Part shown: positions 1-64,000 of the stretch, one piece after another
Position numbering within the stretch: position 1 is the stretch's first letter
Layout of the letters: every line of letters begins with the position of its first letter
Source of the DNA: Candidatus Omnitrophota bacterium
GTDB lineage: Bacteria > Omnitrophota > Gorgyraeia > JAHJTE01
Length of the DNA: 64,000 nucleotides
Assembly (NCBI GenBank): GCA_040753675.1
Contig: JBFMEB010000003.1
Span: 1,715-65,714 of the forward strand
Direction of reading: 5' to 3'
Program-made: the position numbers and the translations under genes
The notes under the pieces: model-generated
The model's input: only the letters and a program-made list of their open reading frames with translations
What the model was told of the DNA's origin: nothing
The model's database searches: none

Positions 1-385
1 TATTTCCAATTTTCGAAAATAGATTTAGAGCAGAATTGACCAGCGCTAAGTCTTCCTGCAACGCAGCAATATCTTTGCCTTTTGGCTCGCCTTGGTGCTC
101 CACGTGTAAAAGCCCCAGCAAACGCAAGTGCTTTACTGTAGCCTCTGCATCACTTGAGCGCACAATAATTGCTACTTTTTTCATCGGTACAATCATGTTA
201 AATGAGCACATAACTTACGGAGCCATTGTTTTACCTTAGCGACGTAAGTTATAAGTGCGAATTTAACCCAGCACTTATTTTACTAAAAAGCTGGGTAGTA
301 AAAATTAAGATTTTATTCGAAGAAAATTTATTTTATTTCAACTTAAAGCCTGGCAGTAAAATAAGTGCTGGGTAAGTTCAGCCAA

Positions 386-417
386 ACAACTTATGCTGCT
401 ATCGCCTCATAAGTTGT
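386..417 (-). terminator. ATAACTTATG-type palindromic hairpin overlapping the atpD stop codon
   Basis: acaacttatg-12 nt-cataagttgt. The same 10-bp stem sequence family occurs at 209..253 and 8361..8393. Confidence 0.35.
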
Positions 418-1014
418 GGCTTCACTTATTTTTCTCTTGGCAATTTTACTTCTTCCTACGGCGTTAGCCATCTGATCGCCTAAATAAATCTTAATAACGC
501 GAATTGCTTCCTGCGATTGTGGTATTTTCACATTCTCAAAAAGATTTACCCTCTGGGTGGTAATGCGTAATTCATGCCTTAAGACCTCAATCTCTTTTTT
601 AATTATTTCCAGCTCTTGCCGTAAGGAAACTATTGCCCTTAAGTGCTCAATAGCAGCATCAACCCATAATGGATAAATAAATAAGTCATATTCGAGTCTA
701 TCAAAATCTACATTAACAAAAACTTCTAAATCTACGCCTGCGATATTTTTCCGGCTCGTCACTATCTTTTTAGGCTTAAGCCATTGGTTTATGTTTATCC
801 CAGAGTCTGCTTTCAATAACCCTGCCCAACTCTCATAGGAAAGTTTTTTGTCTTGCTCCTCTTTGGTTTTTTGCTCAAGCAAAGCTAACTGATGCAAAAT
901 TTCAATCTGCAATTGTTGCTTCTTAAGCAAAAGAGTTGGCAGGTATCGCAGATACTGGCTTAAACTATCGCGTTGTCTTTTTAGTTCGCCTTTTGTTAAT
1001 TTTATCTTAGCCAT
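391..1014 (-). CDS. atpD: V-type ATP synthase subunit D
   Basis: 207 aa coiled-coil protein directly downstream of the A and B subunits in the operon. The N-terminal pattern [13 protein letters not shown] is typical of V/A-ATPase D subunits. Confidence 0.7.
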
Positions 1015-2311
1015 TTTTAGGTTTTGGCCAATGTTTCTCTATCATTGATTTTTTTATGCCCGTTTCTTCCGGGCTAAAACACTCGCAGAGAATTTCCCAG
1101 CCTAAATCTAACGCCTTTTCGAGCGGAATATTCACTTCTAAAGACATCATTTGTTTCTCGAAAATTCTGCCGTATTTAAGCAGTTTCTTGTCCCAGTTGC
1201 TCATGGCAAATCCCATTGCTTGTTTTTCTACTGTCTCCCTGAAATTAGCAAATAATTGAATCATAGTATCCATAATAGTGCGGTGGTCATCGCGTGTCTT
1301 GCCGTTTACCTGCTGCTTTAGTCGACTCAATGAACCAAACGGTTCAATAACCCTGTCTTTAAGATAAAATTGGCCTTCGGTAATGTAACCAGTATTGTCT
1401 GGCACCGGATGAGTAACATCATCTCCTGGCATAGTAGTAACTGCAAGGATAGTAATTGAACCTGCTCCTTCAAAGTCAACTGCCTTTTCATAACGGCTGG
1501 CTAATTGGCTATACAAATCTCCAGGATAGCCACGGTTTGAAGGCACATGCTCCATAGTAATGGAAATCTCTTTTAAGGCGTCAGAAAAATTGGTCATATC
1601 AGTTAACAAAACCAAAACACGTTTTCCAGCCAAGGCAAACTGTTCAGCCACAGCCAAACTTATGTCCGGAACAAGCATGCACTCTACAACAGGGTCAGAA
1701 GCAGTGTGTATAAAAAATACTGTGCGCGATAATGCGCCTTGCTCCTCTAAGGTATCTCTAAAGAAAAGGTAGTCATCATGCTTTAAGCCCATACCTCCTA
1801 AAATAATCACATCAACTTCTGCCTGTATGGCAATCCTTGCCAATAGTTCATTATACGGCTCGCCAGCAATGGAAAATATGGGCAGCTTCTGAGACACAAC
1901 TAAAGAATTAAAAACATCAATCATCGGAATGCCAGTGCGAATCATTTTGTTTGGTATTATCCTTTTCACCGGATTAACTGGCGGCCCACCAATATCAATA
2001 ATATCTTGAGATAAAGCCGGGCCCTTATCCAAAGGCTCGCCGCTGCCATTAAATATGCGGCCCAATAGGCTATCTCCACTGGCAATATGCATTGGATGGC
2101 CTAAGAAGCGTACCTTATCACCTGTTGAAACGCCTTTGCTCCCGGCAAAAACCTGCAAAGATACTCTTTCACCTTCCAGGCGTATTACCTGGGCAAGAGA
2201 AACGCCACGCCTTGTAGTCACCTGCGCTATCTCAGCATTGCCAACAGCCTCTGCCTCAACTGTAATAACATCACCTGCAATCTCCACTATATTTGTATAA
2301 ATTTTATACAT
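1007..2311 (-). CDS. atpB: V-type ATP synthase subunit B (regulatory)
   Basis: 434 aa with an alpha/beta ATPase fold and no canonical Walker A motif. Adjacent to, and overlapping, the A subunit gene. Confidence 0.85.
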
Positions 2312-4070
2312 CTATAATCTCACTTTCAGATTTAATCTTTTCCTTTTCTGTAGCAATAATTTCTTTTTCAATGGCTTTAAATTCTTCTGATTGCCAGGGG
2401 CTTGAATTCCAACCTCGAAAAAGCTGCCTTAAGCTCTGGAAAAAGTGCAAAGCCTCTTCTTTGCTATCAAGTTTAAATTCTTGCTCTAAAATGTTTTGGT
2501 AGATAAAATTAAATGTATATTTTTGCCTTTCTTCGGATGTCGCCTCATCAACTGGGTCAAATGCATTCTGCTGCAGATAAACAAAATCAAAAAACTCACC
2601 CTTTAAATAATCTATGTAATCCGCTAAAGATGTTCCTTCTTCTCCCACAACCTTCATCATCTGCGCCACGTCAAAACTTTTTCGTAAGATTTCATGGCCT
2701 TTTTTTGCCTGTCTCTCATCTATAAAACTCTTATATTTGCTCCAGCTTATCAGTGGATCAATGGCAGGATAACGCCTTGCATTTGCGCGTTGGTTTGATA
2801 ATCCATGAAATGCGCCAACTACTTTTAAGGTGGCCTGGGTAACTGGCTCATCGAAATTTCCTCCAGCAGGGCTTACTGTCCCACCAATAGTTACAGAGCC
2901 CATTGAGCCGTCGTGTAATTTAACAATGCCGGCCCGTTCATAAAAAGAAGCGATGCGCGACTCTAAATAAGCAGGGAATGCCTCTTCACCGGGTATTTCT
3001 TCTAAACGGCCTGACATCTCGCGCATTGCCTGTGCCCAACGAGAGGTTGAATCTGCAAGAAGCAAAACATTTAATCCCATTTGTCGGTAATATTCGGCAA
3101 TTGTTACAGCAGTATAAACTCCTGATTCTCGTGCTGCTACTGGCATAGAACTGGTATTACACATTATCACTGTACGGTCACTCAAGGGTTTATTTGTGCG
3201 CGGGTCAATCAAATGCGGGAATGTTTTAAGAGTTTCCACTGCCTCACCTGCCCGCTCGCCGCATGCAGCAACGACAACAATGTCTACCTCAGCGTGGCGG
3301 CTGGTTAATTGTTGTAGCACAGTTTTACCAGAGCCAAATGGTCCTGGGATACAAAAGGTTCCACCTAAGGCAACTGGAAACAAGGAATCGATTAATCGCA
3401 TTTTGGTAACTAAAGTGCCCTGGGGTTTTAATTTTTCAGCATACGCAGAAATAGGAACCTTGACTGGCCAAACTTGTCTTAAAAAAACTTCATGAATCTT
3501 TCCCTGTGCATCTTTTAACTTTGCAATCGCTTGTTCTAAATTATATCTTCCTGGATTTGCTATCTGGACAACTTCAAGATTGCCCTTTAAGCTAAAAGGC
3601 GCCATAATAAAGTGCTTAAAAATCTTCTCTGGAACAAAGCCTAATTTTGCTCCGGCAAAAACAAAATCGCCAACTTTAGCAATAGGCGTAAAATCCCACT
3701 CGCTTTGTGAAGGAAGCGCCTGGATATAAACACCCCTTTTTAAAAAGAAACCATGATCTTTAGCCAAATCTGGCAAGGGATTTTGTAAGCCATCAAATAT
3801 CTGGCCTAAAAGACCAGGCCCGAGTTCTACGCAAAGAAGCTCTCCCGTAAACTCCACTTCTTCTCCTACTTGAAGGCCAGAGGTATTTTCAAATACCTGC
3901 ATCTCAGCCTGCCTTGCGCGAATTCGTATAACCTCAGCTTTTAGCTGCTCTTTGCCATGCAAGACAAAAGCAACCTCATTCTGAATTATATTGTCCTCTG
4001 TTTGCGCAGATACCATATTGCCAATAATTTTTGTAATCCGGCCTTCCCTTTTCTCTCTCATATTCATCAA
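2304..4070 (-). CDS. atpA: V-type ATP synthase subunit A (catalytic)
   Basis: 588 aa with Walker A GPFGSGKT and a non-homologous insert region typical of V/A-type A subunits. Confidence 0.9.
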
Positions 4071-4074
4071 CCTT

Positions 4075-4602
4075 TCAATGCACCTTTAAGGCTTCTTCTA
4101 AAACTTGCTTCTTATCCGAGATATTGATTCTTTCCCAACGCTCTAAAATCAACAATTTAAGGCAATAGATAATTAAAAAATCTAAATCAAAATAATGACC
4201 AAAACAAAAGTCATCTAAGGCCTGCCATCTGGCAAGGTCTAAAATTTTTTCTGCCTCTAAGATAGATGAACTGCGCAAAGCAGTTATGGCAATATTGGTA
4301 ATAAACGCTTCTGGAAATCTATCCTTGCGCAAATAACGGCCAGGGTCGATATGCATTCGTTGGGCACGGTTCTTAACCAATTCATTTCTTAATGTGCTAT
4401 CAAAATCCTGCCATTTTTTTAGGGTAGCTTGGACAATAGTAGAGTAATCTCCTGAAATCGAGAGCTTTTTTAGAATCTGGATATCAGCATCAGGAATAAA
4501 TCTCTGACAATATATAATAAATTCTTTAAAACTAAAAGGAGGCTTTGTGCCAAACTGAAGAGAAGGCAAACTCGAAATTAAATAAGTATAAAAATAGGAC
4601 AT
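4075..4602 (-). CDS. hypothetical protein embedded in V-ATPase operon (possible accessory subunit)
   Basis: 175 aa ORF between the E and A subunit genes. No recognisable motif, so the call rests on position only. Confidence 0.3.
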   Translation of the reverse strand: MSYFYTYLISSLPSLQFGTKPPFSFKEFIIYCQRFIPDADIQILKKLSISGDYSTIVQATLKKWQDFDSTLRNELVKNRAQRMHIDPGRYLRKDRFPEAFITNIAITALRSSSILEAEKILDLARWQALDDFCFGHYFDLDFLIIYCLKLLILERWERINISDKKQVLEEALKVH

Positions 4603-4610
4603 TGCGTCTA

Positions 4611-5207
4611 CTATTTTAATAGTTTAGCTAATTCTGGTTTAAGATATTGACTGATGTAGTCTGCCAGTGCCTCTTCGGTAAAATCAAAATGCGATTTACC
4701 CTCATCAAAACTAATAAGAAACCCCGCACTAATATCTTCTGATGATTTAAGGGTAATTTCCTTTTTTATCTCTTGTTTTAATTGTGCTAAAAAACCTTTT
4801 TCTAATTTCTCTACATCATCCTTATTGAGCGAAATTATAATATTGCCTTTGTTCTGTTTGGCTGTCTCAATAATAAGTGAATGTAAAATTTTAGATAGTA
4901 AAGCTGGGGTGAGCGTCTCACGGGCTGATAAAAGCACAATTTTATCAAGTAGGGAATTTATTTCTTCTTTTAAACTAATAAGCATGTTTCTTCCTGCCTG
5001 TTTGAGGGCGCTCTTTGAGGTATCTTGCATTTTATTGATTTTTTCTTGAGCCTCGCCAATCAGTTTTGCGCTTTGTGTTTTTGCGTTATTAATAATTTGC
5101 TCTGCGAGCTCTTTAGCCTCCATTTCAATTCGGCGCGCCTTGTCTTCGGCAACTTTAATGCCTTCATTCTGAATTTTTGCTATTAAATCTCTAATTTCCT
5201 CTGCCAT
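4611..5207 (-). CDS. atpE: V-type ATP synthase subunit E
   Basis: 198 aa charged, coiled-coil-rich protein that is the first gene of the operon. Similar to V/A-ATPase E stalk subunits. Confidence 0.6.
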   Translation of the reverse strand: MAEEIRDLIAKIQNEGIKVAEDKARRIEMEAKELAEQIINNAKTQSAKLIGEAQEKINKMQDTSKSALKQAGRNMLISLKEEINSLLDKIVLLSARETLTPALLSKILHSLIIETAKQNKGNIIISLNKDDVEKLEKGFLAQLKQEIKKEITLKSSEDISAGFLISFDEGKSHFDFTEEALADYISQYLKPELAKLLK

Positions 5208-5299
5208 AACATTCTCCTACGTTTTTCTAAAACAGCTATCTGCTGTCTGGTATTTCAGTATGCTTTATACTGCTTTATCTGCTAAGTAATGCTACTATA

Positions 5300-5405
5300 T
5301 TTATATCAAATATTAAAAATTAAATATTAAAATTACATATCAAAGTTTAAAAATTTTAAATTTTACATTGTCATTTTGATTTTTACATTTTGATTTTTGC
5401 ATTAA
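5300..5405. repeat. AT-rich AAAATGACAATG-core palindromic repeat (copy R1, inverted)
   Basis: ttttacattgtcattttgatttttacattttgatttttgcatt. Core (RC) at 5366..5377. Confidence 0.6.
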
Positions 5406-5433
5406 AGCGTTATTTATTTAAGAAAACATTATA

Positions 5434-6123
5434 CTAACTTATTATTTGCTTCAGCGCTAAAACCGGGTCTTTTGCTTCTAATATGGGTCTGCCAATAATT
5501 AAGAAATCGCTGCCTGCCTCAATAGCTTCTCCTGCGCTTGCCACTCTTTCCTGGTCATGGCTCAGCGCGCCTTTCGGCCTTATGCCAGGAGTAAAAATTA
5601 AAAAATTCCTTTTAATATTTTTTCTTAAAGCCCTTGCTTCTTTCGCTGAACAAACCACTCCGTCTAAACCGCAGCGCAGAGCAAGTTTTGCCAATTTCAA
5701 TACCCTGCCCGAACTTGCTTTTTGGCTGGTTAAAACCGTGACACCGATTAACAAAGGCCTGCGGTGATTTAGCCGCCGGGATTCCTCTTTTGCTGCCTTG
5801 ACTGCTGCTCTAAGCATTTCATCTTCGCCTTGAATATGGAGAGTAACCATCTTTACTTTTAAACGCACTGCCTGGCGCACTGCATTTCTAACTGTATTAG
5901 GGATATCGAAGAATTTTAAATCCAAAAAAACCTGGCCGCCTTTTTTTTGAATAAATTTAATTATGTCCGGGCCGGCTATGGTAAAAAGCTGCAATCCCAC
6001 CTTGAATATTTTTATTTTTGGATAAAGCCTGTTTACAAAATATTTGGCCTTCTTTAGACTATCGACATCTAAGGCGAGAGTCAATTTAGTTTTCAGTTGT
6101 CGGTTTTCAGTTGTCGGATTCAT
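5434..6123 (-). CDS. pyrF: orotidine 5'-phosphate decarboxylase
   Basis: 229 aa with DLKFFDIPNTV and DVD motifs characteristic of OMP decarboxylase. Confidence 0.85.
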   Translation of the reverse strand: MNPTTENRQLKTKLTLALDVDSLKKAKYFVNRLYPKIKIFKVGLQLFTIAGPDIIKFIQKKGGQVFLDLKFFDIPNTVRNAVRQAVRLKVKMVTLHIQGEDEMLRAAVKAAKEESRRLNHRRPLLIGVTVLTSQKASSGRVLKLAKLALRCGLDGVVCSAKEARALRKNIKRNFLIFTPGIRPKGALSHDQERVASAGEAIEAGSDFLIIGRPILEAKDPVLALKQIIS

Positions 6124-7049
6124 TCTTTTAGCGTTCCGATAAGATTTTTAATATTACTGATATTATTTTCTTTGAGATATTTTTTTATACCAGAAAGGAT
6201 TTCTTTGCTAGCGTTGAGATTGACAAAGTTTACTGTCCCTAAGGATAAGGCAGACGCACCACAGAGCAGATACTCAATTGCATCCTGGCTATTCATTATG
6301 CCGCCGCCTGCAATGATCTGTAATTTAACTGCACAAAATGTCTTATATGTTGCAAAAAGCCCTAATGGCTTTATTGCTGGACCGCTTAAGCCGCCAGTTA
6401 TATTTGCCAGGACAGGTTTTCTTTTATCAATATCTACTGCTAAACCAAAATATGTATTAACCAGAGAAACTGCGTCTGCGCCTGCTTCTTCGCTTGCAAG
6501 TGCAATTTCAGAAATATCAGTAACGTTGGGGGTAAGTTTTACGATTAGCGTCTTCTTGGTTAGCTTGCGTACTGATTTTACAACTTCGAAAGTTGATTTA
6601 GCATCCTGGGAAAACATCGTTTGACCGTGGACTTTTTTGATGTTTGGACAAGATATGTTTATCTCAATAGCTTTCAAACTAGAAATCTTATCTAAACGCT
6701 TTGTCAGTTGCGCAAATTCCTCGATACTTTCTCCCCCGATACTGACAATAACCGGAATTTTTAGCTTTGCTAAATACGGCAATTTTTCATCTAAAAAAGC
6801 ATCGATACCAGGATTATCTAAACCAATAGAATTGAGAAGCCCGCATGGAGTTTCGACTAAGCGTGGAGGAGGATTGCCTGGCCGCGGCTTTACTGTTATT
6901 GTCTTTGTGGTAATAGCGCCAAAATATTTAAGATCAACGAGACCTTCTAATTCCTGTGCATATCCAAAAGTCCCTGATGCAGCGATGAGAGGAGAAATAA
7001 GAGACAAATTGCCGATGCGAGTGGATAAATTTTTTTGCTTAGTTGTCAT
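6120..7049 (-). CDS. pyrD: dihydroorotate dehydrogenase catalytic subunit (class 1B type)
   Basis: 309 aa with TIM-barrel DHOD motifs (ASGTFGY, NSIGLDNPG, IIAGGGI). A PyrK-like electron-transfer subunit is encoded nearby. Confidence 0.85.
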   Translation of the reverse strand: MTTKQKNLSTRIGNLSLISPLIAASGTFGYAQELEGLVDLKYFGAITTKTITVKPRPGNPPPRLVETPCGLLNSIGLDNPGIDAFLDEKLPYLAKLKIPVIVSIGGESIEEFAQLTKRLDKISSLKAIEINISCPNIKKVHGQTMFSQDAKSTFEVVKSVRKLTKKTLIVKLTPNVTDISEIALASEEAGADAVSLVNTYFGLAVDIDKRKPVLANITGGLSGPAIKPLGLFATYKTFCAVKLQIIAGGGIMNSQDAIEYLLCGASALSLGTVNFVNLNASKEILSGIKKYLKENNISNIKNLIGTLKE

Positions 7050-7051
7050 AT

Positions 7052-7576
7052 TTATTGAAACTGTTCCTTAACTTTAGGCCGGGTGAAAAAGAAGATTATA
7101 GAAATATACCAAATCAAGGCAAGTGACCAGAAGACAACCATAATAATTGGCAATATCTTAATTATTGAATTATACCGCGATTCATAATCATTTCTGATTT
7201 GTTCCTGGTATTCTGGCTTATACATTTTAAAATTCTCTTGCATTGCCGCATCAAATACCTTCTTCAATTCTTGCTTTCCATCTACAGAAGTAATCATCTT
7301 ATTTATTTGGCTAAAACCCAAAAAACTAGGAATAAATAAAACTATCAATGCTAATCTTAAAATAATCTCTAATTTTCTCGCCCATTCCTTAAGCTGTAAA
7401 ATAAATATGCCGGCTACTAATCCTAAACCAGAAGACACTAAAGAAAACAGGGGCCTTGAATATGAGCTAACAGCTGAAACGCTCACTGAGTAAACTGAAC
7501 TTAATAAGCCTAACAATCCGGCAATTATAAAAATTATTCCAAATAGTGTCACGCCTTTTGACCTTTGCTGCCCCAT
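7052..7576 (-). CDS. integral membrane protein, function unknown
   Basis: 174 aa with multiple hydrophobic helices. Confidence 0.4.
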   Translation of the reverse strand: MGQQRSKGVTLFGIIFIIAGLLGLLSSVYSVSVSAVSSYSRPLFSLVSSGLGLVAGIFILQLKEWARKLEIILRLALIVLFIPSFLGFSQINKMITSVDGKQELKKVFDAAMQENFKMYKPEYQEQIRNDYESRYNSIIKILPIIMVVFWSLALIWYISIIFFFTRPKVKEQFQ

Positions 7577-7624
7577 CTCTTACCTCTCTGTTACGTACTT
7601 CGGTTTTTAGTAGTTACCACAAAT

Positions 7625-8287
7625 TCAATATTTAAATTTGCCAGATGATAAATGTAAATGCTTTATATCAATTATTTCTTTAGGTTTACTGAAATCCCAG
7701 CGTTCAATTTTTCTGTCGTCAAATATAAAGATTTGAAGCGATTCATCATTAACTACCTGAAAAATCAGCCACTTATCAAAAGATAATCTTATATCAAGTG
7801 GCACTTCAGGTGTATAGCGATTTGGAGAAAAACTTACCTCATATTCATGTTCGCCTTCTCGACATATTGTTATTACTTTATACGCGAATGCTGATTTTAT
7901 TTTGTCTTCATACTGCTTATAAATTGGAAGATTCTCAATAAAGTTAATTAATTTCTTGACGTCGCTAATGGTACGAAAATTACGATATATTATATACGAG
8001 CTGTTCGCTCTTAGTGAAATAAACAGCGGATATATATTCCCCTTTTGACTCATAATATCAATATAAGCTAAGCTAATGAAATATTCATCCCCCTCTTTCG
8101 AACAACCATGGATACTAGTGTTAAATGTATTTAGATTAGCACCTATGGCAATCTGAAAGCGATTTTCTAATTGAGATGGGCAAGGCACAAAAGGTCTATC
8201 TGCAAAAGCATAATTCAGTGAATAATAAGTCAATAAAATAAATAAAAAACTTAGAAATAATATCTTTCTCATTTGCTTACTTCTCAA
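7625..8287 (-). CDS. secreted hypothetical protein
   Basis: 220 aa with an N-terminal signal peptide and several Cys residues. Confidence 0.4.
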   Translation of the reverse strand: MRSKQMRKILFLSFLFILLTYYSLNYAFADRPFVPCPSQLENRFQIAIGANLNTFNTSIHGCSKEGDEYFISLAYIDIMSQKGNIYPLFISLRANSSYIIYRNFRTISDVKKLINFIENLPIYKQYEDKIKSAFAYKVITICREGEHEYEVSFSPNRYTPEVPLDIRLSFDKWLIFQVVNDESLQIFIFDDRKIERWDFSKPKEIIDIKHLHLSSGKFKY

Positions 8288-8360
8288 TTATCCCAAGCCT
8301 AAAAGTCAAGCAGGAAGTGAACCCTTGACATCTTTGATGTCAAGGGTGAGTTCGGACAAA

Positions 8361-8393
8361 ATAACTTATGTTCACTTACGTTCCATAAGTTAT
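8361..8393 (-). terminator. ATAACTTATG-type palindromic hairpin 9 nt downstream of the glycosyltransferase gene
   Basis: ataacttatg-13 nt-cataagttat. Confidence 0.35.
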
Positions 8394-8401
8394 GTCCTCA
8401 C

Positions 8402-9550
8402 TCAAAAACTCGGTTCCACGCATAATATCTTATATTTCCAAAACCCTTTTAAACCACCCTGGATAAAACTTAGATTTGTAAGATATTTCATTAAACACCA
8501 AACACAAAATTTATTTTTCGGCTCCATGCCAAAATTCCATTTGACAAACTGAAAGGCAAAATAAAGTGCAAAAACAAGAGAGGCCAAAGCAAAGAGTTTT
8601 ATCCATAAAGCGGTTAGGATAAAACTTAAAATTGCTCCTATCAAAAACAAAAAAGAGAATAAATGCATCAGATGAAAATTACCTATATAAATAAACCCTT
8701 TCATCGGAAAAGGCATAAAAAATGAGGGGTTGCCTTTTAAAAATTGTAGTATAATCTCAAGGCCTTTTTTCTTAACGTATTTATCAACTAAAGGCATATG
8801 CGCTGCGCCATAAGTAACCCATACTTTGCGCAAAGATTTTAAATCTGCCTGATGCATATGATCAATCTTTGCCGCAGGCGCAAAATAGAATTTCCAACCC
8901 TTAGACCGATGCTGATAACTTAAATCCATGTCTTCGCCAGTGGGTCTGTCCCAGAACTTAGCACCGATTTCTTGCATTGCGCTCTTTCGATAAGCAACGT
9001 TGCAAGTGCCAAAAAAATAACCTTTGTGTCCTACGATTTCAGTCGGCCTTGGCTCTTTTGGAAAATCAGGAAAATATCCTTCTTTAATAAATCCATATCT
9101 TGGGCTAACCATATTAAATCTAAAATGTTCGCACCAGGCCTCAACAAGATTGTCTTTATTCACGCGTAAGGTATATAGTTCTCCGCCAACTGCTGCGATT
9201 TTTTCATCTCTTTGAAAAATCTTAAGTATCTGCCATACCCAGTCAGGCGCAGGAGCACAATCTCCGTCAGTAAAAAAGAGGAATTCACCTTTAGCCACTT
9301 CTAATGCCTTATTGCGGGCAAAGCCAGGCGAAGGACAGTTGGGAATCTCTACTAATTTTATAAAAGGATATTTCACTTGCCAGTCTTTAATTACATTAAC
9401 TGTTTCATCAGAGCTACCGCCATCAGCAATAACAATCTCTAAATTCTCTCTTGGGTAATCAATACGAAACAGGTAATTAAAAGTGGTGGGCAATGTCCGG
9501 GCAGCATTACGGACAGGGATTATTATGGAAATAAAAGGTGTCGGACTCAA
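8402..9550 (-). CDS. family 2 glycosyltransferase with C-terminal transmembrane segments
   Basis: 382 aa. The N-terminus IIIPVRNAARTL...ADGGSSDETV is a GT-A/GT2 signature, followed by the DGD motif. The C-terminus is hydrophobic. Confidence 0.7.
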   Translation of the reverse strand: MSPTPFISIIIPVRNAARTLPTTFNYLFRIDYPRENLEIVIADGGSSDETVNVIKDWQVKYPFIKLVEIPNCPSPGFARNKALEVAKGEFLFFTDGDCAPAPDWVWQILKIFQRDEKIAAVGGELYTLRVNKDNLVEAWCEHFRFNMVSPRYGFIKEGYFPDFPKEPRPTEIVGHKGYFFGTCNVAYRKSAMQEIGAKFWDRPTGEDMDLSYQHRSKGWKFYFAPAAKIDHMHQADLKSLRKVWVTYGAAHMPLVDKYVKKKGLEIILQFLKGNPSFFMPFPMKGFIYIGNFHLMHLFSFLFLIGAILSFILTALWIKLFALASLVFALYFAFQFVKWNFGMEPKNKFCVWCLMKYLTNLSFIQGGLKGFWKYKILCVEPSF

Positions 9551-9571
9551 TTTAATTTAAAATTAGACTTT

Positions 9572-9847
9572 TTAAAGCCTTATACTGATAATCAATAAAA
9601 TTAATGATAGTAACAGGGTAACCACTCCGGCTAACACTCTGGCTTGCATAATGATAGAGGTAATATCGAATTCCTTTTCTAAGGCTAATCTCAGCTTATC
9701 TGTAGAAATCTTTTTATTAAGAAAATTATTTAGCCTTAACACCTGCTCTGGGAACAAAATCAGACCCAAAGAAAGTAATGCCCCGATTACACCAAACACA
9801 GAACCGCCGATTCTTAACAAGTCTGTCAAGGTAAAAATATTCTCCAT
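9572..9847 (-). CDS. small membrane protein
   Basis: 91 aa with two predicted transmembrane helices. Confidence 0.3.
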   Translation of the reverse strand: MENIFTLTDLLRIGGSVFGVIGALLSLGLILFPEQVLRLNNFLNKKISTDKLRLALEKEFDITSIIMQARVLAGVVTLLLSLILLIISIRL

Positions 9848-9875
9848 CCTAACCTCCTTTTTAAATTAGTTTATT

Positions 9876-10730
9876 CTACCACTCTATAACACTTAAGTCA
9901 AATACAGGCCCATCTTTACAAACCCGTTTATATCCTGCTTTGGTAAGCACAGCACAACCAAAGCAAGCACCTGTGCCACAAGCCATATATTCTTCTAATA
10001 AGCCAAAGCAACTAATCTTATTTTTTTTGGATATTTCTGCTACTCTCTTTAGCATGGGTTTGGGGCCGCAAGCGTAAATAGTTTGTAGTTTGTCCCTCGA
10101 CTTCGCTCGGGATCCTGAGCTTGTCGAAGGATAGTTTGTAGTTTGTAGTTTGTTTAGTAGTAAATCGGCAACTGTACCTTTGAATCCTTTTGAGCCGTCG
10201 TCTGTAGCTACTTTTACCTCATAGCCAAAATCTTTAAACTCTTCTTCGCATAGAATATGGCGTTTTGTCTTAGTGCCTATTAAAACAATTTGGCTTTGGG
10301 CTGTGCCTGCCGGCCGGCAAGGCAGTGGCTTTGGGTTATGGACTAACTTCTTTGCTAAAAATAAAAGCGGTGCCACACCTATCCCACCAGCAACGAGTAT
10401 CGAGCATCTAGCATCAAGTATTGAGTGCTCAAATCCATTCCCTAACGGTCCTAAGACATCAACATACTGTCCCTTTTGCTTCTCTGATAAAATTTTTGTC
10501 CCTTCTCCGACAACTTTGTATAAAATCTCTATAGATTTTTTATTATCACTTACATTATGAATTCCCAGGGGTTTTCTCAATAACGGCTTATAAATATAAT
10601 TAATTTTAATATTCAAAAATTGGCCTGGTAAGGCTACTTTCGCAATCTCTGGTGCATCAATCTGCATTTTATAGAAATTATCTATGATTTTGTTATTTGC
10701 AATTATTTTTGCCATTAAAACCATATTCAT
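9876..10730 (-). CDS. pyrK: dihydroorotate dehydrogenase electron transfer subunit (carries an in-frame repeat insertion)
   Basis: 284 aa with an FAD/NAD-binding ferredoxin-reductase fold and the C-terminal 2Fe-2S motif CGTGACFGCAV. It carries an inserted segment TNYPSTSSGSRAKSRDKLQT flanked by a duplicated KLQT. Confidence 0.8.
   Translation of the reverse strand: MNMVLMAKIIANNKIIDNFYKMQIDAPEIAKVALPGQFLNIKINYIYKPLLRKPLGIHNVSDNKKSIEILYKVVGEGTKILSEKQKGQYVDVLGPLGNGFEHSILDARCSILVAGGIGVAPLLFLAKKLVHNPKPLPCRPAGTAQSQIVLIGTKTKRHILCEEEFKDFGYEVKVATDDGSKGFKGTVADLLLNKLQTTNYPSTSSGSRAKSRDKLQTIYACGPKPMLKRVAEISKKNKISCFGLLEEYMACGTGACFGCAVLTKAGYKRVCKDGPVFDLSVIEW
10081..10160. repeat. palindromic mini-insertion with flanking direct repeats inside pyrK
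   Basis: gtttgtagtttgt direct repeats flank a GC-rich imperfect palindrome centred on ggatcc. Heptad tagtttg repeats follow. Confidence 0.6.
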
Positions 10731-10740
10731 ATCTTATTTC

Positions 10741-11385
10741 TTATTTAAAAATCTCCCCTGTCTCCGTGCTCCAAAAAAGCAAATCTAGATGGCTAGGGGG
10801 GATCTTTACCTTTTGACAGAATTTCTTTAACTTGTGTTCTGTCTCTAAATATAATCTTTTTGTTAAAGTCTTTGGCAATTCTTTGATAACCCCAAACTTT
10901 TTTAAATTCCTTAAGATATGAATATCTAATATTGCCAAATTATCCCCAAGCCCAATGTTTCTTAAAAAATGGCTTGCTTCCTTATAGCCAATGCCTTTTA
11001 TATTTCCTACCAGCCATTCTCTCGTAGATAAAATATCTTTATTAACCAACCTATTCTTCATGCAAAGTCTGCCATTATTTTTAAAAAAATTTCGGCATTC
11101 TACTAAGTATCTGGATTTATTTTTATAAAATCTTGCCTTTTTTAGAAAAGGCCTGATTTTTTTAACATTACCTTTAAAAAGTAACCTGTTCTTCTTTAGA
11201 TTATTTATTATAGAGTCGCAAACTTTTGCCTTGGATTGCGGGGTGAGTATGCAGAAACATAATTCAGAGAAAATTTCTTCGTCGCTTTTGGCCCAAACCT
11301 TTTTAAAATCATCCAAGCGCTTTAGGATTTCTTGCCTTTTGGCTTTATATATCTTTTTTAATTGATTTATTTGTTTTTGTTGCAT
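10741..11385 (-). CDS. Ogg2/archaeal-type 8-oxoguanine DNA glycosylase (HhH-GPD)
   Basis: 214 aa with a helix-hairpin-helix GIGYKEASHFLRNIG motif followed by the catalytic Asp region. Size and motif fit the Ogg2/TM1821 family. Confidence 0.6.
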   Translation of the reverse strand: MQQKQINQLKKIYKAKRQEILKRLDDFKKVWAKSDEEIFSELCFCILTPQSKAKVCDSIINNLKKNRLLFKGNVKKIRPFLKKARFYKNKSRYLVECRNFFKNNGRLCMKNRLVNKDILSTREWLVGNIKGIGYKEASHFLRNIGLGDNLAILDIHILRNLKKFGVIKELPKTLTKRLYLETEHKLKKFCQKVKIPPSHLDLLFWSTETGEIFK

Positions 11386-11392
11386 TTATAAT

Positions 11393-11821
11393 CTATTGTT
11401 CTTTTTCTTTTGTAATTCGCGCGCCGATAAGTGCTCCCAAAAATCCACTCATCAACACTACAATCGCAAAATAATATTGTAACTCTTTAATTAAAGGCAA
11501 CCTCCATAACCGCAAGAATAAGAACTCGAGACCTATGCCAAGTTCATAACCAACTAAAGCTCCAATGCTTAGGAAGAGAAGTGGAATCTTTGTTTTTATA
11601 AGCATCTTAGCTAATCTTGCGCCAAGATAAGACCCAAATATTGCTGCAATTGGAATAATAATAAATACTTCAAAGCCAGCTGGTATTTTGAGAATTGAAA
11701 GGTTTGTTATAACGCTAATCCGCTTAAATAGATAATAAATTATAGTGGTTAAAATAACAAATCCCATCGGTGCAGAAAGAGCAAGCAAAACTTGCTTGTC
11801 AACTTTATTCATTATTTTCAT
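11393..11821 (-). CDS. membrane protein
   Basis: 142 aa with four hydrophobic helices. Confidence 0.4.
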   Translation of the reverse strand: MKIMNKVDKQVLLALSAPMGFVILTTIIYYLFKRISVITNLSILKIPAGFEVFIIIPIAAIFGSYLGARLAKMLIKTKIPLLFLSIGALVGYELGIGLEFLFLRLWRLPLIKELQYYFAIVVLMSGFLGALIGARITKEKEQ

Positions 11822-11834
11822 TTTTTCACCTCGC

Positions 11835-12233
11835 TTATGAATTGGTTATTGTTTTAATCCAAATCTGCCTCGAACGCGGACCGTCAAACTCGCAAAAATA
11901 TATGCCCTGCCATGTGCCTAACAGCAACTTGCCATCTTCAACAAAAATATTTAATGACTGGCCAACCAGAGAAGACTTTACATGGCTATCTGCGTTGCCC
12001 TCTGTATGCGAATAACTAGCCTCTTCTGGCACGATTTTCTCTAAACTATTAATGATATCACGCCTGACAGAGGGATCTGCATTTTCATTTATACTTAAAC
12101 CTGCTGTGGTGTGCGGGCAAAATACAATGCAAAGGCCATTCTTTACTTTATTTTTCTGCACAATTTCCTGGATTCTCTCAGTAATATCTACTAACTCATT
12201 GCGCTTAGTGGTTTTTAAAGTTAATTGGTCCAT
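11835..12233 (-). CDS. YjbQ/UPF0047 family secondary thiamine-phosphate synthase-like protein
   Basis: 132 aa with the CPHTTAGL motif of the YjbQ family. Confidence 0.7.
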   Translation of the reverse strand: MDQLTLKTTKRNELVDITERIQEIVQKNKVKNGLCIVFCPHTTAGLSINENADPSVRRDIINSLEKIVPEEASYSHTEGNADSHVKSSLVGQSLNIFVEDGKLLLGTWQGIYFCEFDGPRSRQIWIKTITNS

Positions 12234-12363
12234 ATTTAATGAGAATTCGAGAAGGTTAAATGACTAATTCCTAAATCCGAATGCCTAATTAATTTTTTAA
12301 TTCTTTAATGTCTAATTTAAAATTAGTCATTGGGAAATTTAAGAATTTATTCGACATTAGACA

Positions 12364-12852
12364 TTAGGAATTAGAAATTTTTAAAAGTCTTATAACTTGT
12401 TTTATTGCCTCATCAACTGTTTGCGCCCTAATAACTCCCGGCACATCCCAAGATCCCAGGCTTATAACCGGTATGCCAAATTGCAGACAGTATGCTATCT
12501 CTGAAAGCGTACCCGCTTCACCTGGAAGAGCTATAACCACATCAGCGCTCTTTACCACCAGTACGTTTCTAGCCAAGCCTAACCCAGTTGGAATTACAAT
12601 ATCCACATATTTATTAGCATATTTTTTGTTGTAACTTGTTATAATTCCTATTGTTATGCCATTTCCATACTTAAAACCTTTACAAACTGATTCCATTACT
12701 CCACTTAAACCGCCACAAACAATAAAATCAACCACTTTAGCCAATTTTTTACCTAAATTTATGGCAATTTGCTCCACTTCTTTAGTACAGCTATGACCGC
12801 CTATAACTCCTACAATCTTCTTTCTCATCTCAAAAATAGTAGCGAGTAGCAA
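12364..12852 (-). CDS. TIGR00725/LOG-like Rossmann-fold nucleotide-binding protein
   Basis: GGxxGVMES and PGGxGTLSE motifs of the LOG/lysine-decarboxylase-like family. The true start is probably the internal Met at about 12828, because the first codons overlap a palindromic repeat element. Confidence 0.6.
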   Translation of the reverse strand: MLLATIFEMRKKIVGVIGGHSCTKEVEQIAINLGKKLAKVVDFIVCGGLSGVMESVCKGFKYGNGITIGIITSYNKKYANKYVDIVIPTGLGLARNVLVVKSADVVIALPGEAGTLSEIAYCLQFGIPVISLGSWDVPGVIRAQTVDEAIKQVIRLLKISNS

Positions 12853-12910
12853 GTAGAGAGTAGAGAGATTTTTTCTCGCTACTCGTTGCTCGCTACTCTC
12901 TACTTAACAT
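12836..12910. repeat. GTAGCGAG-type palindromic repeat element, copy A
   Basis: Hairpin-forming arms (agtagcgagtagcaagtagagag / ctcgctactcgttgctcgctactctctact). A near-identical copy in inverted orientation lies at 34343..34422. Confidence 0.7.
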
Positions 12911-12932
12911 GCTAATTAACTATATCTTTATT

Positions 12933-13020
12933 GCCCCTGACAGGAATCGAACTCGCTCACTGCGTTCGCTCTCAATAGGGGCTCTGCCCCTCTTGTGGTC
13001 AGCCGACTATACGTCGGCTT
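12933..13020 (-). other. tRNA-like remnant: duplicated 3' half (T-arm plus acceptor) of the adjacent tRNA-Arg
   Basis: The 21 nt tgcccctgacaggaatcgaac is identical to the 3' end of tRNA-Arg at 13092. The remaining sequence does not fold into a canonical cloverleaf. Confidence 0.35.
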
Positions 13021-13091
13021 CCCGGTCACCCCGAAAACGTGGGGAAAATTCTTTCCCCACACCCCTTTGGTTCGATTCCTAAATATGATTA

Positions 13092-13163
13092 TGCCCCTGA
13101 CAGGAATCGAACCTGTACAGCTAGCTCCGGAGGCTAGTGCCCTATCCGTTGGGCTACAGGGGC
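13092..13163 (-). tRNA. tRNA-Arg(CCG)
   Basis: Manual cloverleaf fold: acceptor GCCCCTG/CAGGGGC, anticodon loop CUCCGGA, T-loop TTCGATT. Confidence 0.8.
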
Positions 13164-13181
13164 GCTGATTCTTCAAGTATT

Positions 13182-13802
13182 TTATTTCTCCAACCCTCTT
13201 ATCCAATCAAAATATTTATTAAATGAAGCGTTTATGCCTAAAATGAGTCCAGACCACATAAATACTTTAAATATTATTATATTTCTTAAGCGGAATATGG
13301 CGTCGGGTAATTCAACTTTCTGTATCATATCCAAAAATACTAATATAATTATAAAAAATAACCATGCCAATATTGAAAGTGCTATGAATAAGAGAATAGG
13401 TTTAATATTTCTGATATCCTTAAGCCTATCTTTTGGTTTTTCGCTATAATAATCTTTGTTTGAGAATTGTTTAAGCGATTGCTTAGAGTAATATTTCATA
13501 ACAATTTCACCTACTAAAAAATAAATTAAAAAACCAATTAAAGCTGGATAGAAAATAATCATTTGAACAATTAGGGGAAATTTTAATCTATTTAAGATTA
13601 TAAATGTTATAGAAATGGCTGCTAAAACAATTATTATGCTAAAAATATCCGTTATTTTAGCAATGCTTAACATTGTATCTTTTTTATAAAACCTTTTTAG
13701 CTCTGTTTGCCGTCGAGCTTCATTGATTGTATTTAAACAAGTTGCGCAGGCATACAGATTATTATCTGATACATTTCCGCAACCTAAACATCTTTTAGTC
13801 AT
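13182..13802 (-). CDS. zinc-ribbon membrane protein, hypothetical
   Basis: 206 aa. An N-terminal CxxC...CxxC motif is followed by several transmembrane helices. Confidence 0.4.
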   Translation of the reverse strand: MTKRCLGCGNVSDNNLYACATCLNTINEARRQTELKRFYKKDTMLSIAKITDIFSIIIVLAAISITFIILNRLKFPLIVQMIIFYPALIGFLIYFLVGEIVMKYYSKQSLKQFSNKDYYSEKPKDRLKDIRNIKPILLFIALSILAWLFFIIILVFLDMIQKVELPDAIFRLRNIIIFKVFMWSGLILGINASFNKYFDWIRGLEK

Positions 13803-13834
13803 AACACCTTTCCTTATCTGTGATCATCTGTGGC

Positions 13835-16348
13835 CTAGAAGAGGCTCAACTGCTCTTCTTGTTTTTTATCTTCGTTTTCGTCAAATATCTTAATAGTGCC
13901 ATACTCTCCGTCGTAGCCAGCTAATATTTTAACTCTTCCCTCGCGCACTCTTAAGATTCCTTCAGCTATGCGTGGGTTAAGAGATTTCTTTAACTCTTCT
14001 TTTGGCACATTAACTAATACCTCAAACTCAGTTTTGAATTTACTTATAATAGAAAAATATTCTTTTTCAACTGTCTGACTAACTTTTCCTACGCCTTTTG
14101 CCTCGGCAATTATTTCATCTAATGGTATTAAATTCTTGAAGGCAATTGCATTTTCTGGATTAAAGCCTTCAGGCCTATCTGCCAATTGTCCTACTCTATT
14201 CATAACCCCTATAGTTACTGGCTTGCCACATTTAGGGCATTTGCCATTATGCTGCTTAGTCTCTTTCGGTGAAAGTCTAATCTGGCAAAGGCGGTGACCG
14301 TCATAATGATATTTTCCCTCTTCGGGGAAAAATTCTATTGTGTAGAGAAATCTCTTTTTATCTTTTGTTTTTAAAACTTCACTGATGGTGTGATAGTCTA
14401 ACTCGCAGTCAAAAACATTTGCTTCCCGGCCAATTCTCGACGGAGAGTGACTATCTGAATTGCTGATCAGGGTAAATCTATCTAAGGCGCTCAGGCGCCA
14501 GTTCATAGATGGATCAGACGATAAACCGCTCTCAAGAGCAAATATTTTTGAAGTTTGTTCTTCAAAGCAGTATTCAATTTTATCAAAACCAGACATTGAA
14601 CCAAAAAGACTAAACCAAGGGGTCCAGCAATTATGAACAGTAGCGAATTCACATACATAAGAATTATCGTCTTCCACTTCTAAATTATAAACAGCTCCTT
14701 TATACTTTTCTTTGAGAATACTTCTAATCGGAAGATATGCATATTTATCATCTATCCAACCATGTCTCGATGGTGATTTTGTTCGAAATTTTCTAAGATT
14801 GCTTTCTTTTAATAAACCAAACTTGTCCTCAAAGAAAGATAGATTGTTGAAATGAAATATATTATGCCGAGCTGATATTCTCCTTAATCCTATAAAATGT
14901 TTACCACGATTTTCATATCCATCTGTAGAATCTATGCCGATGGAAGGAATTATGCCCAATCTTAAGAATATTGCTTTCATTTGATTCATCAAAGTTCGAG
15001 AAACAGTATATCCTCCATCTCCGCGCCACCAACCCTTTACAATCTCTACTTGTTTTTCAAGAGATAATTCTAACATCCATTCTGGCAAACACTTAGTATG
15101 AGCTTTCTTTATTTTTGTATTTATATAGAATAGCCTGCCGAACAATTTACATAAAACCTTGGAATAGAAAATTAACTCTGCTCCTTTCGTATCTTTTTTA
15201 ATGCGCATCTTTGATAAATCGGCATCAAAGATTTTTTTCATTAAATTTATTACATCTTTAATATATCCCTTTTCATTGCTGGAAAAACAAAATGAAACAC
15301 AATCTCTGTTATTTGTATACCCTTCAGAAACAAAATATCCTACTAATCTACAAAAATCCTTATTAATATCAATATCATTATTGATAAAATTCACTTTTGA
15401 GCCTCTATATGCGATTTTATTTCTTTTTAAAATTAATTTTTCTGGCAATAGTTTATTTATTTGCAAACTAACCCTCTCTTTAATTTGATTATTAAACCTG
15501 GGGAAAATTAAAATATCATTGATTTCGAGGTCTTTGGCTTGCACCCATTGTGGGCAATATTGGTTAAAAAATCTTCGGCTGCATCCTTTATATTGCAATT
15601 GAGAACATTTTGGCATACAAAAACTACCCCTCGAACGACAATTCTTATATGATTTTATTATATAAAATGGATGTTCTGGAGTAGTTTTTATGCCCTCTCT
15701 AAAATAATAAGGTTTTATATGAAATAATTCTCCCGTGTATTCTCTTCTAAATGATTTATTAACTTCTCTAAATCGCATTTTATGAGTATATACATAATCA
15801 TTCTTTGCGATATCTTGTATCAGTTTCAATCCATTAGAAGTATGCACAAAAGTATCTGGCAGGAGACAATGCGCTGGAACAATCATGCACTGCGGCGAGA
15901 TATCAAATACAATTTTTGCCAAATCCCGTGCATCCAGGCCTAATATCGGCCTGCCGTCTGAGGCAAGATTGCCAATGCCGGAAAGATGTTGGTTTATCTC
16001 ATCTACAATTTTAAACGATGGCGCAATGATAAGGTTATGTATCCGATAAGTCCTGCCTTTTTTAGAATATATACTGCTTACCTCTGCGGTGAGTATAAAA
16101 TAAATGCCCTTTCCTCCAGAATCCGTAGCGGACCCGCCGCTCTTTGTGGCGGGATGTATAAACAGGCCATTGCCTAAATCTTCTAAATTATGCTTTAATT
16201 CTTCAAGCCACAAGTGATGAGTAAAATCACCCGTCCCCATTAGAGTAATGCCCTTTAACTTAGCCCAGTCAGCAATATGTTTTACATCCATATCCTTGCT
16301 GGTAGCGCGAGAGTATTTTGAATGAATGTGGAAGTCGGCGATAAACAT
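13835..16348 (-). CDS. EndoQ-like PHP-domain nuclease (TIGR00375 family) interrupted by an intein
   Basis: The N-terminal PHP domain FIADFHIHSKYSRATS...GTGDFTHH and the C-terminal zinc ribbon CPKCGKP match endonuclease Q-type proteins. A 413 aa intein separates the extein halves. Confidence 0.65.
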   Translation of the reverse strand: MFIADFHIHSKYSRATSKDMDVKHIADWAKLKGITLMGTGDFTHHLWLEELKHNLEDLGNGLFIHPATKSGGSATDSGGKGIYFILTAEVSSIYSKKGRTYRIHNLIIAPSFKIVDEINQHLSGIGNLASDGRPILGLDARDLAKIVFDISPQCMIVPAHCLLPDTFVHTSNGLKLIQDIAKNDYVYTHKMRFREVNKSFRREYTGELFHIKPYYFREGIKTTPEHPFYIIKSYKNCRSRGSFCMPKCSQLQYKGCSRRFFNQYCPQWVQAKDLEINDILIFPRFNNQIKERVSLQINKLLPEKLILKRNKIAYRGSKVNFINNDIDINKDFCRLVGYFVSEGYTNNRDCVSFCFSSNEKGYIKDVINLMKKIFDADLSKMRIKKDTKGAELIFYSKVLCKLFGRLFYINTKIKKAHTKCLPEWMLELSLEKQVEIVKGWWRGDGGYTVSRTLMNQMKAIFLRLGIIPSIGIDSTDGYENRGKHFIGLRRISARHNIFHFNNLSFFEDKFGLLKESNLRKFRTKSPSRHGWIDDKYAYLPIRSILKEKYKGAVYNLEVEDDNSYVCEFATVHNCWTPWFSLFGSMSGFDKIEYCFEEQTSKIFALESGLSSDPSMNWRLSALDRFTLISNSDSHSPSRIGREANVFDCELDYHTISEVLKTKDKKRFLYTIEFFPEEGKYHYDGHRLCQIRLSPKETKQHNGKCPKCGKPVTIGVMNRVGQLADRPEGFNPENAIAFKNLIPLDEIIAEAKGVGKVSQTVEKEYFSIISKFKTEFEVLVNVPKEELKKSLNPRIAEGILRVREGRVKILAGYDGEYGTIKIFDENEDKKQEEQLSLF
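14630..15868 (-). mobile_element. intein with LAGLIDADG homing endonuclease domain inside the EndoQ-like gene
   Basis: Splice junctions are PAH/CLLPDTF at the N-terminal end and TVHN/CWTPW at the C-terminal end. Internal LAGLIDADG-like motifs are LVGYFVSEGY and GWWRGDGGY. The upper coordinate is uncertain by 1-2 nt. Confidence 0.7.
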
Positions 16349-16390
16349 AATTAAATTGTTTAACTGCTAAATGGCTACATTGTTAACAAT

Positions 16391-16849
16391 CTAACAATTT
16401 GACAATTTAGCAATGGTTTCTTTGACGTTCCCCCAATGCGTGCCTTGCCAGTAAATCCGTGCACAATTTGGGCAGGTAACAAACTTGTTATTAGTATTGT
16501 AAACAAATTCTGGCACCTTCAATCTAACCGCCTCTTTTTCTATTGGCCTTAATGCTTCATTACAAATAATGCAGCGGCTAAACATCTTATTCTCTTCGAC
16601 AGGAAAGTTTAACTCCTTGAAAATTTCTCTTAACTGCTCAGCCAAAAAATCACTCTCAATTTTTAAGATTCTTAAACCAGCATGCCTTCCTATCTTCGAG
16701 TTCCTTGTTAAAATAATGCGGTTTTCCCGTAGCGCTGCAATTAATAAACTGCTTAGATTAGTAGAGGTGTAATATTCTGTATCAAATCCAAAAATGCGCA
16801 GCCACTTTGCGAGCCTGCCTAATTCTTTTGTCACGATGAATTTGTGCAC
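16391..16849 (-). CDS. Mut7-C RNase domain (DUF82) protein with C-terminal zinc ribbon
   Basis: 152 aa. LGRLAKWLRIFGFD is a PF01927-like motif, and CIICNEAL...CPNCARIYWQGTHW forms a Zn ribbon. Confidence 0.55.
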   Translation of the reverse strand: MHKFIVTKELGRLAKWLRIFGFDTEYYTSTNLSSLLIAALRENRIILTRNSKIGRHAGLRILKIESDFLAEQLREIFKELNFPVEENKMFSRCIICNEALRPIEKEAVRLKVPEFVYNTNNKFVTCPNCARIYWQGTHWGNVKETIAKLSNC

Positions 16850-18117
16850 TTATAAACAATTTTCCCGGCAAGAATAGTGTATTCAACCATGCCTTTTAAT
16901 TTCTTGCCTAAAAAGCATGAATTTTTGGACTTAGACAAAATGCTGCTTTTATCAACTACCCACTCTTTTTCAGGAGAAACTATAATTATATCTGCATCTT
17001 TGCCTTTACTCAACATGCCTTTATCTATATTTAAAATTTTAGCAGGCTTGACACATAATTTCTTAACAAGTTGTGGCCAGGTTAATAAACCGCGCCCAAC
17101 CAATTCTAAATTACTAACTGCTAATTCAGTTTCTAAGCCGATAGTACCGAACTCTGCGCGATCAAACTCTACCATCTTTTCGTTTTCTGTATGAGGCGCG
17201 TGGTCAGAAGCAATACAATCAATCGTGCCATCCCGCAAGCCCTGCTTAAGCGCATCAACATCATCTTTTGTCCTTAATGGCGGGTTTACCTTCAAATTGG
17301 TATCGTAGCCAGAGAGAGCATCTTGGCTGTAATAAAAATAATGCGGCGCGGTTTCTGCGCTGACTTTAATTCCTTTTTTCTTTGCCTTGGCTATCAATTC
17401 CACAGACTCTTTAGCGCTTACATGAGCAATATGAATTGGGGCATACGCCTTCTCTGCCAAACCAATATCTCTCTCAACTCTTTTATATTCTGCTTCTTTC
17501 GAAACACCTCTTAACCCTAAGCGCGTTGAAATAATACCCAAATTAACCACTCCGTTTTTAGATAACGCCTTATCTTCACAATGGCAAACCACTAAGACTT
17601 TGTTTTTCTTGGCTTCTTTAAGTGCTTTTAAGAATATTTTTTCATCGTCAACAGAATTGCCGTCGTCGGTAATGGCAACCACGCCTTCTTTTCTTACTTT
17701 ATCAATATCAACCAGTTCTCTGCCTAAACGCCCCTTTGTAATTGAACCAGCAATAAACACATTAGCGACAGCAGATCTTTTAATAATATCTTTTAACAGC
17801 TTAACGCTACCTACGCAATCCATGGCAGGCTGGGTATTCGGCATAGCAAGAACAGTTGTAACCCCTCCTTTTAGAGCTGCTTTTGTTCCAGTACAAATCG
17901 TCTCTTTGTCTTCTCTGCCAGGCTCGCGTAAGTGTACATGCATATCTACAATGCCTGGCATAACAATCTTTCCAGTAGCGTCGATTATCTTTTCTACCTT
18001 TTCATTGATATCCTTGGCAACCTTGGATATCTTAAGGCCATCAACTAATACATCTCGAATTTCATCGATATTATTAGCCGGATCAACTACACGGCCATTT
18101 TTTATTAACAATTTCAT
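16831..18117 (-). CDS. pyrC: dihydroorotase
   Basis: 428 aa with the DMHVHLREPG metal-binding motif and conserved Asp near the C-terminus. Confidence 0.9.
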   Translation of the reverse strand: MKLLIKNGRVVDPANNIDEIRDVLVDGLKISKVAKDINEKVEKIIDATGKIVMPGIVDMHVHLREPGREDKETICTGTKAALKGGVTTVLAMPNTQPAMDCVGSVKLLKDIIKRSAVANVFIAGSITKGRLGRELVDIDKVRKEGVVAITDDGNSVDDEKIFLKALKEAKKNKVLVVCHCEDKALSKNGVVNLGIISTRLGLRGVSKEAEYKRVERDIGLAEKAYAPIHIAHVSAKESVELIAKAKKKGIKVSAETAPHYFYYSQDALSGYDTNLKVNPPLRTKDDVDALKQGLRDGTIDCIASDHAPHTENEKMVEFDRAEFGTIGLETELAVSNLELVGRGLLTWPQLVKKLCVKPAKILNIDKGMLSKGKDADIIIVSPEKEWVVDKSSILSKSKNSCFLGKKLKGMVEYTILAGKIVYKCTNSS

Positions 18118-19055
18118 TTCTTTTTTCTTCCTTGGGCTACTAAAAACAATACAGCCATTCTGACAGCAATGCCATTAGTAACCTGTTCTAATATAACTGA
18201 TTTTGGCCCGTCAGCAACATCGCTGGCTATCTCAATGCCGCGATTTAACGGCCCAGGATGCATAACTAAGATGTTCTTTTTTGCCTTTTCCAAACGCTCC
18301 CGGGTAATGCCAAAATTCTTAAAATATTCTAATTGTTTTGGAAAGGCGTCTTGAGAATCGCGCTCAAATTGCATACGCAGAACATTTACTGCGTCGGCAT
18401 TTTTTAAGGCGTGTTCTATATCAGACGTCACAGTAACCCCCATTTCTTCTATTGCCGGTGGGATAAGCATCTTAGGAGCGCAAACTATTGCCTTGGCACC
18501 TAATTTAGTTAGGCCCCAGATATTTGAACGGGCAACGCGGGAATGCGCAATGTCACCTACAATGCTCACCGTTAAACCCTCTATACGACCAAACTTCTCT
18601 TTTAAGGTAAAAATATCTAATAGAGCCTGGGTAGGATGTTCATGCCAACCATCTCCTGCATTCACTACGCTAATATCAACGTTACGCGCTAACAAAACTG
18701 CAGCCCCGGAAAAGCTATGCCTTAACACAATTATATCTGCTTTTAATGCTTGGATGTTTCTGCCAGTATCAATTAAGGTTTCACCTTTTATTATGCTAGA
18801 GCTCTCAGCCACAATATTGATTACATCTGCAGATAATCTCTTGGCAGCCACCTCAAAAGAAACTCGCGTCCTGGTAGACGGCTCGTAAAACAAATTAACC
18901 ACTGTCTTGCCGCGTAATGCAGGGACCTTTTTAATATCTCGAGTTGAAACTTCTTTAAATGAGTCAATAGTGGTTAAGATAAATTCTAACTCTTCACGGC
19001 TTAAGTCTTCTAATCCTAATAAATCTTTTCTCGCCCATATAGACTTTTGAGTCAT
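18114..19055 (-). CDS. pyrB: aspartate carbamoyltransferase catalytic subunit
   Basis: 313 aa with STRTR and HPxQ motifs. Confidence 0.9.
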   Translation of the reverse strand: MTQKSIWARKDLLGLEDLSREELEFILTTIDSFKEVSTRDIKKVPALRGKTVVNLFYEPSTRTRVSFEVAAKRLSADVINIVAESSSIIKGETLIDTGRNIQALKADIIVLRHSFSGAAVLLARNVDISVVNAGDGWHEHPTQALLDIFTLKEKFGRIEGLTVSIVGDIAHSRVARSNIWGLTKLGAKAIVCAPKMLIPPAIEEMGVTVTSDIEHALKNADAVNVLRMQFERDSQDAFPKQLEYFKNFGITRERLEKAKKNILVMHPGPLNRGIEIASDVADGPKSVILEQVTNGIAVRMAVLFLVAQGRKKK

Positions 19056-19606
19056 TATCCGCGCTCCAATATAACTACTTCATCCTTGCCATCTATTTCT
19101 TGAAAACGCACTTCTACTGTCTCTAATAATGAAGTGGGAATGTTTTTGCCAACATAATCAGGCCGGATAGGCAACTCTCTATGACCGCGGTCAATCAACA
19201 CTGCTAACTGTATAATTTTAGGCCTGCCAAAATCTATCAACTCATCCATGGCTGCTCTGATGGTCCTGCCTGAAAATAGCACATCATCAACCAAAACCAC
19301 TCTTTTTCCCTGTATCTCGAAGTCAATTTCTGTTTTACGCACAACCGGCCCAGGACCGATCAGAGTTAAATCATCTCTGTAAAGGGTAATATCTAGAATT
19401 CCTAACGCAAGAGGATAACCAATAATCTTCCCTATTTCATTATTGATTCTTTGAGCAACATAGACTCCGCGCGTGCGAATCCCCACTAAAGATAAGTTAC
19501 CTACATCAGGTTTATTCTTCTCAATAATTTCGTTTGCCAGACGGGCAAAAATCCTAGCCATAATCTGGCTATCCATTATCTTTGCTTTTTCTTTAAATAT
19601 TTCCAT
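19055..19606 (-). CDS. pyrR: bifunctional pyrimidine operon regulator / uracil phosphoribosyltransferase PyrR
   Basis: 183 aa with the PRTase motif VLVDDVLFSGRT. Its position ahead of pyrB and pyrC supports the call. Confidence 0.9.
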   Translation of the reverse strand: MEIFKEKAKIMDSQIMARIFARLANEIIEKNKPDVGNLSLVGIRTRGVYVAQRINNEIGKIIGYPLALGILDITLYRDDLTLIGPGPVVRKTEIDFEIQGKRVVLVDDVLFSGRTIRAAMDELIDFGRPKIIQLAVLIDRGHRELPIRPDYVGKNIPTSLLETVEVRFQEIDGKDEVVILERG

Positions 19607-19630
19607 AACAAGACCTTATATTTAGCCAAC

Positions 19631-19751
19631 AAAAAACCCTTGGACTTTTTGCCTATTTCCGTTTTTGGGTTTAGGCACGTAAAAATACCAAGGGTAAGTT
19701 CGTTTATATATAGACATTTTTATATTACCTTGCCAGCCTCTCTGAGCCAGC
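19631..19751 (-). promoter_or_regulatory. PyrR-binding attenuator (binding loop plus intrinsic terminator) in the pyr leader
   Basis: The minus-strand RNA contains GCUGGCUCAGAGAGGCUGGCAAGG, matching the PyrR box CAGAGAGGCU-GCAAGG (plus 19728..19751). Downstream, a hairpin cccuugg...ccaaggg is followed by U6 (plus 19631..19694). Confidence 0.6.
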
Positions 19752-19931
19752 TTAAAGGTATTTGTCAATATAACATCCTAACAAATAGTTGTCAAGAAAA
19801 ATCCACCTGCGTACATCCTTACTGAAGAGGATTTTTCTTGATCTTGAGGAGCAGAGCGACGAAAGATCTTTTAATCTAGTTACAAAACACATTGACGGAT
19901 TGCCAATATTATTATATTATAAATTAATTAT

Positions 19932-21368
19932 ATGGTTAAATATAAATTTTCATTTATTATCGCCTTTAGCGCTCTGATAACTATTAACTCCGCCTATTAT
20001 GGCCTGGCTGCCTCTATCGATACTACAGAAGAACAAAAACTTATTGAAGAGGAAAACAGGCGGGAATTAAAAGATATTCCTATAAAGCCGCCTGTTAAAG
20101 AAAAAGTTTTCTCTCTAAGATACGGCGGATGGTTTACAACCCTTTTCAGGGATTATGCTGATTTAGATAATGATGCCGGCGTAAAAGACCTTACTTCCTG
20201 GATCTTAACTGAAGACCTAAGGCTTTGGTCGCAAATAAATTACAATAATGAATATATCCTATATGCGAGGCTTAAACACCTCTATACCCGTCGGGACATA
20301 AGCTCTCTTTCAACTAATTATCGTAGCGATTATGATGGGCCGCATTTAGATATGGCTTATCTTAATATTAATAAGCCAAAGTGGAAGGTGCCGGTTGATT
20401 TAACCGTCGGCAGACAATATCTTTTTATCGGCAGAGGCATTGCTTATAGCGATGTTAACTATGGCGTAAAATTCAAGACAAATATCGGCCGCAAGGCTTA
20501 TATTAAAAGTTTTATCTCGCAGTCTGATGAAAACGAAGACAATATCGATGAAAGCGTGCCAAATTATAAAAAAACCGGAAGCCGCCTCTTTGCTGGGGCA
20601 GAACTTGCTTATTCTGGCTTAAAGGATAATTTAATATATGGATTTGTATTGATCCAGAAGGATAAAAATCCGCGCTTCCCGCCTGAAACACCGACTCAAA
20701 GCTACCGATATAACAGCGAATATTATGGCCTGGGTTTACAAAGCATAAATCCTAAGAGTAAGTTAAGTTATTGGCTTGAAGCTATAAATGAACAAGGTAA
20801 GAGCCATACTGATACAGCTTCAGTTGATTTAGATGAAAAAAATATTAATGCCTGGGCAGTTGATGCGGGATTGAATTATAAAATTAACTTGCCGCTAAAG
20901 CCAGGATTTGAATTTGAGTATGCTTACGGCTCGGGCGACAAAGACCGCACCAGCGTCACGGATACCCGCTCAGGCGGCAACCTCTATGGAGATGACACGA
21001 ATTTCTTGTACTTTGGAAGCTTTTTTTCCGGCTATGCCCTGGCGCCACGGCTATCAAATTTGCATATCTACAAATTAGATTTTTCATTAAGGCCTTTTGA
21101 AAAAATTAAACTTTGGAAAAATATAGTCTGCGGAGTTAAATATTTTAAATACCGCAAGGATAAAAAAAGTGGCGGCATATACGATACTGAAGCTACACTA
21201 AGTAGCCTTGATGTTGGCCAAGAAGCAGATGCCTATTTTTATTGGCAAGTAAAGAAAAACATCTATTGGTCAAGTCGATTTGGCATATTCTTACCTGGTG
21301 ATGCCTACCCCTCCACAACCAACGACAACACTAAATACTTCTACAGCCGGTTAATGATAACCTTTTAA
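19932..21368 (+). CDS. putative outer-membrane beta-barrel protein
   Basis: 478 aa with a signal peptide, alternating amphipathic beta-strand pattern, an aromatic-rich sequence and a C-terminal Phe. Confidence 0.4.
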   Translation: MVKYKFSFIIAFSALITINSAYYGLAASIDTTEEQKLIEEENRRELKDIPIKPPVKEKVFSLRYGGWFTTLFRDYADLDNDAGVKDLTSWILTEDLRLWSQINYNNEYILYARLKHLYTRRDISSLSTNYRSDYDGPHLDMAYLNINKPKWKVPVDLTVGRQYLFIGRGIAYSDVNYGVKFKTNIGRKAYIKSFISQSDENEDNIDESVPNYKKTGSRLFAGAELAYSGLKDNLIYGFVLIQKDKNPRFPPETPTQSYRYNSEYYGLGLQSINPKSKLSYWLEAINEQGKSHTDTASVDLDEKNINAWAVDAGLNYKINLPLKPGFEFEYAYGSGDKDRTSVTDTRSGGNLYGDDTNFLYFGSFFSGYALAPRLSNLHIYKLDFSLRPFEKIKLWKNIVCGVKYFKYRKDKKSGGIYDTEATLSSLDVGQEADAYFYWQVKKNIYWSSRFGIFLPGDAYPSTTNDNTKYFYSRLMITF

Positions 21369-21444
21369 TAACCATTTAAAAATCAATGAGTTACAATAAT
21401 AAAATTTTTTGTTTTTCCAGCATAATTATGTTATACTTATATTG

Positions 21445-21677
21445 ACAAGAAACGTATAAGCACGAAAAGGCAAACTCTCCGTAAGGAGTAGGGCGTCAGC
21501 CACAAAGCGTGGCTGACCCTCCGAAGCTAAACACGGAGTTCGCGAAAGCGAACAAAGTTTTTTAGCGTAGGACGGGCAAAACTATAGGGCCCCGGAATTT
21601 TGAGGCAGCCAGTTACCGAATGCGAAATGTAACATTAAACCTATTCTTTACGAGAATAGGTTTTTTGTTTGAGGTAC
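21445..21677 (+). ncRNA. structured 5' leader / candidate riboswitch with intrinsic terminator
   Basis: A sigma70-like promoter (TTGTTT-17-TATACT, 21409..21437) precedes the leader. The roughly 230 nt GC-enriched leader contains GGCAAAC, a GUAA-capped hairpin, a GAAA-capped hairpin and the terminator cctattctttacgagaatagg+T6 (21640..21666) immediately before the start codon. Confidence 0.35.
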
Positions 21678-21680
21678 AAA

Positions 21681-22169
21681 ATGAAAAAGACTATTATTAT
21701 GCTAACGCTCATTATAGCTCTATTTATTACCTCCTCTAGTTATGCAGACTGGGTTGAGAGATCAGAATCTAGCTGCAATGATTTGGAGTTTTTATCAGAA
21801 GTACAACATGAAAAGCTCGCGCAACAAAAGGAAGAGAAGGAGAAATTGGAGACATTTTCATCTACTGCTGATAATGAAACATCTTCTACAAGTACTTCGA
21901 CTGCTAGTGATAACGGCAGTGACAGCGACAGTGACGGCTCAGGGAACTCTGGTGGCGGTACAGGTAGTTTAGGTGGTAGCAATGATGAAGATGAGGGGGA
22001 TGGTGGCGGTGGCACGGAAAAAGTGGGCGTGGCTTTTGAGGAAAGTACTACAGCAGGTGTCACTACTATTACTGGTATAGGCGAAACTGGTACAGATGGA
22101 ACGAAAGATGATGCTAACACAGGCTCACTTCAAGGCGATGTGAGCAACAAACTAAAAGTTCTGCAATAA
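21681..22169 (+). CDS. secreted acidic Gly/Ser/Thr/Asp-rich low-complexity protein
   Basis: Signal peptide MKKTIIMLTLIIALFITSSSYA followed by a disordered STSTSTASDNGSDSDSDGSGNSGGG region. The track ORF begins at an upstream TTG (21669). Confidence 0.5.
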   Translation: MKKTIIMLTLIIALFITSSSYADWVERSESSCNDLEFLSEVQHEKLAQQKEEKEKLETFSSTADNETSSTSTSTASDNGSDSDSDGSGNSGGGTGSLGGSNDEDEGDGGGGTEKVGVAFEESTTAGVTTITGIGETGTDGTKDDANTGSLQGDVSNKLKVLQ

Positions 22170-22192
22170 CCAAAAATAATTTCTGCTTAGAA

Positions 22193-22236
22193 AAACCATG
22201 GGCAAAATCAAATTTGTCTATGGTTTTTTATTTTTT
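22193..22236. terminator. bidirectional intrinsic terminator
   Basis: aaaaaccatgg...ccatggtttttt hairpin between convergent genes. Confidence 0.5.
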
Positions 22237-22926
22237 GCTGGTTTTGCCAATAACAATAACAAATTCTCCGCGTGACGGTGTTTTGGAAAAATGATGAAGA
22301 GACAAACTAACCTTCTCTCTTCTTATCTCTTCAAATTTTTTAGTCATTTCTCTTGCCAAGCAAATTTCTATATCTCCAAAAATCTCTAAAATATCATTTA
22401 ATGTCTTAAGAATTCTGTGTGGCGCTTCGTAAAATACAACAGTGGTTTTTAATTTTTTTAACTCTTCAAGCTGCCTCTTGCGCCGATTAGCCTTACTGGA
22501 TAAAAAGCCGCAAAAATAAAAATTATCCGAAGGAAAACCTGAAGCACTTAAAGCAGCGAGCAGGGCGCTTGGCCCTGGAATAACGCTAATATCAATGCCT
22601 GCCTCAATAGCCTGGCTTATTAGTAAAGACCCGGGATCGCTTACCCCAGGCGTGCCTGAGTCGCTAACCAAAGCACCTGACTGGCCACTTTTAAGTTTTT
22701 CTATTAATAAATTACCTTGCTGTAATTTATTATAGCTATGATAACTAATTAAAGGCTTCTGTATGTTATAGCGGCTAAGGAGCCTTGCAGTAACCCTTGT
22801 ATCTTCGCAGGCAATAAAATCAACTGACTTTAATACCTCAAGCGCACGTAAGGTTATGTCTTTTAAATTTCCTATGGGCGTGGAGACGATATAAAGAGCC
22901 ATAAAATTCCAATATCCAATATACAA
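22228..22926 (-). CDS. rsmI: 16S rRNA (cytidine1402-2'-O)-methyltransferase
   Basis: 232 aa. YIVSTPIGNLKDITLRALEVLK...CEDTR is the tetrapyrrole-methylase-fold RsmI signature. Confidence 0.85.
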   Translation of the reverse strand: MYIGYWNFMALYIVSTPIGNLKDITLRALEVLKSVDFIACEDTRVTARLLSRYNIQKPLISYHSYNKLQQGNLLIEKLKSGQSGALVSDSGTPGVSDPGSLLISQAIEAGIDISVIPGPSALLAALSASGFPSDNFYFCGFLSSKANRRKRQLEELKKLKTTVVFYEAPHRILKTLNDILEIFGDIEICLAREMTKKFEEIRREKVSLSLHHFSKTPSRGEFVIVIGKTSKK

Positions 22927-23044
22927 ATTACAAACAATATCAAAATCCCAATAATAAAATTACAAACAAAAAATATTTTTAATCATTGTTTATTTGAAAT
23001 TGTAATTTGTTTGTGATTTGGGATTTGTAAATTGTAATTTATCT

Positions 23045-24880
23045 TTATTCAACTGTTACGCTCTTTGCTAAATTCCTGGGCTGGTCTACATCACAGCCAC
23101 GACGGACCGCAATGTGGTAGGCGATTAATTGTAAGGGCATTGCCACTAAAAGCGGAGAGATTAATTCGTCAACCCTGGGAATATAGATCACTTCTTTAGA
23201 TAAATTCTTTATCTCATAATCGCGGTCGCTGGCGATAACGATAATCTTTCCCCGGCGGGAACGAATCTCCTGGATATTAGAAATCATCTTTTCATAAATA
23301 GGAGAGTTGACTGCAATACAGACAACAGCCCTATACTCATCAATCAGGGCAATGGGACCGTGCTTCATTTCTCCTGCAGCATAACCTTCTGCTGGGATAT
23401 AAGAAATCTCTTTTAATTTTAAGGCCCCTTCCAAAGCAGAAGGAAAATTTATATTTCTGCCTAAAAATAAAAATGAGCCAAAATGAGAATGTTTTTTGGC
23501 TATTGAGCGGATATGGCTGTCTGCCTTTAATAATTCCTCTTGCAAAGAGGGAATTATGCGCAAGACATCTATTAATTCTTTTGAATATTCTACTGAAACA
23601 GTTTCTTTAATATTTGCCAGGTAAATCCCTAAAAGATATAAAGATAAAAGTTGAGCAGTATATGCCTTTGTAGAAGCAACACCTATTTCTGGGCCAGCTA
23701 AGGTGTAAATTACTGCATCTGAATCCCGGGTCAGGGATGAGCCCACCACGTTACAAACCGCAAGCACCGGCGCTCCTTTATCTTTGGCAAGCCTTGCTGC
23801 TGCCAATGTATCAGCGGTCTCACCTGACTGGCTTATAGCAATAACCAGGCTATCAGCTCCTAAAACTGGCTCACAATAGCGAAACTCACTGGAAAGGCTT
23901 ACGCTGACCGGGATGCGAGTCAGTTTTTCAAATATATATTTAGCCACTAATCCAGCATGGTAGGCAGTGCCGCAAGCAATGATGTGAATTGACTGGATGT
24001 TCTTTAATTTAGACTTGGATAATTGCATCTCCTCAAAACTAACCTCGCCGGTTTCATTTATTCGGCTAGAAATAATTTGGCGGGAAACTTGCGGCTGTTC
24101 GTGTATTTCTTTAAGCATAAAATACTCAAAACCTCCCCGCTGGGCATCCGCTATATCCCATTTAATAGTAGAAGTTAACTTTGTCTTCTGGTTGCCTTTT
24201 AGGTCGCTTACTTGGATATTATCTTTGCTGATTACTGCCATTTCTCCGTCATCAAGATAAATCACTTCTTTGGTGTGATTAAGCAGCGGAGTTACGTCTG
24301 AGGCGATGAAATTAGCGCCGTTGCCCTTTCCGATGACCAGGGGCGAATTAAGGCGGGCAACAAAGATTTTATCAGGCTCATAAGAGCTAATGATTGCCAA
24401 GGCATAAGAGCCCCTTAAAGCTGCCAGGCTTAATCTTACGCTTTGAAAAAAATCTTTGCTTTCTTTAAATTTGTCTTCGATTAAATGGGCAATAACTTCA
24501 GTGTCGGTTTGAGAACTAAATTTATAATTCTTTTTTATTAACTCCTGCTTAATTTCGGAAAAGTTTTCAATAATGCCATTATGAACCAGGGCAATGGTGG
24601 CAGAATTATTTAAGTGAGGGTGGGCATTTATATTGCTGGGTTCACCGTGTGTTGCCCAACGGGTGTGAGCAATGCCAACGGTTGCTTTTGGTGTACGGCT
24701 GCGGCTCAAAAGATGTTCTAAATCTATAATTTTACCGCGCCTCTTTTTGACAAGAATCCGGGAGTTGCTTATTAGAGCGACCCCTGCTGAATCGTAGCCG
24801 CGATATTCCAGCCGCTTAAGGCTCTCCAGAAGAATTGGCTGGGCAAGCTTTTCTCCGATATATCCAACAATCCCACACAT
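23045..24880 (-). CDS. glmS: glutamine--fructose-6-phosphate aminotransferase
   Basis: 611 aa with an N-terminal MCGIVGY Ntn-amidotransferase domain, two SIS domains and C-terminal KSVTVE. Confidence 0.95.
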   Translation of the reverse strand: MCGIVGYIGEKLAQPILLESLKRLEYRGYDSAGVALISNSRILVKKRRGKIIDLEHLLSRSRTPKATVGIAHTRWATHGEPSNINAHPHLNNSATIALVHNGIIENFSEIKQELIKKNYKFSSQTDTEVIAHLIEDKFKESKDFFQSVRLSLAALRGSYALAIISSYEPDKIFVARLNSPLVIGKGNGANFIASDVTPLLNHTKEVIYLDDGEMAVISKDNIQVSDLKGNQKTKLTSTIKWDIADAQRGGFEYFMLKEIHEQPQVSRQIISSRINETGEVSFEEMQLSKSKLKNIQSIHIIACGTAYHAGLVAKYIFEKLTRIPVSVSLSSEFRYCEPVLGADSLVIAISQSGETADTLAAARLAKDKGAPVLAVCNVVGSSLTRDSDAVIYTLAGPEIGVASTKAYTAQLLSLYLLGIYLANIKETVSVEYSKELIDVLRIIPSLQEELLKADSHIRSIAKKHSHFGSFLFLGRNINFPSALEGALKLKEISYIPAEGYAAGEMKHGPIALIDEYRAVVCIAVNSPIYEKMISNIQEIRSRRGKIIVIASDRDYEIKNLSKEVIYIPRVDELISPLLVAMPLQLIAYHIAVRRGCDVDQPRNLAKSVTVE

Positions 24881-24900
24881 CGAACACCTTTAATTAAAAG

Positions 24901-24974
24901 CGACCCCAACCGGATTTGAACCGGTGTCGAGAGCTTGAAAAGCTCTTGTCCTAACCAGGCTAGACGATGGGGTC
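24901..24974 (-). tRNA. tRNA-Glu(TTC)
   Basis: Manual fold: acceptor GACCCCA/TGGGGTC, anticodon loop UUUUCAA, T-loop TTCAAAT. Confidence 0.8.
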
Positions 24975-24981
24975 AAAATTT

Positions 24982-27411
24982 TTATTCTTCTTCTGCCACT
25001 ACCGGCGCCATACAGGCAACCTTGTCTTTCGCCTCTAATTTAATCAAGCGCACGCCTTGGGCTGCCCTGCCTGTGGCGCGGATATCCTTAACGCTGCAAC
25101 GCACAATCATGCCATTTTGAGTAATGGTCATAATTTCGTCTTTGTCAGTTACAGACAATAAATTCACTGCCGGGCCATTTTTATTTGTTACCTTTATATT
25201 GATAATGCCTTTACCTGCCCTTGATTGCAGCCGGTATTCTTTCGCCGAAGTCCTTTTTGCAAAACCCTGTTCAGTCACAGTAAGGAATGTGTCTTCCTTA
25301 TCCGGAATTTCCATTGCAATAACATTATCGTTTTTGCCTACAGAAATTCCTTTAACTCCCTTGGCAGCCCTGCCCATTTCCCTGACATGTTTTTCTGGGA
25401 AGCGCACTGCCTTGCCAAGCCGGGTTGCCAGTAGAATTTCTTGTTTGCCGTCGGTAACCTTAACGCTTATTAGTTGATCATTTTTTTCTAAGGTTAAGCC
25501 GATAATTCCGCCTTTGCGCGGGTTGCTAAACGCATCCAGCCGGGTCTTTTTAATCAGGCCGTTTTTCGTAGCCATAACCAAAAATTTATCTGCGCTAAAC
25601 TCTTTAACCGGGATGCAGGCGCTTATCTTTTCTTGGCCCTTAAGCTCTAATAAATTAACTATTGCCTTGCCTTTTGACATGCGGCTTGCCTGGGGAACCT
25701 CGTGCACCCTTAGCCAAAGAACCCTGCCTGAATCTGTAAAGCAAAGGATGTAATCATGAGTGGAGGCAACAAAAAGATGCTCGATAAAATCCTCTTCTTT
25801 GACCTCTGCGCCAGTAACCCCCTTGCCGCCTCGATGCTGTTTGCGGTAACTGGAAACCGGCAATCTCTTGATGTAGCCAGTATGGCTTATGGTAATTACC
25901 ACATCTTCTTCGGCAATCAAATCTTCTATGTCTAACTCCTGGACTTCGCCAACAATCTCGGTCCTGCGTTCATCAGAATATTTTTTCTTTAGCTCTGACA
26001 GTTCTTCTTTTATGAGTGCCTCGACCTTTTTTTCAGACGCCAATATCGAACGCAAAATTTCTATTCTCTTAATTAGCTCCAGATACTCGGCCTCAATCTT
26101 ACTTCTTTCCAAGGCAGTCAAACGCTGCAATTGCATCTCTAAAATTGCCACTGCTTGCTCTTCGGAAAGCTTAAAGTTTTTCATTAACGCCTGTTTTGCC
26201 TCAGGAACGCTCTTTGATTGCTTAATCGTCTTGATTACCGCATCTAAATATTTTAAGGCGATCTTTAAGCCCTCTAAAATATGGGCTCGTTTTAATGCCT
26301 TATCTAATTCGAACTGGGTCCTGCGCCTGATAATCTCTTTTCGGTGAAGAATAAAATAATGCAGCGCCTGTTTTAGATTCAAAACTCGGGGCCGGTTTTC
26401 TACCAAAGCCAGCATAATAATCCCAAAGGTGGTTTCCATCTCTGTATGTTTAAATATTTGATTTAACACCACCTGGGATTCGGCATCGCGTTTTAACTCT
26501 ACCACAATGCGTATACCATCTTTATCTGACTCATCCCGAATATCGCTTATTCCTTCCAGTTTTTTATCTGTAACTAATTGTGCAACGGATGTGATAAGAT
26601 TTGCTTTGTTAACCTGATAGGGCAGCTCTGAGATTACAATGGAATCTTTACCGCCTTTATGTTTTTCAATCTGAGCCCGGGCGCGGACAGTTACTTTACC
26701 TTTTCCGGTTTCATAGGCCTCTTTTATGCCTTTTCTGCCGCAGATTATCCCGCTGGTCGGAAAATCTGGCCCTTTGATATGTTTCATTAAATCTTTAACC
26801 TCGCAATCAGGGTTATCGAGCAAATAAGTAACTGCGTCGCAAACCTCGCCTAAATTATGAGGTGGGATGTTGGTTGCCATGCCTACCGCTATGCCACTTG
26901 AGCCGTTAACTAAAAGATTTGGCAAGCTTGCTGGTAATAATACTGGTTCGGTTAATGAGCCGTCAAAATTAGGAGAGAAATTTACCGTTTCCTTTTCGAT
27001 ATCTGCCAGCATCTCAGACGAGATAGCAGCCATCCTTGCCTCAGTATACCTCATCGCTGCCGGAGAATCTCCATCAATTGAACCGAAATTCCCCTGACCT
27101 TCTATTAGTGGATAACGCATAGAAAAATCCTGAGCCATACGCACCAAGGTGTCATACACCGCAACATCACCGTGAGGATGGTATTTTCCTAAAGTTTCGC
27201 CCACGATACGAGCGCTCTTTTTATAGGGTTTAGTATGGTCGAGACTAAGTTCGTGCATAGCAAACAAAATCCTTCTATGCACTGGCTTTAAGCCGTCACG
27301 CACGTCAGGCAATGCCCTGCCAACAATAACGCTCATCGCATAGGAAATGTAAGAATCCTTCATTTCCTCTTCAATATAAATCGGGACTATTTTTTCGCCT
27401 TGTGTGTACAT
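24982..27411 (-). CDS. gyrA: DNA gyrase subunit A
   Basis: 809 aa with the active-site Tyr region [10 protein letters not shown] and C-terminal beta-pinwheel repeats. Confidence 0.95.
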
Positions 27412-27590
27412 CTACTCCTCGCTTTCGCTCGTCGTAATTACAAATTTCAAATATTACCAAATCCCAAAACAAATCCAAAATCCTAAACAAACACCCAAAA
27501 ATAAAAGATAAATAATATAGCCTATTTTAGTTGGGATTTTGAAATTGGGATTTATTTGGTAGTATTGGTAATTGGAATTTTGTCATTTTG

Positions 27591-31280
<3,690 letters not shown>

Positions 31281-31294
31281 TTATTCCTCCATAA

Positions 31295-31597
31295 TTATCT
31301 GCGCTCGTCTGCGATTTTACCAATACGTAATCTGATATCTCTAAGCTCGTTGTCTATCTTTTTAAGTTTATCTAAGACCTGTGCTTTTTTTAAGCGCAGC
31401 ATATACATCCAGGCTGAACTGTCAACATTAATTATCAAGATACCATTTCTTAGTTGAACCGGTTCGGAGTGTTTAGCACAAGAGTTACCTACTAAATTTT
31501 TCCATTTATCTAATATTTTTTTTGTCGTATTGTGCTGGCCTAAATTTATCCGTTTGATTATATTTTGGATTGATTCAGGCTGTTGTTGTATATGCAT
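31295..31597 (-). CDS. DUF721 (RemB/DciA-like) protein
   Basis: 100 aa basic protein between dnaN and gyrB. This is the conserved position of yaaB/remB (DUF721) in Firmicutes-like origin regions. Confidence 0.4.
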   Translation of the reverse strand: MHIQQQPESIQNIIKRINLGQHNTTKKILDKWKNLVGNSCAKHSEPVQLRNGILIINVDSSAWMYMLRLKKAQVLDKLKKIDNELRDIRLRIGKIADERR

Positions 31598-31603
31598 ATT
31601 ATC

Positions 31604-32704
31604 TTACAGCCGCATTGGCAAAACAACATATTGGTAGTTAGGCTCTTTTAAAACCGCTGGTTTTTCAGGGTCGCTTATTTCAATATTAATTTGTCCAGTG
31701 GTTAAATTCTTCAATGCCTCTATAAGATAATAAGGATTAAACCCAATTACAGTTTCCTTACCATTATATTGCATTGGAATCTCTTCTCTTGATTCACCCA
31801 AGTCAGGAGTAGATTTAGAAACTACCATTTTATTTTTAAATAACTCCAACCTTACTGCCTGATAATCGCTTGTCGCCAATAGGCTTGCCCGTCGTAATGC
31901 TGCCAAAAAAGCCAGGCGTTCAATTTGTATCGTATAGGGATTATTCGTAGGTATAACCTGTTTATAATTAGGAAATTCTCCTTCAATTAGACGTGACACA
32001 ACACTGGTTTGGCCCATTTCAAAAAGCACTTGGTTTTCCGATATAACCATAGCTATTTCTTCATCGCTTTGATTAATACTGCGCATTAATTCCTGTATAG
32101 TTTTTGCCGGAATAATCATACTTATTTTTTTTGAGGCGTTTCCATAGACAATATCTTTTGAAATTATTGCCAGGCGCCTACCATCAGTAGATACCAACCT
32201 TAAGTTTGTTCCTTCTATTTCAAAAAGAATACCATTTAAAACATAACGCGTCTCATCTTTAGACATGGAAAATGATGTCAATTCTAACATTTTTGCTAAC
32301 TCAACAGGATCTATTTTAAGCACGTCTTTATTTTTAAAATCAGGTAGTTGCGGGAATTCTTCTTTTGGTAGTCCCATCAACCTAAAACTACACTCTTTAC
32401 ATTCAATATTAATAGAATTGTTTTTCTTTACCATAATCTTCACTTCTTCTTCTGGAAATTCCCGAATAATTTCTGAAAATTTCTTTGCTGGTATAGTTAT
32501 TGCTCCAGATTCATTTATTAGTGCCGGAACTAAAGTGGTAATACCAATATCTAAATCAGTGGCGGATATTTTTATTTTAGAATCAATACTTTCTATTAAA
32601 ATATTAGAAAGGATTGGTAAGTTTGTTTTAGGATTAATGACATTTAAAACTTTTAAAATGGCTTCTAAAAAAAGTTCTTTTTTAATAGAAATTTTCATTA
32701 ACAA
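31604..32704 (-). CDS. dnaN: DNA polymerase III subunit beta (sliding clamp)
   Basis: 366 aa with a three-domain beta-clamp pattern, located downstream of dnaA. Confidence 0.9.
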   Translation of the reverse strand: MLMKISIKKELFLEAILKVLNVINPKTNLPILSNILIESIDSKIKISATDLDIGITTLVPALINESGAITIPAKKFSEIIREFPEEEVKIMVKKNNSINIECKECSFRLMGLPKEEFPQLPDFKNKDVLKIDPVELAKMLELTSFSMSKDETRYVLNGILFEIEGTNLRLVSTDGRRLAIISKDIVYGNASKKISMIIPAKTIQELMRSINQSDEEIAMVISENQVLFEMGQTSVVSRLIEGEFPNYKQVIPTNNPYTIQIERLAFLAALRRASLLATSDYQAVRLELFKNKMVVSKSTPDLGESREEIPMQYNGKETVIGFNPYYLIEALKNLTTGQINIEISDPEKPAVLKEPNYQYVVLPMRL

Positions 32705-32862
32705 CTCCTTTTATTAACTACTTAAGTATAATTTAAAAAAGCAGTAGTATTTAGTAGTATTGTTGAAATTTATAAAAATTATCTTAACCTTTTTCATTTA
32801 AAGCAATTATTCTTTATTTATATTTTTAATAAATTCTTTATAACCTGTTGATAAATATTAAA
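32705..32862. promoter_or_regulatory. candidate oriC / DNA unwinding element (AT-rich dnaA-dnaN spacer)
   Basis: 158 bp of more than 80% A+T with a DnaA-box-like ttatcaaca (complement at 32846..32854). This is the classical oriC position between dnaA and dnaN. Confidence 0.4.
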
Positions 32863-34197
32863 TTATTGTTTAATGTTTTTTAATATGGTTGCTACAAAAG
32901 AATTTACCTGTTTGTTTTTTACCATCTCAACCTTGATTTTATTACAGGCATATAAAACAGTGGTATGATCTTTTCCGCCAAATGCCTGGCCGATTTCAGG
33001 TAATGACTGGTTGGTTAATTCTCTTGATAGGTACATGGCGATCTGCCTTGGTAAAATGACATTTTTATTTCTGCGATGCGAACGTAATTCATTTACAGTT
33101 ACATTAAATACATTGGCTACCTCTTTTTGAATTTGGTCTATTGTAATAATTTTAGCAGATTCAGTCAACATATCCCTCAGAACTTCTTGCGTTAGACTTA
33201 AGGTTATTTGTTTATCTTCGAGAAGCGAATAGGCAATAACCCTAATCAACGCCCCCTCTAATTCCCTGATATTTGTCTTTATCAAATCGGCAATAAAATA
33301 AATTACATCCTCCGGAACCTTAATTGGTTCGTTTTCTATTTTCTTCTTTAAAATTGCAATGCGGGTTTCAAAATTTGGCGGCTGGATATCGGTAATCAAG
33401 CCCCATTGAAACCTGGAAAGTAACCTTTCTTCCAGATTAGATATTTCGCGCGGAGGCCGGTCAGATGAAACTACAATCTGCTTATGGTGATCGTAGAGCT
33501 CATTAAAGGTGTGGAAAAATTCTTCCTGGGTTGATTCTTTGCCGGCTATAAATTGGATGTCGTCGATTAATAATATATCCACGTTGCGGTATTTTTCCCT
33601 GAAGGTTGAGGTTGAGCGGTGCTGTATTGCGCTGATAAGCTCATTTGTAAATTTTTCACTGGGCATATAAACAATTTTAGTAAGCGCGTTCTTATTTAGA
33701 ATAAAATGAGCTACTGCCTGCATCAGGTGAGTTTTGCCTAGCCCGACCCCGCCATATATGAATAAAGGATTATATGCCTTTGCCGGGGCCTCAGCCACTG
33801 CTAAGCTAGCAGCGTGGGCAAAGCGGTTCGAAGGTCCAATTACGAATTGCTCAAAGGTAAACCTGCTGTTTAACTTTAGGTTGGTAGCTTGACGGGGTTG
33901 AAGCCGTTGGCTAAAATCAGCGAAACGAGCTTGCTCTGTTTTTTTAAAAGACTGGTTGTTAACACTGATTTCTATTTCTTTATTAAAAGAAGGTTCGCTT
34001 TCTAATAGAGAGTTTTTAATCAAATCAAGGTAATGTTGGATTACCCAGTCTTTGAAAAATTCATCAGGGACTTCCAAAATAAACTTGTTTTCGGCAAGCT
34101 TAACTTGGATTGGCGCAAACCAAGTTTCAATAGCAGTCTGGCCTACCACCCTTTTTATTTTTTCTAAAGCAAGACCCCAAAGGCTTACAGCATCCAT
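32863..34197 (-). CDS. dnaA: chromosomal replication initiator protein DnaA
   Basis: AAA+ Walker A GGVGLGKTHL and a C-terminal DNA-binding domain. The track start (34254) is probably too far upstream. Met20 (MDAVSLW, plus 34195..34197) is more likely and leaves the DnaA boxes outside the CDS. Confidence 0.85.
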   Translation of the reverse strand: MDAVSLWGLALEKIKRVVGQTAIETWFAPIQVKLAENKFILEVPDEFFKDWVIQHYLDLIKNSLLESEPSFNKEIEISVNNQSFKKTEQARFADFSQRLQPRQATNLKLNSRFTFEQFVIGPSNRFAHAASLAVAEAPAKAYNPLFIYGGVGLGKTHLMQAVAHFILNKNALTKIVYMPSEKFTNELISAIQHRSTSTFREKYRNVDILLIDDIQFIAGKESTQEEFFHTFNELYDHHKQIVVSSDRPPREISNLEERLLSRFQWGLITDIQPPNFETRIAILKKKIENEPIKVPEDVIYFIADLIKTNIRELEGALIRVIAYSLLEDKQITLSLTQEVLRDMLTESAKIITIDQIQKEVANVFNVTVNELRSHRRNKNVILPRQIAMYLSRELTNQSLPEIGQAFGGKDHTTVLYACNKIKVEMVKNKQVNSFVATILKNIKQ

Positions 34198-34227
34198 TTT
34201 ATAGATTAATACGAAGAGTTTTACACA

Positions 34228-34247
34228 GTATCCACAGCTTATCCACA
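34228..34247. promoter_or_regulatory. tandem DnaA boxes upstream of dnaA
   Basis: gTATCCACA (34228..34236) and consensus TTATCCACA (34239..34247). Confidence 0.55.
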
Positions 34248-34342
34248 GATTCAATAACCAGGCTTTTACAACAGGTAGTTATTATATACCAGAGAAATTT
34301 GTTTTTGCAAGAGAAATCTTTTTACACAGATGAGCACAGACT

Positions 34343-34422
34343 ACTTAAAGTAGAGAGTAGCGAGAAACGAGTAGCGAGAAAAATGAAAAATCTCTCTACT
34401 TGCTACTCTCTACTCGCTACTT
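34343..34422. repeat. GTAGCGAG-type palindromic repeat element, copy B
   Basis: agtagagagtagcgagaaacgagtagcgag...ctctctacttgctactctctactcgctact. Reverse-complement match to copy A at 12836..12910. Confidence 0.7.
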
Positions 34423-34500
34423 AATAATGAAAATCAGCAGTTATCTGGGCTTGCCAAATCTTCTTGACTAAAAGACTTAATATGTTATAATTGGAAAACT

Positions 34501-34638
34501 ATGAAAAAGCATCTTAAGACGCCGACAAATTTAAAAGGTAAGCGAAAACACGGTTTTCGTCGAAGAATGCGTTCTCTCGGCGGGAGAAAGGTACTTAAAA
34601 GACGTAGAGCAAAAGGCCGCCATCGTCTGACAATATAG
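34501..34638 (+). CDS. rpmH: 50S ribosomal protein L34
   Basis: 45 aa [45 protein letters not shown]. Not in the ORF track because it is under 60 aa. Confidence 0.85.
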
Positions 34639-34641
34639 TTT

Positions 34642-34854
34642 ATGAAAATAGTCTTTATCCGACTGATAAAACTTTATCAGATGGTTTCAGCCCGGCTTTC
34701 GCCCGTCCCCACCTGCCGCTTTTCCCCTAGTTGCTCAGATTATGCCATCAGTGCCATAAGAAAATATGGTTTTTTTTATGGGCTGTGGAAAAGCCTGAAG
34801 CGGCTTCTGCGTTGCCATGGGCTTTCTGCAGGCGGTTTTGATCCGTTAATTTAA
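34642..34854 (+). CDS. yidD: membrane protein insertion efficiency factor YidD
   Basis: 70 aa with the CRFSPSCSDYAISAIRKYG signature. It directly follows rpmH, and no rnpA lies in between. Confidence 0.8.
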   Translation: MKIVFIRLIKLYQMVSARLSPVPTCRFSPSCSDYAISAIRKYGFFYGLWKSLKRLLRCHGLSAGGFDPLI

Positions 34855-34863
34855 AAGGAAATT

Positions 34864-36390
34864 ATGGATTTACAAAAAAGAACTTTTATCGCTGTTGTAT
34901 TATCTATTGTAATAATAATTATCTATTCTTCATGGGTTTCTAAATTCTATCCTACTGTAAATAAAGAAGTTATAGAAAAATCTTCAATTACTTCTTCAGG
35001 CGAGACTGTAGCGCAGCCGCAGACTGCTAAAGTAGCTCCACCACAAAAAGTAAAAACTCAGACAAACCCGCCTCTTATCCAATATGAGACTGAAAAAGTA
35101 ACTTATAAATTTACTCCACTTGGAGGAAATCTAATTTCAGCGAGATTTAAAGATTATGCATATGAAGCTCCGGCTCTTGCGTTGTTGGCAATCCAAGAAT
35201 GGCAGGATTTGGAATTTTCTCATGAACTCGGGCCTGAAGAAGCAGTTTTTAGATATAAAGATGCTAACAAAGAGATTACTAAGCAATATAAATTTTCAGA
35301 AAAAGGATATTATATTAATTTTGAGATAACTTATAATAACTTAACTTCTTCTGCCGCAAGCTGTTACTATAATTTTAATTTGGAATTTAAACATTCTCCT
35401 GCTGAACGATACAGAGATACAGTAGTGTTCTTTAATGATAGTAACTTGCTCTATCTAAATAACTTACGAAATAAACCAGGATTTATTAGGGAGCTTAATA
35501 AGTCAATAAAATGGATTGGGTTACGTGACAAATATTTTGCCTACATATTAAGCCCTATTTCTAACAAAAATGAATTAGGCAAAATTGAGAAAAGCCTTGA
35601 TGGGTCAGACATATTGAGTCTGCATCATAAAGATGAGGCCATTAGTGCAGGCTCGATGCAGACTGCCTCATTTTTGTATTACTGCGGCCCGCAAATTGAT
35701 AATTTGTTAGTAAAATCAGGCGTTGGGTTTGAGTACATTCATAATTTTGGGAAATTAGATGTTTTTGTTAAATTATTGTTAAAGACTTTAATAAATATAA
35801 ACAAATTTGTGCATAATTGGGGAGTTTCCATTATTGTGCTGTCTGTTGTTATTTATTTATGCCTTTATCCGTTATCGCTTAAGTCGATGCGATCAATGAA
35901 AAAGATGCAAGTTCTCCAACCAGAAGTTGAAAAAATAAAACAACAATATAAAAATGATGTTCAGAGGCAAAATAAAGAGGTTATGGAGCTTTATAAGAAA
36001 CACAATTATAACCCCTTAGGCGGATGTATGCCTATGTTATTACAACTTCCGATATTCTATGCTTTGTTTTTAGCTTTATCCAGAGGGATTGAATTTAAAG
36101 GTGCTAATTTCCTTTGGATAAAAGACCTGTCAGAGCCAGACAGGTTCCCCATATTTGCTGGAAAGCACATTAATATATTGCCTATTTTGATGATTATTGC
36201 TATGTTTTTCCAGCAAAAGATGTCAATGTCCAATTTACCAAGTTCGCAAAGCGAGCAACAAAAAATGATGTTATGGATGATGCCCGCTCTATTTGGCATT
36301 ATGTTTTATAATATGCCTTCAGGCCTGGTATTATATTGGGTTTTAAACAGCAGTTTAACCATGGTAAGTCAATGGAAAGCATTGAAATAG
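34864..36390 (+). CDS. yidC: membrane protein insertase YidC
   Basis: 508 aa with an N-terminal TM plus periplasmic domain and the C-terminal five-TM YidC/Oxa1 core. Confidence 0.85.
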   Translation: MDLQKRTFIAVVLSIVIIIIYSSWVSKFYPTVNKEVIEKSSITSSGETVAQPQTAKVAPPQKVKTQTNPPLIQYETEKVTYKFTPLGGNLISARFKDYAYEAPALALLAIQEWQDLEFSHELGPEEAVFRYKDANKEITKQYKFSEKGYYINFEITYNNLTSSAASCYYNFNLEFKHSPAERYRDTVVFFNDSNLLYLNNLRNKPGFIRELNKSIKWIGLRDKYFAYILSPISNKNELGKIEKSLDGSDILSLHHKDEAISAGSMQTASFLYYCGPQIDNLLVKSGVGFEYIHNFGKLDVFVKLLLKTLININKFVHNWGVSIIVLSVVIYLCLYPLSLKSMRSMKKMQVLQPEVEKIKQQYKNDVQRQNKEVMELYKKHNYNPLGGCMPMLLQLPIFYALFLALSRGIEFKGANFLWIKDLSEPDRFPIFAGKHINILPILMIIAMFFQQKMSMSNLPSSQSEQQKMMLWMMPALFGIMFYNMPSGLVLYWVLNSSLTMVSQWKALK

Positions 36391-36554
36391 AGGGTAAAAA
36401 CCCAGAATCAGCTATAAGAAAAGCTCTTAAGATCCTTAATGTTGCGCGCAAAGACGTAGAGATTAAAATACTGTCTGAAGAGAAAAGGGGCCTTTTTGGC
36501 ATGGAAGGCGGCAAGCCGTCCAGGGTCAGAGTGACTGTAATTAAGAAAAAATAG
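36372..36554 (+). CDS. small Jag-N/KH-like RNA-binding protein (truncated Jag/KhpB?)
   Basis: About 60 aa starting MESIEIEGKNPESAIRKALKILNV. Its position after yidC is where jag normally lies, but the Jag KH and R3H domains are absent. Confidence 0.3.
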   Translation: MESIEIEGKNPESAIRKALKILNVARKDVEIKILSEEKRGLFGMEGGKPSRVRVTVIKKK

Positions 36555-36605
36555 TTGATTTTGCTTAAGATCCCTCGGCAGAGCTCGGGATCAAGCAAAA
36601 TCTAA
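36555..36605 (+). terminator. long perfect-stem hairpin downstream of the jag-like gene
   Basis: gattttgcttaagatccc-tcggcagagctc-gggatcaagcaaaatc, a 16-17 bp stem. Confidence 0.45.
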
Positions 36606-36756
36606 GCGCCAGAGACAGATTTTGCTTGACACTTTTGTTTAATTTGCTATTATAATTGCATAAATTATTTAAGTATTCAAGGCAGGTGTTTCACGGGAAA
36701 ACGTTTCAATTGAAACATTTTCATGTGGAACATTATTATGATAGCAAATAATTAAA

Positions 36757-37206
36757 ATGTTAAATCCATGGTTTGTTACGGGTTTTTGCGCTGGCGAGGG
36801 AGCTTTTACTTATAGTCGGCAAGGAGAAAATTTTAATTTATACTTTGCTGTTAAATTAAACCAAGACGAGGAAGAGATTATTATACAACTACAAGATTTC
36901 TTTGGGGTAGGAACAATTTATAAAATCAAAGCAAGCCCTCCAAAAAGATACAGCGGTTTTACACAACCAGCTTTATATTATAGAGTTAGTAAGATTCCGG
37001 AATTAGAAAGAATTGTTGAACATTTTGATGAATTTCCTTTGATAGGTAAAAAACTAAAATCTTACAATATTTGGCGAGCAATGTTTGAAGAGAAAAAGAA
37101 GTTTCGCAAGCCCGATAATATTAAACTAGAAGCATTCGCAATGTCTCTTTCAAACTTAAGCAATAAGAATGCTAAATTAAGGCTGTCGAAGCAAATTGAT
37201 GGCTAA
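36757..37206 (+). CDS. free-standing LAGLIDADG homing endonuclease (single-motif type)
   Basis: 149 aa. WFVTGFCAGEGAF is a LAGLIDADG motif with the catalytic acid, in an I-CreI-like size class. Upstream lies TTGACA-17/18-TATAAT-like promoter sequence. Confidence 0.7.
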   Translation: MLNPWFVTGFCAGEGAFTYSRQGENFNLYFAVKLNQDEEEIIIQLQDFFGVGTIYKIKASPPKRYSGFTQPALYYRVSKIPELERIVEHFDEFPLIGKKLKSYNIWRAMFEEKKKFRKPDNIKLEAFAMSLSNLSNKNAKLRLSKQIDG

Positions 37207-37984
37207 GATTATAACTATTTGCAATCAAAAGGGCGGCACAGGCAAGACAACAACAGCCATTAACCTGTCAACTTATCTTGCTGTTGCAAATAAAAAAGTG
37301 CTATTGGTGGATATAGACCCTCAAGGCAATTCTACCAGCGGCATAGGCATAGATAAAAATTCCTTAGAGTTTTCTATATATCATTGCCTGCTCGGCCAAA
37401 ATAAATTACAAGAGGCAACAAAGAAGACTTCTGTTTCTAATTTGGATATTGTGCCGTCTAATGTAGATTTAGTTGGCTTAGAAGTAGAATTGGCCAACGT
37501 AGAAAACAGGGAATTCAGATTACGAGAAGCGATTGCTCCGATAAGGGAAGTTTACGATTATATTTTTATTGATGCTCCGCCGTCGTTAGGTTTACTTACG
37601 CTTAATGGCCTTACTGCGGCGGATTCTGTTTTAATCCCGCTTCAGTGTGAGTATTATGCTCTCGAAGGGCTTTCCCAGCTTTTAAAATCAATAGAATTAG
37701 TTAAACAAGCACTTAATCCTTATTTGGTGATAGAAGGTGTTTTATTAACTATGGCAGATTACAGAACTAATTTAACCCAGGAGATAATAAGGGAGGCAAG
37801 AGAATTTTTTAAGGATAAAGTTTTTCAGACAATTATTCCAAGGAATGTCCGGCTTAGTGAGGCGCCGAGTTTTGGCAAGCCGGTTTTATTTTATGATAAA
37901 AATTCTCTGGGTGCAAAAATGTACGAATCATTAGCCAAGGAATTTTTAGGCCAAAATTTATCACAACTAATTGAAAATAAATAA
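37196..37984 (+). CDS. parA: chromosome partitioning ATPase ParA/Soj
   Basis: Deviant Walker A KGGTGKTTT. Confidence 0.9.
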   Translation: MMAKIITICNQKGGTGKTTTAINLSTYLAVANKKVLLVDIDPQGNSTSGIGIDKNSLEFSIYHCLLGQNKLQEATKKTSVSNLDIVPSNVDLVGLEVELANVENREFRLREAIAPIREVYDYIFIDAPPSLGLLTLNGLTAADSVLIPLQCEYYALEGLSQLLKSIELVKQALNPYLVIEGVLLTMADYRTNLTQEIIREAREFFKDKVFQTIIPRNVRLSEAPSFGKPVLFYDKNSLGAKMYESLAKEFLGQNLSQLIENK

Positions 37985-38029
37985 GATACAGTAATTAATA
38001 GTGATTAGTAAAAAACAATTAGTTTTAAA

Positions 38030-38132
38030 TGCAAAAATCAAAGTGCAAAAATCAAAATGACAATGTAAAATTTAAAATTTTTGAATTTTTATATGTAATT
38101 TTGATATTTAATTTTTGATATTTGATTTTAAT
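38030..38132. repeat. AT-rich AAAATGACAATG-core palindromic repeat (copy R2)
   Basis: Nearly identical to 45736..45836. Core 12-mer at 38054..38065. Confidence 0.7.
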
Positions 38133-38146
38133 TTGAGAGGAATATT

Positions 38147-39010
38147 ATGGTTAATAAGGTATTGGGAAGGGGCTTGGCAGCTTTAATTCCGGAAAAAACA
38201 AAGACTGTAACAAAGGCATCTCTGGAAATAGACAATATTGATATTGGTCAGATAAAATCAAGTTCTTATCAACCGAGGGAAAGTTTTGCCGACGATAAAT
38301 TAACTGATTTAGTCGCCTCAATAAAGGAGAAAGGTATTTTACAGCCGCTGATAGTGCGTAAAACTAGTGGCGGCTATGAATTGATTGCTGGGGAACGCAG
38401 GTTGCGGGCAGCCAAGATATTAAAATTGCCGCAGGTTCCTGCAATTATCAAAGACGTAGACAACAAGGGCTCTTTAGTTTTGTCCATAATTGAAAATATT
38501 CAGCGCGAACAATTAAATGCCATAGAAGAGGCGCATGCTTTTAAGCGGCTGATTAACGAATTTAATCTTTCTCAGGAGGATGTTGGTAAGGCAGTGGGCA
38601 AGGACAGGGTAACTGTTTCAAATACCTTGAGGCTTTTAAACCTGCCGAAAGAAATCCAGGAACAAGTAAGCAAGGGGAAAATTACCCAGGGCCATGCCCG
38701 GGCATTATTGGCCTTAGGAGAGACAAAGGAGCAGATTGAGTTCTTTGAAAAAATTTTAAAAGACTCATTAAGTGTAAGAGAGTTAGAGCGCTTAATCCAG
38801 GAAAGTCCAAAGAGAAAGAAGTCAAGTCAGGCTTTGGCAGCAAAGAGAGCCAGAAAAGATCCTCATGTCTTGGCAGTAGAAGAAGAATTGCAACACAAAA
38901 TCGGTTCGAAAGTACGCATAAATATAAACAAGAAAAACAAAGGTACCATCGCTATTGAATTTTATAATTTAGAGGATTTAGAGCGTATTGTGGAGCTATT
39001 GAAAAAATGA
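38147..39010 (+). CDS. parB: chromosome partitioning protein ParB/Spo0J
   Basis: ParB box GERRLRAAK, an HTH and a C-terminal dimerisation domain. Confidence 0.9.
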   Translation: MVNKVLGRGLAALIPEKTKTVTKASLEIDNIDIGQIKSSSYQPRESFADDKLTDLVASIKEKGILQPLIVRKTSGGYELIAGERRLRAAKILKLPQVPAIIKDVDNKGSLVLSIIENIQREQLNAIEEAHAFKRLINEFNLSQEDVGKAVGKDRVTVSNTLRLLNLPKEIQEQVSKGKITQGHARALLALGETKEQIEFFEKILKDSLSVRELERLIQESPKRKKSSQALAAKRARKDPHVLAVEEELQHKIGSKVRININKKNKGTIAIEFYNLEDLERIVELLKK

Positions 39011-39543
39011 ATACACAAGAAAAAAAGAAAAACCAGGCCACGCTTATTTTGATTAAGCCCGACGGGCTTAAAAAATCCTTAACCGGAAATATTTTGACCC
39101 GGCTTTCCGAGACAAAGTTGGAGATTGTGGCTGCAAAGGTTATTAGAGTAAGTAGGAAGCTGGCAGAAGAGCATTACCACCATCTTAAAGATAAGCCGTT
39201 CTTCGGCGAACTTATCAAATACCTTACCGGAGAGCTGCACGATCGCAAAAAAGTTTTGGCATTAGTATATTGGGGGCCGCAGGCAATAACAAAATGCCGC
39301 GAACTTGCCGGTGCCACCAATCCCGAGGAGGCAGACCCGACAAGCATCCGTGGCTCATACGGCAGGATAACCACACGAGGGTTGTACGAAAACGTAATAC
39401 ATGTTTCTTCTAACGAGGATGAAGCAAATAGAGAAATAAATCTCTGGTTTAGCCCAGAAGAGATAATTGTTGATTTAGAAAAAGGCGTTTATAAAGGCCC
39501 GCAAGACCCGACTAGCCTTAGGCAAGAGAAGGAGAAAGCATGA
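39007..39543 (+). CDS. ndk: nucleoside diphosphate kinase (with C-terminal extension)
   Basis: ATLILIKPDG and the active-site His region NVIHVSSNE. Confidence 0.9.
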   Translation: MNTQEKKKNQATLILIKPDGLKKSLTGNILTRLSETKLEIVAAKVIRVSRKLAEEHYHHLKDKPFFGELIKYLTGELHDRKKVLALVYWGPQAITKCRELAGATNPEEADPTSIRGSYGRITTRGLYENVIHVSSNEDEANREINLWFSPEEIIVDLEKGVYKGPQDPTSLRQEKEKA

Positions 39544-40370
39544 TTAAAGGTATGTCTGGCTTTGGCCAGGCTGAAAGTGAAAATAGTAAATTCAAAGCCA
39601 CGGTACAAGTGCATAGCTTAAACCACCGCTATTTAGATGCATCAGTTTATTTGCCTGAGTATCTTCGCTCGTTGGATAACTACATAAAATTAATAATTAA
39701 AAAGAAGCTCAAAAGAGGCAAGGTAAATGTTTCCATAAATATTTTTACAAAAGGAGCTATAAAACCTCATTTAAATCCAGACATCGTAGGAGCTTATGTG
39801 CACCTTGCGGCTAGACTTAATAGGCAATTCGGGATATCTAAGGATATTGCATTTTGGCAGTTGCTTAATTTGCCGTCGGTATTAATAGAAAAAGAAAAGC
39901 CGCCGATTGACGAAGTTGAAGCAAAGCGGCTTTTAACTCCTTTAGTCAATAAGGCGCTTGAGAAATTATTAGTGATGCGCCAGAAGGAAGGCATAGCAAT
40001 CTATAAAGATTTACAGAAACGCTCAAGGATTGTTAGCTCGAAAATAAAATATATCGAAAATAAATTGCCAAAGGTTTTTGAGCGCTTAAAGGCGAAACTT
40101 TCCCACGAAGAATTAGGTGCCTTTATGCGCAACTGCGACGTAAGCGAGGAGATTGTAAGATTAAAATTTCATATTGCTAATCTTTGTCAGGTGGCCACCA
40201 ACACAAAGGGAGAGTCAAGCGGCAAAGAGTTGGATTTTATTTGCCAAGAGTTACAGCGCGAAGCTAACACCCTGGGGGCAAAAGTTCCGGACAAATATAT
40301 TTCATTTGCGGTAGTGAAAATAAAAAGCCAATTAGAGAAATTAAGAGAGCAATTGCAAAACGTAGAGTGA
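39540..40370 (+). CDS. yicC: YicC/YloC family stress-induced protein
   Basis: 276 aa with an N-terminal MIKGMSGFG motif (YicC_N) and a C-terminal DUF1732-like region. Located upstream of gmk as in many bacteria. Confidence 0.7.
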   Translation: MIKGMSGFGQAESENSKFKATVQVHSLNHRYLDASVYLPEYLRSLDNYIKLIIKKKLKRGKVNVSINIFTKGAIKPHLNPDIVGAYVHLAARLNRQFGISKDIAFWQLLNLPSVLIEKEKPPIDEVEAKRLLTPLVNKALEKLLVMRQKEGIAIYKDLQKRSRIVSSKIKYIENKLPKVFERLKAKLSHEELGAFMRNCDVSEEIVRLKFHIANLCQVATNTKGESSGKELDFICQELQREANTLGAKVPDKYISFAVVKIKSQLEKLREQLQNVE

Positions 40371-40379
40371 GGATTTGAT

Positions 40380-41003
40380 ATGAAAAAGAAAAAAGGGAGA
40401 ATTTTTATCGTATCCGGGCCGTCGGGATCTGGCAAAACTACCTTGTGCAAAATGTTAATGGCGATTGAAGAGATGCGGCAAAAAATCGTGCGCTCTATTT
40501 CGTTTACCACTCGGCCAATACGCTTAGGTGAGGTGGATGGCAGAGATTATTTTTTTGTCAGCGACGAAATCTTTAACCGCTATGTAAAAAAGCGCTGGTT
40601 ATTGGAACACAAAAATGTTTTGGGGTATAACTATGGCACGCCATTGAAATTTGTTAAAGACATTATTAAAAAAGGAAAAGACATGTTGCTTTGCGTTGAT
40701 ATTGCTGGTGCGCGCAGGATAAGAGCGAGCAGATTTAAAAAAGGCATAGTGGGTATTTTTATCATGCCTCCGAATTTAAAAATTTTAGAAGAGCGGCTGC
40801 GCCTTCGCTCGACTGAAACAGAGCGGGCGATCCAGGATAGATTAAAACTTGCTCAAAAAGAGATAAAGGCAGCGAAAGAATACGATTATATAATTATTAA
40901 TGACAATGTTGATTGGGCGACTCAAGAATTAAAAGGAATAATATTGGCTGAAAATTGTCGGAGAAAATATGCAATACATTCCATTAGAAAAATTAATAGA
41001 TAA
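40380..41003 (+). CDS. gmk: guanylate kinase
   Basis: P-loop GPSGSGKTT. Confidence 0.85.
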   Translation: MKKKKGRIFIVSGPSGSGKTTLCKMLMAIEEMRQKIVRSISFTTRPIRLGEVDGRDYFFVSDEIFNRYVKKRWLLEHKNVLGYNYGTPLKFVKDIIKKGKDMLLCVDIAGARRIRASRFKKGIVGIFIMPPNLKILEERLRLRSTETERAIQDRLKLAQKEIKAAKEYDYIIINDNVDWATQELKGIILAENCRRKYAIHSIRKINR

Positions 41004-41181
41004 AACAGGAAATAGTCTGTATAAGTTAGTGGTTATGGCTTCAAAGCGGGCATTCGAGATTGCAGAGGGCGCTCCCGCGCTTGTTGAAAAAAGCGAAATT
41101 GCAAAGCCTGGGACTATTGCCCTTGAGGAAATAGCTCAAGGGAAAATAAAAATGAAGCAACTCAGAGAAAAGAAGAGCTAA
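40969..41181 (+). CDS. rpoZ: DNA-directed RNA polymerase subunit omega
   Basis: 70 aa, LYKLVVMASKRAFEI, in the conserved gmk-rpoZ arrangement. Confidence 0.6.
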   Translation: MQYIPLEKLIDKTGNSLYKLVVMASKRAFEIAEGAPALVEKSEIAKPGTIALEEIAQGKIKMKQLREKKS

Positions 41182-41182
41182 A

Positions 41183-41728
41183 TTGGCTAAAAAACAAAAA
41201 AAGACCATCATTCTGGGCGTAACAGGTAGCATTGCTATATATAAGGCCTGTGAATTAGTGCGTTTATTAAAAGAAGCCAACACAGAAGTAATAGTGGTGA
41301 TGACAAAAGAAGCTCAGGAACTTATTCGGCCTATTACCTTTGCCCATTTATCGGAAAATCCTGTTTATACGGATTTATTTCCAAAGGAACTAAACTGGGA
41401 TTCTTATCATATTTCATTGGCTAGGGAAGCAGACTTGATTGTTGTTGCACCGGCAACGGCAAATATAATAGCTAAATTAGCGAGCGGCTTATGCGACGAT
41501 TTATTAACTTCAACTATTATTGCCAGCAGAGCAAAGGTTTTGATTGCGCCTGCAATGCATGAGACAATGTATATACATCCTGCGACCCAAGAGAATATAG
41601 AGAAATTAAAAAATATCGGCTATCAATTTATTGGCCCGGCAAAAGGAAAACTTGCTTCAGGTGAGGTTGGCATAGGCAGGTTCGTCGAGCCTGAAGAGAT
41701 TTTAAAAAAGATTAAGCAAATATTGTAA
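41183..41728 (+). CDS. coaC: phosphopantothenoylcysteine decarboxylase (flavoprotein, CoaC)
   Basis: IILGVTGSIAIYKA flavoprotein signature. The CoaB half is absent. Confidence 0.75.
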   Translation: MAKKQKKTIILGVTGSIAIYKACELVRLLKEANTEVIVVMTKEAQELIRPITFAHLSENPVYTDLFPKELNWDSYHISLAREADLIVVAPATANIIAKLASGLCDDLLTSTIIASRAKVLIAPAMHETMYIHPATQENIEKLKNIGYQFIGPAKGKLASGEVGIGRFVEPEEILKKIKQIL

Positions 41729-41735
41729 ATTTTTT

Positions 41736-41807
41736 GGCGACGTAGCCAAGTGGCAAGGCAGCGGTCTGCAAAACCGCTATTCAGCGGTTCAAATCCGCTC
41801 GTCGCCT
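41736..41807 (+). tRNA. tRNA-Cys(GCA)
   Basis: Manual fold: acceptor GGCGACG/CGTCGCC, anticodon loop CUGCAAA. A downstream hairpin (41809..41830) acts as terminator. Confidence 0.8.
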
Positions 41808-41968
41808 TGAATTTTGCTTTAGCAAAATTCACCCCGAGCTCTTATAGAAAATTTTCATATGTTTAGCGAGGGGCTGTAATTAAACTGTTAAATTGTTAAA
41901 CTGCTAAATTGAAAAACAATATGGCAATTTAGCAATATAGCAATCAATTTCGAAGGGCAAGTGGTGGA

Positions 41969-42631
41969 ATGGCAGCTCCAAGAAAAGAGTTAAAAATTAG
42001 CGGCCGAAATCTTTGGTATTTAGTGGGCTTAATTACCAGCGACGGCTGTTTGTCAAAAGACGGAAGGCATATTGATATAACGTCTAAAGACTCTCAGTTA
42101 CTAATCAGCTTGACAAAAGAATTAGGCCTTAGTAACAAAGTTGGGGTTAAAAACAGAGGTGCTAAGAATCAGGCATATCATATCCAAATTGCAAATAAAA
42201 ATTTTTATGATTTTCTTTTATCCATTGGTTTAACGCCGAATAAATCTCTTACTTTAAAGAAAGTTGAGGTTCCAGTAATTTATTTTGTCGATTTTTTACG
42301 TGGTCTGGTTGATGGCGATGGAGGCATACAAAGATGGATTCATCGGCCAAATAGAAGAGAGCAGTGGAATTTAAGGATAGCTTCTGGCTCAAAAAGCTTT
42401 TTGGCTTGGCTCAAGAATGAAATTGAGAAGAATATAAGAGCTAAAGGCAGATTATATTCTGAGGGCAAAAACAACTTTAGGTTAAAATATGGCAAAATGG
42501 CTGCCAGAGAAATCGCCAGGAGATGTTATTACGAGAGCTGTCTTGGTTTACAAAGAAAAACAACACTTGCAAGAGATTGCATAACTTCTTATGAAGGCTG
42601 GACTAAAAGTAAAACAGTTCATTTGAATTAA
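41969..42631 (+). CDS. free-standing double-motif LAGLIDADG homing endonuclease
   Basis: 220 aa with two LAGLIDADG motifs (LVGLITSDGCL and FLRGLVDGDGGI). It sits between tRNA-Cys and tRNA-Leu. Confidence 0.75.
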   Translation: MAAPRKELKISGRNLWYLVGLITSDGCLSKDGRHIDITSKDSQLLISLTKELGLSNKVGVKNRGAKNQAYHIQIANKNFYDFLLSIGLTPNKSLTLKKVEVPVIYFVDFLRGLVDGDGGIQRWIHRPNRREQWNLRIASGSKSFLAWLKNEIEKNIRAKGRLYSEGKNNFRLKYGKMAAREIARRCYYESCLGLQRKTTLARDCITSYEGWTKSKTVHLN

Positions 42632-42639
42632 TAATTATT

Positions 42640-42723
42640 GCCGGGATGTTGGAACTGGTAGACAATGGGGACTTAAAATCCCCCGCTCGTAAGAGCGTGA
42701 GGGTTCAAATCCCTCTCCCGGCA
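42640..42723 (+). tRNA. tRNA-Leu(TAA)
   Basis: 84 nt with a long variable arm and anticodon loop CUUAAAA. Confidence 0.8.
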
Positions 42724-42856
42724 CATTAGTAATATTAAAGATTAAATATCAAAAATAAAATATTAGCGAACGACTCAGGTTCGCAGGCTGTTATCCGTGG
42801 TATTTATTTTGGATTTTGATATTTGACATTGGGATTTGCGAACGTAAGTGAGTTTC

Positions 42857-42931
42857 GGGCTCATAGCGTAGCCTGGTTAGCGCGTCTCCTTGACATGGAG
42901 AAGGTCAGAGGTTCAAATCCTCTTGGGCCCA
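42857..42931 (+). tRNA. tRNA-Val(GAC)
   Basis: Manual fold with anticodon loop UUGACAU. A genomically encoded CCA follows. Confidence 0.8.
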
Positions 42932-42939
42932 CCATAAAA

Positions 42940-43043
42940 TAAAATGCAAAAATCAAAAATCAAAAGTCAAAAATACAAATCAAAATTCAAAATTTTACAT
43001 TTTGCATTGTCATTTTGCATTTTGCATTTTGATATTTGAATTT
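42940..43043. repeat. AT-rich AAAATGACAATG-core palindromic repeat (copy R3)
   Basis: Near-perfect palindrome aaatgcaaaaatcaaaa...ttttgatatttgaattt. Core (RC) at 43011..43022. Confidence 0.6.
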
Positions 43044-43049
43044 ACTGTT

Positions 43050-44768
43050 ATGGATTTAGATACTCTTAGACATTCTTGTTCTCACGTTTTAGCCAAGGCA
43101 GTTAAAGAGCTTTGGTCAGACGTAAAATTAGGCATTGGCCCTTCGATAGAAGACGGCTTTTATTATGATTTTGAAAAAGATCCGCCGTTTTCCGAAGAGG
43201 ATTTAGAAAAAATCGAAAATCGTATGCAGCAGATTATTAAGCGCAACGAAAAGTTTACGCGCTTGGATTTGTCTAAAGATGAGGCAATAAGGATTTTTAA
43301 GAGACTCGGCGAGCATTACAAGTTAACCCTGTTGTCAGAGATTCCAGAAGCCCAGGTTTCGCTTTATAAGACAGGCGATAATTTTGTCGATTTATGCCGC
43401 GGGCCACATGTTGAATCTACTGGCCAGATTAAGGTTTTTAAATTGCTCTCATTAGCCGGTGCTTACTGGCACGGCATAGAGACTAACCCCATGCTTCAGA
43501 GAATTTATGGCACTGCTTTTCCAGATAAGAAGTCCTTAGATGAAGATTTAAAGCGCAGGGAAGAGGCAAAGAAAAGAGACCACAGAAAATTAGGTCCTGA
43601 ACTGGGGTTCTTTGATATTTATTATGAGCAGGCAGGCGCAGGTCTTGTGTTTTATCATCCCAAAGGAGCAATGTTACGCAAAATCATAGAAGATTTTGAG
43701 AAAGAAGAACATTTGCGCCGGGGCTATCAGATGGTGATAACACCACACTTATTAAAGCAGGATCTTTGGATTCAATCCGGACATTTTGAATATTACCGCG
43801 ATAATATGTTTGTGTTAGATATCGACGAGAGAGAGTATGCAGTAAAACCCATGAATTGCCCAGGCCATATTTTAATATACAAATCAAAATTGCGCAGTTA
43901 CCGGGAATTGCCTCTGCGGTTTTTTGAGCTGGGCACAGTGTATCGCTATGAAAAAAGCGGAGTTTTGCATGGTCTTTTGCGCGTGCGAGGGTTTACTCAA
44001 GATGATGCACATATTTTTTGTCGGCAAGAAGAATTAAAAGACGAAATTAAAAATGTTATTGATTTTGTGCTGGATACAATGAAGGTATTTGGCTTTTGCG
44101 ACATGCATATTGAATTAAGCACCCAGCCAGAAAAACACATCGGCCTGCCTGAACAGTGGCAGGCAGCAACAACTGCATTAGAAGATTCATTAAAAGAAAG
44201 AAGATTGCCCTATGTTATCAATATCGGAGAAGGCGCATTTTATGGGCCTAAAATAGATATCAAATTAAAAGATGCCTTAAAACGCACATGGCAGTGCGCA
44301 ACTATTCAATGCGATTTTACTCTGCCTCACAGGTTTGATTTAACCTATGTGGATAAAGATGGCAAGCAAAAACAACCGATTATGCTGCATCGTGTCCTCC
44401 TTGGCAGTTTAGAGAGATTTATCGGCGCCTTAATTGAACATTATGCCGGCGCCTTGCCTTTGTGGCTTTCACCGGTTCAAGTTATAATTTTGCCGTTAAA
44501 AGATTCGGTTAATGCCTATAGCCAGAAACTGCAACAGCGGCTAATCAACGAAGGTTTGCGTTGCGAGATTGATTTAGAAAATCAGACTTTGAATAAAAAA
44601 ATCCGCGAAGCAGAGACACAGCGAATTCCTTACATATTGATTGTCGGGGAAAAAGAGGTCGAAAAAGAAGAGGTTTCTGTAAGGAAACGCTCTGTCGGCG
44701 ATCAAGGCGCTATGAAAGTAAGCGAATTTATAAAAAGGGTTAAGAAAGAGATAGAAGAGAAAAAATAG
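43050..44768 (+). CDS. thrS: threonine--tRNA ligase
   Basis: Class II aaRS motifs, an N2/editing region and a C-terminal anticodon-binding domain. The start is probably MDLDTLRHSCSH at 43050. Confidence 0.9.
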   Translation: MDLDTLRHSCSHVLAKAVKELWSDVKLGIGPSIEDGFYYDFEKDPPFSEEDLEKIENRMQQIIKRNEKFTRLDLSKDEAIRIFKRLGEHYKLTLLSEIPEAQVSLYKTGDNFVDLCRGPHVESTGQIKVFKLLSLAGAYWHGIETNPMLQRIYGTAFPDKKSLDEDLKRREEAKKRDHRKLGPELGFFDIYYEQAGAGLVFYHPKGAMLRKIIEDFEKEEHLRRGYQMVITPHLLKQDLWIQSGHFEYYRDNMFVLDIDEREYAVKPMNCPGHILIYKSKLRSYRELPLRFFELGTVYRYEKSGVLHGLLRVRGFTQDDAHIFCRQEELKDEIKNVIDFVLDTMKVFGFCDMHIELSTQPEKHIGLPEQWQAATTALEDSLKERRLPYVINIGEGAFYGPKIDIKLKDALKRTWQCATIQCDFTLPHRFDLTYVDKDGKQKQPIMLHRVLLGSLERFIGALIEHYAGALPLWLSPVQVIILPLKDSVNAYSQKLQQRLINEGLRCEIDLENQTLNKKIREAETQRIPYILIVGEKEVEKEEVSVRKRSVGDQGAMKVSEFIKRVKKEIEEKK

Positions 44769-44906
44769 CTAATTTATCCTCCTATGCTAAATACTACGTC
44801 GCTTTGCTCCTTTGTGTTTAGCTTCGGAGAGATTAAATTCCGGCTTACAAGTTATCTCGCCCATTGGGCTCCATAACTTGTGCCGTCATTTAAGGAGGTG
44901 GTAGAT

Positions 44907-45461
44907 ATTCGAAAATTTATTCGAATAAACAACAATATTCGCGCAAGTCAGATTCGTCTTATTGGTCCTAACAGCGAACAATTGGGAATCGTGCCTTTGG
45001 CAAAAGGCTTGGAGCTTGCGAGCCAGCACGAACTGGATTTGGTGGAAGTGGCAGCAGAAGCAAGGCCGCCGGTCTGTCGCATAATGGATTTTGCAAAATT
45101 TAAATACGACCAGGAGAAAAAAGAAAGAGAGGCCAAACGCCACCAGAAACAGGCTCAGATTAAAGAGATTCGGGTAAAGCCAAATATCGAGGAGCACGAC
45201 TACCAGATTAAATTACGCCATGCCAGAGAATTTTTAGAAGAAGGCAACAAGGTTAAGATTAATCTCTTTTTCCGCGGTCGGGAAATGACCCACAAAGAGC
45301 TTGGCAAGCGCATACTGGACCAATTTATAACTGATCTGTCTATCAAGGGACAGTTGGAAAAGGCACCTATGCTGGAAGGCAGGACAATGAGCATGGTGTT
45401 TGCGCCAAATAATAAGCCGGCAAAACAGCAGGTTAGCGTTCAGAAGACAGATAATACTTAG
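44907..45461 (+). CDS. infC: translation initiation factor IF-3 (non-canonical ATT start)
   Basis: [29 protein letters not shown] matches the IF3 N-terminus. A strong SD AAGGAGG is placed 8 nt before the in-frame ATT. The track ORF begins upstream at GTG 44880. Confidence 0.75.
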
Positions 45462-45508
45462 ATAAATTTTTAAATTGTCATTATATCTTTAATAAAAAGA
45501 GGGCTTCC

Positions 45509-45712
45509 ATGGGTAAATTTAAATTAAAGACTAATAAATCTTTTGCAAAAAGAGTAAGAATTACAAAAAGCGGTAAAATAAAAAGAGGCCGTGCTTGTAA
45601 ACACCATATCTTAACAAAAAAAAGTTCTGACCGCAAAAGGCGCCTAAGAAAACCTGACTTTGTAAGTAGCGTCGATCTTAAGATGGCCAGGCGGCTACTG
45701 CCGTATGGGTGA
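45509..45712 (+). CDS. rpmI: 50S ribosomal protein L35
   Basis: 67 aa basic protein [26 protein letters not shown]. Confidence 0.85.
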
Positions 45713-45735
45713 AATAAACTAGCGAGGCTTTTTAA

Positions 45736-45836
45736 TTCAAAAATCAAAGTGCAAAAATCAAAATGACAATGTAAAATTTAAAATTTTTGAATTTTGATAT
45801 GTAATTTTGATATTTAATTTTTGATATTTTATTTTC
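45736..45836. repeat. AT-rich AAAATGACAATG-core palindromic repeat (copy R4)
   Basis: About 95 bp nearly identical to 38030..38132. Core 12-mer at 45760..45771. Confidence 0.7.
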
Positions 45837-45879
45837 TAACGATTTCCTATTTTTTGGTTAGTAAATACAGGAGAAAAAT

Positions 45880-46227
45880 ATGCCAAGATCAACTCGTAGT
45901 CCAGCAACACATAAAAGAAAAAAGAAAATACTTAAATTAGCAAAGGGGTATTGGGGAGACCGCAGCAAACGCTATAGACATGCGCGGATTACAGTCGAAC
46001 GCGGTATGGTTTTTGCCTATCGCGACAGAAAGGTGCGCAAGCGCGATTTTCGTGCTCTATGGATTGCCAGGATTAATGCTGCTTGTCGGCTGAACAATAT
46101 CACCTACAGCCGTTTTATGCACGGGCTTCTAAAAGCGAAAATCGCCTTGGATAGAAAGATGCTTGCTGAGTTAGCTGTAAGCGATCCAAAGGCTTTTGGG
46201 CAATTAGTCCAAATTAGCCAGCAATAG
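45880..46227 (+). CDS. rplT: 50S ribosomal protein L20
   Basis: 115 aa, [15 protein letters not shown]...[21 protein letters not shown]. Confidence 0.9.
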
Positions 46228-46253
46228 TTAAAATTTTAAGGCAAGGATAAAAT

Positions 46254-46898
46254 ATGTATATAATAATTATTGGTTGTGGTAGAGTAGGCTCGGAATTATC
46301 AAAGCTTTTATCGCAAGAGGGCCATAATGTGGTTGTAATTGATAAAAGCGCTGATTCTTTTAACCGATTGGGCAATACCTTTAACGGTATCACTATGGTG
46401 GGCAATGGTTTTAAGTTAGAATTGTTGCGCCAGGCAGGCATTGAAAAGGCAGACGCGTTTTGTGCAGTCACTAACGGCGATAATACAAATCTTATAGCCG
46501 CACAGGTAGCCAAAAAAATATTCAAAGTCCCAAAGGTATTTGCTCGGGTATATGACCCCCAGCGCGCAAATATTTATACAGCATTGGGCTTGGATATAAT
46601 AAGCGGGACAATACTTTTTGCTGCAATGTTACGCGATAAAATTATAGAGAGCCGTTTTTCCAGTTACCTGATTGAAACAAAGGATTTAGGAGTTATTGAG
46701 ATTGAGGTAAAAAATTCTCTTGTGGGAAAAACCATCAAAGAGATAAATATCCCACATGATTTTTTAGTAGTAGCAATAAGAAGATTAGACGGAGTAATTA
46801 TCCCTGAGCAGGATACGGTTTTAAAAGAAAAAGATATTTTGATGGCTGTGGTAAAAGTAATCAGCCTTAAGAAAATAAAAGAGAAGTTTGATTTATAG
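46254..46898 (+). CDS. trkA: Trk/Ktr potassium uptake NAD-binding subunit (TrkA-N plus TrkA-C)
   Basis: Rossmann GxGxxG IIIGCGRVGSELS. Confidence 0.8.
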   Translation: MYIIIIGCGRVGSELSKLLSQEGHNVVVIDKSADSFNRLGNTFNGITMVGNGFKLELLRQAGIEKADAFCAVTNGDNTNLIAAQVAKKIFKVPKVFARVYDPQRANIYTALGLDIISGTILFAAMLRDKIIESRFSSYLIETKDLGVIEIEVKNSLVGKTIKEINIPHDFLVVAIRRLDGVIIPEQDTVLKEKDILMAVVKVISLKKIKEKFDL

Positions 46899-46922
46899 TA
46901 GTTTCGAACGGAGTGAGGGTAT

Positions 46923-47585
46923 ATGTATATCTTAATCGCAGGTGCGGGTAAAGTCGGTTTCTTTTTAGCAAAACGCCTCTGTGCGGCAAGACATACTGTA
47001 AGCATCATGGATAAAGATAAGCAAAGATGCGAAGAGATAGCTAAAGAATTAGGGGCCATGGTGGTTAATGGCGATGCCTGCGACCCTGAAGTTTTAGATG
47101 AGGCAGGAGCCAGGCGTGCTGAGGTTATAGCAGCAGTTACAGGAGAGGACGAAGACAACCTTATTATCTGCCAGTTAGCCAAGGAAAAATTTAATACAAA
47201 GAGAACAATTGCCAGAGTCAATGATCCTGATAATGAACAAATATTTTCTGAATTAGGAGTGGATGTACCGGTTGACTCAACCCGTATTATAGCCAAGATT
47301 GTCGAAGAAGAAGTGTCTTTCTCTGATATTGTAAACTTGATGAGTTTTAAGCGCGGTAAACTTGCTATTGTTAGGGTAGATTTACCAAAAGATTCTCCTG
47401 TAATTAATAAAGAGGTCAAGGATATTATATTGCCCGAGGATTCTGTTTTGGTTTCTATTGTCAGAGGCGAGGAAGTAGTGGTGCCAAAAGGTAATACTGT
47501 GCTTATGCCTGGCGATGACATTATCGCCCTTACGTTGGTTGGCAATGAATCAGAATTATTAAATCTCTTGTTAGGGAAGATATGA
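46923..47585 (+). CDS. trkA: second Trk/Ktr NAD-binding subunit paralogue
   Basis: ILIAGAGKVGFFLAKRL Rossmann motif plus a TrkA-C domain. Confidence 0.8.
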   Translation: MYILIAGAGKVGFFLAKRLCAARHTVSIMDKDKQRCEEIAKELGAMVVNGDACDPEVLDEAGARRAEVIAAVTGEDEDNLIICQLAKEKFNTKRTIARVNDPDNEQIFSELGVDVPVDSTRIIAKIVEEEVSFSDIVNLMSFKRGKLAIVRVDLPKDSPVINKEVKDIILPEDSVLVSIVRGEEVVVPKGNTVLMPGDDIIALTLVGNESELLNLLLGKI

Positions 47586-47682
47586 TAATTAAGCCAACTT
47601 CTAATATAATTTTAGGCATTGCTACGGAAATTTTATATGCATTACTTATAATCCTCACTGGATTCTTAATCTGTCTAATCTA

Positions 47683-49188
47683 ATGATCCTCAGACCCCGG
47701 ACAGAAGACTTAAAAACAATTGGCTATTATTTAGGGAAAATAATAATCGGCTTAGGCCTTATTATGCTTTTGCCATTTGTATTAGCGATATTATTCAACG
47801 AGATAAATCCTGGCTTGGATTTTTTAATAAGTTCTGGGATAAGCCTTTTGATTGGGCTATTACTTAGCAGGCTATGTTTTACCAATAAGGACTTAAACTG
47901 GATGCAAGGAATGATTGTGATTTCTTTTTCTTGGCTGGTAGCAATGTTATTAGGGGCGATACCATTAAATTTAAGCGGTCATTGGAAATCTTATTTAGAT
48001 GCCTGTTTCGAAGCTATGTCAGGATTTGCTACAACAGGCCTTACTCTGGTGCAGGACCTTGATCATCTTTCCTATACGCATAATCTCTGGAGGCATCTGG
48101 GCCCATTTATCGGAGGCCAGGGAATTGCGATTGTTGCGCTCTCATTTTTTGTAAAAGGTACATCCGGAGCATTCAAAATGTATGTTGGAGAAGCCCGTGA
48201 AGAGAGGTTATTGCCAAATGTTATTCATACTTCAAGATTTATTTGGCTAATAAGCATAACCTATTTAATATTAGGCACCCTTGTCTTAGGAATAATTGGA
48301 ATTTTAATCGGCATGAAGCCAGTTAATGCCTTTTTTCACGGCGTCTGCATTTTTATGGCTGGATTTGACACTGCAGGCTTTGCTCCACAGTCTCAAAATG
48401 TCCTTTTTTATCACAGTCTCACTTTTGAAATAGCAACGATTATTATAATAATTCTTGGTTCGCTTAATTTTAATCTGCATTATCAGTTGTGGGTGGGCAG
48501 GCGAAAAGAAATATTTAAAAACATTGAGACCAAGGTATTTTTTACCAGTATAATGCTGGCCTTTTTAATTGTTGTCATCGGGTTGAATCGATTGGGAGTT
48601 TATCCGAAGGCAATAATTTTATTGCGCAAAGGATTCTTCCAACTGATATCCGGTCATACTACAACTGGTTATGCAACTATTTATGCACGTCAGTTTATTA
48701 GCGATTGGGGAAATTTAGCTTTAGTAACCTTAATCGCTGCCATGGGCTTAGGCGGTTGCGCTTGTTCAACTGCCGGCGGTATAAAGATGTTACGCCTCGG
48801 CATTATATTTAAGGCGCTAAAAGAAGACATCAAAAGAATAATACTTCCGGAAAAGGCAATTGTTACTGTAAAATTTCACCACATGAAAGAAGTCCTTTTG
48901 GAAGACAAAGCAGTAAGGGCAACCCTATTAATAACTTTGTCCTATTTAACTCTGTATGGGATAGGAGCGCTTATCGGAACTTTTTTTGGCTATCCGTTTT
49001 TAGATTCTTTATTTGAGTCTACCTCAGCTGCAGCTAACGTTGGTTTTTCTTGCGGTATTACCGATGCTGGGATGCCGGCAGTATTGAAACTTACCTATAT
49101 ATTTCAGATGTGGGCAGGCAGGCTGGAATTTATGTCTATATTTACCTTAATCGGATTTTTGGTAGCAGCGATAAGAGGGAAGAAATGA
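47683..49188 (+). CDS. trkH: TrkH/KtrB family potassium transporter
   Basis: 501 aa polytopic membrane protein with repeated pore-loop GxG motifs (TTGLT, IGGCACSTAGG). Confidence 0.8.
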   Translation: MILRPRTEDLKTIGYYLGKIIIGLGLIMLLPFVLAILFNEINPGLDFLISSGISLLIGLLLSRLCFTNKDLNWMQGMIVISFSWLVAMLLGAIPLNLSGHWKSYLDACFEAMSGFATTGLTLVQDLDHLSYTHNLWRHLGPFIGGQGIAIVALSFFVKGTSGAFKMYVGEAREERLLPNVIHTSRFIWLISITYLILGTLVLGIIGILIGMKPVNAFFHGVCIFMAGFDTAGFAPQSQNVLFYHSLTFEIATIIIIILGSLNFNLHYQLWVGRRKEIFKNIETKVFFTSIMLAFLIVVIGLNRLGVYPKAIILLRKGFFQLISGHTTTGYATIYARQFISDWGNLALVTLIAAMGLGGCACSTAGGIKMLRLGIIFKALKEDIKRIILPEKAIVTVKFHHMKEVLLEDKAVRATLLITLSYLTLYGIGALIGTFFGYPFLDSLFESTSAAANVGFSCGITDAGMPAVLKLTYIFQMWAGRLEFMSIFTLIGFLVAAIRGKK

Positions 49189-49694
49189 TACATAAAGTTT
49201 ACAGTTTACAGTTTACAGTTTACAGGATTTTTCTAATTCTGTTCACTGTTCACTGTTCACTGTTCACTGTTGCTTATGCTCAAGTAATTTCGAGTACAGA
49301 GCTTATTAATAATGCCAAACAATATGACGGCCAAGTTGTTACATATTCCGGCGAAGTTATCGGCGATGTGATGAAGAGAGGAAACTTTGCCTGGTTGAAT
49401 GTTAACGACGGGGCAAATGCCATCGGCATCTGGATAGAAGCCTCTTTAACCAAAGATATTTTATATACAGGTAGTTTTAAATCCAAAGGGGATTTGATAG
49501 AAATAACCGGCATATTCAATCGCGCCTGCCCAGGGCACGGCGGAGATTTAGATATACACGCCAGGGAAATAAAAAAAATACAAGTAGGCAACAAACTATA
49601 TGAAAAACTCGATATTAATAAAAGAAATTTTGCGATTGCGTTGTTTATAATTTTGGGCCTAATATGGATATTAACTCGATTAAAAACCAGATAG
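49185..49694 (+). CDS. YgiW/YdeI-like OB-fold (BOF) secreted protein with C-terminal TM anchor
   Basis: The start MIHKVYSLQ overlaps the trkH stop (ATGA). The signal peptide is encoded by tandem heptamers. The OB-fold pattern is VISSTELINNAKQYDGQVVTYSGEVIGDV...FAWLNVNDGANAIGIWIE. Confidence 0.5.
   Translation: MIHKVYSLQFTVYRIFLILFTVHCSLFTVAYAQVISSTELINNAKQYDGQVVTYSGEVIGDVMKRGNFAWLNVNDGANAIGIWIEASLTKDILYTGSFKSKGDLIEITGIFNRACPGHGGDLDIHAREIKKIQVGNKLYEKLDINKRNFAIALFIILGLIWILTRLKTR
49197..49266 (+). repeat. tandem heptanucleotide repeats (gtttaca)x3 and (ctgttca)x4-5 inside the signal-peptide coding region
   Basis: Direct tandem 7-mers at 49197..49217 and 49232..49266. Confidence 0.8.
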
Positions 49695-50689
49695 ACTTAG
49701 ACTTAGAGAATATCAACTCTTCAAAGGAATTGGAAGAGTTGCGCATAAAATATTTAGGCAGAAAAGGTCTTATAGCAGAGTTATTTGATCAGATGAGAAG
49801 TGCTAAAGAAGAGGAAAGGCCGGCTTTGGGCAAGGCATTAAACAGTTTAAAGATTGAAGTAAGCCAAAAATTAGATGAGAAATCAAAAAACCTTTCGCAA
49901 AGCACCCCATCTCAGGCAGAGTCAATAGATATAACTTGCGACGGAATTTTACCGAAGTTAGGCAAACAACATATATTAAATCAAACTATACAAGAGATCT
50001 GTGGCATATTTAAAACAATCGGCTTTGAGGTTGTAAATGGCCCGGAGATAGAAACAGAATTTAATAATTTTACAGGTTTAAATATTGCCTTGGAACATCC
50101 CTCTCGGGATACATTCGACACATTTTACCTGGGCAAGTCACCAAGCCAACGTGGTCAAAAGTTATTATTACGAAGCCATACTTCGCCTGTGCAAATCCGA
50201 GTAATGAAAAGCCGTAAGCCGCCTTTAGCAGTGGTTGTGCCGGGCAAGGTCTATAGGCCAGACGCAACTGATGCATCGCATTCGTTTATGTTCCATCAGG
50301 TTGAAGGATTTATGGTAGATGAAACAATAAGATTTTCTGATCTTAAAGGCACATTGGAATTATTTGCTAAGAGCGTTTTCGGCGAAGATATAAAAATGCG
50401 TTTTAGGCCGCATTACTTTCCCTTTACAGAGCCATCAGCAGAAGTGGATATTTCCTGCATAATATGTAAAGGCGAGGGTTGCTCTGTTTGCGGCAGAAAA
50501 GGTTGGTTGGAAGTATTGGGTGCGGGCATGATTCATCCCAATGTCTTTAAGAATGTGGGTTATCCAGCTGGACGTTACACTGGTTTTGCCTTTGGTATGG
50601 GTATTGAGCGTATCGCGATGTTAAAATACGGCATTGAAGATATCAGACTATTTTTTGAAAACGATTTGCGTTTTTTAAGTCAGTTTTGA
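49664..50689 (+). CDS. pheS: phenylalanine--tRNA ligase alpha subunit
   Basis: Class II motifs 2 and 3 (FRPHYFPFTEPS, GFAFGMGIERIAM). Confidence 0.9.
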   Translation: MDINSIKNQIDLDLENINSSKELEELRIKYLGRKGLIAELFDQMRSAKEEERPALGKALNSLKIEVSQKLDEKSKNLSQSTPSQAESIDITCDGILPKLGKQHILNQTIQEICGIFKTIGFEVVNGPEIETEFNNFTGLNIALEHPSRDTFDTFYLGKSPSQRGQKLLLRSHTSPVQIRVMKSRKPPLAVVVPGKVYRPDATDASHSFMFHQVEGFMVDETIRFSDLKGTLELFAKSVFGEDIKMRFRPHYFPFTEPSAEVDISCIICKGEGCSVCGRKGWLEVLGAGMIHPNVFKNVGYPAGRYTGFAFGMGIERIAMLKYGIEDIRLFFENDLRFLSQF

Positions 50690-50692
50690 AAT

Positions 50693-52807
50693 ATGAAAGT
50701 ATCTTATAATTGGTTAAAAGATTTTGTCGAAATAAATGAGCCGGTCGAATCCCTGCGTCAGAAATTGACAATGGCAGGCGTGGAAGTTACTGACTGTCAG
50801 AAGAAGTCAGGAGATTCTGTGTTGGAAATAGAAATAACTTCAAACCGGCCTGATTGGTTAAGCCATATTGGGGTTGCTAGGGAGATTGCAGCAATAACAA
50901 AATCAAAAATCAAAAATCAAAAATTAAATATTAAAAATAAAGACCAAAAAAATAATCTTCTTGTGAAGATTACAATTGAAGACAAAAAAGATTGTCCACT
51001 ATATACAGGGATGATTATTGACAACATCTCTATTAATAAACCAGACCCAATAATAGCAGAGCGTCTGGCTATTCTTGGTTTACGGCCTATCAGCCCGATC
51101 GTTGATATTACAAACTACATTTTGCTTGAAACTGGCCAGCCCATGCATGCTTTTGATCTGGATAAAATTACTGCCAGGTCACCAAGTCACCAACTTGCCA
51201 AGTCACATGTAGAGATTAGTATACGTCGGGCAAAGCAGGAAGAAAAAATTATAACCATAGACAATGTTGAACGCACATTAAGCTCGGACATTTTGGTTAT
51301 CGCAGATTCGGATGGCCCGATTGCAATTGCTGGAGTTATGGGCGGCAAAGACACAGAAGTAGATAATTCTACAAAGAGAGTATTATTAGAAAGTGCATAT
51401 TTTGATCCGATAACTGTGAGAAGGAGCAGGCAAAAATTAGGAATAACCACTGAGTCTTCTTATAGATTTGAACGTTCAGTGCATATGCCTACTGTGTTAA
51501 AAGCGCAAGAACGCGCAGGTAATTTGATAAAAACAATTTCTCCCGGCGCTAACTTCTCAAAAATTTATTCTAACGGCTCTATTTCTAAAAGAGGAAAAAA
51601 TATAAGCCTGAAGTTGGATATTAATTCTTTAAACCAGACATTGGGGATAGATTTGGCTGGCAATGAAGTTGTGAGTATTTTAAAAAGGCTCCAATTTGGC
51701 ATTGGCCGCACATCCGGTGGCAAACGTTTAAAAGTAAATATCCCGGATTTTCGCTCTGATATAAATTTGCCAGAAGATATTTTTGAAGAAGTAGCCAGAA
51801 TATATGGCTATGATAATATACTGGTCAGTCTTCCTAAAATTTGCATGCAGGGACAAAAGAAGCCCGCAGCTGACATTGACGAAGTAACAGATCTTATTAA
51901 TAAGACGCTTTGTGCCTGCGGTTTTTTTGAGGTAATTACTTATAGTCTGATGAGTCGAGATAAGGTTACGATATGCCCAGATGAGTCAATAATACCAATA
52001 GCCAACCCTTTAAGCAAAGAACAAGAGATTTTGCGTCCCAGTTTATTGCCCGGGCTTTTAGAAGCAGCTGCGTATAACTTTAATCATTCACAGGATGATG
52101 TGAAAATTTTTGAAATGGGAGGGATTTTCGAGCATCTAAATAATAAGACAAAAGAAGGCTTAAACTTAGGTATCTTAAGTTGCGGTGAAAAAATCTGCGA
52201 TTGGCACAGGCAAGCAATATTAAAAGAAAAAAATGCGGTTAACTTTTTTGATTTAAAAGGGGTGGTAGAAAGTATTTTGTCAGAGTTGGGCATAGAGTAC
52301 GAAAAGGTTAGTTTTAGAGAAGGGGATTTGCCAATTTATGCGCCTGGAGAAACAGCTAATATTTTTATTAACGAAAAAGAAATTGGTTCGCTAGGGAAAG
52401 TAAACTCGCAATTATTAAATAAATGGGATATAAGAAAACAGAATTTGTTTGCGAGCTTAATTGACCTTGAGGCATTGCTTGAATTTGTAGATTTAAAAAA
52501 GAATTTCAAGAAATTTTCTTCTTTTCCGGCTGCAGAGCGCGATTTAAGTTTTATCATAAAAGAGAACATTAGCGTAAAAGAGATTAAGGAGGCAATTAAT
52601 AAAGAAGGCATAAAATTTTTAGAAAATATTTCACTATTCGACGAATACAAGGGGAAAAATATACCTAAAGGTTTTCGCAGTTTATCGTTTTCGTTTAAAT
52701 TCTCTGGCGAAAACCACACGTTAAAAGAGGAAGAGATAAATAATTCGCTAGCCAAGATTAAGACTACCTTAATGGATAAATTTTCTGTATCAATGCGCGA
52801 GAATTAA
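50693..52807 (+). CDS. pheT: phenylalanine--tRNA ligase beta subunit
   Basis: 704 aa with B3/B4, B5 and FDX-ACB domains. It contains an in-frame AT-repeat-encoded insertion (ITKSKIKNQKLNIKNKDQKNN). Confidence 0.9.
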   Translation: MKVSYNWLKDFVEINEPVESLRQKLTMAGVEVTDCQKKSGDSVLEIEITSNRPDWLSHIGVAREIAAITKSKIKNQKLNIKNKDQKNNLLVKITIEDKKDCPLYTGMIIDNISINKPDPIIAERLAILGLRPISPIVDITNYILLETGQPMHAFDLDKITARSPSHQLAKSHVEISIRRAKQEEKIITIDNVERTLSSDILVIADSDGPIAIAGVMGGKDTEVDNSTKRVLLESAYFDPITVRRSRQKLGITTESSYRFERSVHMPTVLKAQERAGNLIKTISPGANFSKIYSNGSISKRGKNISLKLDINSLNQTLGIDLAGNEVVSILKRLQFGIGRTSGGKRLKVNIPDFRSDINLPEDIFEEVARIYGYDNILVSLPKICMQGQKKPAADIDEVTDLINKTLCACGFFEVITYSLMSRDKVTICPDESIIPIANPLSKEQEILRPSLLPGLLEAAAYNFNHSQDDVKIFEMGGIFEHLNNKTKEGLNLGILSCGEKICDWHRQAILKEKNAVNFFDLKGVVESILSELGIEYEKVSFREGDLPIYAPGETANIFINEKEIGSLGKVNSQLLNKWDIRKQNLFASLIDLEALLEFVDLKKNFKKFSSFPAAERDLSFIIKENISVKEIKEAINKEGIKFLENISLFDEYKGKNIPKGFRSLSFSFKFSGENHTLKEEEINNSLAKIKTTLMDKFSVSMREN

Positions 52808-53026
52808 TTATCTTAAGCCCTTGCAATTTTGTTGTCGCTATGATATACTTACTCTGCGAATATAGCCCTGCAGTGTTCGTTGGATAGATTGGATATTTTT
52901 TGAACCAACACAATCTTAAAGGGAGCTCGACTTCATCTGTGCTTGCGGGCAGGATGAGAGGCGCCCACGTGTAACAACAACGGTTCAGATTGCCCTATCC
53001 GACGACACAAGCGGGGTTTTTTATTT

Positions 53027-53154
53027 GCCCCGTTAGAGATAGGTCGCCTAAAGGCGACCGTAAATAGAAAAGATAACCTTTTAATTAGAGCTTTATCTCT
53101 TTTAGTGGGTATAAATCTCTTTAGAATATTTTTTAGAGTACATCTCTAACGGGG
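53027..53154. repeat. TIR-bounded about 128 bp element X1 (CCCCGTTAGAGATAG ... ATCTCTAACGGGG) in the rarA leader
   Basis: 13-14 bp terminal inverted repeats with an internal hairpin ggtcgcc-taaa-ggcgacc right after the left end. A second copy lies at 55156..55282. Confidence 0.65.
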
Positions 53155-53165
53155 TGGAGTTACTT

Positions 53166-54533
53166 ATGAGAAATAGCCAGTCAAAAGACTTATTTTTAGA
53201 TACAGAACTTAGCAGCAATTTTGATAAAGACAGGCCGTTAGCTGTTCGTATGCGGCCAGTTAGTCTCGATGAGTTCGTAGGCCAAGAGCATATCTTGGCA
53301 AAGGGGCGCTTACTGCGTAGGTCTATTGAAGCAGACAGGCTGACCTCTGTTATTTTTTATGGCCCGCCCGGGACAGGTAAGACTTCCCTTGCCTATTGCA
53401 TAAGCAAGGTAACCCAGGCACATTTCGAACCGATTAACGCAGTTGATTCTAACGTAAAAGAATTGCGCAAGGTTACCCAGGCAGCAAAACTGCGCCGAAG
53501 AAACTCCGGTAAAAAAACTATCCTCTTCATAGATGAAATCCATCACTTCACAAAACCGCAGCAGGATGTTTTAAATCCTTTTGTTGAAGACCAGACAGTT
53601 ATCTTAATCGGCTCTACTGTTTTTAATCCTTTCTTTTCTCTAAACAGCGCTCTTTTATCCCGGTCATTAGTATTCAGTCTTAATCCTTTAACTGAAAAAG
53701 AGATAACTAAAATTATCCAGAGAGCACTCTCTGATAAGAAACGCGGATTAGGCGAATTAGATGTAGTTTTAGAAAAAGGTGCCCTTGATTTTATCTCTAA
53801 AATTTCAGAAGGTGATGCGCGCAGGGCGTTAAATGCGTTAGAGGTTGCAGTTCTTAGCACAGAAACTGATAAATATGGTAAAATTACTTTAACGCTTTCC
53901 ATAATGGAAGAGTCAATACAGAGAAAGGCAGTTGTTTACGACAGGGACGGCGATGCGCATTATGATTCAATCTCCGCATTTATAAAATCAATGCGTGGCT
54001 CTGACCCGGATGCAACTCTTTATTGGCTGGCAAAGATGTTATATGCAGGCGAGGACCCGCGTTTTATTGCCCGCAGAATCTTTATCTGCGCTGCAGAAGA
54101 CGTTGGCAATGCCCAACCTCAGGCGCTTATTTTAGCAAATGCAGCAGCCCAGGCAGTGGAGTTTATAGGTATGCCTGAAGCGAGGATTGCCTTGGCCCAG
54201 GCAGCAGTTTTTGTTGCCTGCTCGCCGAAATCAAATGCCTCTTATATGGGTATTGAAAAGGCGCTGGAAGATGTTAAATCAGATAGAACCATGGAGGTGC
54301 CTAAGCATCTGCGCGATGCAAACTATCCCGGAGCTAAAATATTAGGCCACGGAAAAGATTATAAATATGCTCACGACTATGAAAAACATTTTGTAGAGCA
54401 GGATTATATACCAGAAAAAAAACAATACTATGTTCCGACTGTTATGGGTTATGAGGCAAAGATAAAACAGTGGCTGGAGGAGTTAAAGAGGGAAGAGAAA
54501 GATGATAGTAAGCAAAAAAAAGCCGATATCTGA
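53166..54533 (+). CDS. rarA: replication-associated recombination protein A (RarA/MgsA AAA+ ATPase)
   Basis: Walker A GPPGTGKTS, Walker B ILFIDEIH and a C-terminal MgsA-specific domain. ATG 53166 is the likely start, because the track start is GTG 53154 inside the repeat. Confidence 0.85.
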   Translation: MRNSQSKDLFLDTELSSNFDKDRPLAVRMRPVSLDEFVGQEHILAKGRLLRRSIEADRLTSVIFYGPPGTGKTSLAYCISKVTQAHFEPINAVDSNVKELRKVTQAAKLRRRNSGKKTILFIDEIHHFTKPQQDVLNPFVEDQTVILIGSTVFNPFFSLNSALLSRSLVFSLNPLTEKEITKIIQRALSDKKRGLGELDVVLEKGALDFISKISEGDARRALNALEVAVLSTETDKYGKITLTLSIMEESIQRKAVVYDRDGDAHYDSISAFIKSMRGSDPDATLYWLAKMLYAGEDPRFIARRIFICAAEDVGNAQPQALILANAAAQAVEFIGMPEARIALAQAAVFVACSPKSNASYMGIEKALEDVKSDRTMEVPKHLRDANYPGAKILGHGKDYKYAHDYEKHFVEQDYIPEKKQYYVPTVMGYEAKIKQWLEELKREEKDDSKQKKADI

Positions 54534-55164
54534 TATTTTAAAGTCACTTCATAATTACAATAAGATATTTATTATTGGTTGCGGGACTTGTTCAACTACC
54601 TGCAAAAGCGGCGGAGAGGCGGAGGTTAATTGGATAAAAGACGAACTCATCAGGGCAGGCAAAACCGTTACCGGCTCAACAGTTATTGAATCACCTTGCA
54701 TTGCATCCCAGGTTAAGGTTGACTTTGCTAAAAATAGAAAATTGCTTAGCCAGTCTCAGGCAATTCTGGTAATGGCCTGCGGTTCAGGCGTGCAGTCAGT
54801 GCTTGAGAATGACAGATTGTCTTTAAGGGTTTTGCCCGGATGTGATACTCTCTTTGCTGCGGCAATCGACGCTAGTAACGCATTTCGTGAATATTGTTCT
54901 CATTGTGGCCAATGCGTGTTGGATATTACCGGCGGCATTTGCCCGGTTACTCGCTGCGCAAAAGGTCTTCTTAACGGGCCTTGCGGAGGAATGAATAAAG
55001 GCAAATGCGAAGTGGATAAAGACCAGGATTGCGCCTGGGTGCTTATTTATAAACAGGCAACTAAACAAAATAATCTCGAGGCTGTTAAGGCAATTCAGCC
55101 GCCAAAGGATCATTCAAAGACAATAAAACCGCATAAGCTTATATTGGAGAATAAACCCCGTTAG
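54502..55164 (+). CDS. Cys-rich protein resembling the methylenetetrahydrofolate reductase C-terminal (MetV-like) domain
   Basis: 220 aa with multiple Cys clusters (CGTCSTTC, CSHCGQC, CPVTRC, NGPCGG). The LNGPCGG motif is recalled from MTHFR_C-type proteins. Overlaps the rarA 3' end. Confidence 0.4.
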   Translation: MIVSKKKPISDILKSLHNYNKIFIIGCGTCSTTCKSGGEAEVNWIKDELIRAGKTVTGSTVIESPCIASQVKVDFAKNRKLLSQSQAILVMACGSGVQSVLENDRLSLRVLPGCDTLFAAAIDASNAFREYCSHCGQCVLDITGGICPVTRCAKGLLNGPCGGMNKGKCEVDKDQDCAWVLIYKQATKQNNLEAVKAIQPPKDHSKTIKPHKLILENKPR

Positions 55165-55282
55165 AGATAGTCCGCCAAATTTATTTAGCGGACGTAATGG
55201 GGTAGTATTTGGAATTAAACTTTTTCTTATAGAAGCGAATTAGATATTAAGAATATATTTTGTAACAAATCTCTAAACGGGG
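55156..55282. repeat. TIR-bounded about 127 bp element X2 upstream of iscU
   Basis: Same termini as X1 (ccccgttagagatag ... atctctaaacgggg). Internal hairpin gtccgc...gcggac. The stop codon of the preceding gene lies inside the left terminus. Confidence 0.65.
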
Positions 55283-55291
55283 TAAATAATC

Positions 55292-55702
55292 ATGCAGCCA
55301 TACAGCGATAAAGTTATGGATCATTTTTTGCACCCAAGGAATGTTGGAGAAATCTCAGATGCTGACGGCATAGGTAATGTAGGCAACCCAGTATGTGGTG
55401 ACGTCTTAAGATTGTATTTAAAAATAAAAGATGGCATTATTAGTGAAGCGAAATTTAAAACCTTTGGCTGTGGTGCTGCTATTGCAACCAGTTCAATGGT
55501 TACAGAGTTAGTGAAAGGCAAGACAGTTCAAGAGGCATTAAACATATCTAATAAGGCAGTTGCCGAGGCATTGGGCGGCTTGCCAAAGATTAAGATGCAT
55601 TGTTCGGTCTTGGCTGAAGAGGCGTTAAAAGCAGCAATAGAAGATTATCAAAAAAAGTTATCTCCAAATGAAAAAACAGACGCTAAGAAAAATAATGCGT
55701 AA
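55292..55702 (+). CDS. iscU: Fe-S cluster assembly scaffold protein IscU/NifU-like
   Basis: NPRNVG, GNPVCGD, FKTFGCGAAIATSS and HCSVLAEEAL motifs. Confidence 0.85.
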   Translation: MQPYSDKVMDHFLHPRNVGEISDADGIGNVGNPVCGDVLRLYLKIKDGIISEAKFKTFGCGAAIATSSMVTELVKGKTVQEALNISNKAVAEALGGLPKIKMHCSVLAEEALKAAIEDYQKKLSPNEKTDAKKNNA

Positions 55703-56216
55703 ACGTCTTAAAAATCAGAAGGAGGTTTATAGACGTAAAAAAAGTGGTATAATTAAAAATAAGTTATTTAAATTAAACGAATTCAAAAAAGCAAAGACAG
55801 TGATGCTTTATGCGTCATTTGATGGTGAGGTAGATACGTTTAAGATGATTAAAGGGGCTATTAAAGAAGGCAAAACAGTTATTTTGCCTGCTATAGCAAA
55901 GAGAAAGAAGAGATTGATTCCCCGGGCAATTGAGACACTTCGTGATTTAGAAAAAGGCCCATTCGGCATATTGGAGCCGAGAAAGGCTTGCTCGCGGGTT
56001 ATTAGTAAGAAGAATTTAGACTTAGTCATTGTTCCAGGCTTGGCTTTTGATAAGGAAAATTTTCGTTTAGGCAGAGGGCTTGGTTTTTATGACCGTTTTT
56101 TAGCCGGGCTGCCTAGAAAGACCCAGGCAATTGGGCTTTGTTTTGATTTCCAAATCGTCTCTTCAGTCCCTCGCTTTTCCTCTGATCTACCTGTCAGTAA
56201 AGTCATCAGCGCATAA
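55668..56216 (+). CDS. 5-formyltetrahydrofolate cyclo-ligase
   Basis: 182 aa with MTHFS-family motifs (YASFDGEVDT, ILEPR, LDLVIVPGLAFDKENFRLGRGLGFYDRFL). Confidence 0.7.
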   Translation: MKKQTLRKIMRKRLKNQKEVYRRKKSGIIKNKLFKLNEFKKAKTVMLYASFDGEVDTFKMIKGAIKEGKTVILPAIAKRKKRLIPRAIETLRDLEKGPFGILEPRKACSRVISKKNLDLVIVPGLAFDKENFRLGRGLGFYDRFLAGLPRKTQAIGLCFDFQIVSSVPRFSSDLPVSKVISA

Positions 56217-56327
56217 AAATTAGCTGCGCGCGCAAAGATAAATCCTTGCGCAAATTTCTAGTCAATAATATAATAACAATTTGACACTTTACTTAAGCTT
56301 TGGTGTCATCAGGAGGGAGGTTTATAA

Positions 56328-57899
56328 ATGTCAGGTGGCTCAAGTATATTAATGTTTTTAATCGGCCTGGCTGGAGTTGCCTTTAGTGTCTACGCAGGTT
56401 TTCTGATTGCAAATTATATATTAAAACGCAGATTAGCCCTGAATAAACAGAAGAGCCAGCAGATGTTAGAAGAGGCAAAACAGGAGGCAGAAAAGATTCG
56501 CAAAGATGCGCAGTTAGAGGCAAAAGACTTGCTATATCGGCTACGCATTGATTTTGAGAAAGAGACAAAAGACCGTCGGCAAGAATTAAGCAACATGGAA
56601 AAGCGTATGCTCTCCAAAGAAGAAAATATTGACCGGCGGGTGGAGTTGTTAGAAAGAAAAGAGAAAGAAGTTGAGTCTAAACAGAATGCAGTGCACAGCT
56701 TAGAAAACAATCTGCGCGTTAAAGAGCAGCACTTAGATGGCTTGGTCAAGGAAGAAAAAGAAAGATTGCAGAGGATTTCTTCCCTTACCCCGCAACAGGC
56801 AAGAGAGTTGTTGCTTTCCCGCTTGGAACAGGAATTAAGCAATGAAAAGGCGGTTTTGTTAAAAAATATGGAAGACCAAATAAAAGAAAACGCTGCAAAA
56901 AAAGCCCAGGAAATAGTTGCCTTGGCAATTCAGCGCAGCTGCGTAGAGCATACTACAGAATCTACGGTAAGTGTAGTTGCACTGCCTAATGATGAAATGA
57001 AAGGCAGGATAATAGGCAGAGAAGGCAGGAATATTCGGGCTTTTGAAATGGCTACTGGCATTGACGTAATTATTGATGATACGCCAGAGGCAGTGATTCT
57101 ATCCGGATTTGACGTAGTGCGCAGAGAAGTTGCGCGGGTTGCCTTGGAAAAATTAATCTCCGATGGCCGAATACACCCAGGCAGGATTGAAGAGATAGTT
57201 GAAAAAGCCAAAAAAGACATGGAGATTAATATTCGCGAAGAAGGAGAGAAAGCAGCTTTTGATATCGGCATTCACGGCCTTCATCCGGAGCTTATTAAAC
57301 TTTTGGGCCGATTAAAATATCGCACTAGTTTTGGTCAGAATGCCCTGCAGCATTCTAAAGAAGTGGCTTATCTTATGGGAGTGATGGCGTCGGAGTTGGG
57401 TGCAGATTTTAAGCTAAGCCGGCGCATAGGCCTGCTTCACGATATTGGGAAGGCAGTAGACCAGGATGTTGAAGGAACGCATGCAAAAATCGGAGCAGAA
57501 CTGGCAAAAAAATTCGGCGAATCCAATGAGGTGGTTAACGCCATTGCCGCCCATCATGAAGAAATAGAATTGAATTCATTTTATTCTGTTCTTTCTGCTG
57601 CGGCAGATGCTATCAGCGCTGCCAGGCCAGGCGCCCGGCGCGAAACTCTGGAGACTTACGTAAAACGTTTAGATAAACTTGAATCAATAGCCAATGTATT
57701 TCCTGGAGTAGAGAAAGCGTTTGCAATTCAGGCTGGCCGCGAGGTCAGGATTATTGTCCAGCCGGAGAAAATTACCGATGCAGAGGCGGTTAATCTTGCG
57801 CGCGATGTTCGTAAGAAGATAGAAGAAGGAATGGAATATCCCGGACAGATCAAAGTAACAGTTATCCGCGAGACCAGGGCGATAGAGATCGCTAAATAA
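56328..57899 (+). CDS. rny: ribonuclease Y
   Basis: N-terminal TM, a coiled coil, KH domain ([13 protein letters not shown]) and HD domain (LLHDIGKA). Confidence 0.9.
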
Positions 57900-57902
57900 A
57901 TT

Positions 57903-57992
57903 TAAATATCAAATTGCAAAATGTAAAATGACAATGTAAAATTTTAAATTTTTATTTGTAATTTTGATATTTGATTTTTGATATTTGATTTT
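57903..57992. repeat. AT-rich AAAATGACAATG-core palindromic repeat (copy R5)
   Basis: atgtaaaatgacaatgtaaaat...ttttgatatttgatttttgatatttgatttt. Core at 57926..57937. Confidence 0.6.
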
Positions 57993-58763
57993 ATGAGAGT
58001 ACTATTTATAGGCGATATAGTAGGCAGGCCAGGCAGAGAGACAATTGCCAAGCTTCTACCAGGGCTAAAGAAAGAATTTAATCTGGATTTGATTTTAGCC
58101 AATGCTGAAAATGCTGCCGGGGGCTCCAGCATCACTGCCTCAGTTGCTAATGAATTATTTAGTGCTGGCGTTGATGCCTTAACCAGCGGCGACCATATCT
58201 TCAAAAAGAAAGAAGTTTTTGAGATTATTGCTCATCCTAGGATCTTGCGTCCGGCAAACTTTCCTGAAAATGTCCCTGGCAAAGGCCATATTTTAATAAA
58301 CAAAGACAGCAATAAAGTTTTAATTATAAACTTGCAGGGAAGGGTTTTTATGAGCCCTATAGATTGCCCCTTTAGGGTAGCGCGCAATATCTTAGCTGGT
58401 GTAGAGGATACCAAGATTATTATTGTGGATATGCATGCTGAGGCAACCAGCGAAAAGATAGCCCTTGGCTGGTTTTTAGATGGTAAGGTAAGCGCGATAT
58501 TCGGGACTCATACTCACGTTCAGACAGCGGATGAGTGTATTTTGCCCGAGGGGACTGCTTTTATAACTGATGTTGGCATGACCGGCTCTTGCGCTTCTGT
58601 TATTGGCAGAAAAAAAGAGCAGATTATCGAACGTTTCCTAAGCGGGATTCCAACCCGTTTCGAATTAGCCAAAGGCGATGAACAGTTGCAAGGTGCAGTA
58701 GTAGATATCGACGAGAAAACTGGTAAGGCAAGGTCGATTGAGAGAATAAAGCGCAAAGCATAG
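57993..58763 (+). CDS. ymdB: YmdB-like TIGR00282 metallophosphoesterase (2',3'-cyclic-nucleotide phosphodiesterase)
   Basis: MRVLFIGDIVGRPGR...ANAENAAGG...GDH motifs. Conserved position downstream of rny. Confidence 0.8.
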   Translation: MRVLFIGDIVGRPGRETIAKLLPGLKKEFNLDLILANAENAAGGSSITASVANELFSAGVDALTSGDHIFKKKEVFEIIAHPRILRPANFPENVPGKGHILINKDSNKVLIINLQGRVFMSPIDCPFRVARNILAGVEDTKIIIVDMHAEATSEKIALGWFLDGKVSAIFGTHTHVQTADECILPEGTAFITDVGMTGSCASVIGRKKEQIIERFLSGIPTRFELAKGDEQLQGAVVDIDEKTGKARSIERIKRKA

Positions 58764-58942
58764 TAAGACTCTAAACACCAAACTCTAAATCCTAAATAAA
58801 CCAAAAATCCAAATGTTTAAAATTAAAAGTTTTATTATCGGGACTATAAATTTAAGATTTTATGCTTTGAGTATTTGAGTTTGTTTAGAGTTTAGGGTTT
58901 TGAATTTAGGGTTTAAATGTATAATTTAAAGGAGGGTAGATT

Positions 58943-59317
58943 ATGTGGGATGGGATTAATCGTCGCCGGTTTCCCCGAGCTGATTATCCATGCCTAATTA
59001 AGATTCGAAAGAAGAAAGGCAAAGAAACCCTTGCGGCGAAAACCGAAAATCTTGGTTGCGGCGGCATCTGCGCTATCTTAGAGAAAGACTTAGGGCTGTT
59101 CTCAAGCGTGGATATAGAGCTTGACCTTCAAGACGGGGCAGCGCCAATTAAAGCCGAAGGCACTGTTGTTTGGGTAGTTAGGCGCCATGAGATTAAAAAA
59201 GACAGGGCTGGATATTTTGATACTGGTATAGAGTTCAAAGACTTAGACAGCAAGAATATTGAGAGGATTGAAAAGATAGTTGATAAATGCCTACAGACCG
59301 ATCAGACAAAAGGCTAA
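58943..59317 (+). CDS. PilZ domain protein (putative c-di-GMP receptor)
   Basis: 124 aa with RRRFPR (RxxxR) and NLGCGG (D/NxSxxG-like) motifs spaced as in PilZ. Confidence 0.5.
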   Translation: MWDGINRRRFPRADYPCLIKIRKKKGKETLAAKTENLGCGGICAILEKDLGLFSSVDIELDLQDGAAPIKAEGTVVWVVRRHEIKKDRAGYFDTGIEFKDLDSKNIERIEKIVDKCLQTDQTKG

Positions 59318-60474
59318 TTCTGACCGTCAGCCAGCTGACGAAAGATATAAAATTAATCTTAGAAAATTCACTGCCAGAAGTATGGGTAAGCGGTGAAATT
59401 TCCAATCTAAGCATTCCCGCCTCAGGCCACATCTATTTTACACTTAAAGATGAACTTGCTCAGATTAGGGCTGTGTTTTTTAAAGACCAGAATAGATTAT
59501 TAAAATTTCAACTTAAGGATGGAATGTCAGTTGTCTGTTTAGGCAGGATAGGCGTATATGAAAAAACAGGCAATTATCAGCTTTACCTTAAACTCATTGA
59601 GCCAAAAGGCATAGGTGCATTGAGTCTTGCCTTTGGACAGTTAAAAGAGAAACTTTCCAAAGAAGGTTTGTTTGATGAGGCGCGAAAAAAACCTATCCCT
59701 GCTTTTCCAAAACACCTTGCTTTTATTACTTCCAGAAGCGGTGCAGTAATTTCCGATATGCTAACTATCCTTAAACGCCGCGCCAGCCAGGTGGAAGTTA
59801 GCCTTTTTAGCGTTCAGGTCCAGGGAGAAGTTGCAGCAGAGCAAATTTCGCAAGCTATTAAATTAGCTGATAAATTTTATGAAGAATTCGATTGTTTAGT
59901 GCTTGCCCGGGGCGGAGGAAGTTTAGAAGATTTATGGCCATTTAATGAAGAGAAAGTGGCGCGTTCAGTTTTTAGTTGTCGCATTCCTACGGTTAGCGCG
60001 GTTGGCCATGAAATAGATTGGACCATATGCGATTTTGTTGCTGATATGCGCGCGCCTACACCCTCTGCTGCTATAGAAATGCTTATTCCCTCCAGAGAGG
60101 AATTGCGCAAATCCCTCCTTGATTTAATCAGGCGCTTAGAAAGATATATAGAGGATTTAGTCCCTCAAGCTAAACAGCGGCTGGACGAATTAACGATGGC
60201 ACTGTCGCTCAGCCTAAGACAAATGGTCGAGTTAAGAAATGAGAAAATCGTTGGCATATTAAATAGATTAAAATCTTTAAGCCCTTTGAATATTTTAGCA
60301 CGGGGTTATAGTGTCACCTTTGATAAAAACACAGGAAAAGTGATTAAGAATATTCAGGACATAAATATCGGGAGAGAAACTTTAACGCTTCTGGCAAAAG
60401 GAAGTTTTGAAAGCGCGGTAACTAAAATCCGAGAGAAAGGACTTGATAATGACAACAAAAAAGATCGATTTTGA
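59287..60474 (+). CDS. xseA: exodeoxyribonuclease VII large subunit
   Basis: 395 aa with an N-terminal OB fold and a catalytic central domain. The small subunit gene follows. Confidence 0.85.
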   Translation: MPTDRSDKRLILTVSQLTKDIKLILENSLPEVWVSGEISNLSIPASGHIYFTLKDELAQIRAVFFKDQNRLLKFQLKDGMSVVCLGRIGVYEKTGNYQLYLKLIEPKGIGALSLAFGQLKEKLSKEGLFDEARKKPIPAFPKHLAFITSRSGAVISDMLTILKRRASQVEVSLFSVQVQGEVAAEQISQAIKLADKFYEEFDCLVLARGGGSLEDLWPFNEEKVARSVFSCRIPTVSAVGHEIDWTICDFVADMRAPTPSAAIEMLIPSREELRKSLLDLIRRLERYIEDLVPQAKQRLDELTMALSLSLRQMVELRNEKIVGILNRLKSLSPLNILARGYSVTFDKNTGKVIKNIQDINIGRETLTLLAKGSFESAVTKIREKGLDNDNKKDRF

Positions 60475-60682
60475 AAAGGCACTACACCAACTCCAAACAA
60501 TAGTGGAAGAGTTAGAGACAGGCGAATTGCCCTTGGATGAGGCAATTAAAAAATTTAAAATCGGCTCTGCTTTAGCCAAACAATGTTTAGAGATGTTGGA
60601 CTCGATAAAAGTTAAAGTAGAAGAAGTGGTTGGCGAAGAAAAAGGAAAATTAAAAAGGAAGCCATTTAAGCCCGAAAACTAA
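60443..60682 (+). CDS. xseB: exodeoxyribonuclease VII small subunit
   Basis: 79 aa helical protein with FEKALHQLQTIVEELETGELPLDEAIKKF. Confidence 0.8.
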   Translation: MIMTTKKIDFEKALHQLQTIVEELETGELPLDEAIKKFKIGSALAKQCLEMLDSIKVKVEEVVGEEKGKLKRKPFKPEN

Positions 60683-60683
60683 A

Positions 60684-62549
60684 ATGTTACTCGAAAGTAT
60701 TAATAGCCCCCAGGATCTTAAAAAAATACCTATAGCACAATTGCCGGTTTTAGCAGGCGAAATCCGCGCGCTTATTATTGATATTGTTTCTAAGGCTGGC
60801 GGCCATTTGGCAAGTAGTTTAGGGGTAGTGGAGCTTTCGATTGCTCTTCATTATTGTTTTAATGCGCCAGAAGACATTATTGTCTGGGATGTGGGTCATC
60901 AATGCTATACTCATAAAATCCTGACCGGTAGAAGAAAGGAATTTTCTACTTTGCGCCAGTTTAAAGGTATTAGCGGATTTCCGTTGAGAGAAGAATCGCC
61001 TTATGACATGTTTAGCGTGGGCCATGCCTCAACAGCAATTTCACTTGCCTTGGGATTTGCTGTAGCTCGGGATTTAAAAAAAGAGCAAAAAAAGATTGTG
61101 GCAGTAATCGGAGATGGTTCATTAAGCGGGGGGATGTGTTTTGAGGCCTTAAATAACGTAGGCCATTTAAATACAGATATCCTTATTATTCTTAATACTA
61201 ATGAGATGAGTATCTCTCCAGTGGTAGGGGCATTAAGCAATTATATGAATAAAATAATTTCAGCCCCCATTTACAACCGATATAAAACAGCACTTAAGCA
61301 ATTTATTGCACAACGCGTTCCGCGCATAGGACGCAGATTAGTAAAACTTGCCATACATTTTGAAGAAGTTCTAAAAGGGCTTATTGTCCCGGGTATATTT
61401 TTTGAAGAATTGGGATTTCGTTATTTTGGCCCACTCGACGGGCACAACCTAACTAAGCTAATCGAAACTATTAATAATTTAAAGTCAATCAAGGGGCCGA
61501 GGTTATTGCACATCACTACCAAAAAAGGCAAAGGTTATGCTCCGGCAGAGAAGGAACCTGAGAAATTTCACGGCGTTGCAAAATTTAGCCAAGATGTTTT
61601 AGAACCTCAGGTGCTATCCGATAAAAAAACACCGAGTTTTACCGAAATTTTTAGCAACAAACTGATTGAATTAGGAGAAGAAGATAATTCCATTGTTGCA
61701 ATTACAGCTGCAATGCCAGAAGGCACTGGCTTAGATAAATTTGCTAAAAAATTCCCTGGCAGATTTTTTGATGTTGGCATTGCTGAAGAGCATGCAGTTG
61801 CATTTGCTTGCGGTTTAGCCTCTAATGGCTTAAAACCAGTGGTTGCGATTTATTCGACATTTTTACAGCGCTCTTATGACCAACTAATGATTGATTTGGC
61901 GCTCCAGAATTTTAATGTTGTAATTGCAATTGACCGTGCCGGCATTGTGGGAGCGGATGGGGTTACCCATCAAGGGATTTTTGATATCGCGTTTTTACGC
62001 ACCATACCAAATATGATTATTTTAGCGCCAAAAGATGCTAAAGAATTAGAAGCATGCTTAGAATTTAGCTTTAAGCAAAATTGCCCTGTAGCAATACGCT
62101 ATCCTAAGGCAAATATATTTGAATTTCCAAAGGGATATGAGTCAGATCAGAATGTTTTAAAACCTCAAACACTAAAGTCAGTTAAAGAAATTTCACTTAT
62201 TGCTCTGGGTAGTATGGTTAAAGAAGCTTTTCAGGCATCAGAGGTTTTAGAAAAGCAAGGCATAGAAGTTGGCTTGATAAATGCTCGTTGTGCAAAGCCG
62301 TTAGACGAAGCATTTTATAAGAACATAGGAGCAAAATGTAAATATATATTTGCTATTGAAGAAGGTATTCTCGACGGAGGTTTTGGTAACGCGCTGAGGT
62401 GCCTGATAGATGCTAAAACAATTGTTAAAACATTAGGTCTGCCCACAGAATTTATCCAGCACGGCCAACGCGAATTTCTATTAGATATGTATGGCCTAAG
62501 TCCACAGAAGATTGCCGAAGTTGTGAAAACTACCTTAAGCAAGAAATAA
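60684..62549 (+). CDS. dxs: 1-deoxy-D-xylulose-5-phosphate synthase
   Basis: 621 aa with the TPP-binding GDGSLSGGM motif and transketolase-like domains. Confidence 0.95.
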   Translation: MLLESINSPQDLKKIPIAQLPVLAGEIRALIIDIVSKAGGHLASSLGVVELSIALHYCFNAPEDIIVWDVGHQCYTHKILTGRRKEFSTLRQFKGISGFPLREESPYDMFSVGHASTAISLALGFAVARDLKKEQKKIVAVIGDGSLSGGMCFEALNNVGHLNTDILIILNTNEMSISPVVGALSNYMNKIISAPIYNRYKTALKQFIAQRVPRIGRRLVKLAIHFEEVLKGLIVPGIFFEELGFRYFGPLDGHNLTKLIETINNLKSIKGPRLLHITTKKGKGYAPAEKEPEKFHGVAKFSQDVLEPQVLSDKKTPSFTEIFSNKLIELGEEDNSIVAITAAMPEGTGLDKFAKKFPGRFFDVGIAEEHAVAFACGLASNGLKPVVAIYSTFLQRSYDQLMIDLALQNFNVVIAIDRAGIVGADGVTHQGIFDIAFLRTIPNMIILAPKDAKELEACLEFSFKQNCPVAIRYPKANIFEFPKGYESDQNVLKPQTLKSVKEISLIALGSMVKEAFQASEVLEKQGIEVGLINARCAKPLDEAFYKNIGAKCKYIFAIEEGILDGGFGNALRCLIDAKTIVKTLGLPTEFIQHGQREFLLDMYGLSPQKIAEVVKTTLSKK

Positions 62550-62567
62550 ATACACAGAAATTAAAGG

Positions 62568-62602
62568 CTTGACAAACATTATATATAGGTTATAATCTAT
62601 AT
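62568..62602 (+). promoter_or_regulatory. sigma70-like promoter upstream of the abiEii-like gene
   Basis: TTGACA - 16 nt - TATAAT, followed by alternating TA-rich sequence. Confidence 0.4.
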
Positions 62603-62643
62603 ATATATAGTTTATAGTCTATATAAGAGATGAGAAACCAGCT

Positions 62644-63357
62644 ATGGATATAAAGATTAGAGAAGCACAAGAGCGAGTTTTAAAAGTTTTTTCAAAAGAG
62701 GCTAAGGTCTTTGCACTAGCAGGAGGAACAGCACTCGAGCTATATTATTTACATCACAGGTTCTCTGCAGATTTAGACTTTTTTTCACCAAAATATGATA
62801 CTATTGAGATAAATAAATTGATTAGTGTTTTTAAGAAGCATATAAATAAAAAAATTAAATTGGGGTCAGAGTTTATTGCAAGGGGCAGGGCCAAGGTCAG
62901 GTTTTACACCATACCAATTAAGGGTTCACAGAGGCCTTTAAAGATTGACCTTGTCGAGGACACTGTTATTGAAAGCCCAAAAATTAAAAAAGTTGGCGGA
63001 GTGCGTGTTTATAGCATAGAAGATTTATATTTACATAAGATTAGTGCTATTTCCGGCACAGAGCCGCAAGTGGATGAGATTGGCAGACAGGTTATAGAAG
63101 GCCGTAAGCAGGCTCGTGATGCGTTTGATGTCTATATGCTTTCAAAGAAAATACAACCCTTGCACATATTTTTGAAAAATGTTTCTTCGCGATTTCAAAG
63201 GGGTATGATTCATTGGTATAGGACATTTTCTCGCCAGGAACTAAAATTAGCGCTTTTAGATTTGGATATTTATGAGCCAAAATTTGACTCTAAAGAAATG
63301 ATTGATTATTTGGAAAATGAGATCAAGCAATTCGCAAAAGGGGTTATTGGAGAATGA
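62644..63357 (+). CDS. AbiEii/AbiGii-family nucleotidyltransferase (type IV toxin-like, DUF1814)
   Basis: The GGTALELYY...RFSADLDFF N-terminal motif is diagnostic of AbiEii NTases. Confidence 0.7.
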   Translation: MDIKIREAQERVLKVFSKEAKVFALAGGTALELYYLHHRFSADLDFFSPKYDTIEINKLISVFKKHINKKIKLGSEFIARGRAKVRFYTIPIKGSQRPLKIDLVEDTVIESPKIKKVGGVRVYSIEDLYLHKISAISGTEPQVDEIGRQVIEGRKQARDAFDVYMLSKKIQPLHIFLKNVSSRFQRGMIHWYRTFSRQELKLALLDLDIYEPKFDSKEMIDYLENEIKQFAKGVIGE

Positions 63358-63857
63358 TTCAGAAATACTTTTGGGATTTAAATAAAGAGGCATTAAAGGA
63401 AACAGAAAGGGCTATTAAGGATATTAAACATCCTAAATTTTTGATGCGCATGGTAACATTATTGTCTCGGTGCGATAAACCAAAAGAACTATTTTCCATA
63501 ATTTCTAAGAAAGATTTTATTAAAATTTGGCCAAAGATTAAAACTTATTGGTTAAAGGTTGAGCGGATATCAGATTTCAGAGATTGGTGGGAAACTATAT
63601 ACGAGCAACTTTTAGAGAAATACCAGCATAAATATAAAAATGCTAAAGGGTTAAGCCCTGATTTTTTCCTAAATTTTGGCAAATCAATTAGGCAGGCGAG
63701 AATCAGCAAAGGTTTAAGTCAAAAACAGCTGGCTCTTAGCATAGGTATGAAGCAGCCGGATATTTCTAAGATTGAAGAAGGCAAGAAAAACATTACTTTA
63801 TATACCCTGATGCGCCTTAGTAAAATTCTAGAACTCAAGAGAATAGACATTAGTTAA
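63354..63857 (+). CDS. XRE-family HTH protein (C-terminal HTH) with an unknown N-terminal domain, translationally coupled to the upstream NTase
   Basis: ATGA start/stop overlap with the upstream gene. The C-terminal LSQKQLALSIGMKQPDISKIEEGKKNITLYTLMRLSKIL is an HTH_XRE. Confidence 0.6.
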   Translation: MIQKYFWDLNKEALKETERAIKDIKHPKFLMRMVTLLSRCDKPKELFSIISKKDFIKIWPKIKTYWLKVERISDFRDWWETIYEQLLEKYQHKYKNAKGLSPDFFLNFGKSIRQARISKGLSQKQLALSIGMKQPDISKIEEGKKNITLYTLMRLSKILELKRIDIS

Positions 63858-63881
63858 CAAAAGATTAGCCTTAACAAAAAA

Positions 63882-64000
63882 ATGCCAAAGATTAAAATTG
63901 ATAAAAAGAGATGCAAAGGTTGTGAGTTGTGTATTATATTTTGTCCTTTGGGCCACATTAAGAATTCTAATTCTCTAAATAAATCAGGCCACAGGCCAGC
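63882..64000 (+). CDS. partial CDS, 4Fe-4S ferredoxin-type domain protein (N-terminus only)
   Basis: MPKIKIDKKRCKGCELCIIFCP cluster-binding motif. The CDS runs off the window. Confidence 0.35.
   Translation, partial: MPKIKIDKKRCKGCELCIIFCPLGHIKNSNSLNKSGHRP

Follow-up and report, generated by a model that had tools for sequence, protein, structure and literature searches.

How a GC-rich palindrome came to lie inside an intact housekeeping gene, and what the repeats on either side of it represent, is the question raised by the pyrK locus of the 64,000-nucleotide stretch of DNA analysed here (hereafter the window). The ORF list places pyrK, the host of the insertion, at 9876-10730 on the minus strand as an intact frame of 284 aa. 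The NCBIfam PRK00054 family models (E 1e-57) identify its product as PyrK, the subunit of dihydroorotate dehydrogenase B (DHOD-B) that transfers electrons; it aligns with the solved PyrK chains 5ksw_B and 1ep3_B at E about 1e-30 and is 100% identical to an NCBI protein labelled 'MAG: Candidatus Omnitrophota'. Within the gene we found the imperfect palindrome centred on GGATCC that the original prediction had described, 37 nt in length (CCCTCGACTTCGCTCGGGATCCTGAGCTTGTCGAAGG, 10094-10130), together with exact direct repeats of 16 nt (ATAGTTTGTAGTTTGT, 10078-10093 and 10131-10146, spacing 53 nt), which exceed the 13 nt quoted there. TAGTTTG heptads were also present on both sides, in 2.1 and 3.1 copies according to TRF. 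In gene sense, the upstream part of this array, (ACAAACT)x3.1, occupies 10132-10153 on the minus strand with 100% matches, and the downstream part, (ACAAACT)x2.1, occupies 10078-10092 on the same strand; on the plus strand, TRF extended the 2.1 TAGTTTG copies over 10079-10093. As translated, the region around the insert reads LLLNKLQTTNYPSTSSGSRAKSRDKLQTIYACGP. When folded as the coding strand, the palindrome reached -10.1 kcal/mol (z = -4.2), and because none of 200 shuffles was as stable, its symmetry goes beyond what chance would produce.

Alignment to orthologues defined the size of the insertion. In insertion-free orthologues, the conserved LL and IYACGP are always separated by 13 residues, with the consensus K-N-I-L-S-T-T-D-Y-R-L-S-T. 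The corresponding loop of the window protein runs in the order L-N-K-L-Q-T-T-N-Y, PSTSSGSRAKSRD, K-L-Q-T, of which LNKLQTTNY and KLQT align residue for residue with K-N-I-L-S-T-T-D-Y and R-L-S-T of the orthologues. Expressed in terms of the array, its upstream part codes for NKLQTTNY, aligned to orthologue KNILSTTDY, and its downstream part for KLQTI, aligned to RLSTI. Relative to the insertion-free orthologues, the net insertion in the window PyrK is 13 codons, namely PSTSSGSRAKSRD, and not the segment of about 19 aa between duplicated KLQT tetrapeptides that had been proposed, given that both KLQT flanks align to native residues. The segment is missing from the closest relative, P0002 (locus L001), which is syntenic and 67-72% identical, and from most of the 120 PyrK orthologues; a metagenome scan for close PyrK relatives returned only proteins of <=51% identity. 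In silico deletion of the 39 nt at 10093-10131 left a perfect (ACAAACT)x5.3 array encoding LLLNKLQTTNYKLQTIYACGP, with the remaining sequence reading AAC(AAACTAC)4AAACTATTTAC. Since this deletion restores both the array and the orthologue length, the 16-nt repeats that had been read as a target-site duplication (TSD) are the two halves of one pre-existing heptad array that was split. The alignment thus bears out the predicted insertion, places its boundaries at 10093-10131 with an ambiguity of 1-2 nt and confirms that the frame is kept, with the insert contributing 13 codons directly ahead of a conserved region, in the loop right before the IYACGP strand. What sits in pyrK is a structured repeat that entered a tandem array precisely, in frame and without a TSD.

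On the coding strand, the insert reads T-CC-TTCGACAAGCTCA-GGATCCC-GAGCGAAGTCGA-GGG-A and is itself closed by a T·A pair. It is made of two inverted hairpin modules of about 18-20 nt each. In module 1, box L1 (TTCGACAAGCTCA, 10116-10128 on the minus strand by exact match) forms the loop of the stem ATCC/GGAT, and in module 2, box L2 (GAGCGAAGTCGA, 10097-10108 on the minus strand; TCGACTTCGCTC on the plus strand) forms the loop of the stem TCCC/GGGA. Between them lies the centre GGATCCC (10109-10115, minus strand), which provides the 3' arm of stem a and the 5' arm of stem b. The stems measure 4 bp each in the window copy and 3-8 bp across the family, the conserved boxes are 12-13 nt long and largely complementary to each other, and the copies follow the pattern X-cc-L1-GG-rc(X)-Y-L2-rc(Y)-X. 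A centre of 7 nt places the window copy in the minimal class, which accounts for 20 of the 121 listed copies.

Covariation was tested on 21 copies from different genomes, all of the class with a 10-nt centre. Stem a, formed by the 5' flank and the start of the centre, was paired at 96.8% with double changes in 4 of 6 pairs, and stem b, formed by the end of the centre and the 3' flank, was paired at 88% with double changes in 6 of 8 pairs. For both stems, 0 of 500 shuffles matched the observed percentage of pairing or the covariation score, and slid controls scored far lower. These covarying stems identify the conserved boxes as hairpin loops. We infer that both flanks of the element pair with its centre, as a consequence of which they share a direct repeat X of 2-5 nt. 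Because L1 and L2 are largely complementary, the same sequence can alternatively fold into one long hairpin. We also considered an H-type pseudoknot combining L1:L2 pairing with centre-flank pairing, and set it aside on steric grounds, as its connecting loops would be of zero length.

Of the six frames in which the 39-mer can be read, five are open, including the one used, and their peptides are PSTSSGSRAKSRD, LRQAQDPERSRG, FDKLRIPSEVEG, SLDFARDPELVE and PSTSLGILSLSK; with its neighbouring residues, the insert is translated as (Y)PSTSSGSRAKSR(D). Ribosome hopping between the duplicated KLQT codons would therefore be needless, the insert being open and in frame. As modelled by AlphaFold2 (mean pLDDT 85), residues 199-216 of the window PyrK form a coil between the helix 187-198 and the strand 217-221, with pLDDT <50 at 201-212, and the alignment to the solved PyrK structure has a gap at the insert position. 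The insert is thus predicted to fall in a disordered loop at the protein surface. Because it adds 13 codons in an open frame to a loop modelled as disordered, it would be translated as PSTSSGSRAKSRD and tolerated.

The heptads themselves are a widespread feature of this protein. Palindrome-free orthologues, too, encode this PyrK loop by heptads, in an array that differs between lineages, for example (CTATCAG)x4.6 in L001 and (ACTATCG)x4.7 in L003 and L126, and the seemingly conserved PyrK peptide LSTIDYRLSTI is nothing other than translated (CTATCGA)n. Heptads also encode two further PyrK loops, of which the first follows the LAxKL helix and the second precedes GGxGxxP. TRF analysis of 72 pyrK genes yielded 30 arrays of period 7, whereas period 5 accounted for 7 arrays and period 8 for 5. 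The loop that holds the insert is hypervariable in length among Omnitrophota PyrK proteins. The insertion hot spots across the PyrK family are the three heptad-encoded loops and one position near residue 61. Heptamer repeats are known to be over-represented in bacteria (PMC4692102). The host site in the window was a pre-existing (ACAAACT)5 array coding for the PyrK loop that leads from the final helix of the NAD-binding domain into the IYACGP strand.

Inserts bearing the boxes were found in 7 of the 120 Omnitrophota PyrK orthologues, always at the three heptad-encoded loops, where about 1 would be expected from the local density; unselected DNA from pyrK neighbourhoods contained 5 boxes in about 440 kb. 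The pyrK of L002 carries the same boxes as the window copy 4 codons downstream of the window site, flanked by TCAAC, and that of L003 carries them in a 129-nt nested composite located in another loop and in the opposite orientation. Single modules of about 18-20 nt with box L2 or a near-identical sequence are present in the pyrK genes of L205, L206 and L207, and a degenerate multi-module insert with box L2 in that of L208. The copies in L205 and L206 also split heptad-type arrays, the array in L205 being (TCGATAC)n and showing no duplication. This recurrence in PyrK loops could reflect targeting, or a selected benefit instead of neutrality. Outside PyrK, in-frame copies of the family occur in NadE of an Omnitrophica genome, DXS of a Sulfurovum MAG, Lnt of a Sedimentisphaerales MAG and a GH92 glycosidase of a Bacteroidales MAG, and in these four proteins Pfam domains span the insert or flank it on both sides.

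To place the element in a wider context, we scanned one genome per species with the pattern TTCGACAAGCTCAGG-N0-12-GAGC-N2-5-CGA. The scan matched at least 120 loci, with a chance expectation of about 3-4 by our own estimate. Among the matches listed, the hosts include Acidobacteriota, Verrucomicrobiota, Patescibacteria, Planctomycetota, Chloroflexota, Omnitrophota, Proteobacteria, NC10, Binatia and Nitrospirota, as well as cultured Sphingomonadaceae and Thiobacillus. Three loci (L014, L021 and L041) carry CCTTCGACAAGCTCAGGGTCGTCCCGAGCGAAGTCGAGGGACGA, which is the window sequence with GTCG replacing A in the centre, and they as well as L026 contain TCCCGAGCGAAGTCGAGGGAC, identical to the window copy at box L2; the invariance of box L1 in the family table is partly a product of the search pattern. 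Several copies can occur within a single MAG or chromosome, such as L008/L013/L026/L106 and L077/L091, and the number of modules varies between copies. Many copies lie directly upstream or downstream of genes. A period-7 array adjoins 9 of the 121 listed copies, which belong to various phyla, compared with 3 expected; given this modest excess, the heptad context appears to be lineage-dependent and not universal. Viral contigs yielded only 13 matches and hence no sign of a phage vector.

The original prediction had suggested looking for other copies of the palindrome, and these turned up in the form of the same boxes in other genomes, whereas the 64-kb window contained no further copy of the 37-mer (<=3 mismatches), of its arms or of its boxes. 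This singleton status, together with the 5 boxes in about 440 kb, counts against high-copy 'selfish' behaviour in this genome. A scan of the window for relatives by GC islands was uninformative, as most of the 64 islands it returned were ordinary coding sequence. The Rfam search of 9800-10800 at E up to 10 gave only noise and no PyrR site, a description of the family was not found in Rfam or in the searchable literature, and literature searches for the 12-mers of the boxes and for the signature peptide PELVEG produced irrelevant matches only.

Taken together, the palindrome is probably a passenger, a 39-nt member of a family of very small, REP-like dispersed repeats, which lacks a TSD and sits in a heptad array coding for a PyrK loop. 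We weighed this reading against four others. The original prediction had interpreted the locus as a MITE-type insertion, which in its explicit form would comprise about 53-60 nt with a TSD of 13-16 nt, followed perhaps by a 7-nt slippage that restored the frame. The exact 16-nt repeats spaced by 53 nt are what such an event would leave, and 53 + 7 = 60 is in frame. However, the orthologue alignment assigns both repeat copies to native residues and the net insertion to 39 nt, removal of these 39 nt yields a perfect heptad array, heptad arrays fill the same loop in palindrome-free orthologues, and the single-module insert of L205 likewise splits (TCGATAC)n without duplication. With a 16-nt TSD, an insertion of 53 or 60 nt would imply an ancestral protein with 7 residues fewer than any orthologue has. 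The size of the element, its missing TSD and its apparent lack of IS-type terminal repeats (TIR) are also unlike the definition of a MITE (PMC10969869), and we regard this interpretation as very improbable. Slightly less credible still is that the segment is a native, lineage-specific PyrK loop that is palindromic by chance and involved no insertion event. The hypervariable length of this loop among Omnitrophota PyrK proteins would fit such a scenario, but the GC content of the insert is 0.62 compared with 0.37 for the rest of pyrK (38% for the window), elements of nearly the same DNA sequence occur in genes and phyla unrelated to it, the segment is missing in the closest orthologue, and it interrupts an otherwise perfect tandem array. 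We attach equally little weight to an assembly or binning artefact, in which chimeric reads or a collapsed repeat would have brought in the palindrome. The source is a MAG and the exact window PyrK protein was found on one contig only; yet the frame is kept, the heptad array resumes in phase beyond the insert, and comparable inserts exist in independent assemblies, P0032 being present in both ENA and NCBI assemblies and P0063 on 12 contigs.

The passenger reading was also compared with co-option of the insert, either as an RNA hairpin in the pyr transcript acting in processing, pausing or stability, or as a flexible surface peptide modulating contacts of PyrK with PyrD or another partner. Stem covariation indicates a structure under constraint, many copies lie next to genes, insertions recur in PyrK loops above expectation, and REPs have generally been proposed as RNA elements (PMC3733652). 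Against this, the sites differ among orthologues in loop, codon and orientation, the encoded peptides vary with the frame, the model predicts disorder for the insert, no Rfam match was obtained, the PyrR site included, and the covariation may equally reflect the needs of the spreading mechanism. We therefore consider co-option unlikely, and rather infer that the pyrK copy is a neutral or selfish passenger without a role in PyrK. About one third of insertions would be in frame, and with five of six frames open a harmless copy could be kept.

How the family spreads can only be outlined from what its members have in common. A structure-specific process might act on the hairpins in single-stranded form, be it DNA or RNA, with a HUH/RAYT-like enzyme working in trans or an RNA intermediate as possible agents, and the complementarity between flanks and centre might serve target recognition or arise from target copying. 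Recent mobility at pyrK is at most conjectural, the nearest orthologue being only 67-72% identical. We further put forward, as a speculative idea that we hold to be somewhat doubtful, that the boxes represent undescribed, pan-bacterial mobile hairpin modules of about 20 nt, with loops conserved in >10 phyla, stems rebuilt at each site, flank-centre complementarity suggestive of target recognition or copying through base pairing, and a preference for heptad arrays, those coding for protein loops included. Together with heptad expansion in frame, such modules would act as a general engine that varies loop length in the housekeeping enzymes of uncultured lineages, Omnitrophota among them. Provided that the family is indeed mobile, its modules, at about 20 nt or 39 nt for the dimer, would be among the smallest mobile DNA known, and near-identical boxes in distant phyla would call for a common structure-specific mechanism. 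The boxes account for the 'junk' peptides PSTSSG, FDKLR, LRQAQ, PELVEG, LSLSK and ERSRG, and such peptides swell the annotation of hypothetical proteins and distort alignments in MAGs. The pyrK locus offers a clean, datable two-step case, heptad expansion in frame followed by hairpin insertion, in which the loop of a conserved enzyme became longer and remained unbroken, and illustrates that very small repeats can lengthen housekeeping proteins.

We class the element with REP-like small dispersed palindromes able to sit inside genes; of the documented systems, REP dimers and intragenic REPs come closest to it. REPs are palindromic dispersed repeats of 20-40 bp whose units are often paired in opposite orientation and which occur in several phyla (Di Nocera et al. 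2013, PMC3733652). Some copies or dimers lie inside known ORFs, where they code for 20-30 aa that are probably tolerated in loops, one REP superfamily has no dedicated transposase, and tagged REPs have loops of 2-20 or 4-5 nt on stems of 5-13 or 8-9 bp (PMC3733652). Similarly, our element joins two oppositely oriented modules of about 18-20 nt and is intragenic in PyrK, NadE, DXS, Lnt and GH92. REPs of the GTAG class are associated with genes for REP-associated tyrosine transposases (RAYT). In contrast to GTAG- or CGTC-tagged REPs, the window copy has no unpaired GTAG or CGTC (TGTC/CCTC) tag beside its stem: the GTAG that lies 5 nt away belongs to a TAGTTTG heptad, and GTCGTCCC, present in some relatives, is paired stem sequence and no unpaired tag. 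Moreover, it is the loops of 12-13 nt that are conserved here, while the short stems vary and covary. The boxes are near-identical over many phyla and not species-specific, and their density in this genome is low.

Rickettsia palindromic elements (RPEs) are inserted in frame in unrelated housekeeping genes, translated and compatible with protein folding, but they are about 100-150 bp long, restricted to Rickettsia and encode a conserved peptide (PMC10969869). The pyrK element resembles them in being an in-frame insertion into a housekeeping gene, with 13 codons in a coil of pLDDT <50 and at a gap in the alignment to solved PyrK, and differs in its 39 nt, its Omnitrophota MAG host, the frames used at different sites and the cross-phylum distribution of its family. 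MITEs are by definition derived from IS, with TIRs of about 4-30 bp and a TSD; they are short and non-coding, show inverted symmetry and may become joined in frame to ORFs of the host (PMC10969869). MITEs form dispersed multi-copy families of uniform length, <500 bp, and are mobilised in trans by the transposase of a parent IS whose ends match their TIRs. The pyrK element is also short, of inverted symmetry and in frame with its host ORF, yet it measures only 39 nt, has no TSD and is a palindrome over its whole length.

The cyanobacterial repeats SDR1-8, reportedly described by Elhai et al. 2008, are said to be 21-27 nt long and often located within tandem heptameric repeats. They are also said, in the same work by Elhai et al. 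2008, to be nested, to share a secondary structure with compensatory changes and to have been proposed as the smallest mobile elements; in-frame insertion into housekeeping genes is reportedly not a hallmark of the SDRs of Elhai et al. 2008. SDRs were reported in Nostocaceae only (PMC5861425). The modules of about 18-20 nt and the covarying stems (0 of 500 shuffles) of our family are reminiscent of SDRs, as are the splitting of heptad arrays by the window, L205 and L206 copies and the nested composite of L003, whereas its hosts are non-cyanobacterial. By description, SDRs are the best analogue, and the pyrK element is at most an analogue of them. Yeast mitochondrial GC clusters and 'byp' elements, reportedly treated by Weiller 1989 and Lang et al. 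2014, are said to be short GC-rich palindromes that invade AT-rich genomes, coding regions included. Byps are said to be organellar, out of frame and skipped by ribosome hopping, unlike the pyrK insert, which is in frame and open and for which a bypass is needless.

Finally, a second hairpin of the window, at 36555-36605, had been linked to the palindrome through a shared 10-mer. The 10-mer GCTCGGGATC is indeed present at 36583, but taken alone this is a weak link, as the window holds 4 matches compared with 1.6 expected, a count reached in 6 of 100 shuffles. The loop of this hairpin, TCGGCAGAGCTC, and its GGGATC stem nevertheless resemble one module of the element, and on this likeness a kinship with the pyrK copy is plausible.

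The pyrK gene that carries the 39-nt double-hairpin insert also contains a smaller, GC-rich palindrome, CTGTGCCTGCCGGCCGGCAAGGCAG, of 25 nt (10301-10325, within 10291-10335), which has exact 10-nt direct repeats (TGGCTTTGGG) on both sides. Once the palindrome, whose length is no multiple of 3, is taken out, a perfect 2x10-nt tandem repeat is left. The palindrome encodes the peptide LPCRPAG in the loop following the LAxKL helix, and inserts in this loop were found in 14 of the 120 Omnitrophota PyrK orthologues, about 7 of which carry peptides of the PACRQAG, PCLPAG or LPRRQAG type; similar peptides were present in the site-B loop of PyrK. These observations point to a putative second palindrome family, CCTGCCTGCCGGCAGGCAGG.

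A further insertion, this time a nested-palindrome composite of 129 nt (43 aa), lies in frame in pyrK of genome locus L003 (10001-10951; protein P0032), and consists of a box-type dimer next to another unit, inside which lies a CCCTGGCCTGCC...GGCAGGCAGG palindrome; the composite region folds at -79.9 kcal/mol. Two independent assemblies (L003 and L004) both contain it. The box-type insertions in pyrK of L003 and L205, another of the compared loci, are located in the loop that in the window is encoded by a third heptad array of pyrK, comprising about 3.9 AGCATCG-type copies (10389-10415), which is translated as ILDARCSIL and directly precedes GGIGVAP. Outside pyrK, an in-frame array, (AAAATCA)x7.6 at 50899-50950, is translated as ITKSKIKNQKLNIKNKDQKN in the N-terminal region of ORF 50693..52807. 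We take the product of this ORF to be PheT-like from our own reading of its N-terminal sequence, and on this reading pyrK and the putative PheT-like ORF are two housekeeping genes in which heptads encode part of the protein.

Between genes, an intergenic hairpin following a stop codon (36557-36627) reads GATTTTGCTT-aagatccc-[TCGGCAGAGCTC]-gggatc-AAGCAAAATC, then 15 nt and a second GATTTTGCTT, giving the layout X...rc(X)...X, in which X is the flank sequence and rc(X) its reverse complement. Its fold has a z-score against shuffled sequences of -4.3 and its loop is similar to box L1, the conserved loop sequence of one pyrK insert module; the hairpin may be related to that insert, as a degenerate form with a single module.

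Heptads also build intergenic structures. Three 'beaded' hairpins, at 12838-12904 (z = -7.3), 34350-34421 (z = -7.1) and 49196-49271 (z = -6.4), each consist of a pair of heptad arrays in inverted orientation, with about 4.3-4.7 copies per array, and form helices of 5-7 bp separated every 7 nt by mismatches of 1-2 nt; the last starts 8 nt past the stop of ORF 47683..49188. An AT-rich repeat of about 100 nt, each copy made up of inverted (AAAATCA)/(TGATTTT)-type arrays, occurs between genes in at least five copies (38020-38135, 45730-45845, 57905-57995, 42935-43050 and, in reverse, 5290-5405) with a mean column identity of 78%, and heptads very similar to it adjoin a box element in the Patescibacteria-labelled locus L030.

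Period 7 accounted for 29 of the 83 rows of the tandem-repeat search (TRF) in the window, with further rows at period 14, and was the dominant tandem-repeat period both here and in loci L001, L003, L125, L134 and L136. For arrays in ORFs, growth in three-unit steps would account for a size of 30-33 nt; heptad arrays cluster tightly at this size (4.3-4.7 copies) within ORFs and intergenic regions alike.

Follow-up and report, generated by a model that had tools for sequence, protein, structure and literature searches.

The window, by which we mean the whole 64,000-nucleotide stretch of Omnitrophota DNA that was analyzed, carries on its minus strand a gene whose reading frame is unbroken through 837 codons and whose product combines a homolog of endonuclease Q (EndoQ) with an intein. 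The gene and its parts are as follows.

13835..16348, minus strand: whole precursor (EndoQ homolog plus intein), 837 aa and stop codon, from the open reading frame list
15869..16348, minus strand: N-extein, aa 1-160, ending ..VPAH; opening part of the PHP domain, from the alignment to P. furiosus EndoQ (PfuEndoQ)
14630..15868, minus strand: intein of 413 aa (residues 161-573 of the precursor); a candidate LAGLIDADG homing endonuclease lies inside its Hint splicing domain
15671..15682, minus strand: intein block B, TxxH, T63-P-E-H66 (precursor 223-226); T63 and H66 invariant in a 44-sequence alignment
15581..15640, minus strand: CX6CX3CX7C cluster, intein C77, C84, C88, and C96 (precursor C237/C244/C248/C256), in a Hint-domain loop (intein ~72-105); putative zinc knuckle
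15320..15346, minus strand: first LAGLIDADG motif (block C), LVGYFVSEG, the catalytic position being intein Glu182 (E342 in the precursor); G177, Y178, E182, and G183 invariant in the 44-sequence alignment
15014..15040, minus strand: second LAGLIDADG motif (block E), VKGWWRGDG, the catalytic position being intein Asp284 (D444 in the precursor); W280, W281, G283, D284, and G286 invariant in the 44-sequence alignment
14630..14695, minus strand: intein blocks F and G, ..VYNLEVEDDNSYVCEFATVHN, last residues His412-Asn413; H412 and N413 invariant in the 44-sequence alignment
13835..14629, minus strand: C-extein, aa 574-837; Cys+1 first, then the remaining PHP domain, the zinc ribbon, and a C-terminal helical domain
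14228..14296, minus strand: zinc ribbon, H685/C688/C704/C707 (H-x2-C-x15-C-x2-C), from residue mapping to PfuEndoQ

The identity of the host protein emerges once the insert is removed. The spliced extein is 424 aa long and aligns end to end with PfuEndoQ (5zb8/7k30; residues 4-416, E 8.5e-52) at 34-37% identity in pairwise alignment. A sequence-only reading of this DNA had proposed exactly such a contiguous alignment as a check; we ran it, and the alignment is continuous through the splice junction, with no gap there. Likewise, intein-free homologs match residues 2-424 of the spliced extein as one segment. With the insert taken out, the host protein is thus whole again.

The functional residues of EndoQ are retained in this protein. 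Specifically, the PHP metal ligands of PfuEndoQ are His8, His10, Glu76, His84, His139, and Asp193, plus His195 (PMC5961232). All are kept, as H7, H9, E89, H104, and H160 in the N-extein and as D632 and H634 in the C-extein, where mapping also assigns T576, E606, G608, L609, and N630 to the PHP domain. The lesion-pocket residues His139, Thr142, Glu167, Gly169, Leu170, Asn191, and Asp193 are all retained as well, the one exception in the pocket being Leu168, which is replaced by Ser. The residue at -1 relative to the insert, His160, is the equivalent of PfuEndoQ His139, a zinc ligand whose mutation in H139A leaves the enzyme nearly inactive (PMC5961232). The insertion point thus lies at the active site, as the sequence-only reading had suspected when it proposed a conserved, active-site-proximal position. 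In proteins of replication and repair, inteins are known to cluster at active sites. The same mapping, which extends to the HCCC ligands of the ribbon, confirms the earlier assignment of an N-terminal PHP domain and a C-terminal, EndoQ-like zinc ribbon. In an alignment of 116 sequences, the N-extein additionally has a private insert at ~aa 64-81. Judged by these correspondences, the insert interrupts a PHP nuclease of the EndoQ/TIGR00375 type, with a zinc ribbon and a helical domain.

The insert has the anatomy of a class 1 intein. Its boundaries are just as they were first read, down to the lengths of the frame and the insert: Cys161 directly follows PAH, and H572-N573 precede Cys574, the +1 residue. 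The Cys1, the terminal HN, and the Cys+1 are present in 116/116 sequences, comprising the window and 115 full-length homologs, and C1, T63/H66, H412/N413, and C+1 are invariant in both the 44- and the 116-sequence alignments. Intein blocks A, B, F, and G, the absence of which would have told against the original proposal, are present and conserved, as are both LAGLIDADG motifs. The insert has the Hint (Hedgehog/intein) fold of class 1 inteins, and its structure model is of high confidence; the AF2 model of the precursor is of low confidence at both junctions. Its anatomy and conserved catalytic residues mark the insert as a class 1 intein. BLASTP finds no significant similarity between the GyrB intein and the EndoQ intein of the window (best E 0.5), which are therefore independent elements.

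Nested within the splicing domain is a candidate homing endonuclease. In both of its LAGLIDADG motifs, position 8 is acidic (E182 and D284), and the domain has the alpha-beta-beta-alpha-beta-beta-alpha pseudo-dimer fold of a monomeric, two-motif LAGLIDADG enzyme. Conservation of the endonuclease domain is nearly equal to that of the extein, with mean identities of 56% and 61%, respectively.

Searches against family models, another check proposed at the outset, gave scores below cutoff. Pfam Intein_splicing scores 35.3 bits, marginally below its gathering score of 35.8; LAGLIDADG_3 scores 22.2 bits, barely below 22.5; and the NCBIfam models intein_Nterm (19.2-21.9 versus 24.5 bits) and intein_Cterm (13.6-15.5 versus 15.6) are marginally sub-cutoff. 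Homologs of the precursor do have precomputed PF14890 matches, and PF27218 'MJ0043_C' is precomputed on all listed homologs. For TIGR00375, the precursor scores 211 bits and the spliced extein 178 bits, both below the curated cutoff of 326.6; the source records of several homologs nonetheless read 'TIGR00375 family'.

The TIGR00375 model itself is narrow in its tuning, and intein signal contaminates its N-terminal columns. Specifically, profile positions 2-134 correspond to the last 141 residues of the intein, and position 135 is where the C-extein begins. The first 134 positions of the profile appear to be contaminated by intein sequence. By sequence correspondence, this arrangement implies that one seed member of the profile bears an intein, whose homologous sequence would end at the identical site. 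The source record of one homolog with an intein at the same site (P0114) calls it 'Mja hyp1 intein'. The TIGRFAM comment on MJ0043 says that the protein 'appears to contain an intein', and the Mja Hyp-1 allele is an old catalog entry, dating back to the sequencing of the M. jannaschii genome. The EndoQ intein described here is therefore an ordinary example of a known element, common in related bacteria and very probably catalogued already. Our literature search returned no paper tying the Mja Hyp-1 intein host to EndoQ, with co-mentions of inteins and EndoQ occurring in unrelated contexts, and a search on inteins in the candidate phyla radiation found nothing relevant.

Two expectations of the sequence-only reading were not supported by the survey of homologs. 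EndoQ had been called patchy in bacteria; bacterial homologs are abundant and form 3814 clusters (50% identity, E<=1e-3), and GTDB species genomes contain at least 583 confirmed relatives of the extein. An intein in this host had been called unusual; an intein at the same site occurs in 120/120 of the matches listed for the precursor (Omnitrophota, Patescibacteria, and one archaeal bin), and, as noted above, such an intein already has a name. Across the EndoQ family, inteins occur at three or more active-site positions.

Intein-free alleles are also at hand. Among the at least 583 GTDB relatives of the extein, the best 80, which are up to 74% identical to it, all lack the intein, and intein-free relatives share with the window locus the neighborhood pyrB-pyrC-(Mut7-C)-endoQ-SLOG (Omnitrophota). 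On a simple neighbor-joining tree of 196 exteins, built on p-distances and with intein-bearing and intein-free sets sampled differently, intein presence/absence requires at least 38 changes, versus 62±3.4 for random placement and 1 for a single origin. Distances between inteins correlate with those between their exteins (r = 0.60), which argues that much of the inheritance is vertical. In some pairs, intein identity is far above extein identity (97% versus 79% and 83% versus 60%). Base composition differs as well: the intein has a GC content of 30.3% (GC3 23%), in the lowest 1% of equal-length windows, versus 43% and 38% in the exteins, and a relative displays a like contrast (32% versus 45-46%). 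Homing endonuclease genes are commonly low in GC, and low GC gives no date for acquisition. Together, the empty sites in a matched neighborhood, the scattered presence, the identity conflicts, and the AT-rich intein point to what would be an actively homing element.

We consider it very likely that the locus encodes a lesion-specific, EndoQ-type endonuclease made as an inactive precursor, that the 413-aa class 1 intein splices itself out, and that the freed intein homes into intein-free endoQ. The 837-aa precursor would be inactive, as the intein lies between the zinc-ligand His160 and Cys574, within the catalytic center and the lesion pocket. The conserved residues suggest the order of splicing: an N-S acyl shift at Cys161 would be followed by trans-thioesterification to Cys574, then by cyclization of Asn573 with assistance from His572, and then by an S-N shift. 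His160 would thereby be joined to Cys574, and a 424-aa EndoQ would be released with its active site complete. The freed intein, acting as a LAGLIDADG homing endonuclease, would cut intein-free endoQ at the conserved site ..CCN GCN CAT | NNN TGG ACN CCN TGG TT.., and repair of the cut allele from an intein-bearing copy would copy the intein in. Such homing would account for the spread of the element in Omnitrophota, Patescibacteria, and other uncultured lineages.

Could the intein instead be serving its host? The hypothesis here is that the intein splices, is no longer selfish, and is retained as a redox- or zinc-conditional switch on EndoQ maturation, with Cys1/Cys+1 and the four-Cys insert as candidate sensors. 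Several observations fit: Cys occupies both splice nucleophile positions in 116/116 intein-bearing sequences, an intein located at the catalytic zinc ligand must render the precursor inactive, and conservation of the intein is close to that of the extein. The CX6CX3CX7C cluster, too, is kept within the Hint domain in ~88% of homologs (its individual Cys are present in 93-103 of the 116 sequences), and pLDDT is 83-87 across the stretch. A search of the four-Cys insert against PDB sequences returned zero matches at E<=10. Conversely, no part of the intein is less conserved than the Cys-insert region, where mean identity is 38%. Moreover, intein presence/absence is scattered among close relatives, and intact intein-free orthologs are abundant, which argues that the host has no need of the intein. 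The invariant endonuclease residues, the AT-richness, and the intein/extein identity conflicts are, in turn, what a mobile element predicts. We therefore regard a conditional switch as unlikely. Equally speculative is the fuller version, in which the four-Cys loop would be a zinc-/redox-sensing module or a new DNA-recognition module, the Cys1/Cys+1 pair at the catalytic zinc ligand would make EndoQ maturation conditional, and the widespread Omnitrophota/Patescibacteria intein would have become, in part, a domesticated post-translational switch rather than a purely selfish element; we give it little credence.

A decaying remnant that no longer splices, leaving effectively a pseudogene or an inactive precursor only, would be in keeping with the slightly sub-cutoff intein and LAGLIDADG scores from Pfam and NCBIfam and with the poor confidence of the AF2 precursor model at both junctions. 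Low junction confidence, though, is the expectation for any precursor. The 837-codon frame is intact, all splicing and endonuclease catalytic residues are present and invariant over 116 sequences, the intein model is highly confident, and the extein catalytic residues are all retained, all of which makes decay highly improbable. Scarcely credible is the notion that the insert is some Hint-domain insertion other than an intein, such as a bacterial intein-like (BIL) domain, or that the gene is an assembly chimera of unrelated genes: the C1 and HN|C+1 junctions are canonical, keep the frame, and fall at a conserved motif of the host, a LAGLIDADG domain is nested inside, the same architecture recurs in all 120 matches listed, from many independent assemblies, and the EndoQ alignment is unbroken once the insert is removed. 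We rejected the pseudogene, BIL-domain, and chimera readings on the grounds of the intact frame, the invariant residues, and an architecture common to many assemblies. The preferred reading remains that of a splicing, homing intein in an EndoQ-type nuclease.

The weight of this finding as a discovery is small. Its interest is that it connects a characterized nuclease, EndoQ, with the host of the Mja Hyp-1 intein, formerly a 'hypothetical protein', and that EndoQ, described as rare in bacteria, is common among uncultured lineages, Omnitrophota and Patescibacteria included. The presence/absence polymorphism, together with matched empty sites, provides a good natural data set on intein homing between ultra-small bacteria. 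The intein contamination of the TIGR00375 profile is relevant to annotation.

Comparison with known systems begins with the archaeal enzymes. The three-domain layout is common to the Omnitrophota protein and to P. furiosus and T. kodakarensis EndoQ (5zb8, 7k30-7k33). The first zinc-ribbon ligand is His in the Omnitrophota protein and Cys249 in PfuEndoQ (HCCC versus CCCC), the ribbon zinc of PfuEndoQ being held by four Cys (PMC5961232). The position of Pfu Leu168 is occupied by Ser here and by Thr in most bacterial relatives, and the +1 position is Cys here and Ala140 in PfuEndoQ. In a search of 5.8 billion proteins with PfuEndoQ as the query, the 120 matches listed are all Thermococcales EndoQ proteins, 316-440 aa long and thus too short for an intein. 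A bacterial host is not known to have PCNA, so a PCNA-interaction context is not expected.

Bacterial relatives include standalone EndoQ proteins (~410 aa) and EndoQ-UvrD helicase fusions (1000-1200 aa), to which the extein is 50-74% identical as one segment. The intein is absent from them, and at +1 they usually carry Ala or Ile, with Cys in only 5/80. Many carry a C-terminal UvrD helicase, which the Omnitrophota precursor does not.

With respect to the insert, the archaeal LAGLIDADG inteins TliVMA/PhoVMA (7qsu, 7qst) and PI-PkoII (2cw7/2cw8), along with PI-SceI and PI-PfuI, are just 13-21% identical to the EndoQ intein and reside in other host proteins at other insertion sites. The EndoQ intein differs from all of them in its conserved, four-Cys Hint-domain loop. 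Another known counterpart is the Mja Hyp-1 intein of M. jannaschii MJ0043 (InBase / Swiss-Prot), with which the host family, TIGR00375 / PF27218 'MJ0043_C', is shared. The profile, with its intein end at position 134/135, and the name suggest that the insertion sites, between the PAH histidine and the xxTPW motif in the Omnitrophota protein, may coincide. The hosts differ: the Omnitrophota-like bacterium is mesophilic and AT-rich, whereas M. jannaschii is a hyperthermophilic methanogen.

The endoQ precursor is a single open reading frame, and its junction motifs lie exactly where the sequence-only reading had placed them: PAH precedes Cys161, and His572-Asn573 precedes Cys574. These motifs delimit an N-extein of 160 aa and a C-extein of 264 aa.

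13835..16348, minus strand: endoQ precursor, 837 aa, from the ORF list
14630..15868, minus strand: intein, 413 aa, Cys161 to His572-Asn573
15581..15640, minus strand: CX6CX3CX7C cluster, intein residues 77-96, from conservation in homologues

In a 3D model of the whole precursor, the domains are confident and uncertainty is confined to both junctions. The N-extein contains a private Gly/Ser-rich insert (IHPATKSGGSATDSGGKG; residues ~64-81, window 16106..16159, minus strand) that is missing from most homologues and has low model confidence (pLDDT <50 at residues 72-79).

The host protein is EndoQ-type, as had been proposed. Specifically, the spliced 424-aa extein matches the Pyrococcus furiosus (Pfu) EndoQ structures 5zb8 and 7k30-33 over residues 4-416 (E 8.5e-52), and a single uninterrupted alignment crosses the junction (window VPAH↓CWTPWFSLF, Pfu GPAH AFTPWTSLY; the arrow marks the junction). 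Metal ligands H7, H9, E89, H104, H160, D632, and H634 are the counterparts of Pfu H8, H10, E76, H84, H139, D193, and H195. Residues of the lesion pocket are retained, except that Pfu Leu168 is Ser here, and so is the zinc ribbon, whose first ligand is His rather than the Cys of PfuEndoQ. In PfuEndoQ, His139 coordinates the catalytic zinc and, together with Thr142, lines the damaged-base pocket; the H139A mutation nearly eliminates activity (PMC5961232). The intein follows the equivalent histidine, His160 (-1), and stands two residues ahead of the pocket threonine, which bears out the earlier suggestion of an active-site-proximal insertion. Because the intein splits the zinc-ligand His from the pocket Thr region, the active site of the precursor is necessarily incomplete. 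The inferred mechanism is that the precursor is made as a single chain, which the Hint domain would then splice: an acyl shift at Cys161 would be followed by transfer to Cys574, cyclization of Asn573, and an S-N shift. Ligation of His160 to Cys574 would complete the PHP active site of the 424-aa EndoQ, whose predicted activity is incision of DNA on the 5' side of deaminated bases or abasic sites.

In family searches, Intein_splicing, LAGLIDADG_3, intein_Nterm, and intein_Cterm match the intein slightly below their cutoffs, and intein-bearing Tes and PolII models also match; phmmer matches PI-PkoII (E 6e-5). All the intein motifs looked for were found. Two alignments (44 and 116 sequences) show Cys1, block B Thr63/His66, and the terminal His412-Asn413 to be invariant, as are residues of the two LAGLIDADG motifs (G177, Y178, E182, G183; W280, W281, G283, D284, G286), and the +1 residue is Cys in 116/116 intein-bearing sequences. 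These motifs mark the insert as a canonical intein that includes a predicted LAGLIDADG endonuclease. A loop in the Hint domain (intein ~72-105) carries the CX6CX3CX7C cluster, each Cys of which is present in ~80-89% of homologues; a PDB sequence search with the loop returned no match, and the cluster may be a zinc knuckle.

Searching the precursor against 5.8 billion proteins (E<=1e-5) yielded 2537 matches. The best 120 were examined, and all 120, mostly 805-873 aa long, carry the intein, so its presence in an EndoQ host is not the rarity that the sequence-only reading supposed. Among those listed, the closest are Omnitrophota (69-72% identity), and the remainder are from numerous lineages of Patescibacteria, apart from one Njordarchaeales bin. 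Given that the exact precursor is absent from this collection, with best matches only 69-72% identical, the window derives from a fairly novel Omnitrophota-like lineage. The window pyrB reaches 83% identity with pyrB of Omnitrophota MAGs. All 120 Thermococcales EndoQ sequences listed are 316-440 aa and thus have no room for an intein. Two homologues (P0053, P0103) hold two inteins, one at PAH↓C and one at a site b, ETGLS↓C...GN↓SDP, directly after pocket residues Glu167-Leu170 (Pfu numbering). Two others (P0091, P0104) hold a second intein at a site c, SNSD(A/S)H↓C...HN↓SP, directly after Asp193/His195; the site c intein also has an HTH domain. In the EndoQ family, inteins thus occur at no fewer than three places in the active site.

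EndoQ itself is widespread. When 1.84 billion cluster representatives were searched exhaustively by HMMER with the spliced extein (E<=1e-3), 3814 relatives were returned, the majority of the best ones aligning over residues 2-424 as one stretch, and a GTDB scan with the same query, using one genome per species, gave at least 583 confirmed relatives; both counts tell against a patchy bacterial distribution. Among the 50%-identity representatives, the closest intein-free relatives (P0121-P0267) are mostly EndoQ fused to a UvrD/Rep-type helicase (1000-1200 aa; Pfam UvrD-helicase and UvrD_C), unlike the window protein and its Omnitrophota orthologues, which are standalone EndoQ.

The best 80 of the at least 583 GTDB relatives are all intein-free, ~410 aa long, and up to 74% identical; they are mainly Omnitrophota, among them Ca. 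Velamenicoccus archaeovorus, whose genome is complete. Many intein-free loci share the window gene order pyrB-pyrC-(Mut7-C)-endoQ-SLOG, and an intein-bearing relative (L081) has pyrR-pyrB-pyrC-endoQ. These matching neighborhoods indicate orthologous loci distinguished by the intein. The gene directly upstream of endoQ, encoding a Mut7-C RNase domain (PF01927; 16391..16849, minus strand), holds that position in ~14 intein-free Omnitrophota loci and not in L081. The +1 residue of intein-free alleles is mostly Ala or Ile; five of the 80 (L018, L044, L055, L057, L061) have Cys (PAH CWTPW or PAH CMTPW), which may be the footprint of precise intein loss.

On a simple neighbor-joining tree of 196 exteins, in which the two sets were sampled in different ways, alleles with and without the intein are intermingled; the minimum by Fitch parsimony is 38 changes, compared with 1 under a single origin and 62±3.4 when the labels are randomized. 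The correlation between intein and extein distances is only moderate (r = 0.60), and in some pairs the inteins are far more similar than the exteins (97% vs 79%; 83% vs 60%). The intein has a GC content of 30.3% (GC3 23%), versus 43.1% and 38.4% for the exteins and 38.2% for the window. The intein thereby falls in the bottom 1% of 1239-nt windows; elsewhere in the window, GC content is lowest in the dnaN region. The same contrast is seen in a relative (31.9% vs 45-46%). Combined with the invariance of the endonuclease catalytic residues, these data fit, indirectly, an intein that is still homing.

An alternative is that the intein has been domesticated as a "conditional splicing" switch. Nucleophiles that are always Cys at both junctions and the four-Cys loop of the Hint domain would suit such a role; the many intact orthologues that lack the intein argue against it, and we consider it improbable. 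Three further readings (intein decay, a BIL domain, a chimeric assembly) are contradicted by conserved residues, canonical junctions, and many independent assemblies. Under continued homing, the freed intein would be expected to cleave empty endoQ alleles near the conserved CCN GCN CAT ↓ NNN TGG ACN CCN TGG TT, and repair would be expected to copy the intein into the empty allele.

A second gene in the window, gyrB, also bears an intein, one unrelated to that of endoQ.

27591..31280, minus strand: gyrB, 1229 aa, intein-bearing
28692..29990, minus strand: gyrB intein, 433 aa, junctions DSAGG↓CFAAD...VFVHN↓SAKQGRD
31604..32704, minus strand: dnaN, in the row dnaA, dnaN, gyrB, gyrA
32863..34254, minus strand: dnaA, in the same row
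52862..53021, plus strand: 6S RNA (Rfam RF00013, 53.7 bits), just after pheT

The gyrB intein (Pfam Intein_splicing, 76.8 bits; GC 33% vs 40.5% in its exteins) has a Lys/Arg-rich middle domain with no LAGLIDADG match at E<=1e-5, and no similarity between it and the EndoQ intein was found. The genes dnaA, dnaN, gyrB, and gyrA are consecutive on the minus strand (~24982..34254), and the cumulative GC skew is lowest near 34 kb and turns near 34-35 kb; thus, the window probably spans the chromosomal replication origin.

The TIGR00375 profile of the EndoQ family does match, as the sequence-only reading anticipated, but at 178 bits for the spliced extein and 211 bits for the precursor it falls short of the curated cutoff of 326.6. 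Within the profile, the C-extein begins precisely at position 135. The final 141 residues of the intein align to positions 2-134 at 35.5 bits, exceeding the genuine N-extein (27.2 bits), and an artificial fusion of the intein C-half to the C-extein reaches 187 bits as one continuous match, exceeding the genuine spliced protein. These scores therefore point to an intein-bearing seed member, whose intein appears homologous to the window intein and to end at the same junction; the first 134 profile positions appear to contain its sequence. This content may be the reason that genuine EndoQ homologues of bacteria score under the cutoff. The TIGRFAM comment states that the Methanocaldococcus jannaschii protein MJ0043 "appears to contain an intein", which is entered in InBase as Mja Hyp-1. 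Among the 120 precursor matches listed, one bears the source label "Mja hyp1 intein", and PF27218, precomputed on all 120, is named MJ0043_C. This evidence, all of it indirect, strongly suggests that the window intein occupies the Mja Hyp-1 site of MJ0043. The new points are minor: within the library searched, no paper connects inteins with EndoQ; the active-site positions that hold inteins number three or more; and TIGR00375 seems to have intein content. Both the intein allele and its host family were already known, and the window intein is a further case.

Follow-up and report, generated by a model that had tools for sequence, protein, structure and literature searches.

Vibrio cholerae Vc2 is the structural reference for the c-di-GMP-I riboswitch class (GEMM-I, RF01051). 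The binding pocket of this aptamer is stabilised by the C44-G83, G45-C22 and C46-G21 pairs, the roles of the interhelical C44-G83 pair and of the A25-G42 pair have been described for Vc2, and the G83C mutation abolishes binding (PMC11705072). Tandem arrangements of the class are also on record, with 347 doublets reported (PMC9481103). The leader RNA described here lies in a stretch of 64,000 nucleotides of Omnitrophota DNA (the window), and it resembles c-di-GMP-I riboswitches in several respects: it has a P1 stem, an arm 1 with a GNRA tetraloop and an arm 2; it carries the core GGCAAAC...GG(G/A)CGCAAA(G/A)C...AGCC...ACCGAA, with equivalents of G20, A25, G42, C44, A47, G83 and C92; an intrinsic terminator serves as its expression platform and its cargo is of the secreted or surface type; and its orthologous leaders pass the cut-off of the family. 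It differs from the class in that an insertion of two hairpins lengthens the aptamer to 164 nt instead of about 83, in that the family covariance model fails on it, in that arm 2 appears to lack the 11-nt tetraloop receptor (as do the canonical orthologues of its clade), and in that the predicted switching strand is the 3' strand of arm 1 and not that of P1. On the comparative evidence given below, we conclude that the leader belongs by descent to a known riboswitch class, and that its form is unusual, being interrupted, and escapes the standard models.

The spacer at 21369-21680 separates two forward-strand genes. The upstream gene (19932-21368) encodes an outer-membrane porin of the alginate-export family (PF13372, E = 1e-20). 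An earlier note on this DNA had proposed a leader, a terminator and a gene for a secreted acidic protein here, and all three were located. It had also proposed a sigma70 promoter, the elements of which are as follows.

21409 to 21414, forward strand: weak -35-like hexamer TTGTTT, read from the sequence
21429 to 21437, forward strand: extended -10 element TGtTATACT, invariant across all orthologous leaders

The proposed pair, TTGTTT followed after a 17-nt spacer by TATACT (21432-21437), is present and its -10 part is invariant, but the -35 part is poor, matching the TTGACA consensus at three of six bases, and a consensus promoter scan did not list the pair. The same extended -10 element is found upstream of a homologous small-protein gene in L014, a distant relative without the riboswitch. 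The predicted promoter is of the extended -10 type with a poor -35, and we infer a transcription start at about 21444-21446. The resulting leader is structured and would be about 236 nt long. As had been claimed, it is enriched in GC (0.52-0.53 versus 0.20-0.35 in the flanks), and the fold of 21445-21672 reaches -78.9 kcal/mol, compared with -53.9 +/- 3.8 kcal/mol for shuffled sequences (z = -6.66; none of 200 shuffles as good).

At gathering scores, an Rfam search of the whole window returned tRNAs and 6S RNA only, with nothing in the leader. The gathering cut-offs are 35 bits for RF01051 and 59 bits for RF03167 (c-di-GMP-I-GGC), and the window falls short of both. A permissive search of the spacer gave two adjoining sub-threshold matches from the c-di-GMP-I clan, both to RF03167. 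The first, at 21460-21513 (23.0 bits), fits the first arm and is missing the second; the second, at 21517-21621 (22.8 bits), fits the second arm and has a 37-nt insert in place of the first; the P1 pairs of both half-matches are non-canonical. RF03167 is thus the best sub-threshold Rfam family for each half of the window aptamer; set against that likeness, the scores stay well short of 59, RF01051 is the family that the orthologues match, and the pocket nucleotides are the canonical G, A and C. The earlier note had named an Rfam scan as a check and the lack of a hit, together with a lack of conserved structure in homologous leaders, as grounds for refutation. The scan did leave the window below the gathering scores, at 23 bits at best, and a rule based on the missing hit would have wrongly dismissed the riboswitch.

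The porin has 166 relatives, and the contigs of the closest ones were examined for orthologous leaders. The long related contigs share the gene order pyrC-pyrB-pyrR, porin, leader, small protein, rsmI-glmS-gyrA, with rsmI, glmS and gyrA on the opposite strand and orthologous spacers of 260-310 nt, and the core of porin, leader and small protein is present wherever a contig reaches far enough to reveal it. Seven distinct orthologous leaders (L001, L004, L006, L009, L010, L011 and L013) pass RF01051, with 53-67 bits against the cut-off of 35. The window is colinear with the orthologous leaders and nearly identical to them on either side of one large gap, which is bordered in the window by ...GCACGAAAAGGCAAACUCUCCGUAAGGAGUAGGGC on the 5' side and GCAAAACUAUAGGGCC...GGCAGCCAGUUACCGAAUGC on the 3' side. 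Across nine leaders 46 alignment columns are invariant, the equivalents of G20, A47 and C92 among them. The aptamer core of the window is 93% identical to that of L003 and 90% identical to that of L006, and its identity to the leaders that pass the gathering score is 82-93%.

We built a covariance model of the clade (R1) from the seven canonical orthologues, leaving the window out. It matches both halves of the window aptamer (E = 1.6e-9 and E = 2e-10, the latter on the 3' half, in the 21576-21616 region, with 42.9 bits) and gives a single match on L003 (E = 7.6e-13). In the rest of the window it found no other GEMM-like element, the next best score being 13.7 bits (E = 0.15). Genome contigs gave no matches in either a protein-guided or a DNA-pattern scan, and the DNA-pattern scan of metagenomes returned two contigs only, both already represented. 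Positional orthology to leaders that pass RF01051 (in gene order, promoter and core identity), conservation of the core and the matches of the clade model together indicate that the leader is a c-di-GMP-I (GEMM-I) riboswitch by descent despite failing the family model, as the earlier note had tentatively suggested. The window fails the Rfam gathering score solely because an 81-nt insertion splits the aptamer. Annotation by covariance models misses such members of the class, a true riboswitch scoring 23 bits here where the cut-offs are 35-59.

The aptamer spans 21460-21623, and its conserved parts are the following.

21460 to 21464, forward strand: P1 5' strand GCACG, pairing with 21617-21623, pairs conserved in the alignment
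21469 to 21494, forward strand: 5' half of the aptamer core, from the G20 equivalent to the G42-G43-C44 equivalents (first-arm match to c-di-GMP-I, orthologue alignment, compensatory changes)
21576 to 21616, forward strand: 3' half of the aptamer core (second-arm match to c-di-GMP-I, clade model, covariation)
21617 to 21623, forward strand: P1 3' strand CGAAUGC (alignment; invariant CG/GC pairs)

The 5' half opens with the G20 equivalent at 21469, followed by G21-C22, the AAA loop and the arm-1 helix with its GUAA tetraloop at 21481-21484, and it closes with the G42-G43-C44 equivalents at 21492-21494. The 3' half begins with the G45-C46 equivalents (21576-21577) and A47 (21578), continues with arm 2 (21580-21614), in which the bulged G83 equivalent is 21608, and ends with the C92 equivalent at 21616; the true junction GCAAAAC occupies 21576-21582. 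With the Vc2 numbering of contacts checked against PMC11705072, the equivalents of the ligand contacts G20 (G21469), A47 (A21578) and C92 (C21616) are intact and invariant in nine leaders, and those of the structural pairs A25-G42 (A21474, G21492) and C44-G83 (C21494, G21608) are the same bases in nine of nine. All of the sequence motifs picked out in the earlier note are present; GGCAAAC, the GUAA-capped hairpin and GGGCG are located at 21469-21495, and the CAAAGC-containing hairpin, CUAAAC and the GAAA-capped hairpin lie outside this core, being parts of the two inserted hairpins, here called B and C.

Covariation in homologous leaders, a second check that the earlier note had named, was found. 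In the aptamer-plus-terminator structure 94.5% of cells are paired, against 33-48% when the partners are slid, and compensatory double changes occur at nine pairs, for instance C22-G45 to U-A in L010; the base of arm 2 shows a GC/AU/GU covariation series. The contiguous layout of three helices (P1, arm 1 and arm 2 within about 80-90 nt) is interrupted in the window, and the helices themselves are retained. In the window, one C.A mismatch and two G.U pairs weaken the distal stem of arm 2. The UAAg/uAu columns with which the model describes the tetraloop receptor of arm 2 are deleted in the window as well as in L009 and L010, and the GUAA tetraloop of arm 1 is present; a helical receptor on arm 2 is possible.

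Alignment to the orthologous leaders places the 81-nt insertion at 21495-21575, between the equivalents of C44 and G45, with boundaries that are ambiguous by one or two bases, as G and GC are repeated at both ends. It consists of two adjacent hairpins.

21495 to 21517, forward strand: inserted hairpin B, GUCAGCCAC-AAAGC-GUGGCUGAC, 9 bp, without counterpart in the seven orthologues and present in L003
21518 to 21575, forward strand: inserted hairpin C, -24.7 kcal/mol, z = -4.3, member of a hairpin family

Hairpin C consists of the outer stem CCUCC/GGA(C)GG, then a GAA/GUA loop (3x3), then the stem GCUAAA/UUUAGC and, at its tip, a GAAA-capped GUUCGC/GCGAAC. The alternative pairing of CUCCG with CGGAG partners, which the earlier note had read as a switch, is internal to this hairpin, and neither the seven canonical orthologues nor L003 have it, so the reading as a switch is dropped. 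The insertion also holds a terminator-like hairpin at 21538-21553 with AAAGUUUUUU, the U6 run of which lies four bases downstream. Folded alone, the insertion reaches -38.6 kcal/mol (z = -7.5); its two hairpins take in its first and last nucleotides, so that its ends come to lie together. When the consensus aptamer is forced in the window, B and C still form and the energy lies 5.3 kcal/mol above the minimum; among the seven canonical orthologues the same gap is 0.9-3.8 kcal/mol in all but the outlier L001, whose misaligned arm-2 columns bring it to 12.7 kcal/mol. At the level of secondary structure, these models predict that the insertion turns the internal loop of arm 1 (P1b), on its 3' side, into a four-way junction, and that the aptamer is not competed away.

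The insertion adjoins the pocket, one nucleotide from the C44-G83 pair and next to G45-C22 and C46-G21. By analogy with Vc2 its site is a sensitive one, because the adjoining pairs stabilise the pocket and the G83C mutation abolishes binding there. It is therefore conceivable that the leader is an inactivated relic, in which a selfish hairpin inserted beside C44 and G45 ended binding and left a ligand-blind attenuator, with its output set only by the balance of anti-terminator and terminator. The mutational data on residues next to the insertion (PMC11705072) are in keeping with such a loss, as are the consensus-to-minimum gap, larger than in six of seven canonical orthologues, the weakened distal stem of arm 2, the origin of hairpin C in a repeat that occurs in unrelated spacers in either orientation to transcription, and the lack of the insertion in the closest relative, L006. 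We nevertheless regard inactivation as rather unlikely, given how the insertion-bearing leaders have diverged.

Two of these leaders were found, that of the window and that of L003, which has a homologous insertion of 42 nt at exactly the same site; in L012, the sister of L003, the contig ends inside arm 1. The L003 insertion likewise consists of two abutting hairpins. Its hairpin B is identical at 18 of 23 positions, with one compensatory change from A-U to C-G and one mismatch, and its hairpin C is shortened, most of it being lost. Between window and L003 the insertions show 79% identity over 42 aligned nucleotides plus 39 gap columns, and the spacer from P1 to the terminator shows 69%. A dead aptamer should decay at a comparable rate, whereas all invariant core positions are kept in both insertion-bearing lineages, and the expression platform and the open reading frame are intact. 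That the core kept 93% identity while the insertion drifted speaks for continued selection on the interrupted aptamer. A neighbour-joining tree of the porins groups the four closest lineages as ((L003, L012), (window, L006)). L006 is the closest relative by porin identity (79%) and has a canonical leader without the insertion, so that the insertion must have been either gained and later lost, or transferred.

We consider it reasonably probable, on this comparative evidence, that the split aptamer still binds c-di-GMP. If so, the c-di-GMP-I fold may tolerate a large insertion beside its binding pocket, and the backbone between C44 and G45 would be a permissive site, of use in the design of c-di-GMP sensors. 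Should the insertion have abolished sensing instead, the leader would be a clear-cut case from nature of a riboswitch inactivated by a repeat element. Within the limited coverage of our literature search, there was no report of an insertion in GEMM-I aptamers or of repeats inside riboswitch aptamers.

The length of the insertion invites comparison with tandem c-di-GMP-I riboswitches (doublets and triplets, for example Bacillus thuringiensis Bc3-5), which the window leader resembles in giving two adjacent model matches. The 164-nt element could in principle be two fused aptamers, derived from a duplicated unit of about 83 nt of which the inner halves have decayed. The insertion is 81 nt long against an aptamer unit of 83; Rfam and the clade model each give two side-by-side full-length matches; the insertion is flanked by an imperfect repeat, in which GUAGGACGG at its 3' end echoes GUAGGGCG at the end of arm 1; and the doublets noted above are common. 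Alignment does not bear the idea out. The global alignment of the insertion to a circularly permuted unit scores 39, against 35.7 +/- 4.6 for shuffled sequences (259 of 1000 as good), and local alignments to either half are non-significant (119-298 of 1000 shuffles as good), so the inner segments have no significant similarity to aptamer halves. Moreover, the similarity of 58 of the 81 nucleotides to an unrelated family of dispersed hairpins is significant (equalled by none of 1000 shuffles), the inner halves are both unable to form a P1 stem or a binding pocket, and the window, unlike true tandems, has one complete set of core residues. With alignments no better than shuffles, a tandem duplication was rejected as the primary explanation of the insertion, and we hold it to be very improbable.

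The dispersed hairpin family came to light in a BLAST comparison of the insertion with the window, in which 16 nt, CTCCGAAGCTAAACAC, recur exactly at 44814-44829 of the minus strand, within the spacer that separates thrS and infC.

44777 to 44836, reverse strand: second copy of the hairpin C family, in the thrS-infC spacer (16-nt exact match, local alignment, same fold)

The similarity spans the whole hairpin (local alignment score 56, against 17.8 +/- 3.3 for shuffles), and a low-threshold Rfam search of the thrS-infC copy gave no family. A profile made from the two copies retrieved a third, in L004 at 8876-8926 and identical in L005 and L008, which lies between a tRNA gene and glmS. All three copies share the fold architecture (z = -3.5 to -4.9), the third shows a compensatory stem change from GCUAAA/UUUAGC to GCUGAA/UUCAGC, and the pairwise similarities among the copies are better than 1000 of 1000 shuffles. 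The thrS-infC copy is antisense to its flanking genes, and across the family two copies out of three oppose the direction of local transcription. Further copies were sought with nhmmer and regular expressions in about 150 kb; hairpin C was found in these three copies only and hairpin B only in L003. Three similar copies with the same fold in unrelated spacers suggest that hairpin C is a member of a small dispersed palindromic repeat and not a domain specific to the riboswitch.

As an imperfect palindrome of 50-60 nt, with three distinct copies in two genomes and in both orientations, hairpin C is comparable to REP and MITE elements. It is unlike them in that three copies were seen (in the roughly 150 kb searched), in that nothing clearer than the imperfect GUAGGRCG repeat was noted in the way of terminal inverted repeats or target duplications, and in that it sits inside a functional RNA domain and not between genes. 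The family documents a small dispersed hairpin repeat in a poorly known phylum, inside a functional RNA.

Terminated riboswitch transcripts can act in trans, as Listeria SreA does. By this precedent the insertion might add a function to the aptamer, as a structural brace, as a protein-binding hairpin or as a seed acting in trans; in the last case the terminated leader would be a c-di-GMP-dependent small RNA with 16 nt of complementarity to the thrS-infC mRNA spacer. The exact match does run opposite to thrS-infC transcription, with about 0.002 such matches expected by chance, and sequence conservation in the 5' part of the hairpin family exceeds what a plain stem would require. The complementarity, however, is an automatic by-product of a quasi-palindromic repeat present in both orientations; L003 lacks most of hairpin C, and the third copy stands in the unrelated tRNA-glmS spacer. 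We find an added function improbable. The fullest version of the idea holds that a five-helix RNA (P1, arm 1, B, C and arm 2) senses c-di-GMP and that the terminated leader pairs with thrS-infC mRNA in trans, through a repeat-derived seed with 16 perfectly complementary bases and about 45 of 60 overall; it would couple the level of the second messenger to a translation-factor operon, and we give it very little credence.

The preferred reading, a working riboswitch with an interrupted aptamer, depends further on the expression platform and the gene behind it.

21481 to 21492, forward strand: candidate anti-terminator strand GUAAGGAGUAGG, the arm-1 tetraloop and 3' strand, which can pair with CCUAUUCUUUAC at 21640-21651
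21637 to 21666, forward strand: intrinsic terminator with a 12-bp stem, a UAC-containing loop and U6 (terminator scan; conserved)
21671 to 21674, forward strand: Shine-Dalgarno sequence GAGG, read from the sequence, with 6 nt separating it from the ATG
21681 to 22169, forward strand: putatively regulated gene, encoding a 162-aa secreted acidic low-complexity protein (open reading frame list, family alignment)

The terminator hairpin occupies 21637-21663 and its T6 run 21661-21666, which leaves 14 nt up to the ATG at 21681; on this position the terminator scan and the earlier note agree. The terminator is kept in all eight leaders that reach that far, with 93% of cells paired. In the window GUAAGGAGUAGG and CCUAUUCUUUAC can form 12 contiguous pairs with -15.7 kcal/mol (z = -4.8), against -12.2 kcal/mol for the terminator hairpin. 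The pairing of the arm-1 strand with the terminator is available in every one of the eight leaders with a terminator (-9.4 to -21.3 kcal/mol; z = -1.8 to -4.8), and it appears in the minimum-energy folds of truncated transcripts, cut before the 3' strand of the terminator, of L003, L004, L009 and L011. In L009 a change of the terminator 5' strand from UUCUC to UUCCC weakens the terminator and matches the arm-1 strand GGGAA of the same leader. Other strands were rejected as anti-terminators: the P1 3' strand pairs weakly with the terminator 5' strand (-2 to -5 kcal/mol), and an anti-terminator made with either the P1 or the arm-2 3' strand reaches only -2 to -10 kcal/mol, inconsistently across the orthologues.

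From the conserved pairing of the arm-1 strand with the terminator we infer an off switch, of which both the polarity and the ligand response are predicted. Transcription of the leader would start at the extended -10 promoter, and the split core would still fold and bind c-di-GMP. Without ligand, the GUAA tetraloop and 3' strand of arm 1, GUAAGGAGUAGG, would pair with the terminator 5' strand and loop, CCUAUUCUUUAC, and termination would not occur. With c-di-GMP, the docked aptamer would withhold GUAAGGAGUAGG, the terminator at 21637-21666 would form and the gene would be off. A core intact in two diverged insertion-bearing lineages, a self-contained insertion, and an intact platform and gene all speak for a working switch. 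Weighing against it are the shortfall at every Rfam gathering score, the small number (two) of insertion-bearing leaders found, the sensitive place of the insertion, the terminator-like hairpin with its U6 run that the insertion holds, and the selfish look of its repeat-derived part. The leader is probably, and as our best explanation, a working c-di-GMP off switch.

The open reading frame of the downstream gene (21681-22169) is intact. The signal peptide of its product ends in YA/DW, and the product also carries a short ESS..E(F/W) motif, which is conserved, and an acidic tail of low complexity. A search with the single protein sequence found itself only, and Pfam and NCBIfam searches gave no family match; a profile search yielded nine members, all on Omnitrophota-type contigs, and the relatives it found came from the L004-like clade only, all with canonical leaders. 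The conserved Omnitrophota module of a porin and a small secreted protein is a probable case of control by a c-di-GMP riboswitch. In L014 a similar small protein directly follows the porin, under the same promoter and without the riboswitch, and a gene for a CHASE2-GGDEF diguanylate cyclase adjoins the module, so the link to c-di-GMP predates the riboswitch. The window itself also encodes a PilZ protein at 58943, as the earlier note had stated (PF07238, E = 2e-13).

Among the orthologues, GGAC ends arm 1, the first arm of the aptamer, which the insertion interrupts on its 3' side in the window, only in L006 (L006 1940-1950, compared with window 21567-21577), the contig of the closest relative by porin identity, whose canonical leader lacks the insertion. 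This GGAC agrees with the distal repeat of the window, GUAGGACGG, and not with the proximal one, GUAGGGCG; from this comparison of sequences, it may be a scar left by a deletion between the flanking repeats. However, A is the consensus across the family at that position.

The second inserted hairpin, hairpin C, belongs to a dispersed repeat family. A second copy lies in the thrS-infC spacer (window 44777-44836, minus strand), immediately after the thrS stop codon and antisense to thrS and infC. The same spacer holds a further strong hairpin, distinct from this copy, at approximately 44838-44875, and the infC start codon is probably the AUU located about 7 nt downstream of GGAGGUG, rather than the GTG given by the ORF tool. 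The third family member was found in a different Omnitrophota genome (L004 8876-8926), and also in the related contigs L005 (4972-5022) and L008, on the minus strand. It is flanked by a tRNA gene and glmS, and has a GAAA tip and a compensatory GCUGAA/UUCAGC stem.

In L014, a contig from a more distant relative, the porin and small-protein module is present with the same TGtTATACT promoter (4490-4550, plus strand), without the riboswitch, and adjoins a CHASE2-GGDEF diguanylate cyclase gene (1156-2856, minus strand).

Elsewhere in the window, two AT-rich spacers (16348-16414 and 41885-41936) have approximately 65 nt in common, TAATTAAAyTGTTwAAyTGyTAAA...CAATTTrrCAATwTAGCAAT, with repeated CAATTT/AAATTG half-sites, a pattern that may represent a common operator or promoter architecture. 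A 6S RNA gene (52862-53021, plus strand) scores 53.7 bits and passes the Rfam gathering score of 46.4. The GyrB gene (27591-31280, minus strand; 1229 aa) bears an intein (PF14890) placed between the GyrB and Toprim domains, while GyrA carries an intein in the related contig L001 (1251 aa) but not in the window (809 aa).

Follow-up and report, generated by a model that had tools for sequence, protein, structure and literature searches.

A LAGLIDADG protein gene and an adjoining parS-like array at the head of a chromosome-partition operon in Omnitrophota

The LAGLIDADG gene and its surroundings

The window analysed here, a 64-kb stretch of DNA from an Omnitrophota bacterium, carries a small gene for a LAGLIDADG protein (LAG) directly upstream of the chromosome-partition genes parA and parB. 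The genes and signals of the locus are the following.

36372..36554, + strand: Jag_N-only gene (Pfam Jag_N, E = 8.6e-17)
36557..36602, + strand: imperfect hairpin, −25.4 kcal/mol, z = −2.85, without a T-tract
36626..36653, + strand: sigma-70-type promoter of the LAG-parA-parB operon, 11/12 consensus matches
36687..36732, no strand assigned: three overlapping parS-like 16-mers with a 15-bp period, forming a 46-bp palindrome in the 5' leader between promoter and ORF
36757..37206, + strand: gene for a single-domain LAGLIDADG protein, an uninterrupted ORF of 149 aa
37199..37984, + strand: parA (Soj-type ATPase), its ATG inside the last LAG codons
38147..39010, + strand: parB, an ORF whose orthologues carry the Pfam labels ParB_N/HTH_ParB

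The first-pass annotation of this DNA had described the reading frame as a free-standing, single-motif LAGLIDADG endonuclease gene between a jag-like gene and parA. This placement is borne out by Pfam, which assigns Jag_N upstream and ParA downstream, and the frame indeed encodes an intact single-domain protein of 149 residues (N-terminus MLNPWFVTGFCAGEGAF) with the catalytic glutamate present. The match to the LAGLIDADG_1 profile (PF00961), which had been proposed as a check, is clear (E = 3.8e-13, 50.6 bits versus a cut-off of 23.1), and the alignment spans profile positions 2–100 of 102 (99/102). The only other Pfam match up to E = 1 is a weak one to DUF1835 (E = 0.14). No NCBIfam model matches the protein, and PHROGs and PADLOC return generic endonuclease matches only. 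The protein was also considered as a member of the ParB/Noc proteins, which was rejected since Pfam detects neither a ParB_N nor an HTH_ParB domain.

Sequence matches in the PDB are to the N-terminal domains of I-OnuI-type enzymes, with E-values down to 3e-17. The AlphaFold2 model of the 149-residue protein (41 homologues) has a pLDDT of 89.8, and its order of secondary-structure elements agrees with that of the LAGLIDADG_1 family. The best Foldseek matches of the model are I-OnuI, I-CpaMI, I-AabMI and the homodimeric I-TnaI, with TM about 0.7 and a probability of 1.00 for I-OnuI, I-CpaMI and I-TnaI. The motif reads VTGFCAGEG, and because it aligns as V-T-G-F-C-A-G-E-G the catalytic position falls on Glu14; Lys99 is also kept, as are all residues that are invariant in the family. 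By sequence, fold and catalytic residues, the ORF is classed as a member of LAGLIDADG_1, and its product is predicted to be a functional single-domain LAGLIDADG protein that, by family precedent, would form a homodimer. With one motif per chain, the protein would be expected to dimerise on a palindrome of about 22 bp.

The gene stands outside any intron or intein, as had been claimed. Rfam returns nothing relevant at gathering thresholds for the whole window, and a more permissive search of the flanks, suggested earlier as a check for intron structures, gives no fit in 35800..38200 at E ≤ 10. Family precedent speaks for an intron- or intein-encoded gene, a decaying pseudogene or a chance ORF, but such an origin is barely credible for a frame that is intact, retains every family-invariant residue, and lies between two complete genes with no host ORF and no fitting intron RNA family around it.

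The promoter is composed of a −35 hexamer TTGACA (36626..36631), a 16-nt spacer and an extended −10 element, TG-n-TATTAT, ending at 36653; in the window, the jag stop codon lies some 70 nt upstream of it. A homologous TTGACA/GATAAT promoter is found at the equivalent position in the LAG-positive and LAG-less relatives inspected, and in the LAG-less species inspected it drives parA directly, with a −35 hexamer that often overlaps the jag stop codon. The promoter-like site that had been taken for the gene's own therefore exists, but as it is common to LAG-less relatives it belongs to the parAB operon and not to the LAG gene. The hairpin had been read as a strong terminator that insulates the gene from yidC and jag. 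This does not hold: the hairpin is stable but lacks a T-tract, is not scored as a terminator, and is seen in the window only, no counterpart having been seen in L007 or the other loci read. A third copy of the hairpin 13-mer (AGATTTTGCTTGA, 36617..36629) overlaps the −35 hexamer.

At its other end, the LAG gene runs into parA. The LAG stop codon TAA (37204..37206) overlaps the parA start by 8 nt (ATGGCTAA, 37199..37206), an arrangement that is typical of translational coupling, and overlaps of 1–13 nt (TAATG or ATGGGTAA) occur in most other LAG-positive loci read. ParB, the product of the next gene, would be expected to load at parS-type sites. Both the LAG/parA overlap and the parS-like array had been overlooked in the earlier reading of the sequence.

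Distribution and age in Omnitrophota

A protein identical to LAG is annotated in a Candidatus Omnitrophota MAG. A YidC-anchored search retrieved 80 species-representative Omnitrophota loci with yidC-jagN-parA-parB synteny. The LAG gene is present in 13/80, always between jagN and parA, and homologues down to 46% identity are found in an identical gene context, the shared order being dnaA< rpmH yidD yidC jagN LAG parA parB ndk yicC gmk rpoZ. Loci that lack the gene and reach parA have a spacer in its place, mostly of about 80–130 nt, and no gene remnants were found in 63 such empty spacers. LAG-positive species are scattered on a host tree built from four proteins, and there are pairs of sister species, one with and one without the gene, whose flanking DNA is about 88% identical. 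The distribution requires a minimum of 11 Fitch state changes on this tree, which is indistinguishable from random placement (p = 0.21); such random-like placement also suits a mobile element.

The jag gene is of the Jag_N-only form, 59–72 aa, in 72/80 loci, with or without a LAG gene; the remaining 8/80 gave no jag match, two of these being cut off by a contig end. Truncation of Jag by an insertion was considered and rejected, since Jag is Jag_N-only wherever it is detected in Omnitrophota, LAG-positive or LAG-less; the short form is therefore a trait of these genomes and not insertion damage. No residues in ParA or ParB were found that discriminate LAG-positive from LAG-less hosts. As the gene is missing from about 84% of related species and no ParA or ParB residue co-varies with it, any host function must be dispensable.

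The gene is under purifying selection, with dN/dS of 0.08–0.19 (about 0.1) for close LAG pairs, and two pairs in which the catalytic residue is lost do not differ from active-type pairs in this respect (0.13 and 0.18). Distances between LAG sequences follow those between hosts (Mantel r = 0.81, and 0.54–0.64 once the dominant pairs are dropped). The smallest between-species p-distance of LAG, 0.20, is found in the closest host pair, and there are no near-identical copies in divergent hosts. Degraded copies are likewise absent, all those read being uninterrupted ORFs, some of them cut by contig ends. The flanking parA follows the species tree, without a clear signal of co-conversion between LAG-positive lineages; jag identity does drop, which weak constraint on jag explains equally well. 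A phage collection contains no family member, and a plasmid collection yields two weak matches only, at about 30% identity, neither of them a true member. In the window itself, a 27-nt pair of terminal inverted repeats is significant (z = 6.9), but it is absent from 51 other loci and is therefore not part of the anatomy of the family.

The first-pass annotation had suggested that the gene is either domesticated or recently inserted, and had proposed that the yidC-parA region of related genomes be compared for its presence or absence. The comparison does reveal a polymorphic site, with the gene in 13 of the 80 species, and domestication stays a live possibility; recency is contradicted by the divergence of the orthologues. 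A promoter-like site and a hairpin upstream, together with the rarity of free-standing LAGLIDADG genes in bacteria, would fit a homing endonuclease gene that arrived recently, has a promoter of its own and is insulated by a terminator from yidC and jag. Against this, the promoter pre-exists in the LAG-less relatives inspected, the hairpin has neither a T-tract nor counterparts in other loci, and orthologues occupying this site share as little as 46% identity. Because LAG tracks host distances, lacks recent or degraded copies, has a host-like composition (GC 0.33 versus 0.34–0.45 in neighbouring genes) and is constrained at dN/dS of 0.08–0.19, a recent insertion is very improbable. The gene appears to be an old, selection-maintained and optional first gene of the chromosome-partition operon. 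Like a mobile homing gene, it is present or absent at one site; residence in an intron or intein, or demonstrable mobility, is not seen.

The parS-like array and the wider family

The 5' leader of the operon in the window contains three overlapping units that resemble parS, whose canonical sequence is TGTTTCACGTGAAACA. The units are TGTTTCACGGGAAAAC at 36687, CGTTTCAATTGAAACA at 36702 and ATTTTCATGTGGAACA at 36717, and they form a gapless palindrome with 23-nt arms that are 83% complementary (fold z = −4.96). Elsewhere in the 64-kb window, there is no canonical parS within two mismatches except for a marginal two-mismatch match at 96..111. Over 44 Omnitrophota loci, the array has the consensus TGTTCCgCGTGaAAAtGTnccanntggAACAtTT.

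Two alleles of the parA upstream region can be distinguished. The LAG-positive allele has the promoter, an array with the consensus aaTGTTCCgCGTGaAAAtGTnccanntggAACAtTT (44 loci), a short leader and the LAG ORF, which abuts or overlaps parA. Its array retains the two outer canonical half-sites with 15 extra bp between them, and a third unit is present in some loci, including that in the window. In the LAG-less allele of the species inspected, the promoter is followed by a single perfect or near-perfect parS-type palindrome, e.g., aTGTTCCGCGTGGAACAt, then by a conserved leader of about 21 nt (TAACTATAA..CA) and the parA ATG. As a single palindrome is found without the gene and an array with it, the parS element co-varies in form with the LAG gene. 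The alleles could be interconverted by two small deletions, one of a 15-bp period and one of the ORF, or by allelic replacement.

The association between array and gene extends beyond this site. A parS-like 16-mer, defined by at least 13/16 matches to parS, lies within 130 nt upstream of the gene in 81% of 74 loci compared with 1.1% of background windows, figures that overstate the evidence since the Omnitrophota loci are not independent samples. The same architecture is seen in genomes of 51–66% GC and in other gene contexts, and all wider-family loci inspected have two or three parS-like units with 15-bp spacing that lie beside the 5' end of the gene or overlap it. The conserved unit is thus the parS-like array together with the LAG gene in origin-proximal ParB/parS neighbourhoods. 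We propose that the array is the cognate site of the LAGLIDADG dimer and/or a ParB loading site.

The wider family was delineated by a scan of metagenomes with the family alignment, which gave 80 loci, and by a profile search of 1.84 billion cluster representatives, which gave 75 clusters at E ≤ 1e-30 and 1,465 at E ≤ 1e-10. Most close relatives lie directly upstream of parA. Distant members are found in genomes of 33–68% GC and in other gene orders, and it is from this GC range and the gene order alone that a spread to other phyla is judged. The distant contexts include the following.

mnmG-LAG-parA-parB
rsmG, LAG on the opposite strand, then cca-parA-parB, with 30 nt between the divergent starts
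yidC-mnmE-mnmG-rsmG-LAG
jag-mnmE-bioFAD-LAG followed by UDG-rsmG (bioD-LAG)
cca, LAG
a phage-like contig with LAG-x-ParB, in which LAG precedes a 635-aa ParB_N/HTH_ParB protein

Residue conservation was computed over 209 distinct family sequences. The catalytic position is occupied by Glu or Asp in 71% and by another residue (C, S, A, Q, L, G, H, R, V, T, N or I) in 29%, and one entire clade in which this position is C, S or R is conserved down to 56% identity. Residues of the β-strands are much better conserved than the catalytic one (F17 and Y55 100%, T18 99%, F30 98%, R76 97%, S20 and R21 90%), and H89-F90-D91, P94, K99 (94%), W106 (100%) and the C-terminal L..LA..LS helix are also highly conserved. 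In ordinary homing endonuclease families the opposite is expected, i.e., a variable DNA-reading β-sheet and a constant catalytic residue, and I-OnuI-like outgroup sequences do vary at the β-strand positions that are conserved in the LAG family. A conserved β-sheet combined with a variable catalytic residue points to one conserved DNA target and to a function that persists once cleavage is lost. The parS-like array, conserved in the catalytic-dead clades too, is the one conserved sequence that accompanies the gene. These features set apart what is apparently an undescribed, distinct family of LAGLIDADG proteins of about 150 aa; no literature was found on the family or, apart from WhiA, on any connection between LAGLIDADG proteins and parS or ParB.

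Possible roles at the partition site

We regard it as an evenly balanced proposition that the protein is a homodimeric, site-specific DNA-binding LAGLIDADG protein, nuclease-competent in the window, which acts on the parS-like array at a ParB loading site. For this proposal we infer dimerization, binding of the array, an effect on ParB or on transcription, and cleavage. LAG would be a long-resident and dispensable first cistron that is read from the promoter of the operon and whose translation is coupled to that of parA, and its dimer would bind the array sequence-specifically through the conserved β-sheet surface. From there, between the promoter and the first cistron and at the likely ParB loading site, the bound dimer may control its own operon and/or the loading and spreading of ParB at the centromere site. 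Members with the catalytic glutamate, including the protein in the window, may in addition cut the parS/promoter allele that LAG-less relatives have in its canonical, unexpanded form; gene conversion would then copy the cassette of array and gene, which would explain the patchy distribution. Retention of the glutamate and Lys99 in most members, that in the window among them, is not predicted by a pure DNA-binding role, and the array might serve ParB alone, as an operator.

The gene could instead be a purely selfish, still-active, free-standing homing endonuclease gene with no host function, its homodimer cutting the canonical palindromic parS/promoter allele and repair copying the degenerate array with the gene; the degenerate array would confer immunity on its carrier and perhaps act as an auto-operator. 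Glu14 and Lys99 are kept here and a catalytic acid is present in about 71% of the family. The gene is cleanly present or absent at one site, even between sister species with flanks about 88% identical, and its distribution on the host tree resembles random labels. The two discrete alleles, array with gene or single palindrome with the conserved TAACTATAA..CAATGGG spacer, fit such a cycle as well, and a 16-bp palindrome conserved across bacteria would make an ideal target for a homodimer. A perfect parS lies nearby in 0/64 active-type loci; among catalytic-dead ones the count is 1/14, and the difference is not significant (p = 0.18). However, LAG distances about equal host distances, neither near-identical copies in divergent hosts nor decaying copies or remnants were found, and the flanking parA gives no clear signal of co-conversion between LAG-positive lineages. 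Furthermore, catalytic-dead lineages persist at dN/dS of 0.13–0.18, a whole dead clade is conserved and has kept its array, and the parS-like site is not interrupted by the gene. On balance, a purely selfish gene is possible but rather improbable.

Still less likely is that the array serves only as a ParB site or operator while the LAG protein targets other DNA or, like a maturase, RNA, its place beside parS being due to co-regulation by ParB or to a tolerated niche near the origin. Consistent with such an arrangement, the array units resemble weak natural parS sites (14–15 of 16 matches), ParB is conserved without LAG-specific changes, and the array lies in the transcribed leader, where it folds as a strong RNA hairpin (z = −4.96). 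What argues against it is that the form of the array changes with the gene, a single palindrome being found in LAG-less loci, and that the array stays with the gene in contexts without parAB within 8 kb. The β-sheet conservation across phyla, as judged above, further implies one target, and the array is the only conserved sequence nearby.

A broader reading, less likely than not, is that a LAGLIDADG family is dedicated to parS as its cognate target, in a homing and/or an accessory form that perhaps differ by lineage. In the homing form, the endonuclease would home into the near-universal palindromic parS at the parAB promoter and leave behind an expanded parS array that it cannot cleave. In the accessory form, LAG would be a new ParABS factor that, on the modified parS array, gates the loading or sliding of ParB or the transcription of parAB.

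Compared with I-CreI, I-MsoI, I-TnaI and the N-terminal domain of I-OnuI, the protein in the window shares the LAGLIDADG_1 match, the fold, the catalytic glutamate and the conserved lysine. It differs from these enzymes in that its gene lies outside any intron or intein, as a coupled cistron of a housekeeping operon beside a parS-like array. The family differs from homing endonucleases in general in that its β-sheet residues are conserved across phyla and 29% of its members lack the catalytic acid under purifying selection. A parallel in terms of biology is WhiA (DUF199), also a bacterial protein of the LAGLIDADG fold, which has been kept for a non-homing role and is linked to cell division and chromosome segregation. 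[quoted passage not shown] Identity with WhiA was rejected on these grounds, and since Pfam matches LAGLIDADG_1 and weakly DUF1835 only, there is no match to a WhiA family.

Additional site-specific DNA-binding proteins that work beside a ParB-type protein on parS-like sites have precedents in KorA/KorB and Noc, which are small or paralogous DNA-binding partners of proteins of the ParB family; the likeness of the LAG protein to them is a functional analogy only, with no relationship in sequence or fold. Among LAGLIDADG proteins, WhiA is a domesticated regulator of Gram-positive bacteria (PMC3384342), and in S. coelicolor it was reported to bind a parAB promoter in vitro (PMC3781837). I-TevI represses its own gene through an operator, and HO is a free-standing LAGLIDADG protein, retained by its yeast host, that cuts one chromosomal locus (PMC3384342). 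They provide precedents for a target-like site that adjoins an endonuclease gene and for host retention; I-TevI is, however, a GIY-YIG phage enzyme and HO is eukaryotic and intein-derived, and neither has any connection with partition genes in an operon or with a centromere-like site.

Few chromosome segregation systems of bacteria are as widespread as ParABS, and few known non-coding DNA elements are as conserved as parS. If the proposal is correct, the LAG family would be either an unrecognised player at the bacterial centromere or the first selfish nuclease that homes into a centromere. Either way, it would represent a second domestication of a LAGLIDADG protein in bacteria, independent of WhiA, and one caught in mid-transition, in which some members are still competent for catalysis and others are dead. 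A further gain would be compact meganuclease scaffolds that are homodimers by nature and have a defined palindromic target. The array can also be recognised in sequence databases, where many ORFs starting with METFSRGT or KHFHVKQS are translations of array DNA (GAAACATTTTCACGTGGAACA-type).

ParB-binding sites near the origin

In the 64 kb around dnaA and parAB, a search allowing at most two mismatches returned no canonical parS beyond the degenerate array at 36687..36732, which lies between the promoter of the operon and the single-domain LAGLIDADG gene (LAG), and a marginal match with two mismatches at 96..111. The degenerate array may be the sole ParB loading site near the origin of this genome. 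In a deep-branching Omnitrophota clade without LAG (L053, L065, L068, L084 and L085), a perfect TGTTTCACGTGGAACA lies within parB, at roughly +1315 to +1536 counted from the start of parA, and the promoter-proximal parS is missing in most members. This layout resembles that of B. subtilis, in which a parS is located inside spo0J.

A short Jag protein and repeats flanking the promoter and LAG

Three features of the window frame the operon promoter and LAG:

36336..36554, Jag/KhpB homologue with the Jag_N domain only, downstream of yidC
36556..36629, 13-mer repeat of the GATTTTGCTTGA type, three copies
36736..36762 and 37204..37230, inverted repeat of 27 nt (81% complementary, z = 6.9 against shuffles)

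Of the 80 Omnitrophota loci with yidC-jag-parA-parB synteny (L007–L086), 72 encode a Jag/KhpB homologue that comprises the Jag_N domain alone (59–72 aa) and lacks the KH and R3H domains; the remaining eight gave no jag match. Both KH and R3H are retained in the high-GC relatives L169 and L176.

The 13-mers occupy an insert of ~70 nt that separates the jag stop codon from the promoter. Two of the copies build the hairpin at 36557..36602, and the third (36617..36629), a perfect complement of the second (36591..36603), overlaps the -35 hexamer. The insert was seen neither in the closest relative, L007, nor in other loci that were read; it could be the site of a regulator or a short repeat that inserted here. 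The arms of the 27-nt inverted repeat, separated by 441 nt, place the leader and start of LAG opposite the first parA codons. This repeat is confined to the window, being absent from 51 other LAG-parA loci; its arms may pair at long range in the mRNA, with an effect on parA translation.

Other arrangements of the locus

On a phage-like contig (L167, 5001..7893; also L168) carrying Sipho_Gp157, an MT-A70 methylase and sigma-70 region 4, a catalytic-dead LAG family member with Gln at the catalytic position is followed by a 160-aa ORF and a 635-aa ParB_N/HTH_ParB protein, and two parS-like units cover the LAG start. At the LAG-less locus L072, a GC-rich insert of ~410 nt (7870..8282), preceded by a perfect GTTTCCACGTGGAAAC palindrome and without similarity to the LAG family, separates jag from parA. 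In a high-GC lineage (L137, L144 and L169; about 2700..4970), the genes of a cca-parA-parB operon overlap or abut one another; the first of them encodes a CCA-adding enzyme/poly(A) polymerase-family protein (PolyA_pol and HD domains), transcribed divergently from LAG at a distance of only ~30 nt. The N run and duplicated parA start directly after LAG in the public contig of L057 (about 8240..8390) are an assembly or scaffolding artefact.

RNA genes in the window

52862..53021, + strand, 6S RNA (Rfam RF00013, 53.7 bits)
13092, 24901, 41736, 42640 and 42857, five tRNA genes
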